A stretch of DNA of 32,000 nt, taken from assembly GCF_021054785.1 (NCBI RefSeq), contig NZ_CP088239.1, positions 60,001 to 92,000 on the forward strand, read 5' to 3'. Position numbers and translations under genes: made by a program. Origin of the DNA: Tannockella kyphosi. Lineage in GTDB: Bacteria > Bacillota_I > Bacilli_A > Erysipelotrichales > Coprobacillaceae. The notes under the pieces were generated by a model. It worked only from the letters and a program-made list of their open reading frames with translations, ran no database searches and had not been told where the DNA came from. Below are positions 1 to 32,000 of this stretch, piece after piece. Within the stretch, counting starts at the first letter, position 1. The number at the start of each line of letters is the position of its first letter.

Positions 1-52
1 TGCAAAATATATAGACTTGCATTAAGATATTCTATAATACTAACTTAAGATA

Positions 53-83
53 AAAAGCTTGTAGACATGGTCTATAAGCTTTT
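53..83 (-). terminator. Rho-independent terminator after the PPC-domain gene
   Basis: 14-bp stem aaaagcttgtagac/gtctataagctttt (one G-U), 3-nt loop, T-run on the minus strand; overlaps the stop at 72-74. Confidence 0.6.
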
Positions 84-467
84 TATCATTAATTCTTCAT
101 ATCCTGAATTTTCATCCATTTCTCTAGTGAAACAATATTCTTCCATTTCTAAAATCACTATCTCACAAGTTGTATTCACAAGACAACCATCCATTAAGTG
201 ACCACCAATTGTACATAAATCATTATCACTTAAGGAAATATGCAAATGACTACCATGCAATGAAACAGTACCCATTAAAGATACTATTTCATAATCTTTC
301 TTATCATAATGCAACGTTACACCATCTGCTTTACGAATACAAACAGTGTGGATACACCCAACACCAGATAAAATACATCCAGCTTGAATATTATTTTCTA
401 ATACATACTGATCTATTTTTTTCATTATATCATCATTATAAACCAATCGAAAAACATGTGTTTTCAT
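72..467 (-). CDS. PPC (DUF296) domain protein, predicted DNA-binding
   Basis: 131-aa ORF with AGGAG RBS. Family-typical pattern GVGCI...LMGTVSLHGSHLHISLSD..GGHL...EIVILE. Confidence 0.65.
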   Translation of the reverse strand: MKTHVFRLVYNDDIMKKIDQYVLENNIQAGCILSGVGCIHTVCIRKADGVTLHYDKKDYEIVSLMGTVSLHGSHLHISLSDNDLCTIGGHLMDGCLVNTTCEIVILEMEEYCFTREMDENSGYEELMIKSL

Positions 468-492
468 AAATAGAACTCCTCTTTATTTTATT

Positions 493-520
493 AAAAAAGC
501 ATTCATTAGAATGCTTTTTT
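493..520. terminator. Bidirectional hairpin terminator
   Basis: aaaaaagcattc-atta-gaatgctttttt, perfect 12-bp stem with A/T runs on both sides; overlaps the stop of the TPM gene. Confidence 0.7.
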
Positions 521-1289
521 AGAATTTACCACCACGGCCACCGCTACTTCCGCCACCGCCGCCACGGCCACCGCCACCACCATTGTTTTTAGGTTTTACG
601 GTTTTTGATACATGGCTGTATAAGAAACGATCATTGCTATCGGTAAGATTAAATGTTTCTCTAGAAAGATAATTTCCAGCACTATCATTAGCACGAATTG
701 TGTTCATTTGTTTTGATAAGCTAACTACGTATAATATAGAAACAACAACTGAACCAACAACAATATAAATAAGATATTCAAAAATATCAGTAAATTCTTT
801 ATATTCATGACTATATGTATAAGGAGTATCTGTTTTTGCTTCTTTTACAAAAAGGGAACTATAGTAAACAAAATCATAAAATCCTTCATCATAATCACCA
901 CTACTAAAATCAGAAATAACTTTTTCTTCCATCTGGTCAAGGCAATAATCATTAATCGCAAAATCGCCATAACCTTCAGTAGAAATATACCAATCTCTTG
1001 TATCAAGAGAAAGAACTAAAATAACTCCATCACTATCATTATATAACTGAGTATATAAATCATCTGTGTAAGAACGCATGGTTACTTCACTACCATAATC
1101 ATCCACAGTTACAACACAAATATCAAAATCATATGTTTCTCTTACTTCATCAATAATCTCTTGCATTGCAGTTTCACATTCGCTAGAAATTAAATTAGAT
1201 TCATCATATATGTCTGAAGCATAGGTTGGTAAAATGCTACAACAACAAACAAATAGACAACAAGTAAGTGCGCTTATTACTTTTTTCAT
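519..1289 (-). CDS. TPM-domain protein (YdjH/YgcG-like): signal peptide, TM segment, Gly/Arg-rich tail
   Basis: Start reassigned to the ATG at 1289 (MKKVISALTCCLF...); the track start at 1325 is GTG. TPM-like core (DFDICVVTVDD...DGVILVLSLDTRDWYISTEGYG), TM segment IYIVVGSVVVSILYVV, tail GGGGGRGGGGGSSGGRGGKF. Start lies 1 nt after the upstream stop. Confidence 0.75.
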   Translation of the reverse strand: MKKVISALTCCLFVCCCSILPTYASDIYDESNLISSECETAMQEIIDEVRETYDFDICVVTVDDYGSEVTMRSYTDDLYTQLYNDSDGVILVLSLDTRDWYISTEGYGDFAINDYCLDQMEEKVISDFSSGDYDEGFYDFVYYSSLFVKEAKTDTPYTYSHEYKEFTDIFEYLIYIVVGSVVVSILYVVSLSKQMNTIRANDSAGNYLSRETFNLTDSNDRFLYSHVSKTVKPKNNGGGGGRGGGGGSSGGRGGKF

Positions 1290-1290
1290 A

Positions 1291-2379
1291 TTAGAAGAAC
1301 CAAGCAAATAGTGTACCAACCACACTACATGCTACCATGCTTTTCATAAAATAAGTAATACACTTTGTACGATCAATAGGTAACTTACCAACAAATTTAC
1401 CTGTTTGTCCATTCATTGCAAAAGTATACAATTCATCTTTATAACGAGTATTTAAAATCCATACAGGTAATAAAGCATATTGAATTGTTCCTTGTTCAAT
1501 ACGAATGTTTTTATGATCCACATGAACTGTATTATAACCAGTTACTGTTCCTTGTAATTGGTTTGTAACACTATTTGTGATACGAGTATTAATACGTTGT
1601 TCATTATCAAGGCAAGTAACATCATATTTTGATGCTAGATAACCAGATAAAAAACCAGTATTGAAAGGTACTGCTTTCGTATAATCAAATGGTTCAATAG
1701 ATTCCATCATTGTATCATCCATTTTAATAGAACCATCGGCAGGAACTTTTTCAAATCCCATTGTTCCTTTTCTATGGGCAGCATAATATTTAGTTTTCGT
1801 ATAAATATAGTTACGATCACTCCACGTATTTGAACGTGTTGCTTTAAACATCACATCTCCAGCACTAGTACAATCATATAACCAGAAAGGAACATAAAGT
1901 CCTTGAACTTCTTCAATATGATTATCTGTTTTAAAGCATCTAGGTAATAGTTTTTTTCCTTTTAAAAAGTTAGATAAACTATTAATTGCTTTTTCACGAT
2001 CTAATTGGAAAGGGATTACTAAATCAGGTCGATAAGATCCTTCTAATTGATCCATTAAGACAACTGGATTGTCACAATAAGGACACTTTGTTGCAGCAGT
2101 TACACTATCGGTAATAATTTGACCACCACATGATTTACATTGATAATATTTTAATTGATCAGCTTCTTCTACGTTCCAATCTTCTTGTTTATAATCTTCC
2201 CATTTCGGTGTTTCTTCTTTTGTTTCTATATGTTTAGTATAGTCATTTAATGTTGTTGCATCGAATGTTGAATCACAATAAGGACAAGTCATTTCTTGAG
2301 ACGATGAGTCAAAAGTTACATACCCGCCACAATTAGGACACTTGAATTGATCAGCAGTACTATTTTTTGTCGTTTCCAT
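1291..2379 (-). CDS. Double zinc-ribbon membrane protein (YdjG-like)
   Basis: Two CxxC...CxxC ribbons (CPNCGG..CPYCDS; CKSCGG..CPYCDN) and a C-terminal TM segment. ATG at 2379 (the track start at 2382 is TTG). Overlaps the upstream SPFH gene by 20 nt. Confidence 0.6.
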   Translation of the reverse strand: METTKNSTADQFKCPNCGGYVTFDSSSQEMTCPYCDSTFDATTLNDYTKHIETKEETPKWEDYKQEDWNVEEADQLKYYQCKSCGGQIITDSVTAATKCPYCDNPVVLMDQLEGSYRPDLVIPFQLDREKAINSLSNFLKGKKLLPRCFKTDNHIEEVQGLYVPFWLYDCTSAGDVMFKATRSNTWSDRNYIYTKTKYYAAHRKGTMGFEKVPADGSIKMDDTMMESIEPFDYTKAVPFNTGFLSGYLASKYDVTCLDNEQRINTRITNSVTNQLQGTVTGYNTVHVDHKNIRIEQGTIQYALLPVWILNTRYKDELYTFAMNGQTGKFVGKLPIDRTKCITYFMKSMVACSVVGTLFAWFF

Positions 2380-3682
2380 CAATTACATCCCCACATTCAG
2401 GACAGAATTTTGGAGCAGGTTCACCATCTTTAGGAGTCCATCCACATTTATCACAAACAATTTTTACTGTTGCTGGTTTCCCACATTCTGTACAGAACTT
2501 ACCAGCATTGACAGTACCACATTCACAAGTCCATCCTCCTGCCGGTTTTGGTTTCCCACATTCAACACAGAACTTACCAGTATTAACAGTACCACATTCA
2601 CAAGTCCATCCATCTACAGGTGCACTAGCAACACCAACTGGTGCTGGTTGAGTAGGGGCATCTTGTTGTTGTTGACCCATTGCAAATAATGATTGAGGAG
2701 AAGCTCCACCACTAGCACTTTGAGCCATATTCATTCCAGCAAAAGCCATAAAAGCACCTTGACCTTCATTAGCAGCAGCTGATTTTAAAGCTTCTGCTTG
2801 AGCTTGAGCAAGCATTGCAGCAGCTAAAGTTGGATCACGATAAACAGCAGTTTTTTGTAATTCTGTAATCATTGCTTCATCTTCCTGTGAAGCAGTAGCA
2901 GAATTAACACCAAATGAAACGATTTCTAAACCACGAAGTTCTTTCCATTTTTCTGATAAAAGATCATTTAAAACAGTAGCCATCTCTTCCGCATGATTTG
3001 GTAATGCTGAATAACGAATTCCCATTTCAGAAATTTTCCCAAAAGCAGGTTGCAAAGCAGTTAATAATTCTGTTTTTAACATGCTATCGATTTGAGAACG
3101 TTTATATTCAGTTGTTACATTTCCAACAACATTTGTATAGAATAATAAAGGATTTGTAATTTTATAAGAATATTCTCCATTACAACGAATAGAAATATCA
3201 ACATCCAAACCAATATTTTTATCCACTACTCGAAAAGGAATAGGGTTCATTGTTCCATATTTATTTCCTGTTAATTCTTTTGTATTAATATAATATACTC
3301 TTTGATCATTAGGAATCTCACCACCAAAAGTAAAACGATTTCCTAAAGTCTTAAATGATTCTATGATACTAGTACCTAAACTTCCTGCAAAAATACTAGG
3401 TTCAGTTGAAGTATCATAAGTAAAAGCACCTGGTTCGGCACATACTTCCATAATTTTCCCTTGTGCTACAATTAACATACATTGGCCATCAGCAACACTA
3501 ACAACAGAACCATTTGTAATCACATTATCTGATCCTTTTGTATTTGATGAACTAGAAGATGATTTCTTCACACCTTTCACTAATAATGTATCATTACTTA
3601 TTGAGTCACAAACAAAGTACTCTTTCCATTGATCGGCTAAAGTAGTGCTTAAAGCACTAGTTGCAGCTTTAATTAATCCCAT
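2360..3682 (-). CDS. SPFH-family protein of the YdjI / COG4260 (virion-core-protein-like) type with a triple Zn-ribbon tail
   Basis: 440 aa, GGAGG RBS. N-terminus MGLIKAA..LADQWKEYF and NGSVVSVADGQCMLIVAQGKIMEVCAEPG are typical of this family. C-terminus carries three CxCG..CxxCG ribbons. Confidence 0.7.
   Translation of the reverse strand: MGLIKAATSALSTTLADQWKEYFVCDSISNDTLLVKGVKKSSSSSSNTKGSDNVITNGSVVSVADGQCMLIVAQGKIMEVCAEPGAFTYDTSTEPSIFAGSLGTSIIESFKTLGNRFTFGGEIPNDQRVYYINTKELTGNKYGTMNPIPFRVVDKNIGLDVDISIRCNGEYSYKITNPLLFYTNVVGNVTTEYKRSQIDSMLKTELLTALQPAFGKISEMGIRYSALPNHAEEMATVLNDLLSEKWKELRGLEIVSFGVNSATASQEDEAMITELQKTAVYRDPTLAAAMLAQAQAEALKSAAANEGQGAFMAFAGMNMAQSASGGASPQSLFAMGQQQQDAPTQPAPVGVASAPVDGWTCECGTVNTGKFCVECGKPKPAGGWTCECGTVNAGKFCTECGKPATVKIVCDKCGWTPKDGEPAPKFCPECGDVIDGNDKK
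2475..2611 (-). repeat. Tandem 75-nt coding duplication (two Zn-ribbon modules)
   Basis: 62-nt cores at 2475-2536 and 2550-2611 are near-identical, with about 5 mismatches by eye. They encode GWTCECGTVN(T/A)GKFC(V/T)ECGKP. Confidence 0.85.
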
Positions 3683-3705
3683 CTTGATAATCCTCCTTTT
3701 TTGTT

Positions 3706-3734
3706 ATTATAACACCAAATTTAGGGCTTGTTAA
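3706..3734 (-). promoter_or_regulatory. Sigma-A-type promoter of the SPFH/Zn-ribbon/TPM operon
   Basis: On the minus strand: TTAACA, 17 nt, TATAAT with TGn extended -10 (tgTTATAAT), about 25 nt upstream of the ATG. Confidence 0.6.
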
Positions 3735-3802
3735 TTTATATAGTTAAAATAATGTAAATTTCAATTATTATTGTATAATTCACTATGAAAAATGAATACA
3801 TA

Positions 3803-3830
3803 TTGACATTCAAGAAGGAAGGTGTAAAAT
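3803..3830 (+). promoter_or_regulatory. Sigma-A-type promoter of the thiol-redox operon
   Basis: TTGACA (3803-3808), 16 nt, TAAAAT (3825-3830). Confidence 0.6.
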
Positions 3831-3834
3831 AAAG

Positions 3835-3858
3835 TCATATCAATATATTTTGATATGA
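3835..3858. promoter_or_regulatory. Perfect 9-bp inverted-repeat operator overlapping the predicted transcription start
   Basis: TCATATCAA-tatatt-TTGATATGA, starting 5 nt after the -10 and ending 17 nt before the ATG at 3875. Confidence 0.6.
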
Positions 3859-3874
3859 TAAAGAAGGTGATGGA

Positions 3875-4129
3875 ATGGCGAATGTAGTGCACTTTAATAA
3901 AATTGTAGAAATCAATCAAGCATTAAAACAAGCAGGATTAAGCTGTTCTATTCATGCAGTAGGTGGATGTACCTGTTGTGGATTAGAATTACGATCACCT
4001 AAAGCAATAAATCAAGAAGAAGCGATTCTTATTATTAATCAATGTTTAAAAGAACAGTGGTTATATGTTTATCCTGATGGACAATTGTTAAGAATAGAAT
4101 CGAAATTCAAAAAACTAGTGAGGGAATAA
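3875..4129 (+). CDS. Hypothetical 84-aa protein with a GGCTCCG cysteine cluster
   Basis: RBS aagaaggtga. No family recognised. Cys cluster CSIH...GGCTCCG. Lies 2 nt upstream of the thioredoxin-like gene. Confidence 0.5.
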   Translation: MANVVHFNKIVEINQALKQAGLSCSIHAVGGCTCCGLELRSPKAINQEEAILIINQCLKEQWLYVYPDGQLLRIESKFKKLVRE

Positions 4130-4131
4130 AA

Positions 4132-4428
4132 ATGAAACTATTTCAAAGTAAAGCAGGATCAGTAAAATCAAATGCATTAAATGCAAGAGTAAAAGTATTA
4201 GGATCAGGTTGTAAAAAATGTAATGAATTAGAACAAAATGTAAAACTAGCATTAGTAGAATTAGGAATGGAACCAGTAGTAGAACATATTACCGATTTTT
4301 CTAAAATAGCAACTTACAATGTAATGAGTATGCCAGCATTAGTAGTTGACAATAAAGTAGTTAGTTATGGAAAAGTATTAACAGTAAATCAAGCAAAAGA
4401 ATGCATTCAAAATGCAACAGGAGAATAA
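4132..4428 (+). CDS. Small thioredoxin-fold protein (redox-active disulfide protein 2 type)
   Basis: 98 aa. VKVLGSGCKKCNEL (CxxC after beta-1) and MPALVVDNKVV are typical of the small Trx-like proteins found in ars/redox operons. Confidence 0.75.
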   Translation: MKLFQSKAGSVKSNALNARVKVLGSGCKKCNELEQNVKLALVELGMEPVVEHITDFSKIATYNVMSMPALVVDNKVVSYGKVLTVNQAKECIQNATGE

Positions 4429-4429
4429 A

Positions 4430-4846
4430 ATGTTACCAAAAGTAGCCTTTATATGTGTTCATAATTCATGTCGAAGTCAAATGGCAGAAGCATTAGGAAA
4501 ACAGTTAGCAGCCGATGTTTTTGAAAGTTATTCAGCAGGAACACACACGAAACCACAAATTAATCAAGACGCTGTGCGTCTAATGAAAGATGTCTATCAA
4601 ATAGATATGGAAGCAACCCAATGTTCGAAAGTATTAGAAGATATACCAGCAGTAGATATTGTTATTACAATGGGGTGTAATGTGGAATGTCCTTTTTTAT
4701 CATGTAGTCATCGAGAAGACTGGGGATTAGATGATCCTAGTGGTAATGAGGATGCTGTATTTTTAGAAACAATGAAAATGATTGAAACAAAAATTCTAGA
4801 TTTAAAAAAACGTATTCAAACAAATACTATTGAGATAGACTCTTAA
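4430..4846 (+). CDS. arsC: Arsenate reductase-type LMW protein-tyrosine-phosphatase family protein
   Basis: Start reassigned to the ATG at 4430 (AGGAG 6 nt upstream; 1 nt after the preceding stop). CX5R(S) P-loop CVHNSCRSQMAEA; distal Cys in TMGCNVECPFLSC; DWGLDDP motif. Confidence 0.8.
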   Translation: MLPKVAFICVHNSCRSQMAEALGKQLAADVFESYSAGTHTKPQINQDAVRLMKDVYQIDMEATQCSKVLEDIPAVDIVITMGCNVECPFLSCSHREDWGLDDPSGNEDAVFLETMKMIETKILDLKKRIQTNTIEIDS

Positions 4847-4888
4847 TAGTTTTTTTGTTATTGTATAAGTATTAGAAAAGAGGATGTT

Positions 4889-6964
4889 ATGAGAGGATAT
4901 ATTATTGAAAAATATAATAATATGAAAGGATCGTATAGTTGTTATCGACTTTTAGAAGAAGCAAAGAAGTTAGGTGTTTCGCTTCAAATTATTGGTAGTG
5001 AGGATACTAGTTTGAAAGATGGATACTTTTATAATGATGGAAAACGATTAGAAGAAGGAACGTTTCTTTTCAATCGCTCAAAAGATAAAAAAGTAAAAGA
5101 CTTTCTTTCCCTAACAAAACATAGTTATAATCAAACAAATCATTTCTTATATTACAATAACAAATATCATCAACTCCTTGCCATTAAAAACACAGATATT
5201 ATGACTCCTAATTATCTCTATGGAGATACAAATAAGGTATATCAAGATATCATAGAACAGATAGGTCTTCCTTTTGTAGCAAAAGGATTAGAAAGTTCCA
5301 TGGGTAAAGAAATATATTTAATTACAACAAAGAAAGAATATGCTTCTTTACCAGAAGCAAATTATTTATTTGAAGAATATATAGCTACAAGTTATGGCAA
5401 AGACCTCCGAGTATATGTTATTAATAACAAGGTTGTAGCATGTATGAAAAGACAAGCAAGAGAAGGCTTTAAAGCGAATGTTGCATTAGGTGCCACTGTT
5501 ACTAATTATTCAATAACACCAGAAATACAAACCATTGTACAACAAATTAGTGAGGTTATTTCTTTGGATTATTATGGTTTAGATTTGTTGTTTGGTAAAA
5601 CTGGATTTGTATTTTGTGAGCTAAATGTAATGGCGGGATTACAAGGCATTGAACAAGCAACCAATGTGAATATAGCTAAAAAAATAATCCAACATATTAT
5701 AACAAAAGAAAAAGAACAAGTAATCCAAGATAGCTATCAATCGTATTTAAAAGCACAACCTTTTCTTGATTATCATGCCCTAGATAGTACCAAAAGACAT
5801 CCAGAACTTAGTCAATCAATAATCGAAACATATTGTCCAAGCAATAATGTAGTAATAACAGGTAGTAAAGGCAAAGGAACAACAGCTAGAATACTTGCAA
5901 AGCTATTAGAAAATGTAGGAAAAGTAGGGTTAATGACTAGTCCACATATTTTAGATTTTACAGATCGTATTCAAATAAATAGCCAACCAATTAATGATCT
6001 AAACTTTGTTAACGTAATGGATCAAGCAATAACCAAAACAAAAGATATTTCATTACCAGAACACCAATATATTAGTCCAATAGCTATCCAAGCAATTGCA
6101 TCCTTAGAATATTTCAAACAAGAACAAACAGATTATCAAATCTTTGAATGTGGAAAAGGAGTACGATATGATGATGTCAATAACATCAAACATAAATACG
6201 CTATTATTAATCCTATCTTTTTAGAACATACAAGAGAATTAGGGAATAGTATTGAAGCAATTATAGAAGATAAATTAGCGATAATTACAAAGGAAACAAA
6301 GTATGTTTTTATTGCCAAACAAAACTTTGATATCGATCTTATATTATCCAAGGTTCCTAGTCATTGTATCGCTAAAATAGAAGGAATTGATTATGGAATT
6401 AAAAACCTGCGTTATACCAATCAAGGGATGATTTTTGATGTTTTTAGTAAATATAATTATCAAGATATCTCTCTTCATTTATATGGGAAACATATGGCAA
6501 AAAATACAGCTTTAGCCTTATGTGCTTATGAAACAATAACGAAAGAACAATATCCTAAAAAAGATATTCACCTATCTGTTCCAGGAAGACTGGATATCAT
6601 TAGAACAGATCCTTTTCTATTAGTAGATGCTTGTATTCATGAAAGAAGTAGTTATGAAGTATTGAAAGTTTTAGAATATCGAGGGTTAAAGAAGGTTGTT
6701 TTTGTAATTGCGATTCCTGATGATAAGGATTATATAGGGGTTATTGAAACAATACAAGCGTATGCTAGTAAGATTATTTTAACAAAAACAAAGAATCCAC
6801 ATTATCATTTTAGCGATAACCAACAAAAGGTCTTACAAACAAAAAATATTCCTTTTGAATACATAGAAGAAGTGGGTATTCTTGAAGAAGATGTTTGTTA
6901 TTTAGGAACAACAGCCTATGTAACAGAAATATTAAATCTCTTAAAAGGTAGTGAAAATGGGTAA
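4889..6964 (+). CDS. Fusion protein: RimK-type ATP-grasp ligase (about aa 1-275) plus FolC-type Mur ligase (about aa 283-691)
   Basis: N-terminal half resembles RimK: GKDLRVYVINNKVVACMKRQAREGFKANVALGATV, DYYGLDLLF, ELNVMAGLQGIE. C-terminal half resembles FolC: VITGSKGKGTT P-loop, MTSPHILDFTDRIQIN, FECGKGVRYDDVN, INPIFLEHTRELGNSIEAIIEDKLAI, PGRLD..LVDACIHE. Confidence 0.75.
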   Translation: MRGYIIEKYNNMKGSYSCYRLLEEAKKLGVSLQIIGSEDTSLKDGYFYNDGKRLEEGTFLFNRSKDKKVKDFLSLTKHSYNQTNHFLYYNNKYHQLLAIKNTDIMTPNYLYGDTNKVYQDIIEQIGLPFVAKGLESSMGKEIYLITTKKEYASLPEANYLFEEYIATSYGKDLRVYVINNKVVACMKRQAREGFKANVALGATVTNYSITPEIQTIVQQISEVISLDYYGLDLLFGKTGFVFCELNVMAGLQGIEQATNVNIAKKIIQHIITKEKEQVIQDSYQSYLKAQPFLDYHALDSTKRHPELSQSIIETYCPSNNVVITGSKGKGTTARILAKLLENVGKVGLMTSPHILDFTDRIQINSQPINDLNFVNVMDQAITKTKDISLPEHQYISPIAIQAIASLEYFKQEQTDYQIFECGKGVRYDDVNNIKHKYAIINPIFLEHTRELGNSIEAIIEDKLAIITKETKYVFIAKQNFDIDLILSKVPSHCIAKIEGIDYGIKNLRYTNQGMIFDVFSKYNYQDISLHLYGKHMAKNTALALCAYETITKEQYPKKDIHLSVPGRLDIIRTDPFLLVDACIHERSSYEVLKVLEYRGLKKVVFVIAIPDDKDYIGVIETIQAYASKIILTKTKNPHYHFSDNQQKVLQTKNIPFEYIEEVGILEEDVCYLGTTAYVTEILNLLKGSENG

Positions 6965-7042
6965 GCGTTATTGGATGGTTATGCTAACTATCTTGTTTTC
7001 TATAATATAGTATGTTATTGTTGCAATATCGGAGGAATAAAA

Positions 7043-7573
7043 ATGAGAAAATACATAGGCTTATTAGGAATGCTTTTATTAACAATCACATTAACAGGAT
7101 GTGATCAAACACAAGAAGAACTATTAGATTCACAAGAAATAGAAATTTTAGAAGAAGAACAAGAGGTAGTAGGATACGATTATGCATTAGAAGATTTAAA
7201 ATTGACATCTGCTAGTGAGGGAGATACTTTTGTTATTGATATTACAGGCGATGTTATCACAGAATATAGTGAAGCAACTATTAATGGAGATCAGGCAATC
7301 TTTATGCTAAGTATGGAAATGGATGCTGTAACGGTTGCTAGTTTTTCTTATGAAAGTGGACAAACAGTAGTTAGTTGTAATGAAGATAATGATGCCATTG
7401 TATCTATTATTATTGATGGCGATTCTCTAACAATTCATGCCACTAATTTCCCCTATGCAATAAGTGAGATAGAAGCTTATACAACCATGATTGTAATCGA
7501 TGGAGAAACAAAATATAATTATGTTTATACCAGTGATGAAGTAGAACAAGACACTTCATTATTAGAATCATAA
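7043..7573 (+). CDS. Acidic lipoprotein, function unknown
   Basis: Start reassigned to the ATG at 7043 (GGAGG RBS; the track start at 6971 is TTG). Signal peptide with lipobox LTLTGC. Confidence 0.65.
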   Translation: MRKYIGLLGMLLLTITLTGCDQTQEELLDSQEIEILEEEQEVVGYDYALEDLKLTSASEGDTFVIDITGDVITEYSEATINGDQAIFMLSMEMDAVTVASFSYESGQTVVSCNEDNDAIVSIIIDGDSLTIHATNFPYAISEIEAYTTMIVIDGETKYNYVYTSDEVEQDTSLLES

Positions 7574-7594
7574 AAGGAGCCTAAGCTCCTTTTT
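7572..7594. terminator. Bidirectional terminator between the lipoprotein and LysR genes
   Basis: aaaaggagc-ctaa-gctcctttt hairpin overlapping both stop codons. Confidence 0.7.
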
Positions 7595-8459
7595 GAATAC
7601 TTATTTCCATTAAGTCTTTTGCTGCTTTACTAAGAAACTTATTTTTATGATAAATAATGGATAAATCTCTTTTTAACTTAACATCTTTAATAGCTACTTG
7701 TATTAGTTCTCCTTTTTCAATATCTTCCTTTACTAATAAAAAAGGTAAAATAGAAATACCTAATCCACTCTTTATACTATTAATAATAGCTTGTGTACTA
7801 ATACTTTCTAATAAAAAATGAATTGATAAAGAATAAGTTTCCACTAAACCATCTAATACCTCTCGTCCAGCACTTCCTTTTTCTCTTGTTAAGAAATTTT
7901 GATTATTTAGATCATAGATTTGTATCGCTTTCTTATTAGCGAAAGGATGATCTTTAGGGACAACTAAAACAAGAGGATCTTCTAGAAAATGGGTTGATTG
8001 AACAAAAGGACTACTCACTACTCCTTCAATTAAAGCAATATCTAGTTCATTATTTACGATTTTAGATTCAATAATACCTGAATTTTGAACAGTAATAGAA
8101 ATAAGAAGTTCTGGATTTTTAGTCTTTAGGGCTTGAACAAACGCAGGTAAATAACAATTAGCGATAGTAATACTAGAACCTATTTTTAAGGTACCTAAAC
8201 CATCAGAATTCATAATGTTATATTCCATTTCTTCATGTAAATCAATAATATGTTGGGCATATTGTAAAAACTGTTTTCCTACTTCTGTAATATGTAGACG
8301 ATTATTAATACGATCAAATAACTTTACTCCATAATGACTTTCTAAATCAGAAATGGCAACACTAATAGCAGGTTGGGCAATAAATAGCTTTTTACCAGCA
8401 GCAGTAAGTGTACCTGTTTGACATACTGCTATAAATATTTTTAAATGTTTTAATGTCAT
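7581..8459 (-). CDS. LysR-family transcriptional regulator
   Basis: 292 aa. N-terminal wHTH (MTLKHLKIFIAVCQTGTLTAAGKKLFIAQPAISVAISDLE) plus a LysR substrate-binding domain. Divergent from the chrA pair. Confidence 0.9.
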   Translation of the reverse strand: MTLKHLKIFIAVCQTGTLTAAGKKLFIAQPAISVAISDLESHYGVKLFDRINNRLHITEVGKQFLQYAQHIIDLHEEMEYNIMNSDGLGTLKIGSSITIANCYLPAFVQALKTKNPELLISITVQNSGIIESKIVNNELDIALIEGVVSSPFVQSTHFLEDPLVLVVPKDHPFANKKAIQIYDLNNQNFLTREKGSAGREVLDGLVETYSLSIHFLLESISTQAIINSIKSGLGISILPFLLVKEDIEKGELIQVAIKDVKLKRDLSIIYHKNKFLSKAAKDLMEISIQKGA

Positions 8460-8566
8460 AATACCTCCTATATAAATAATTATATACTTTATATAATATT
8501 ATAATATTTTACATATAAAAAAACAACTGCTATACTGTAAACAAATAAAAAAAGAAGGAACTAATA

Positions 8567-9129
8567 ATGGAAAAAGGAAAGCTTTGGAAAATGTTTTATA
8601 CGATGTTTAATTTAAGTATGTTTACCTTTGGAGGTGGTTATGTCATTATCTCCTTGATGAAATCGAAGTTTGTAGAAGAATTAGAATGGTTAAGTGAAGA
8701 AGAAGTTTTAAACTTTGCAGCGATTGCCCAATCATGTCCGGGACCAGTTGCTGTCAATGCAGCAATTTTAGTAGGATATCGTATTGGCGGAATTAAAGGT
8801 GCACTTGTTGCAATATTGGGAACAGTATTACCACCATTAATCATTCTTTCTGGTATATCATTTGTATATGTTGCTTTTCGAGATAATATTATTGTGAATG
8901 CTGTTTTAAAAGGAATGCAAGCAGGAGTAGCTGCTGTTATATTTGATGTTGTTTTTGATTTATCAGCGACTATTTTTAAGAAAAAAGATGTTTCTTATAT
9001 TATTGTTATGTTTTTAGCTTTTGTGGTAACACAGTTTTTAGGTGTGAATGTTATGTTTATTATTATTTCTTGTGCTTGTTTTGGTATTGTTAAAAGTTGG
9101 TATTCCCTTAAAAAAGGAGGGAATGTGTC

Positions 9130-9133
<4 letters not shown>
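8567..9133 (+). CDS. chrA: Chromate transporter (CHR) family protein, short form, half 1
   Basis: FTFGGGYVIISLM..., QSCPGPVAVNAAILVGY; polytopic. ATGA overlap with the next gene. Confidence 0.85.
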
Positions 9134-11130
<1,997 letters not shown>

Positions 11131-11131
<1 letters not shown>

Positions 11132-11154
11132 AAGTGAGCATAGGCTCACTTTTT
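11131..11154. terminator. Bidirectional terminator (GH1 / asnB)
   Basis: aaagtgagc-atag-gctcacttt followed by a T-run. Confidence 0.7.
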
Positions 11155-12958
11155 AGTTGTTTTCTATTTGTATTTGATAGATTTTACCCCATAGATAGAT
11201 TTGATAGAAATAAGCTAGTAGTTGAGGTCCAGTCATTAATTGTCCAAACCAAGGAGTTTTAAAACTAGAAGGATCAGTTATTACTTCTTTTAGTTTTTTG
11301 ATATCAAATAATTTGTATAAAATATTTTCTTTTTCTTGTAAAGATTGTAATAATAAGTCTTGAATATATTGAGTATATTTAGGATGGTGTGTTTTGGGAT
11401 AAGGATTTTTTTTACGTCCATAAATAGACTCAGGTAATAAATCTTTGAAGGCTTCTCGTAATAATGATTTTTCAACACCATTATGATACATATAGGAAGT
11501 AGGAACATTATACATGTATTGAATAATTTCTTTTGATGCAAAAGGGACTCTTTGTTCAATCGATGCACGCATTGATTGACTATCGGCTCTTGTTAGTAAT
11601 GTTTGCATAAACCATTGATAGTGTAAATGGATCATTTTTCTTTTAGGGGCATCTAAGGAAGAATCACTACTGTTATGATGAATATAAGAAGAATACTGAT
11701 AACTATCTTTTACATACAATGGAATATCTAATTGTTTTACATAATCACTATATAATTCATTTCTATTTTCTATATCTCTTATCCAAGGGAAACAATCTTG
11801 ATTTTGATAAAACCATGGATAACCACCAAATATTTCATCAGCACATTCCCCTGATAAGACTACTTTATGATTTTTACCAATCTCTTTGCAAAACAAAAGA
11901 AAACTACTATCAATATCAGCCATACCAGGCATGTCTCTAGCAACTAAAGCTTCTTCTAGAGAATTTACTAAATCTTCTTGAGATAATGTAATGCTAGTAT
12001 GTTTATTTTGATAACGATCGATCATTGCTTGAATATAATCTTCGTCTCTCGATGTTTGATAGGCATAAGCTTGGAAATGTTCTGCTTGTTGTTGGTAGTC
12101 GACACTATAAGTAGCTAAGTTATTGTTGTATTGGCTTGCAAGGGCACATATAATACTCGAATCAAGTCCTCCTGAAAGCATACAAGAAATAGGAACATCA
12201 CTTAATAATTGTTGGTGAATACTTTTGTTTACCAAATGACGAACATGACGAATTGTTTCTTGATAACTATGGGGATGCGTACGTTTTTCTAATTGAAAGT
12301 AACAAGTAATTGAAATACCTAGTTCATTAGCACATAAGTAATGACCTGGAGCTAAACTATGAATATCTTTATAAATTGTTTTACCCGGAGTAACACTTGG
12401 TCCTAATCCTAATAATTCTTTGATACCATTATCAGTTACTACTGCTTTTTTTAAATATTTTAAAATACATTTTATCTCACTAGCTACTAATAGTTCATGA
12501 TCTTTATATAAATAGAAAAGTGGTTTAACTCCTAAATGATCTCTAGCTACAAAGACATTATTTTCATGATAAATAATAAAAGAAAAAATCCCATCTAAAT
12601 ACTCAACACACTTTTTACCATAAGCTATATAACTGACTAATATTACTTCTGTATCACTTTGACTATAAAAATGATAACCATCATCAATCAATTGTTGTTT
12701 TAATTCATTCATGTTATATATCTCACCATTATAACTAATCCAATATTCTTTATTTAAATGAGTATAACAAAAAGGTTGTTTCCCACCTTCTAAATCAATA
12801 ATACTTAATCTTCGATGTCCTAAAATACAATGTTCACTAATAAATATATTTTCATCATCAGGACCTCTTTTCTTTAGTAATGCAAGCATTTCTTGCATTT
12901 CTTTTTGTTTGTTACTAATATCTTGACAAGGATGAAATAATCCTAAAATACCACACAT
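11153..12958 (-). CDS. asnB: Asparagine synthase (glutamine-hydrolysing)
   Basis: 601 aa. N-terminal MCGI nucleophile (Ntn amidotransferase), PP-loop SGGLDSS. Confidence 0.9.
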   Translation of the reverse strand: MCGILGLFHPCQDISNKQKEMQEMLALLKKRGPDDENIFISEHCILGHRRLSIIDLEGGKQPFCYTHLNKEYWISYNGEIYNMNELKQQLIDDGYHFYSQSDTEVILVSYIAYGKKCVEYLDGIFSFIIYHENNVFVARDHLGVKPLFYLYKDHELLVASEIKCILKYLKKAVVTDNGIKELLGLGPSVTPGKTIYKDIHSLAPGHYLCANELGISITCYFQLEKRTHPHSYQETIRHVRHLVNKSIHQQLLSDVPISCMLSGGLDSSIICALASQYNNNLATYSVDYQQQAEHFQAYAYQTSRDEDYIQAMIDRYQNKHTSITLSQEDLVNSLEEALVARDMPGMADIDSSFLLFCKEIGKNHKVVLSGECADEIFGGYPWFYQNQDCFPWIRDIENRNELYSDYVKQLDIPLYVKDSYQYSSYIHHNSSDSSLDAPKRKMIHLHYQWFMQTLLTRADSQSMRASIEQRVPFASKEIIQYMYNVPTSYMYHNGVEKSLLREAFKDLLPESIYGRKKNPYPKTHHPKYTQYIQDLLLQSLQEKENILYKLFDIKKLKEVITDPSSFKTPWFGQLMTGPQLLAYFYQIYLWGKIYQIQIENN

Positions 12959-13070
12959 GCAATCACCTCAAGTAAACATATGATAGAAGTTAGTAAATAG
13001 ACCAAAACAGATTGAAAATAATTATTTTATGTTGTTACAAAGCCATAAATCAGAGAATGAAACATAAATA

Positions 13071-13091
13071 AAAAAAGAGATCGCTCTCTTT
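13071..13091 (-). terminator. Weak terminator after the stomatin-like gene
   Basis: aaagaga-tcgc-tctcttt stem with a long T-run on the minus strand; short AT-rich stem. Confidence 0.45.
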
Positions 13092-13092
13092 T

Positions 13093-14025
13093 TTATTTTT
13101 CTTCTTTTGTTTCTTTTAAGAATTCACCAACAGATGTGGCCATACTAGCGACATCTTGTAATGAACTAGGAACAATAATTTTTGTAGCTGAACCATGAGC
13201 TAACTCTTCTAAAGCTTTATAACCTTGTAATGTTAAGTATGCTTGATTTGGGTTAGCTGAATTGATGTATTCAATACCTCTTGCTTGAGCTTCATATACT
13301 AAACGTAATGATTCTGCTTCCCCTTGTGCTAAAGTGATTTTTGCTTCTCTATCAGCAGTAGCACGTAAGATAATTGATTCTTTATCTCCTTCTGCATTTA
13401 AGATAGCAGACATCTTTTTCCCTTCTGCAATTAAGATAGCTTCACGTCTTTCACGTTCAGCACGCATTTGTTTTTCCATTGCTTCTTGGATATCTCTAGG
13501 TGGGATAATGTTCTTTACTTCAACACGATGAACTTTGATTCCCCAAGGGTCTGTTGCTTCATCTAGAATAGAACGCATTCTTGAGTTGATTAAATCACGT
13601 GATGTTAATGTTTCATCTAATTCTAATTCACCAATAATATTTCTTAATGTTGTTGCTGTTAAGTTTTCAATCGCGTTAATTGGACGATCAACACCATATG
13701 TGAATAATTTTGGATCCGTAATTTGATAATAAACAACAGTATCTATTTGCATTGTTACATTGTCTTTAGTAATTACTGGTTGTGGTGCAAAATCAATTAC
13801 TTGTTCCTTTAATGAAACACGATTTGCTAAACGATCAAAGAATGGAATAAAGACATGTAATCCAACACTACATGTACGATTATAAGCTCCTAATCTTTCT
13901 ACTACATATGCTTTTGATTGGGGTACAATACGAATTACATTTGCTAATATACTTACCAAAATAAGAATAATTACTAACCATAACCCTAAACTCATTGCTC
14001 CTGAAATAATATCTTCAATAAACAT
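13093..14025 (-). CDS. SPFH/Band 7 stomatin-like protein (QmcA/YbbK type)
   Basis: N-terminal TM segment, IVPQSKAYVVERLGAY, ITKDNVTMQIDTVVYYQITDP, coiled-coil EKQMRAERERR. Confidence 0.9.
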   Translation of the reverse strand: MFIEDIISGAMSLGLWLVIILILVSILANVIRIVPQSKAYVVERLGAYNRTCSVGLHVFIPFFDRLANRVSLKEQVIDFAPQPVITKDNVTMQIDTVVYYQITDPKLFTYGVDRPINAIENLTATTLRNIIGELELDETLTSRDLINSRMRSILDEATDPWGIKVHRVEVKNIIPPRDIQEAMEKQMRAERERREAILIAEGKKMSAILNAEGDKESIILRATADREAKITLAQGEAESLRLVYEAQARGIEYINSANPNQAYLTLQGYKALEELAHGSATKIIVPSSLQDVASMATSVGEFLKETKEEK

Positions 14026-14035
14026 AATTTTTCCT

Positions 14036-14461
14036 CTAACTTTCTATTTGTTTTACAATCAAATGTGCTCCTTCAATTGCTAATACTTCACAATAACTAC
14101 CACATGCAATATGTGAGTTATCAAAACTAGATGCTGCCCAAAAAGACGATAATACTTTTACTTCTCCTTTTGAATCTTGGTTTATTTCTTTTATTACTAC
14201 TGCATGTTTTCCAATTAATCGATCACTATTGGTAGGAACAACATTGGTCTTAAAATATTTTTTTGCTATTGGCCTAGTGACAATTAAAGATGTGGCAGTT
14301 GCAATAATAAAGAGTGCTATTTGAATAGAATCATTGAAACCAAACAAAGATCCAAGCATCGCTATAATGGCACCTAGCCCAAACCATATACTTACTAAAT
14401 CAGTAGTAATTGCTTCTATAATAATACTAATAATAATAATAAGCAACCATAATGTTATCAT
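14036..14461 (-). CDS. NfeD-family membrane protein (short form)
   Basis: 141 aa. Three N-terminal TM segments plus a C-terminal OB-like domain (GKHAVVIKEI..GEVKVLSSFWAA). Canonical partner position upstream of the SPFH gene. Confidence 0.8.
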   Translation of the reverse strand: MITLWLLIIIISIIIEAITTDLVSIWFGLGAIIAMLGSLFGFNDSIQIALFIIATATSLIVTRPIAKKYFKTNVVPTNSDRLIGKHAVVIKEINQDSKGEVKVLSSFWAASSFDNSHIACGSYCEVLAIEGAHLIVKQIES

Positions 14462-14472
14462 ATCTTTTCTCC

Positions 14473-14835
14473 TTATAAATTAATAATTAAAATTTGATGT
14501 ACCACATCAAACTTAGCGGAATATTTTACTTGATTATCCCCCAAGTCAACATTACCAACTGTTGCTACTTGTTCTAAAAATACCTTATTTGTTATACGTC
14601 CATAGCTTTTCCCTATTGATATACGATGTAATTGTTCTCTTGGATAATAGTTTGCATCCAATTGTTCCTTAGCTACAGGTTTGATACCTAAAAGATGTTT
14701 TTCACTATCTAAACCTAATAATACATATTGTACATTTTCAAAATGTCTACAGGCTGCAGTATTTAATGTAATTGTATTATTAGATACAGTCACTATTTCT
14801 TTTGCGATATCATTTGGTGACCATTCAAAATTCAT
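14473..14835 (-). CDS. Hypothetical 120-aa protein, first gene of the NfeD-stomatin operon
   Basis: GGAGGAGG RBS; stop lies 11 nt before the NfeD start. No family recognised. Two loosely similar halves (ITLNTAACRHF..VLLGLD..LLGIKPV and RISIGKSYGRITNKVF..) hint at an AbrB/MraZ-like swapped-hairpin fold; this is speculative. Confidence 0.5.
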   Translation of the reverse strand: MNFEWSPNDIAKEIVTVSNNTITLNTAACRHFENVQYVLLGLDSEKHLLGIKPVAKEQLDANYYPREQLHRISIGKSYGRITNKVFLEQVATVGNVDLGDNQVKYSAKFDVVHQILIINL

Positions 14836-15024
14836 AGTTCCTCCTCCTTTAATGACATTATATTATAAATATTATTTTTATGCAATATAATTATTCTAAA
14901 GGAAAAGAGAAACTAATTTGAGACAAAAAACACATCTTTTTAAGTTATAATATATATCATAGAAACAAAAACAGATAATGTACAAAAAAATAAAAATAAT
15001 GTATAATGCTTGCGAGGTGGTATA

Positions 15025-15474
15025 ATGAAAAAAGTGATACGAATCTTACTTTGTTTTTCTTTATGGATTGGATTAAGTGGATGTCAAAAGGAAGAAGAGA
15101 TAGAATACCTATATACTCTTCACTATTATTATTTAGATGTTTGCAATGTTTGCAATGCATTTAATGAAGATGGTATTCCTTTGATAGAAGAAGAGCTAGG
15201 AGATATTGTAGAAATTGTTTATCATGATTTAGATGATATATCGAATCAAGAAGAATATGATGAGTTATTATCTAGAATTGATGTAGATTCTATAGGGATT
15301 GATTTTTATGCCCAAGCTCCAACTTTGATTTTAGAAGGTTATTTTATAAAAGTGGGTATTTACCCAGGAGATTATGAAATATTTGTAGAAGATATTAAAA
15401 GAGCTATTAACGGTGAAGAACTAAGTGATGATTTATCATTTGGACGTGCACTATTTTTAGATACTGTTGACTAG
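15025..15474 (+). CDS. Lipoprotein with a thioredoxin-like CxxC motif
   Basis: Start reassigned to the ATG at 15025 (the track start is TTG). Lipobox LSGC. LHYYYLDVCNVCNAF shows a beta-strand/CxxC/helix pattern. Confidence 0.55.
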   Translation: MKKVIRILLCFSLWIGLSGCQKEEEIEYLYTLHYYYLDVCNVCNAFNEDGIPLIEEELGDIVEIVYHDLDDISNQEEYDELLSRIDVDSIGIDFYAQAPTLILEGYFIKVGIYPGDYEIFVEDIKRAINGEELSDDLSFGRALFLDTVD

Positions 15475-15486
15475 GAGGAAGATAAA

Positions 15487-16191
15487 ATGCCAACACCACA
15501 TAATGAAGCCCAAATGGGACAAATTGCAAAAACTGTATTAATGCCAGGGGATCCTTTAAGAGCAAAGTTTCTTGCAGATACTTATTTAGAAAATGTAACA
15601 CAATTTAATGCTGTTCGTAATATGTTTGGATATACTGGAACTTATAAAGGAAAAGAAGTTTCTATCATGGGTTCGGGGATGGGAATGCCTTCTATTGGTA
15701 TTTATAGTTTTGAATTATTTACACAATATGGTGTAGAAAATATTATTAGAATTGGTTCAGCTGGAGGATATTCTAAAGATGTTCATGTTCGTGATATTAT
15801 CTTAGTACAAGGAAGTTGTACAGATAGTAATTTTGCACATCAATATGAATTACCAGGTACGTATAGTGCGATATCTGATTTTGGCTTATTATTTGATGCT
15901 GTAACGAAAGCAAAAGAAATGGGTGTAAATTACCATGTCGGTAATGTTCTTGCATCTGATGTATTCTATCATGCTGATAAAGGGAATGTAGAGAAATGGG
16001 CTTCTATGGGAGTTTTAGCAGTAGAAATGGAATCTTATGCATTGTTTGCAACAGCAGCTTATTTAAAGAAAAAAGCATTTACTTTATTAACTGTTTCCGA
16101 TTCATTAGTTTTAGATGAAGATACGTCTCCAGAACAAAGAGAAAAGACATTTACGGATATGATGGAAATTGCATTGGAGATTAGTCGATAA
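15487..16191 (+). CDS. deoD: Purine nucleoside phosphorylase, DeoD type
   Basis: MPTPHNEA...VLMPGDPLRAKF..., GSGMGMPS, VEMES; 234 aa. Confidence 0.9.
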   Translation: MPTPHNEAQMGQIAKTVLMPGDPLRAKFLADTYLENVTQFNAVRNMFGYTGTYKGKEVSIMGSGMGMPSIGIYSFELFTQYGVENIIRIGSAGGYSKDVHVRDIILVQGSCTDSNFAHQYELPGTYSAISDFGLLFDAVTKAKEMGVNYHVGNVLASDVFYHADKGNVEKWASMGVLAVEMESYALFATAAYLKKKAFTLLTVSDSLVLDEDTSPEQREKTFTDMMEIALEISR

Positions 16192-16829
16192 TGAGACGAG
16201 TTGCATTATTTGATTTTGATAATACATTAATTAAAGGAGACTCTATTCATAAATTAGTATTGTATTATTTAAAACAAAATCCGATATCTTTCTTATACTT
16301 ATGGAAAGTAGCTTATTATTATATATGTTATGTTCTAGGAATATTTAGAATTGAAAAAGCAAAAGATGCTTTATTGTTCCCACTTAAAAAAATGTCTACA
16401 AAAGAAATTGATCTTTTTATAGAAAAAGAAATAGTTCCTAATCTTTATGAAAATGTAGTACAAGAATTAGAAGATAAAAAAGAACAAGGATTCCTTATCT
16501 TTATTGTTTCTGCTTCTGCAGAAAAATACTTAAAAAGAATTCCTTTACCAGCAGATTATTTTATTGGTACTAGATATAAAGATAATCAATTAGTAGGTAA
16601 AAATTGTGTTTCCATAAACAAAGTACCTAGAATAGAAAAGGTTCTAAAAGAAGAAAATATTGAAATTGATTATGATAACTCTTATGGATATTCAGATTCT
16701 CCATTAGATATACCAATGTTAGATATGGTAAAAAATAGAATTCAAGTAGAATTAAAAACAGGTATGATGAAAGAATATAGCTTTGTAAAAGAAGAAGATA
16801 AACAAAAAACCAACCCAGAAGAAAACTAG
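16191..16829 (+). CDS. HAD-IB family hydrolase
   Basis: Motif I ALFDFDNTLI, motif II VSAS, distal SDSPLDIPML. TAATG overlap with deoD. Confidence 0.75.
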   Translation: MRRVALFDFDNTLIKGDSIHKLVLYYLKQNPISFLYLWKVAYYYICYVLGIFRIEKAKDALLFPLKKMSTKEIDLFIEKEIVPNLYENVVQELEDKKEQGFLIFIVSASAEKYLKRIPLPADYFIGTRYKDNQLVGKNCVSINKVPRIEKVLKEENIEIDYDNSYGYSDSPLDIPMLDMVKNRIQVELKTGMMKEYSFVKEEDKQKTNPEEN

Positions 16830-16840
16830 GGTTGGTTTTT
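16805..16840 (+). terminator. Rho-independent terminator of the deoD-HAD unit
   Basis: aaaaaccaaccc...gggttggttttt, perfect 12-bp stem spanning the stop codon. Confidence 0.7.
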
Positions 16841-16852
16841 ACATAGGATTGC

Positions 16853-17059
16853 TTAATCATGAATAGTATTTAAATCATAGAATAGTAACATAATATTAAT
16901 AAGCCCTGCTACTCCGACAACAATATAGATAAGCATCGTTATAAAACTATTAACACCAAAGAGTGCTTCTACTAAGTTGAAAGAAAATAATCCAATCAAC
17001 CCCCAGTTTAGTGCACCTACAATAGTAAAAACTAATGCAATTTTTTGTATTAAGTCCAT
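16853..17059 (-). CDS. DUF378-family small membrane protein
   Basis: 68 aa. IVGALNWGLIGLF signature, two TM segments. Confidence 0.75.
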   Translation of the reverse strand: MDLIQKIALVFTIVGALNWGLIGLFSFNLVEALFGVNSFITMLIYIVVGVAGLINIMLLFYDLNTIHD

Positions 17060-17148
17060 AGTATACCTCCTGTTGTTATTCTAACCAATTATTTTAAATT
17101 TATTCATAAATAATATAATTTATCATATTGATAATTAGGAGGTTATTT

Positions 17149-18132
17149 ATGAATAAAAAACAAATAATGATAATTAGTATATTTGTAGTAGTTTTATTAA
17201 GTGTTGTATTCTTTTTAACAAAAGGGAAGTCATTAGAAGAACAATTAGAAATTGTATCACAATATGATACATATACTATGTCTTGTAATATGGAATTATT
17301 AGAAAATGATGACTTAAAATCATTTCAAATTGATGTTGTATATCAAAAAGAAGGGGAATATTACAAAGTAACCATCTATGATAAATCATTAAATCAATCT
17401 CAAGTAATAGTTCGTAATGAGGAAGGTGTTTTTGTTGTAACGCCCTCTTTAAATCAAACATTCCAATTTCAAAGTGAATGGCCTACTAGCCAACCAAAAC
17501 CTTATATTTATGTTTCTTTGTTAGAAGCAATTGAAGAAGGTAGTGTAGATTCGATAGAAGATGGTTATTTAGTAAAACAAGATATTACTTATGAAAATGA
17601 TGATCGTGTAACAAGTCAAGAAATCTATTTTGATGAAGAATTACATCCTGTATTAGTACAAGTATATGATCAAGATGGTTTAGAGATTATTAAAGTAGAG
17701 ATAACAAGTTTTGAAGAAAATGTTTCTTTAGAACAAGATACTTTTAATCCAGATGTTATTGTTAATGATGTAACGGTAAGTTATGTAGAACAAATGGAAA
17801 GTAGTTTACCTTTATATCCAGTAACTTCTTTAGGGGCTTCTTTAGTGAGTCAGGAAATAAGTGTGATAGGGGATGTTACGAATCATATTTTACAATTTAG
17901 TGGGGAAACTAGTTTTACAGTAGTTCAATCAGTTGATATGGGCGCTAGTGAAGTAGTTACAACGCAAGTGTATGATGAAGTAGTGGATTTAGTGGATGGA
18001 ATCGGATTTTATAGTGACAATCAGTTAACCATGATTCAATCAGGAATACTTTGTTCTGTTTATTCTACAGAACTTACAAAAGAAGAAATGATGGATGTTA
18101 TAAATAGTTTGCAGGTATCTTCTATCAAATAA
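17149..18132 (+). CDS. Membrane-anchored YdcC-like / LolA-fold protein
   Basis: Start reassigned to the ATG at 17149 (AGGAGG RBS; the track start is TTG). N-terminal anchor. Sits immediately upstream of alr, as ydcC does in B. subtilis. Confidence 0.5.
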   Translation: MNKKQIMIISIFVVVLLSVVFFLTKGKSLEEQLEIVSQYDTYTMSCNMELLENDDLKSFQIDVVYQKEGEYYKVTIYDKSLNQSQVIVRNEEGVFVVTPSLNQTFQFQSEWPTSQPKPYIYVSLLEAIEEGSVDSIEDGYLVKQDITYENDDRVTSQEIYFDEELHPVLVQVYDQDGLEIIKVEITSFEENVSLEQDTFNPDVIVNDVTVSYVEQMESSLPLYPVTSLGASLVSQEISVIGDVTNHILQFSGETSFTVVQSVDMGASEVVTTQVYDEVVDLVDGIGFYSDNQLTMIQSGILCSVYSTELTKEEMMDVINSLQVSSIK

Positions 18133-18190
18133 ATGTTTATTGAAAAAAACAACTATCCGTATTATACTTAAATAGTTAGGTGGTGGAAGT

Positions 18191-19258
18191 ATGTTTTATA
18201 GAGATAGCTATACAGTAATTGATTGTCCCAAACTAGTAAGTAATGTTCATCATTTACATGAACATGTACAAAAAGATTTAATGGCTGTAGTAAAAGCAGA
18301 TGCTTATGGTTGTGGTTATAAAGAGATTTCCTTAGCTTTGCATGATTTAGACTATGTTCGTGTTTTTGCAGTAGCAACATTGAAAGAAGCAGTGAAACTA
18401 AGAATGGCTGGAGTGAGTAAGGATATCCTTATTTTAGGTGCTATTGTAAAAGAAAAAGAAGAACTTATCTTAGCAAGTCAACATGATATTTCTTTAACTG
18501 TTTTTTCTTTAGAATATGCTAGAGAAATTATTAGTTGTTTAGAGGGTAGAAAAGTAAAAGTTCACGTAAAGATTGATACCGGGATGCATCGTATTGGTAT
18601 TATGGATAAAGAGGAATACCAACAAGTAATAGCATTATTAGAAGAGAATAATTTTGAAATAGCAGGAGTATTTACTCATTTTGCAACAGCGGATGATAAT
18701 GAAAAAGAATATTTAAAACAAAGAGATACTTTTTATGAAATAATAGGGGATGCTCCTTATCAATATATTCATTGTGAAAATTCAGCAGCAATGATGTATC
18801 AAAAAGATGATCAAAGTAATTTAGCAAGATTAGGAATTGCAATGTATGGAGTTGATCCAGCTGGTCAAGAAAGTGATGAATTAAAACAAATTGTTTCTTT
18901 GTATACTAGAATAACAATGGTAAAACAAATTCAAGCAGGTGATTATGTTGGTTATGGTTATACGTATCAAGCAAAAGAAAGTGAATATATTGCAACATTA
19001 CCAATCGGATATGCTGATGGAATTATTCGTAAGAATCAAGGAAGATATGTCTATATTAATGGGAAGTATTATCAAATAGTAGGTCGTGTTTGTATGGATC
19101 AAATGATGGTTCGTGTGGATGAAACGATTCAAGTAGGGGATAAGGTAGAAATATTTGGTGATCATATTAGTTTAGCACGTATGGCAAAAGAACTAGACAC
19201 AATACCTTATGAAATCATGTGTTTGATTTCAAAAAGAGTAGAAAGAGTATATAAATAA
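18191..19258 (+). CDS. alr: Alanine racemase
   Basis: PLP-lysine motif AVVKADAYGCG, HFATAD, PIGYADG, GRVCMDQMMV. Confidence 0.92.
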   Translation: MFYRDSYTVIDCPKLVSNVHHLHEHVQKDLMAVVKADAYGCGYKEISLALHDLDYVRVFAVATLKEAVKLRMAGVSKDILILGAIVKEKEELILASQHDISLTVFSLEYAREIISCLEGRKVKVHVKIDTGMHRIGIMDKEEYQQVIALLEENNFEIAGVFTHFATADDNEKEYLKQRDTFYEIIGDAPYQYIHCENSAAMMYQKDDQSNLARLGIAMYGVDPAGQESDELKQIVSLYTRITMVKQIQAGDYVGYGYTYQAKESEYIATLPIGYADGIIRKNQGRYVYINGKYYQIVGRVCMDQMMVRVDETIQVGDKVEIFGDHISLARMAKELDTIPYEIMCLISKRVERVYK

Positions 19259-19282
19259 AGAATATCTAACGATATTCTTTTT
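19258..19282 (+). terminator. alr terminator
   Basis: aagaatatc-taac-gatattctt followed by a T-run. Confidence 0.7.
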
Positions 19283-19291
19283 GTTTGAAAA

Positions 19292-19320
19292 TAAAAAAAC
19301 TATAGATTGCTCTATAGTTT
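19292..19320 (-). terminator. Terminator of the 139-aa membrane-anchored protein gene
   Basis: aaactatag-attgct-ctatagttt with a T-run on the minus strand. Confidence 0.65.
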
Positions 19321-19738
19321 AGTAGAAGAATTCACATAAGCGATAGTATGATAATTCACCTTCTCTTACCGATTCAATTTCTCCCTCAGTAATTTTAAAT
19401 GTTTGTGGCATCGTTGTTGAGTCTGTATCAAAATATTCTGCAAAGAAAGTAGTTGCATCAGATACACTTGATAAATCTACAAAATAAAGTGTGTCACTTC
19501 TGTTTTCATTTACAAATAAATCCATTGCATCAGTGTAAGAAATAGTAGATGAATCAATACTACTCCCAACAACAACAACAAAAGAATCTTCCTCTTCCAT
19601 CATTTGCTCTAATTTTGATTCAGAAAGTGTTACATAATCAGCGAACATAATATTTTTATATGCAAATAATCCACCAAAAGCAACAACTACGATACAGAAG
19701 ATTGATAACTCTTTCCACAATTTTTTAATTTTATCCAT
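19319..19738 (-). CDS. Hypothetical N-terminally anchored protein, possibly a Cys-less thioredoxin-like fold
   Basis: Start at the second ATG (19738), which is preceded by GGAGG. One TM segment. FVVVVGSSIDSS occupies the position where related accessory proteins carry CxxC; this is inference only. Confidence 0.45.
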   Translation of the reverse strand: MDKIKKLWKELSIFCIVVVAFGGLFAYKNIMFADYVTLSESKLEQMMEEEDSFVVVVGSSIDSSTISYTDAMDLFVNENRSDTLYFVDLSSVSDATTFFAEYFDTDSTTMPQTFKITEGEIESVREGELSYYRLCEFFY

Positions 19739-19821
19739 AATTGCCTCCATATATACTTATATATAATACCAAAAAAAAACCAAACTGACAACATAACAAA
19801 ATAAAAAGCCCAAATATGGGC

Positions 19822-20820
19822 TTATTTTTGACTTAAAACATAATTCCAAGCATCTTTACACATATCTTCTAATGTTTTAGTTGCTTGCCAACCTAAATCT
19901 TCCAATGCTTTTGATGAATCTGCGTAACATTCAGCAATATCTCCAGCACGTCTAGGTTGAATCTTATAAGGAACAGGTACACCATTTACTTTTTCAAAAG
20001 TGTTGATAACATCTAAAACGCTATAACCAATACCAGTACCTAAGTTATAAATATGAACACCATCATTAGCAATATTTTCTAATGCTTTTACATGGCCAAC
20101 ACCTAAATCTACAACATGAATATAATCTCTAACTCCAGTACCATCAGGAGTATTATAATCATCACCAAAGACTCCTAAACATGCTAAGTCTTTATTTGCT
20201 ACTTTCATAATATAAGGCATTAAGTTATTAGGAATCCCTTTAGGATCTTCTCCTAATAATCCAGAACTATGTCCACCAATTGGATTAAAATATCTTAATA
20301 AAATAATAGTCCAATCAGGATTAGCTGCTTGAATATCTGTTAGAATTTTTTCTAACATTAACTTACTTGTTCCATAAGGATTTGTAGTTGGTCCTAATTT
20401 TGCAGTTTCAACAATAGGTACAACATCAGGATCACCATAAACAGTTGCACTAGATGAAAAGACAAACTTTTTACAATCATACTCTTTCATTAAACGAGTT
20501 AAAATTAATGTACTATAAATATTGTTTGTATAATACTCTACTGGTTTACTTACAGATTCCCCAACTGCTTTATATCCAGCAAAATGAATAATTGAATCGA
20601 TTGATTCTTTTGCAAAAATCTCTTTCATAGCATCATAATCACAAACATCTACTTCATAAAAAGTAACTTCTTTATTTGTAATTTTCTTAATATAAGATAA
20701 TACCTCTATCTTAGCATTATATAAATTATCTACGATAACAACCTCGTGTCCTTGATTTAATAACTCAACACAAGTATGACTACCTATATACCCAATACCA
20801 CCTGTAACTAATACTTTCAT
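19822..20820 (-). CDS. galE: UDP-glucose 4-epimerase
   Basis: MKVLVTGGIGYIGSH Rossmann motif, SSSATVYG, YGTSK catalytic YxxxK. Confidence 0.93.
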   Translation of the reverse strand: MKVLVTGGIGYIGSHTCVELLNQGHEVVIVDNLYNAKIEVLSYIKKITNKEVTFYEVDVCDYDAMKEIFAKESIDSIIHFAGYKAVGESVSKPVEYYTNNIYSTLILTRLMKEYDCKKFVFSSSATVYGDPDVVPIVETAKLGPTTNPYGTSKLMLEKILTDIQAANPDWTIILLRYFNPIGGHSSGLLGEDPKGIPNNLMPYIMKVANKDLACLGVFGDDYNTPDGTGVRDYIHVVDLGVGHVKALENIANDGVHIYNLGTGIGYSVLDVINTFEKVNGVPVPYKIQPRRAGDIAECYADSSKALEDLGWQATKTLEDMCKDAWNYVLSQK

Positions 20821-20859
20821 ACGATATCCTCCTCTTTCATGACTATTTTATCACTATTT

Positions 20860-20895
20860 AAAAAAAAGAAAAGCAAAACTATTATTGTTTTGCTT
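20860..20895 (-). terminator. Terminator closing the XRE-ImmA unit
   Basis: aagcaaaac-tattatt-gttttgctt with an 8-T run on the minus strand; overlaps the last codons of the ImmA-like gene. Confidence 0.65.
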
Positions 20896-21130
20896 CTTTT
20901 TCTAATATTTCTACTTCCTCAAAACCACCTTGGAAATGGCCTTTGATTATATGTTTTAATTCATGAACAAGACTAAGTCTTTGTTGTGTGGAGGAACATT
21001 GTTCGCTAACTACCACTAGGTAACGATCACCATGGCAAAAAGTAAATGCTTTTGAAGAAGAAGGTAAATTACCAACTACATAACAAATATTATAATCATC
21101 TAGTATTTGTTGAATTTCTTCATCCGTCAT
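20882..21130 (-). CDS. Mini ImmA/IrrE-like (DUF955-type) zinc metalloprotease, 82 aa
   Basis: HEXXH motif (VHELKHIIKGH). Start reassigned to the ATG at 21130, 1 nt after the XRE stop, with an AAGAGGA RBS. Unusually short for the family. Confidence 0.5.
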   Translation of the reverse strand: MTDEEIQQILDDYNICYVVGNLPSSSKAFTFCHGDRYLVVVSEQCSSTQQRLSLVHELKHIIKGHFQGGFEEVEILEKEAKQ

Positions 21131-21131
21131 T

Positions 21132-21530
21132 TTATTGATTATCCTCTTTAATAAATGTATTAATAATAACAAGCACCTTTTCTAAATCACTAGGAGATAA
21201 TGTTCTCGATTTATCAAATAATAGCTTTAGATTTTCATTATCTACGATATCGTTATATAGACTAGCAAGTTCAGGTCTATCAGAAAGATAATTTATATTT
21301 TCTTGGTAATCACCTAAATATTCATCACTTACATGCCCGCCTGTTAATTCACGAACATCACATTCCAGTGCATCAGCAACTTTTCTAAGCTTATCACCAC
21401 GGATGCTACTAATTTCACCAGTTAAATAACGAGAAATAGTACTAGGGTTTAAGTTAGCACGTTTGGCTAGTTGTTGATTGTTTAAATTTAATTGTTGCAT
21501 TTTTAATTTCATCACATCTTTTAGTTCCAT
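21132..21530 (-). CDS. XRE-family HTH transcriptional regulator, 132 aa
   Basis: Start reassigned to the ATG at 21530 (AGGAGG RBS). HTH NQQLAKRANLNPSTISRYLTGE plus a roughly 65-aa C-terminal domain. Confidence 0.8.
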   Translation of the reverse strand: MELKDVMKLKMQQLNLNNQQLAKRANLNPSTISRYLTGEISSIRGDKLRKVADALECDVRELTGGHVSDEYLGDYQENINYLSDRPELASLYNDIVDNENLKLLFDKSRTLSPSDLEKVLVIINTFIKEDNQ

Positions 21531-21549
21531 AATCCATCCTCCTGGCAAT

Positions 21550-21577
21550 ATTATAGCATTTAGTTGCAAAAAAGCAA
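21550..21577 (-). promoter_or_regulatory. Promoter of the XRE-ImmA unit
   Basis: On the minus strand: TTGCTT, 16 nt, TGcTATAAT (extended -10). Confidence 0.55.
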
Positions 21578-21589
21578 TATTATTCCTAA

Positions 21590-21626
21590 AATAATTGCGT
21601 AAACTCATTGACAATACGCAATTATT
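21590..21626. promoter_or_regulatory. Perfect 12-bp inverted-repeat operator bracketing the -35 of the rightward promoter
   Basis: AATAATTGCGTA (21590-21601), 13 nt, TACGCAATTATT (21615-21626). The spacer contains TTGACA. Confidence 0.7.
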
Positions 21627-21636
21627 GTCGTAATAT
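21608..21636 (+). promoter_or_regulatory. Near-consensus promoter of the two-gene cargo unit
   Basis: TTGACA (21608-21613), 17 nt, TAATAT (21631-21636). Confidence 0.7.
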
Positions 21637-21640
21637 GAAA

Positions 21641-21654
21641 TTGCGGAAGCGCAA
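21641..21654. promoter_or_regulatory. Second operator-like inverted repeat at the predicted transcription start
   Basis: TTGCG-gaag-CGCAA, the same half-site core as the 12-bp repeat. Confidence 0.5.
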
Positions 21655-21670
21655 CAAAGGAGGAAAATCT

Positions 21671-21859
21671 ATGAAAATCAATAAATATCGCGTTGTAACA
21701 GTATTAAGTTTAGGGTTATTATTATTAACACCAGTTCTAAATATATTTGTAAATATGTTTGTTCGTCAAAAAGCAGGAGTAGGGAGTGAATGTTTATTAT
21801 GGTTATTTCCACTTTTAGTTTTAGCGCTGTATGATTCTTTTGTGGGTACGTTAGACTAA
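21671..21859 (+). CDS. Hypothetical 62-aa two-TM membrane protein
   Basis: Start reassigned to the ATG at 21671 (AGGAGG RBS; the track start at 21608 is the TTG inside the -35 box). Two hydrophobic helices. TAATG overlap with the next gene. Confidence 0.5.
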   Translation: MKINKYRVVTVLSLGLLLLTPVLNIFVNMFVRQKAGVGSECLLWLFPLLVLALYDSFVGTLD

Positions 21860-22185
21860 TGGAATTAACAAAGGAATTTGGGAATGCAAAAGTTGTTCAT
21901 GATTTTGATGAAGTAATCGATAAGATGGACTATATTATAATAGATGATGTTTTGTATTTTCAAATAAGTGAGTCTAATAAAGCATATGAAAAAATCCAAG
22001 CAGCAAAAGAAATAAGCTTGGTAACGAATGAATATTCTTTGACGGGAAGATGTAAAGAGGTAGGGAAAACAATTTATAATAGCCAATATATGGAATTGAT
22101 GAAAAAGTATTTTTCTTTTAAACAGTTAAAAGAGGAAAGATTGTTTATTTTTATTCAAACATATGAAAATCATATTATTATATAA
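21859..22185 (+). CDS. Hypothetical 108-aa soluble protein
   Basis: Translationally coupled to the preceding small membrane protein. No recognisable motif. Confidence 0.45.
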   Translation: MELTKEFGNAKVVHDFDEVIDKMDYIIIDDVLYFQISESNKAYEKIQAAKEISLVTNEYSLTGRCKEVGKTIYNSQYMELMKKYFSFKQLKEERLFIFIQTYENHIII

Positions 22186-22190
22186 AATAA

Positions 22191-22210
22191 AAAAGGCTAG
22201 ATAGCCTTTT
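22191..22210. terminator. Bidirectional terminator (cargo unit / aminotransferase)
   Basis: aaaaggct-agat-agcctttt with A and T runs on both sides. Confidence 0.7.
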
Positions 22211-23291
22211 ATTTTTTTGCAAGAATTGCTTCTACTGCTTTTACAAATTGTTCATTTTGTTCTGGACGACCAATACTCACACGAACATAAGTAGGACCAA
22301 AGCCTCTGATAATAACACCATATTGATTTAAGTCTAAAATAAACTTTTGAGTATCACGATGTGGATTGAAATAGACAAAGCTTGCAGAAGATTCTACAAT
22401 ATCAAAACCAAAAGATTTTAGAGCATTACTAATATAGTTTCTACCAACTGTATTATTATTAATAGATGCAGCAATATATTCTTCATCTTTGATAGCAATT
22501 TGTGCTCCTTGTAAAACCAAACGATTCGCACCATAGTTAAATTCTAACTTCACTAAATGTTGTTGAATTTCAGGTGTAGTCACTGCATATCCTAAACGTA
22601 ATCCTGCTAAACCATACAGTTTAGAGAATGTTCGTAAGACAATTACATTCTTTCCGGCTTTTACATATTCCATCATTGATATATGTTCTTTATCATCTAC
22701 CCACTCAAAATATGCTTCATCTACAACAGTAATAACATGCTCAGGAACATTTTCCATAAAGTATCTCATATCTTCATTCGAAACTTTCGCTCCAGTAGGG
22801 TTATTAGGATTTACGATAACAGCAATTTTTGTTTTTGGAGTAATGCTGGCAAGCATACCATGGACATCGCTAGCAAAGTTTTTATTATCAACACATACAG
22901 GAGTAATTCCATAACGTGATTCTAATAAAGTATAAGCGATATAAGTAGGGGTTGATAATACCATCTCATCACCTGGATTAAAGAACAAATCAGCAACAGC
23001 ACAAATTAAAGAACTAGATCCAGTTCCCATTACTATATTATTAGGTTCAAACCCTAAATTATTTGCAATAGCGTTTCTAGTAGGTGTGATTTGATTTGCA
23101 GGGTATAGATACATATCATCAAGATAACCTTTTAAAGCTTCGACCACTTTTGGAGATGGGCCGAATTGGTTTTCATTTGCGTCAAGTTTGCACTTAGTGA
23201 TACCTTCAGGTATCGGTGGTAGAGGAGTTCCTCCAGGAACATAATCTACGGCTTCTTTTTTAACATCATTTAATAAATCAAGTACATTCAT
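22209..23291 (-). CDS. hisC: Histidinol-phosphate aminotransferase-family (class II) PLP enzyme
   Basis: 360 aa. LDANENQFGPSP, NPNNPTG, PLP-lysine context RTFSKLYGLAGLRLGY. Stand-alone gene, so its physiological substrate is uncertain. Confidence 0.75.
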   Translation of the reverse strand: MNVLDLLNDVKKEAVDYVPGGTPLPPIPEGITKCKLDANENQFGPSPKVVEALKGYLDDMYLYPANQITPTRNAIANNLGFEPNNIVMGTGSSSLICAVADLFFNPGDEMVLSTPTYIAYTLLESRYGITPVCVDNKNFASDVHGMLASITPKTKIAVIVNPNNPTGAKVSNEDMRYFMENVPEHVITVVDEAYFEWVDDKEHISMMEYVKAGKNVIVLRTFSKLYGLAGLRLGYAVTTPEIQQHLVKLEFNYGANRLVLQGAQIAIKDEEYIAASINNNTVGRNYISNALKSFGFDIVESSASFVYFNPHRDTQKFILDLNQYGVIIRGFGPTYVRVSIGRPEQNEQFVKAVEAILAKK

Positions 23292-23415
23292 ATTTTATCC
23301 CCCTTGTAACAACATATATTATAGTTAGAACCAAAGAAAAGTAAATAGGTAAACGAAAGATTGTATACAAAGTTTTAATAAGATATTATTTTTTTTAAAA
23401 AAATTCAAATTAATA

Positions 23416-23444
23416 TTGACGAATTTTCAAAAAATTGGTAATAT
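23416..23444 (+). promoter_or_regulatory. tRNA operon promoter
   Basis: TTGACG, 17 nt, TAATAT, with an A/T-rich UP-like tract upstream; about 20 nt before the first tRNA. Confidence 0.65.
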
Positions 23445-23463
23445 GTATTAGCACTGGAAAACA

Positions 23464-23540
23464 TGGAGGTTTAGCTCAGTTGGGAGAGCATCTGCCTTAC
23501 AAGCAGAGGGTCAGCGGTTCGAGCCCGTTAACCTCCACCA
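23464..23540 (+). tRNA. tRNA-Val (UAC)
   Basis: Cloverleaf folded by hand. Acceptor GGAGGTT/AACCTCC, anticodon loop CTTACAA, encoded CCA. Confidence 0.9.
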
Positions 23541-23553
23541 TTTTTTAGTTAAT

Positions 23554-23629
<76 letters not shown>

Positions 23630-23633
23630 TAAT

Positions 23634-23717
23634 GGAGAAGTAGCGAAGAGGCTAAACGCGGCTGACTGTAACTCAGTTCCTAACGGTTCGGTGGTTCGAA
23701 TCCGCCCTTCTCCACCA
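23634..23717 (+). tRNA. tRNA-Tyr (GUA)
   Basis: Acceptor GGAGAAG/CTTCTCC, anticodon loop CTGTAAC, long variable arm, encoded CCA. Confidence 0.88.
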
Positions 23718-23721
23718 TTCT

Positions 23722-23797
23722 TGGGGTATAGCCAAGCGGTAAGGCAACAGACTTTGACTCTGTCATCCCCCTGGTTCGAATCCAGGTACCCCAGCCA
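23722..23797 (+). tRNA. tRNA-Gln (UUG)
   Basis: Acceptor TGGGGTA/TACCCCA, anticodon loop CTTTGAC, encoded CCA. Confidence 0.88.
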
Positions 23798-23806
23798 AAT
23801 AAACAA

Positions 23807-23882
23807 GACCTGCTAGCTCAGTTGGTAGAGCATCTGACTTTTAATCAGAGGGTCAGGCGTTCGAGTCGCCTGCGGGTCACCA
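23807..23882 (+). tRNA. tRNA-Lys (UUU)
   Basis: Acceptor GACCTGC/GCGGGTC, anticodon loop CTTTTAA, encoded CCA. Confidence 0.9.
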
Positions 23883-23906
23883 TTTTTTATAGAAGCATTA
23901 AGCCAT

Positions 23907-23995
23907 GCCCAGGTGGCGAAACTGGTAGACGCACAGGACTTAAAATCCTGCGGACCTTAAAATCCGTGCCGGTTCGATTCCGGCCCTGGGCACCA
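23907..23995 (+). tRNA. tRNA-Leu (UAA)
   Basis: Acceptor GCCCAGG/CCTGGGC, anticodon loop CTTAAAA, long variable arm, encoded CCA. Confidence 0.9.
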
Positions 23996-24001
23996 TTTTT
24001 T

Positions 24002-24075
24002 GCGGGTGTAGTTCAATGGTAGAACTTCAGCCTTCCAAGCTGACTACGTGGGTTCGATTCCCATCACCCGCTCCA
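24002..24075 (+). tRNA. tRNA-Gly (UCC), copy 1
   Basis: Acceptor GCGGGTG/CACCCGC, anticodon loop CTTCCAA, encoded CCA. Confidence 0.9.
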
Positions 24076-24098
24076 AATAATTTAATAAACCGCCTTAT

Positions 24099-24172
24099 GC
24101 GGGTGTAGTTCAATGGTAGAACTTCAGCCTTCCAAGCTGACTACGTGGGTTCGATTCCCATCACCCGCTCCA
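24099..24172 (+). tRNA. tRNA-Gly (UCC), copy 2
   Basis: Reads identical to copy 1. Confidence 0.9.
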
Positions 24173-24195
24173 ATCAATTTAATAACGCATATTAT

Positions 24196-24269
24196 GCGGG
24201 TGTAGTTCAATGGTAGAACTTCAGCCTTCCAAGCTGACTACGTGGGTTCGATTCCCATCACCCGCTCCA
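24196..24269 (+). tRNA. tRNA-Gly (UCC), copy 3
   Basis: Reads identical to copy 1. Confidence 0.9.
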
Positions 24270-24270
24270 T

Positions 24271-24346
24271 GCTTGAGTAGCTCAGTTGGTAGAGCAATCG
24301 GCTGTTAACCGATCGGTCGCAGGTTCGAGTCCTGCCTCAAGCGCCA
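24271..24346 (+). tRNA. tRNA-Asn (GUU)
   Basis: Acceptor GCTTGAG/CTCAAGC, anticodon loop CTGTTAA, encoded CCA; 1 nt after tRNA-Gly copy 3. Confidence 0.9.
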
Positions 24347-24349
24347 TGT

Positions 24350-24425
24350 GGCTCGTTGGAGAAACGGTTAACTCACTTGCCTTTCACGCAAGCATTCACG
24401 GGTTCGAATCCCGTACGAGTCACCA
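24350..24425 (+). tRNA. tRNA-Glu (UUC)
   Basis: Acceptor GGCTCGT/ACGAGTC (one G-U), anticodon loop CTTTCAC, T-arm CACGGGTTCGAATCCCGT, encoded CCA. Confidence 0.88.
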
Positions 24426-24491
24426 TTTAAAATAAACAAATAATTTATTTGTAGGTGATATTTGATATTTATGATTTACATAAATACAAAA

Positions 24492-24516
24492 CAAAGACAG
24501 CATATGCTGTCTTTTT
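24492..24516. terminator. Bidirectional terminator (tRNA operon / ABC operon)
   Basis: aaagacagcat/atgctgtcttt palindrome with T-runs on both strands. Confidence 0.7.
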
Positions 24517-25315
24517 ATATATGATAATCTCTTTGTTTATAAACATAACCTCCTATGAATACAAATACACCTAGTAATAATAAATAAGCTAATAATTGCA
24601 TTATGAAAGTTGAATCAAATGATAAAGCATTCGTTGGACTAAACAACTCAAAAGGGCTTAAATAAACAAACCAATCTAATTTAGTTGCTAAAGTAGAAAT
24701 AAATCCACACATATAACTAAACAAAACAACAATACTACCAATCATTGCACCAGATATCTTTCCTGAAATACCAGATAACATCACTCCTAAGCCTAAGAAT
24801 ACAAAAGGAGTTAAACTAGATAATTTCATAATTGTTAACACATCCATTAATACAAAAGTCTCACCACCATTAATAAACCCACATAGAATAGCAGAACTAA
24901 TAGTAGCCATAATAACAATCATTAATGAAATATAAGCCATTAAAAATTTAGAAATATAGATATCAAGACGACTAACTTCTAAAGAATATAAGAATTCTAT
25001 TGTTTTATTTCTTTCTTCACTAGCAATACAATTTGCTCCAAAGCTAACAGCAAAAATACTAATAGCAACCAATAATATATTATATATCATCCCAAAATAA
25101 GTAACAAAATCAGCTAAATCACTCATACTATCCATACCAAACAACTGAAATAACTCCTCTGGCATTGTCTCCATCTTTACAGTAGCCATATCTTGACAAT
25201 AAGGAAACAAAATCATATATAAAAACATCATACTAAATAAAGCAACAGTCCAACCAATAATAAGTTTCTTATTATTTTTAAGTTGAAATACTGTTAATAA
25301 ATAAATGTTTTTCAT
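24515..25315 (-). CDS. ABC-2 family transporter permease
   Basis: 266 aa, about 6 TM segments. Start abuts the ATPase stop (TAAATG). Confidence 0.75.
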   Translation of the reverse strand: MKNIYLLTVFQLKNNKKLIIGWTVALFSMMFLYMILFPYCQDMATVKMETMPEELFQLFGMDSMSDLADFVTYFGMIYNILLVAISIFAVSFGANCIASEERNKTIEFLYSLEVSRLDIYISKFLMAYISLMIVIMATISSAILCGFINGGETFVLMDVLTIMKLSSLTPFVFLGLGVMLSGISGKISGAMIGSIVVLFSYMCGFISTLATKLDWFVYLSPFELFSPTNALSFDSTFIMQLLAYLLLLGVFVFIGGYVYKQRDYHI

Positions 25316-26140
25316 TTATTCTTCCTCCTTATAATATTGAATAAAAGACTCTTCTACTGTTTTCTTCCTTATTTCTAAATAAGATAAATCTAACAAAGCT
25401 AATTCTTTTATTAAATCATTAGGGTTTCCACTATACTCATAACTAACTTCTTTATTATCACTAGTAAGATAACTAACAATTTGTACTTGTGATACACTAA
25501 CATCTAACATATCGATATCTTCCACAATTTTTCCATCTTTAATAATTAAAGCACGATCACAATATTTTTCTATTTCACTAAGGTTATGACTTGATAAAAA
25601 GATAGTCTTTCCTTTTTCTTTTTCCTTTAATAACAATTGAAAGAACTTTTCTTGCATAAAAGGATCTAAACCATTGGTAGGTTCATCTAAAATAAGAACA
25701 TCTTTATCTTTTAATAACAATTGAATAATCGAAACTTTCTTACGATTACCTAAACTTAGTTCTGCTATTTTCTTATCCAAATCTAATTCAAAATAATTTG
25801 CTAAAAAGTCTAGTGTATCCAATCCATGATTACCAATATTGATTACGAACTCAAATAAAGCACGACTAGTAATATGGGGATAAAACATCGTATCACTAGG
25901 CATATATCCAACAAAATCTCTTACTTTTTTAGCGTTTTTATTAGCATCTAAGTGATCAAAATGACAAGATCCTTTGCTTGGATGAATAAAGTCCATTAAA
26001 CAACGAATAGTAGTGCTTTTTCCAGCACCATTTTTACCAACAAAACCAACAATAGTTCCTTTTTCTATTGTAAAACTAAGATCATCTACTGCGATACATT
26101 CATCAAAAGTTTTAGTTAAATTATTAACGATTATTTTCAT
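25316..26140 (-). CDS. ABC transporter ATP-binding protein
   Basis: Walker A GKNGAGKST, signature LSLGNRKK, Walker B VLILDEP, H-loop SSH. Confidence 0.9.
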   Translation of the reverse strand: MKIIVNNLTKTFDECIAVDDLSFTIEKGTIVGFVGKNGAGKSTTIRCLMDFIHPSKGSCHFDHLDANKNAKKVRDFVGYMPSDTMFYPHITSRALFEFVINIGNHGLDTLDFLANYFELDLDKKIAELSLGNRKKVSIIQLLLKDKDVLILDEPTNGLDPFMQEKFFQLLLKEKEKGKTIFLSSHNLSEIEKYCDRALIIKDGKIVEDIDMLDVSVSQVQIVSYLTSDNKEVSYEYSGNPNDLIKELALLDLSYLEIRKKTVEESFIQYYKEEE

Positions 26141-26242
26141 TGTTATCCCTCTTCTCTCTTTTTATTGTAGACTACTATTTTTTAAAAGTAAAGAAGTTGA
26201 ATATATGTTATAATATTTGAAATAAATAGTAGGAGAAAGAGA

Positions 26243-26689
26243 ATGGAAATTATTGAAGGTTATCCATATGTGGAAGAAATTAAAGGATTGATTCAAGAGT
26301 ATTTGATTGAACTAGATCGTGATTTATCTTTTCAAGATATAGCAAGTGAATTTAATAATCTACCAAAAAAATATCCTGCATTGTTTGTTGCTAGAAAAGA
26401 GGATAAGGTGATTGGATGTGTGGCTTATCAAGTGTTGAGTAATGAGCGATGTGAGATGAAACGACTTTTTGTAAAAAAAGAATATCGAAACGAAAAGATA
26501 GGGGCTTTGTTAGTAGAAACAATCATTTCAAAAGCAATCAAAGAAGGTTATCATGAAATGGTTTTAGATACGATAGAACCATTACAAAGTGCCATTCATT
26601 TGTATCATTCTTATGGTTTTATGGAAACAACTGGGTACTATGATAACCCAATGGATGATGTGATTTATATGATGAAGGAACTTACTTAG
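26243..26689 (+). CDS. GNAT-family N-acetyltransferase
   Basis: Acetyl-CoA motif A: RLFVKKEYRNEKIGALLVETI...; YHSYGF. Preceded by an extended -10, TGtTATAAT, at 26206-26214. Confidence 0.85.
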   Translation: MEIIEGYPYVEEIKGLIQEYLIELDRDLSFQDIASEFNNLPKKYPALFVARKEDKVIGCVAYQVLSNERCEMKRLFVKKEYRNEKIGALLVETIISKAIKEGYHEMVLDTIEPLQSAIHLYHSYGFMETTGYYDNPMDDVIYMMKELT

Positions 26690-26773
26690 AATATATGTTT
26701 GATATTTGTGTATACAATTGCTAAAGATATTAGAAAGTGCTAAAATGTAAGGATAGAAAGGAGGAAATGTACG

Positions 26774-28621
26774 ATGAATAGAGTATTAGAAATAGTAAAA
26801 GCTTTACAAAAAGGAAATACTGTTCCTGAAAGTACCATTGGGGCATTAGATGCTATATGCCAGCTTTATCAATTTAATCGAGTTCGTACATTTTTAAGAA
26901 CAAAAAATAAAGAATATTTTATTCCTTTAGATGATGTTCGTTTATCTAAAAAACCAATCCTCCTTAACAGCGAAAATGGTATTGACTTTAATGACTCTTT
27001 TTATCGGAAAAAAGAACAACAAAATCATCGTATGCTAGCAAATCTATTAACATGTGAATTTATACATACAAAAGAGTTTTATCGTTATCAAGAAGATTTA
27101 GAATCTTTAGGTTATATTTCTTTAGAAGATGGAAATATAAAAGAAGCTATTATACGTTCTATTGTTTCTGATGAAACAGGTATTATGGGATTCTTTGTAT
27201 TTGAGAGATTTGATAATATGCCTCAACTTACAAATGATGAAGTAAATGAATTAAAAACGTTATGTGTGATTATTAATGATCGTATTGAGAATTTTGAAAC
27301 ACGTAAAAAATTAAAAGAAGAACAAAAACAAAATACAATTGATCCATTAACAGGATTACCAACATTAAAAGTATTTAAAGAAAATTTAGAACAATTAATG
27401 AAAATAAATAATAAGTATGTCATGATTTATTTAGATATCGATAAATTTAAGTATATTAATGAAATATGGTCTCATGAAACAGGAAATCATATTCTTCAAG
27501 AAATGGCTGCTGTTATTTCTTCATTTATCAAAAATAATGAACTATGTTGTCGTATTAATGATGATAAATATGCTTTATTTTTAGAATATCATGGAGATAT
27601 AAACTTACAAGAAAGAATTGATGATTTAGATACCAAATTCCGTTTCATGCAAAAAGCAATGTTTTCTCAAATAAAAATAACAATTATTGGTGGTGTTTAT
27701 GTTGTTCAACATGTTCAAAGTCCTAACTTAATAATTGATAAAGCAAACATAGCAAGACGTTGTGCAAAAGGAAACTATGACAATGCTTATGTTACTTATA
27801 ATCAAAATCTAGAAAGTTTAAGTGAAAGAGAACGTCAAATTGAAAACCGTAGTGCATTTGCATTAGAAAACAATGAATTTATACCTTTTTTACAACCTAA
27901 ATTTGATGTTGATACAAATGAAGTAGTAGGGGTAGAAGCATTAGCTAGATGGAAAGCAAAAGATCGTATGATATCTCCAGCTGAATTTGTTCCTGTATTT
28001 GAAAAAAATGGTTTTATTACAAAACTAGACTTTGTGATTTTCGAAGCAGTTTTCCAATTTATGAAGAAAATGTTAGATGAAGGATGTGAATTATATCCTA
28101 TCTCTTTAAATGTTTCTCGTGGTCATATTAGTGAAGGTGGTTTTAAGGAACGTTTCTTTGAACTAGTAGATAAATATCAAATTCCTCGTCAATATATTGA
28201 ATTAGAAATAACAGAAAGTGTTTTTATGGAAGATAAAGAGGTATTAACTTCTTTTATGAAAGAACTTCGTGAAGAAGGATTAATGATTTCCATTGATGAT
28301 TTTGGTACAGCTTATTCTTCATTAAACTTATTAAAAGATGTTGAAGTAGATGTAATTAAAATGGATAAAAGTTTTATAGATAATATTACTTCACAAAAAG
28401 AAGTAGATGAAGCAAATAAAGATAAAGTTGTGATTAAGAATATTATTAAAATGATTCAAGAATTAGATTTTGATATTATTTTTGAAGGTATCGAAACAGA
28501 TGAACAAATTGAATTCTTAAAAGAAATAGGTTGTAAATATGGCCAAGGATATGTTTTTGATCGACCATTACCACTAACTGTATTTCAGAATCGCTATTTA
28601 AAAGATAAAACAATACATTAA
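26774..28621 (+). CDS. c-di-GMP phosphodiesterase: unknown N-terminal domain, degenerate GGDEF, EAL
   Basis: The GGDEF position reads RINDDKY. EAL catalytic set is intact (EALARW, SLNVS, ELEITES, DDFGTAYSS, IKMDKSF, FEGIETDEQ, QGYVF). Confidence 0.85.
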   Translation: MNRVLEIVKALQKGNTVPESTIGALDAICQLYQFNRVRTFLRTKNKEYFIPLDDVRLSKKPILLNSENGIDFNDSFYRKKEQQNHRMLANLLTCEFIHTKEFYRYQEDLESLGYISLEDGNIKEAIIRSIVSDETGIMGFFVFERFDNMPQLTNDEVNELKTLCVIINDRIENFETRKKLKEEQKQNTIDPLTGLPTLKVFKENLEQLMKINNKYVMIYLDIDKFKYINEIWSHETGNHILQEMAAVISSFIKNNELCCRINDDKYALFLEYHGDINLQERIDDLDTKFRFMQKAMFSQIKITIIGGVYVVQHVQSPNLIIDKANIARRCAKGNYDNAYVTYNQNLESLSERERQIENRSAFALENNEFIPFLQPKFDVDTNEVVGVEALARWKAKDRMISPAEFVPVFEKNGFITKLDFVIFEAVFQFMKKMLDEGCELYPISLNVSRGHISEGGFKERFFELVDKYQIPRQYIELEITESVFMEDKEVLTSFMKELREEGLMISIDDFGTAYSSLNLLKDVEVDVIKMDKSFIDNITSQKEVDEANKDKVVIKNIIKMIQELDFDIIFEGIETDEQIEFLKEIGCKYGQGYVFDRPLPLTVFQNRYLKDKTIH

Positions 28622-28628
28622 TAAGATG

Positions 28629-28665
28629 CACCCATCATTTAGATATAAATGATGAGGTGTTTTTT
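28629..28665 (+). terminator. Rho-independent terminator
   Basis: cacc-catcattt/aaatgatg-(a)-ggtg hairpin followed by TTTTTT. Confidence 0.65.
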
Positions 28666-28701
28666 GTTAGAAATATATTTTAATGAATTTTAATAATATT
28701 G

Positions 28702-28730
28702 TTGCATAAAAATAATATTTATAATATACT
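28702..28730 (+). promoter_or_regulatory. Putative promoter of the 178-aa orphan gene
   Basis: TTGCAT, 17 nt, TATACT. Confidence 0.45.
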
Positions 28731-28798
28731 AAGAGTAGATAAGATACGTAAAGGTAAAGATATGTTTTGAAAGGGTCTTGTAAAAGGAGAGTGTTATT

Positions 28799-29335
28799 AT
28801 GAAACAAGATGGAAGAAAAAAATGTGATGTAAGTCTAAATGATTTAGAGTCAAAGAATCAAGTTTATTTTAGTAAAGAAATATTATATTTTGATTATTTT
28901 GAATATCATCAAGAAATAAGAATTCAAGATGTTCAACAAGTTACGTTATCTTTGGTAAGTAGAATTTATAATCATTCTGATTTATTAGTACAAAAGGGAG
29001 CTAGTCCAATAACATTAATGCAAGGATATACAAAGTTTCCTTCTATGAAATATTATTTTGATATCGATATCCTTACAAATAATCAAACTATTTTATTAGA
29101 AAGTAATGATCTGATTGATTCTATACCTTTTATCTTTGCTTTAACAAAAGTAGTAAAAGATATAAATGATCCATTAAACTTATTAGAATGGATTCCAAAA
29201 TATCAAAACAATGAACAATCTAGAACTAAATTAGATAACTATTTAACAAAAGAATTCCCTCGACTAGCAAAGAAGTTTCATCTAGAAAATCCTAGAATGG
29301 ATAAGGAAGTATTAAAAGATACATTAGATAATTAA
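28799..29335 (+). CDS. Hypothetical 178-aa protein
   Basis: AAGGAGAG RBS, with its own promoter and terminator. No recognisable domain. Confidence 0.45.
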   Translation: MKQDGRKKCDVSLNDLESKNQVYFSKEILYFDYFEYHQEIRIQDVQQVTLSLVSRIYNHSDLLVQKGASPITLMQGYTKFPSMKYYFDIDILTNNQTILLESNDLIDSIPFIFALTKVVKDINDPLNLLEWIPKYQNNEQSRTKLDNYLTKEFPRLAKKFHLENPRMDKEVLKDTLDN

Positions 29336-29402
29336 ATATCAATATATGGGAATATATTCATGAAATAGAAGTCAAGAAATTAGATAAGTAATCCCTTAAA
29401 GC

Positions 29403-29441
29403 AAAAACAAATCTTGTATCATCAAGATTTGTTTTTGTTTT
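29403..29441 (+). terminator. Rho-independent terminator
   Basis: aaaaacaaatcttg-tatcat-caagatttgttttt, perfect 14-bp stem followed by a T-run. Confidence 0.75.
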
Positions 29442-29565
29442 CTAGTTCCAACTCAAATTTACAAGGAGAGATATTTTCATAATTAGTGATTTTTATTTAC
29501 TGTTTGGTTAGAGAGGAGTATAATTTACGTATGAATGTATTAATTTTAGATAAGGGGAGAGAACA

Positions 29566-32000
29566 ATGAAAATAAAGTTTAAGATAGTTTTTATTTTAAT
29601 GATTGTTATTACATTCGTTGTAACATCTTTTCCTGTTTATGCAACCCAAGAAACTACGACAATTAAAGTCGGTTATACTTTGAATTATGGAACAGTAATA
29701 AGTTCTACTGTAAATACTCAAAAAGGATACGGATATGATTATCTTACTAAGATTTTTGATTATGTAGGAGATGAATATGAATTAGAATTTATATGTTGTG
29801 AATGGTCTGATGCAATGGATATGTTAACAACAGGAGAAATAGATATATTAGGGCCTATTACTAAGACGGATGTAGGAATGGAATCTTATTTATATACAGC
29901 ATCTGATTTTGGAGATAATGTTATTTTATTATCGACCCTTACTAGCAATGAATATCAGTATGCGAATTATGATGATATTAATGATAGTGTGATAGCTGTT
30001 CAAAACAACAATCCTAATGAATATTTATTATATGAGTTTTTAGATGAATATGATTTAGAAGCAAATATTGTTTATTTTGATGATAATGATTATGAAAAAG
30101 TAATGCAGGAAAATGATTATGATTTTTGTTTATGTTCTTCATTACAAACAATGGATAGTTTATCTCCTGTTGCTAAATTAGGGACTACAAGTTTCTATTA
30201 TGTAACGGATATTAATAATACAGAATTAATGGATTTAATAGATGATGGAATGACTGAAATAGAACAAAAAGAATATTTGTTTCAAGAAAAATTATATTTA
30301 GAATATTATGATTACTCTTTGTTATCTGCTAATTATGTTACCAATGAAGAATATGCATTGTTGCAAGAAAAAGAAATGTATTATATTGGTGTAGAAAATT
30401 TTGATAGTCCTATTTGTTATAAAGATGAAAATGGTGATTTTCAAGGAATTTCTATTGATGGATTATCACTGATAATGGATCAAGCAGATGTTCCATATAC
30501 GATAGTAGAAATAACACAAGAAACATCGAGTGAAGAATATGATAATTTGGACTTTTATTTACTAGCGAATGATGAAAGTCTTGGAATGATTGCGAGTGAT
30601 ACGTATTATTCTTTATCCATGGTATTAATAGAACCATTTTCTAATGAAAATGCTGAATTTAATACAATCGGTACAGTGGATTACTTAGGTATTGATGAAA
30701 CTAATTTACCTTATGAGTGTGTTGGAGAAACAGTCCTAACTTTTACAAATGTAACAGATATGATTGATAGTTATAATGATGGAGAAATTGATAGTTTTAT
30801 TTTAACGAGTGCTTCATTAAATTTATTTCGAAATGAAATAGCTTCTTTGGATTTTATAAGTACTACTATTTATAAAAAACTAGATTTAGTTTTGATGTTT
30901 CCAGAAGATTATTCAGATGATTTAATTGATATTTTTAATAAAGTTATTGGACAGATAGATACTACTCAATTAGATACATCACTATTGTTTCATTCTACGG
31001 AAGAATCAAATGATACGTTGTTAGATTATTTAGAAGATAATCCTTGGGTTGCTAATATAGCTATTGTTTCTATACTTCTTTTTATTGCTTTATCAGAATA
31101 TGGTCGTAGAAAAACATTAAAGAAAGTATTAGAATATGATGAACTGACAGGTCTTTATTCAAAGCATAAATTTATTAAAGAGGCTAAAAAGATTCTTGCT
31201 AAAGGAGAAAATAATCTTTATACGATTGTTACTATTGATATTGATAATTTTAAATATATTAATGAATTATATGGATATGAAACAGGTTCTAAAGTTATTC
31301 AAATTTTAGGGAAATGTATAAAGGAAGATGCTGGTCATGCATTGTTATTTGCTAGACACGAAGCAGATAAGTTTATCTTATTGCTAAGGAATGATGATGA
31401 GAATCATGAATTAAGTTTTACTTTGAAGAATAATGATAAATTGATGAAGATGTTTCATCCTTATATTGGAGATACCTATACGATTACTTTTAGTATTGGA
31501 GCATATCTTATTGAAAATACAGAGGATAATTTAGATTTTATGATTGATTGTGCAAATATTGCACGTAATTTAGGAAAAGAAGCTGTTGATGCAACGATTC
31601 ATGTGTTTTCAAAAGAAATGGATGTTCATCGAATTAAGATAAATGAAATTGTTGCTTCTATGAAGCAAGCAATAGTAAATGAAGAATTTATTTTGCAGTA
31701 TCAACCAAAGGTTGATATGAATTCAAGGGTTATTGTTGGTGGGGAAGCATTGGTGAGATGGAAAAAAGGAGGGGATCTAATACCTCCGAATGATTTTATT
31801 AGTATCTTTGAAAAGAATGGGTTTATTGAAACATTAGATTATTATGTGTTAAGTAAAACTTGTGAATTTATTAAAAGTAATCCATTTGTACCAAAAATAT
31901 CTGTTAATATATCAGCTGTTACCATTATTAAAAAACAAGCTGTTAAAAATATTATGGATACGATTGATAATTATGCTATTCCTTATTATAAAATTGATAT
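29566..32000 (+). CDS. Partial (3' end outside the window): signal peptide, two SBP_bac_3-like periplasmic domains, TM segment, degenerate GGDEF, EAL
   Basis: Not in the ORF track. My hand translation from the ATG at 29566 (GGGGAGAG RBS) found no stop through 32000. TIKVGYTLNYG..GEIDILGPI and YYIGVENFDSPICYKDENGDFQGISIDG are SBP-like. TM segment NIAIVSILLFIAL. The GGDEF position reads RHEADKF. EAL domain begins QYQPKVD..GGEALVRW..ISVNIS. Confidence 0.8.
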   Translation, partial: MKIKFKIVFILMIVITFVVTSFPVYATQETTTIKVGYTLNYGTVISSTVNTQKGYGYDYLTKIFDYVGDEYELEFICCEWSDAMDMLTTGEIDILGPITKTDVGMESYLYTASDFGDNVILLSTLTSNEYQYANYDDINDSVIAVQNNNPNEYLLYEFLDEYDLEANIVYFDDNDYEKVMQENDYDFCLCSSLQTMDSLSPVAKLGTTSFYYVTDINNTELMDLIDDGMTEIEQKEYLFQEKLYLEYYDYSLLSANYVTNEEYALLQEKEMYYIGVENFDSPICYKDENGDFQGISIDGLSLIMDQADVPYTIVEITQETSSEEYDNLDFYLLANDESLGMIASDTYYSLSMVLIEPFSNENAEFNTIGTVDYLGIDETNLPYECVGETVLTFTNVTDMIDSYNDGEIDSFILTSASLNLFRNEIASLDFISTTIYKKLDLVLMFPEDYSDDLIDIFNKVIGQIDTTQLDTSLLFHSTEESNDTLLDYLEDNPWVANIAIVSILLFIALSEYGRRKTLKKVLEYDELTGLYSKHKFIKEAKKILAKGENNLYTIVTIDIDNFKYINELYGYETGSKVIQILGKCIKEDAGHALLFARHEADKFILLLRNDDENHELSFTLKNNDKLMKMFHPYIGDTYTITFSIGAYLIENTEDNLDFMIDCANIARNLGKEAVDATIHVFSKEMDVHRIKINEIVASMKQAIVNEEFILQYQPKVDMNSRVIVGGEALVRWKKGGDLIPPNDFISIFEKNGFIETLDYYVLSKTCEFIKSNPFVPKISVNISAVTIIKKQAVKNIMDTIDNYAIPYYKID

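Follow-up and report, generated by a model that had tools for sequence, protein, structure and literature searches.

The 691-aa protein encoded in the Tannockella kyphosi DNA analyzed here (a stretch of 32,000 nucleotides, hereafter the window) is the rare fused state of a gene pair, rimK-like followed by folC-like, that is conserved and translationally coupled in gut and rumen Clostridia. Alignments and family models show that each half of this one polypeptide is complete and keeps its catalytic residues, which predicts two independent ATP-dependent carboxylate-amine ligase sites on a single chain (Table 1).

Table 1 Features of the fused gene and its product (positions within the window).
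Feature	Position	Strand	Remarks
Whole fused gene	4889..6964	+	691 aa plus stop; WP_249029550.1, Tannockella kyphosi
Ribosome-binding site AAGAGGA	4878..4884	+	4 nt upstream of ATG; read from sequence
RimK-family ATP-grasp ligase half, aa 1-275	4889..5713	+	Pfam RimK, TIGR00768, Foldseek
ATP-grasp metal/ATP motif D232...E244-x-N246 (GLDLLFG...FCELNVM)	5582..5626	+	invariant in all fused members; aligns with RimK GVDIL...MEVN
Predicted junction helices, aa 262-282 and 284-292	5672..5764	+	join RimK C-terminal helix to FolC-like N-terminal helix; AlphaFold, alignment
FolC-family Mur-type ligase half, aa 283-691	5735..6961	+	TIGR01499, phmmer, Foldseek
P-loop GSKGKGT, aa 325-331	5861..5881	+	GTNGKGS in canonical FolC
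FolC-type omega loop TSPHILDFTDR, aa 350-360	5936..5968	+	kept; invariant T350, S351, P352, H353, F357, R360
ECGKGVRYDDVN, aa 420-431	6146..6181	+	E420 and D428 correspond to E. coli FolC E146 and D154; GLGGRLDATN remodelled; C421, K423, D429 invariant
EHTRELG...EDK, aa 446-462	6224..6274	+	H447 and K462 align with the metal-binding His and carbamylated Lys185 of L. casei FPGS
DACIH, aa 580-584	6626..6640	+	in place of FolC DGAHN; invariant Ile583 at His position
NPHYHF, aa 636-641	6794..6811	+	in place of FolC (D/G)PR(A/G); H638, Y639, F641 family-invariant

A RimK-like and a FolC-like half in one reading frame

The ORF listing of the window gives the gene as one uninterrupted, ATG-started frame of the length that the original prediction had reported, and its translation holds every motif string quoted there. 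The domain E-values given below, together with an ORF of 691 codons in 30% G+C DNA, place this frame far beyond chance. RefSeq labels the protein plainly as a 'RimK family alpha-L-glutamate ligase', and the family as a whole is currently annotated under that name or as 'Mur ligase family protein' and nothing else. The prediction of a full-length RimK-type half and a full-length FolC-type half was borne out by Pfam, NCBIfam and AlphaFold/Foldseek: the respective halves match RimK and FolC models with their motifs intact, and the AlphaFold model that had been proposed for the interdomain arrangement is compact (pLDDT 89.8, pTM 0.84).

The prediction had staked itself on the N-terminal half hitting ATP-grasp models, and this half matches Pfam RimK at aa 92-270 (E 7.8e-36). 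It also passes TIGR00768 (rimK_fam, a family that also takes in CofF, MptN and LysX) at aa 17-270, marginally, with 146.6 bits against a cut-off of 143.4 that some split relatives miss (e.g., locus L043 at 124.6 bits). RimK is its closest solved structure by sequence, and Foldseek superposes this half of the model on RimK 5zct/7qyr with TM 0.80-0.83 and rmsd 2.7-3.0 Å. The GxDxR, FxxN and D...E-x-N motifs are common to both; in the alignment of fused members, D232, E244, N246, D172 and R174, which match the D...E-x-N motif and the GxDxR loop of RimK, are invariant. However, the half is only ~25% identical to RimK, carries F[KR]ANVALGA, without the His-Arg pair, in place of FRSNLHRGG, and, unlike RimK, invariably comes with a FolC-like ligase, either as a partner or fused to it. 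It scores 83.5 bits against a cut-off of 331 on the equivalog model for RimK proper (NF007764, S6--L-glutamate ligase), and no linkage to rpsF was found in any locus examined.

The C-terminal half matches Pfam Mur_ligase_M at aa 323-546 (E 7.8e-12) and passes the FolC model TIGR01499 at aa 319-652, only just, with 169.2 bits against a cut-off of 162.65; split relatives reach 200-220 bits on this model and a co-resident canonical FolC 333 bits. The closest solved structure by sequence is L. casei FPGS (phmmer, E 1.7e-20), and Foldseek places this half of the model on FPGS/FolC 2vor/1jbw/1w78 with TM 0.72-0.77. Compared with the FolC structures (1FGS/1JBW, 1W78, 2VOR), to which it is ~19-27% identical, it has the same two-domain Mur-type fold and keeps the P-loop, the SPH omega loop, the Glu/Asp/His/Lys catalytic set and the PGR and DKD motifs. 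Across 66 family members GSKGKGT, TSPHILDFTDR, E420, H447 and K462 do not vary, and all have aligned counterparts in the FolC of L. casei and E. coli. The Mur ligases MurC-F are not a match, the models for MurE, MurF, MurC and MurD giving 18-39 bits against cut-offs of 212-335, and the fold matches go to FolC, which is without the Mur N-terminal UDP-binding domain.

The FolC-like half thus belongs to the FolC family (TIGR01499), as the term 'FolC-type' in the original prediction implied, but it is not an orthodox member: it falls below both FolC equivalogs, NF008101 and NF047860 (137 vs 700 and 95.5 vs 360 bits), four FolC motifs are replaced and a canonical folC is co-resident in two genomes. 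The family-invariant substitutes for FolC motifs are ISP[IM]G[IL]Q for TxFE, GKG[VA] for GLGGR, DACI[NH] for DGAHN, NPHYxF for (D/G)PR(A/G) and GTT[SA] for GS[LF][YH], and the N-terminal GLxR loop gives way to a new motif, YxSYLxA...DY...D..KRxP, with invariant D, R and P. FPGS mutagenesis has implicated the C-domain motifs DGAHN, (D/G)PR(A/G) and GS[LF][YH] in L-glutamate binding, and in E. coli FolC the F124 of TxFE (T122-F124) stacks on the pterin. Loss of TxFE is the weaker evidence, because the canonical FolC of locus L088 likewise has no Phe. These remodelled pockets suggest that the acceptor, the incoming amino acid or both may differ from folate and L-Glu. Canonical folC lies beside the module in both genomes (2.4 kb and 5 kb away, in the unrelated loci L088, which is fused, and L043, which is split), demonstrating that the FolC-like half is a paralogue and not the housekeeping FolC where this could be checked.

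Pairing and fusion across genomes

Patterns drawn from the RimK half recovered 80 species-representative loci, and in every one of them a folC-like gene follows in the same orientation, immediately in 78 and after intervening genes in L033 and L064. The comparison of fused with split forms that the original prediction had proposed shows fusion to be rare (79 loci split, 1 fused). Stop and start codons overlap by 4-32 nt in 48 of 73 split pairs, with a gap of 30 nt or less in 11 more. A scan of 1.84 billion representatives yielded three fused family representatives among the 150 best-scoring matches listed. Three distant RimK-like proteins (P0433, P0460 and P0416; 33-37% identity) were considered as further paired cases and rejected, since none adjoins a FolC. 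Searches for plasmid or phage carriage returned matches to single halves only, all below 31% identity.

The fusion is genuine, with no frameshift or assembly artefact. The original prediction had named separate genes in close relatives as a sign of artefact, and most relatives are indeed split; the artefact itself was not borne out. That state of the relatives and the A-rich DNA at the junction are what would speak for a frameshift or lost stop having merged two genes during sequencing or assembly, an explanation that we regard as almost certainly wrong: RefSeq and two independent Logan assemblies contain a protein of identical length, five contigs of a 63%-identical relative show the fusion in the same frame, without gaps and over different junction nucleotides, and eight fused clusters (34-100% identity) align end to end. 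Linker length differs between fused relatives. The predominance of split relatives instead indicates that fusion is derived from a tightly coupled operon and has recurred independently, with at least four independent fusions of the pair. This recurrence shows that both ligases act in concert.

Alternatively, the halves might be housekeeping enzymes with unrelated tasks, an FPGS that retains folate and a RimK that modifies ribosomal protein S6, which share an operon and have become fused without a common substrate. Each half does pass its own subfamily model, and the RefSeq name mentions only a RimK-family ligase. We nevertheless consider this very improbable: all 80 members found of the RimK subfamily sit with this FolC-like paralogue, mostly in stop/start overlap, the more distant RimK-like proteins are unpaired, the housekeeping FolC is a separate copy wherever this could be checked, fusion took place at least four times independently, and the model is compact.

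Other genes accompany the module in a minority of loci. An upstream partner, c7, is an FGase/PghP-like metallohydrolase found in 17 of 80 loci, about a fifth; it is related to N-formylglutamate amidohydrolase (FGase) and to phage poly-gamma-glutamate hydrolase (3a9l, 21dc; TM 0.59), and its fold neighbours include M14 carboxypeptidases and the tubulin deglutamylase CCP5. A membrane-anchored protein, c7L (675-704 aa), carries a CDC48_N-like domain of substrate-binding type. PGA_cap, of the CapA/PgsA family, lies directly upstream of the module in 5 of 80 loci and is absent from the window.

Small acidic proteins (DUF6472, c43) follow the module in some lineages and differ by lineage. One of them, c43 (80 aa, C-terminus CEFEE), follows the module in 7 loci and was considered as a RimK-type substrate; the module is absent from 56 of 57 metagenome c43 loci, so the linkage was put down to synteny and the candidate rejected.

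Candidate products of the two sites

We tentatively favor a reading, possible though short of probable, in which the two ligase sites of the protein make glutamyl chains of mixed gamma/alpha linkage, with a folate-type compound as the likeliest acceptor. The FolC-like site would phosphorylate the gamma-carboxyl of an N-acyl-glutamate-type acceptor and add an amino acid by a gamma (isopeptide) bond, and the RimK-like site would phosphorylate the alpha-carboxyl of the C-terminal residue and add L-glutamate by an alpha bond, so that together they would build a chain of mixed linkage. On a folate-type cofactor, folylpolyglutamate tails would be extended or capped in the way that F420 and methanopterin are capped by CofF and MptN, and the dedicated FGase/PghP-like hydrolase may trim such chains in about a fifth of lineages. 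Counted in favor of this reading are the catalytic motifs, the compact model, the adjacency and coupling of the gene pair, its recurrent fusion, FolC-family membership, the c7 hydrolase, and the folate neighbours, precedents and P0437 fusion described below. Moreover, Ferone et al. in 1986 are said to have ascribed the alpha-linked glutamates of E. coli folates to an enzyme other than FolC.

The precedents are RimK-family enzymes that extend a cofactor tail once a gamma-glutamyl ligase has acted: CofF and MptN put alpha-Glu on the gamma-glutamyl cofactors gamma-F420-2 and tetrahydromethanopterin (PMC8141765), and CofE, the gamma-ligase that partners them, is of another fold (PMC1971073). The CofF and MptN models match the N half at 79.4 and 40.2 bits, far under their equivalog cut-offs of 350 and 300; both enzymes are archaeal and, unlike the present module, neither is paired with or fused to a FolC-type ligase. 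The methylofuran enzymes MyfA and MyfB were rejected as a precedent, both being ATP-grasp proteins without a FolC-type partner (PMC8141765).

P0437, an independent and uncharacterized 853-aa fusion of a RimK-family protein to a canonical FolC from the MAG GCA_965308505.1, has the same domain order. Its FolC half scores 338 bits on TIGR01499, has all FolC motifs and is 24% identical to the C half of the window's protein, and its linker is ~100 aa long. No relatives of P0437 were found in metagenomes.

Folate genes neighbour the module in 3 of ~84 loci, where chance alone would give about 0.3-0.7 (a rough estimate): canonical folC in L088 and L043, and a THF-riboswitch-folT unit directly upstream of the module in L039. 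This riboswitch, ahead of a FolT-like gene, is the only THF riboswitch that Rfam detected in the window and 51 related loci. Because the L039 folT has its own terminator-like hairpin, we rejected riboswitch control of the module there and read the arrangement as adjacency.

Several observations, besides the remodelled pockets described above, count against mixed glutamyl chains on folate. The membrane-anchored c7L and PGA_cap (5 loci) do not look folate-related, Rfam found no riboswitch controlling the module itself in the window and 51 related loci, and no informative neighbour genes surround the fused gene within the window. P0437 is a single MAG contig whose RimK half is no closer to the present family than to E. 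coli RimK. Furthermore, where a canonical FolC is co-resident, one would have to explain why folate is served by another gamma-ligase.

The original prediction had not recognized the domain order as that of a characterized enzyme. The order is that of cyanophycin synthetase CphA1 (TIGR02068; 7LG5, 7LGJ, 7WAE), an ATP-grasp domain followed by a Mur-type ligase in one chain, with two active sites that form different kinds of amide bond within a single product; the protein itself is not CphA1. It scores 39 against 850 bits on the model, the two domain arrangements cannot be superposed (TM 0.27-0.36, rmsd 21-23 Å), RimK and FolC are closer matches to its halves than the CphA G and M domains are, and the CphA N domain is absent because the ORF begins directly with the RimK fold.

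This likeness raises the main rival reading, which we judge somewhat unlikely, in which the RimK-like site would extend alpha-linked poly-glutamate (or a similar chain) while the FolC-like site decorates side-chain gamma-carboxyls with an amino acid, giving a free branched storage or matrix polymer that the FGase/PghP-like hydrolase degrades. Besides domain order there is the Foldseek list, in which no solved chain other than the CphA1 entries aligns with the model across both halves; recurrent fusion and a compact predicted architecture also fit such a polymerase. No further conserved gene is required by the module, which would fit the polymerization of free amino acids, and RimK itself makes poly-alpha-Glu from free Glu (cited in PMC8141765; PMC10375531). 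The likeness of c7 to phage poly-gamma-glutamate hydrolase and FGase and the PGA_cap gene upstream in 5 loci point the same way, and the new invariant residues K423, R449, R303, H638 and Y639 in the remodelled FolC-like pockets would suit an anionic chain.

Set against this are the divergence from CphA in sequence and spatial arrangement, the missing N domain, and the modest spread of c7 and PGA_cap. Kinship with PgsB/CapB (TIGR04012) was also rejected, with no PgsB among the best 25 of 28 NCBIfam matches (E up to 1) and no pgsC seen. We know of no such polymer reported from Lachnospiraceae or Erysipelotrichales, and a full-text literature search found no paper on one; folate-gene proximity and the P0437 fusion would also be left unexplained. 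That the module makes a novel cyanophycin-like biopolymer of gut anaerobes, with an alpha-Glu backbone, amino-acid-capped gamma-carboxyls and turnover by a dedicated hydrolase, and that the T. kyphosi protein is its single-chain synthetase, is put forward as an unlikely outcome.

Polyglutamylation of a protein or peptide seems quite improbable. Here the FolC-like site would start a gamma branch or act on the target's C-terminal Glu, the RimK-like site would extend it with alpha-Glu (like RimK on S6 or TTLL on tubulin), and c7 would serve as the deglutamylase. RimK does act on S6, the RimK-RpsF complex 5zk6 is among the fold matches, and the M14 carboxypeptidase and CCP5 neighbours of c7, the CDC48_N-like domain of c7L and the small acidic proteins downstream in some lineages are all compatible with it. 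However, to our knowledge no FolC-family enzyme modifies a protein, and no target is universally linked: c43 occurs almost entirely apart from the module, the downstream small proteins vary by lineage, and the window and the 63%-identical relative share no candidate target gene. The evidence still leaves room for the functions that the original prediction had listed, namely mixed gamma/alpha glutamyl tails, whether on folate or on some other acceptor, and a short poly-amino-acid.

Significance of the module

A full-text literature search found nothing on a RimK-FolC pair or fusion. On either the folate or the polymer reading, the fused form offers biochemists and structural biologists a convenient single-chain protein. 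If the polymer reading is true, the module would be a second natural case of CphA-type two-site logic, a template-free synthesis of a poly-amino-acid with its own hydrolase, and of interest for biopolymer engineering. In E. coli, a biochemical description of alpha-linked and mixed-linkage folylpolyglutamate synthesis was reportedly given in 1986, and we know of no gene assigned to that activity. If the folate reading holds, the module would be the first genetic candidate for such synthesis. It is plentiful in Clostridia of the human and ruminant gut, a setting in which retaining and exchanging folate is important.

A rare fusion of a common gene pair

As originally noted, the window encodes an uninterrupted 691-residue protein. 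The ORF listing gave a single ATG-initiated frame of 691 codons (see table), preceded at 4 nt by a ribosome-binding site rated good when read from the sequence (AAGAGGA), and the translation holds every motif string that had been listed. Exact-sequence look-up identified the protein as WP_249029550.1, 'RimK family alpha-L-glutamate ligase', of Tannockella kyphosi (Erysipelotrichales, Coprobacillaceae; genome 2.26 Mb). The proposed RimK-type ATP-grasp nature of the N half was confirmed by Pfam (RimK domain, aa 92-270, E 7.8e-36) and by NCBIfam (RimK family model TIGR00768, 146.6 bits; cut-off 143.4), and alignment revealed the full set of ATP-grasp catalytic motifs. The proposed FolC-type C half, which contains a Mur_ligase_M domain (Pfam, aa 323-546), stood in part: it passed the FolC subfamily cut-off (TIGR01499, 169.2 bits; cut-off 162.65) but failed the equivalog, and several FolC motifs are replaced. 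The fused protein fell far below all NCBIfam equivalog models, namely RimK-S6, LysX, MptN, CofF, bifunctional FolC, cyanophycin synthetase and MurC-F.

The RimK-FolC fusion in T. kyphosi is real. RefSeq contains the identical protein, as do two independent Logan assemblies. In P0002, a relative with 63% identity, five contigs show fusion in the same frame through a gap-free junction whose nucleotide sequence differs from that of the window. Eight fused clusters (34-100% identity) align end to end, with both halves conserved and linker length alone variable; the chance that a sequencing or assembly artefact joined two genes is negligible.

Fusion is the rare exception in a common module that otherwise consists of two genes. 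Besides the eight fused clusters, our protein search returned several hundred FolC-like proteins that stand alone (430-460 aa; identity to the window's C half 42-45%) and over 500 separate RimK-like proteins (about 285 aa; identity to the N half 46-51%). When 1.84 billion representatives were scanned with HMMER without filters, the 150 best matches listed included only three fused members of the family. Scanning a species-representative genome collection with RimK-half patterns yielded 80 loci, chiefly from Lachnospiraceae and also from Oscillospiraceae, Acutalibacteraceae, Tissierellia and some gut MAGs labelled Alphaproteobacteria or Bacteroidales. A folC-like gene lies downstream of the rimK-like gene on the same strand in 80/80, directly after it in 78 (L033 and L064 have intervening genes). 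The earlier question of how often the fusion occurs is thereby answered: 79 modules are split and one is fused. Stop and start overlap by 4-32 nt in 48 of the 73 split pairs with an estimable start, and 11 further pairs lie no more than 30 nt apart.

Both halves of P0003 share 75% identity with split proteins, and the halves of P0004-P0007 match other split proteins at 72-77% identity; the window protein and P0002 reach at most 51% identity with any split protein, and P0008 is further removed. These identities indicate that fusion arose at least four times. That translationally coupled neighbours have fused repeatedly argues strongly that the RimK-like and FolC-like enzymes act together, and an accidental fusion of two unrelated housekeeping activities is very improbable.

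Two complete ligase sites

One chain holds two complete ligase sites, obligately associated in evolution. We called motifs in the C half from an alignment with canonical FolC (E. coli FolC, verified identical to 1W78, L. casei FPGS and the canonical folC of L043 and L088) and from the invariant columns of 66 family members. In E. coli FolC, F124 and D154 contact the pterin, and in L. casei FPGS, D313, H316 and S412 affect glutamate binding. Read with these roles, the kept and replaced motifs indicate that the chemistry (ATP, Mg, acyl-phosphate on a carboxylate) is conserved and that the acceptor and incoming amino-acid pockets are remodelled. The FolC-like half is probably a paralogue, not the housekeeping FolC. 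A separate canonical folC, the presence of which had been raised as a check, co-resides with the module 5 kb upstream in L043 (TIGR01499 332.8 bits versus 200.6 for the module's FolC-like gene) and 2.4 kb downstream of fused P0008 in L088.

The FolC-partnered RimK-like subfamily carries F[KR]ANVALGA where RimK has FRSNLHRGG. None of the more distant RimK-likes (33-37% identity) adjoins FolC in the loci examined, and the partnership is thus specific to the window's subfamily. One distant gene, P0433 (33% identity), lies directly upstream of rplK-rplA, which suggests a ribosome-linked RimK subfamily separate from the FolC-linked one. Distant relatives also include the tandem proteins P0436, P0462, P0419 and P0441, which are FolC-FolC (869 and 850 aa, each with a pair of full FolC modules) or RimK-RimK (574 and 593 aa).

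In an AlphaFold2 model built from a 66-sequence alignment (mean pLDDT 89.8), helices aa 262-282 and 284-292 run continuously over the junction, and the pTM of 0.84, high for a two-module chain, suggests that the halves have a defined packing. Foldseek superposed the predicted N half on RimK (5zct, 7qyr; TM 0.80-0.83, rmsd about 2.8 Å) and the C half on FPGS/FolC (2vor, 1jbw, 1w78; TM 0.72-0.77). Cyanophycin synthetase chains were the sole solved structures in the Foldseek list that aligned across both halves, yet they did not superpose (TM 0.27-0.36, rmsd 21-23 Å).

Accessory genes and neighbourhood

No universal third gene was found across the loci examined. The partner with the best support is c7 (about 245 aa), encoded directly upstream of the module, often overlapping it, in 17 of the 80 loci and several lineages; it has just 67 homologues, none of them named. 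Pfam FGase (N-formylglutamate amidohydrolase) is present in one distant member, and three give weak colinear FGase matches. The closest structure to the c7 AlphaFold model (pLDDT 93.1) is Atu2144 (2odf), which we take to be an FGase-family protein although its record is not titled as one. It is followed by the phage poly-gamma-glutamate hydrolase PghP (3a9l, 21dc; TM 0.59) and then by zinc peptidases of the M28 and M14 families, among them the deglutamylase CCP5. Invariant H64, D140, H142 and E232 fit a putative metal site. Several loci show the operon order c7, c7L, rimK-like, folC-like, where c7L (675-704 aa) has a CDC48_N-like domain besides its degenerate c7 domain and ends in a transmembrane anchor; c7 and c7L also occur without the module, beside a helicase-like gene. 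A PGA_cap (CapA/PgsA family) gene lies directly upstream of the module in five loci of about two lineages, and the P0008 fusion lies between genes for a transglutaminase-core and a DUF5721 protein. In five loci the folC-like stop is overlapped or directly followed by a gene for a DUF6472 protein of 57 aa, rich in Cys and acidic residues, and in three loci a Clostridiales-1 RNA motif lies between the rimK-like gene and a divergent phosphoribosyltransferase gene.

In the window itself, the fused gene's neighbours are uninformative. No terminator was found between the strong promoter-like site and the fused gene, an interval that includes the three 5' genes; on the 3' side are a lipoprotein and a divergent LysR-type regulator, the regulator assigned by sequence only. 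Near the fused gene of P0002 (L084), whose downstream genes differ, the LMW phosphatase gene occurs again, perhaps together with the small unannotated ORF that precedes it. The window also carries a tRNA array and, next to each other, two genes of 363 and 440 aa with many repeated CxxC zinc-ribbon motifs (such as GWTCECGTVNxGKFCxECGKP, which occurs twice); a gene for a Gly-rich membrane protein comes after them.

Features of the fused protein, the window and related loci
Feature	Location	Strand or state
Fused ORF	window 4889-6964	+
Promoter-like site	window 3803-3830	
84-aa gene (unknown), Thioredoxin_3 gene, LMW phosphatase/ArsC-like gene	window 3875-4846	
CxxC zinc-ribbon genes	window 1291-3682	-
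Gly-rich membrane protein gene	window 519-1325	
11 tRNA genes	window 23465-24422	+
Three equal-scoring tRNA copies	window 24002-24266	+
c7/c7L/rimK-like/folC-like operon	L090:5001-10025, L091:5001-9984	
c7 + c7L	L092:4999-7829	
DUF6472	L033:7316, L038:2610, L041:4558, L044:8326, L052:8168	
Clostridiales-1 RNA (RF01699)	L007:732-895, L010:3536-3653, L042:5786-5903	-
THF riboswitch	L039:5093-5189	
FolT-family gene	L039:5220-5825	
P0437	L093:5371-7932	
P0433	L094:4001-6045	
P-loop GSKGKGT	C half	retained
FolC-specific omega loop TSPHIxxFxER	C half	retained
E420, D428 (E. coli FolC E146, D154)	C half	retained
H447 (His of DH motif)	C half	retained
K462 (aligned with carbamylated Lys185 of L. casei FPGS)	C half	retained
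PGR and DKD motifs	C half	retained
TxFE to ISP[IM]G[IL]Q	FolC-like family	replacement invariant
GLGGRLDATN to GKG[VA]x[YFW]DD[VT]N	FolC-like family	replacement invariant
DGAHN to DACI[NH]	FolC-like family	replacement invariant
(D/G)PR(A/G) to NPHYxF	FolC-like family	replacement invariant
GS[LF][YH] to GTT[SA]	FolC-like family	replacement invariant
N-terminal GLxR region to YxSYLxA..DY...D..KRxP	FolC-like family	replacement invariant

Acceptor and product

A folate-type cofactor is a plausible, if tentative, acceptor for the two-site ligase. FolC-subfamily membership with the omega loop kept and the proximity of canonical folC in two unrelated loci favour it, but the remodelled pockets and the co-residence of a canonical FolC count against it. 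In L039, a THF riboswitch (83.5 bits) and a FolT-family ECF S-component gene lie directly upstream of the module; however, a terminator-like 9-bp hairpin with a T-rich tail follows folT, which suggests that it is transcribed separately. No riboswitch controlling the module was found in 52 sequences (the window and 51 related loci), a further point against folate. Folate-related neighbours number 3 in about 84 loci, versus roughly 0.3-0.7 expected by chance on a rough estimate. Support also comes from P0437, an independent protein of 853 aa in which about 100 aa of repetitive, A/D/V-rich linker join a RimK-family ligase (aa 22-282) to a FolC that is fully canonical (aa 394-844; TIGR01499 338 bits, all FolC motifs), but this is a single contig of a high-G+C MAG (GCA_965308505.1), and its RimK half has no specific kinship to the window's RimK-like family. 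Precedent exists in CofF and MptN, RimK-family enzymes that attach alpha-linked glutamate to gamma-glutamylated cofactors, and we count as another the alpha-linked glutamates of E. coli folates, which Ferone et al. (1986, among the references of PMC1971073) reportedly described as added by a non-FolC enzyme; to our knowledge, no gene has been assigned to that enzyme.

Our full-text literature search brought up no account of RimK and FolC as a pair or a fusion, and no close or fused homologue was found on known plasmids or phages; databases name the proteins 'RimK family alpha-L-glutamate ligase', 'ATP-grasp domain-containing protein' or 'Mur ligase family protein'. We propose that the FolC-like site would activate the gamma-carboxyl of an N-acyl-glutamate-type acceptor and the RimK-like site the alpha-carboxyl at the C-terminus, so that the product would contain both gamma and alpha amide links, most simply as a glutamyl chain, which c7, where present, could hydrolyse. 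Next to the folate reading, we consider a cyanophycin-like free polymer a rather unlikely product and protein or peptide polyglutamylation a quite improbable role. The parts are known (ATP-grasp and Mur-type amide ligases, and a two-site logic like that of cyanophycin synthetase) and the RimK-FolC family itself is uncharacterised; the fused protein is real, and the hypotheses on its function are clear and testable.
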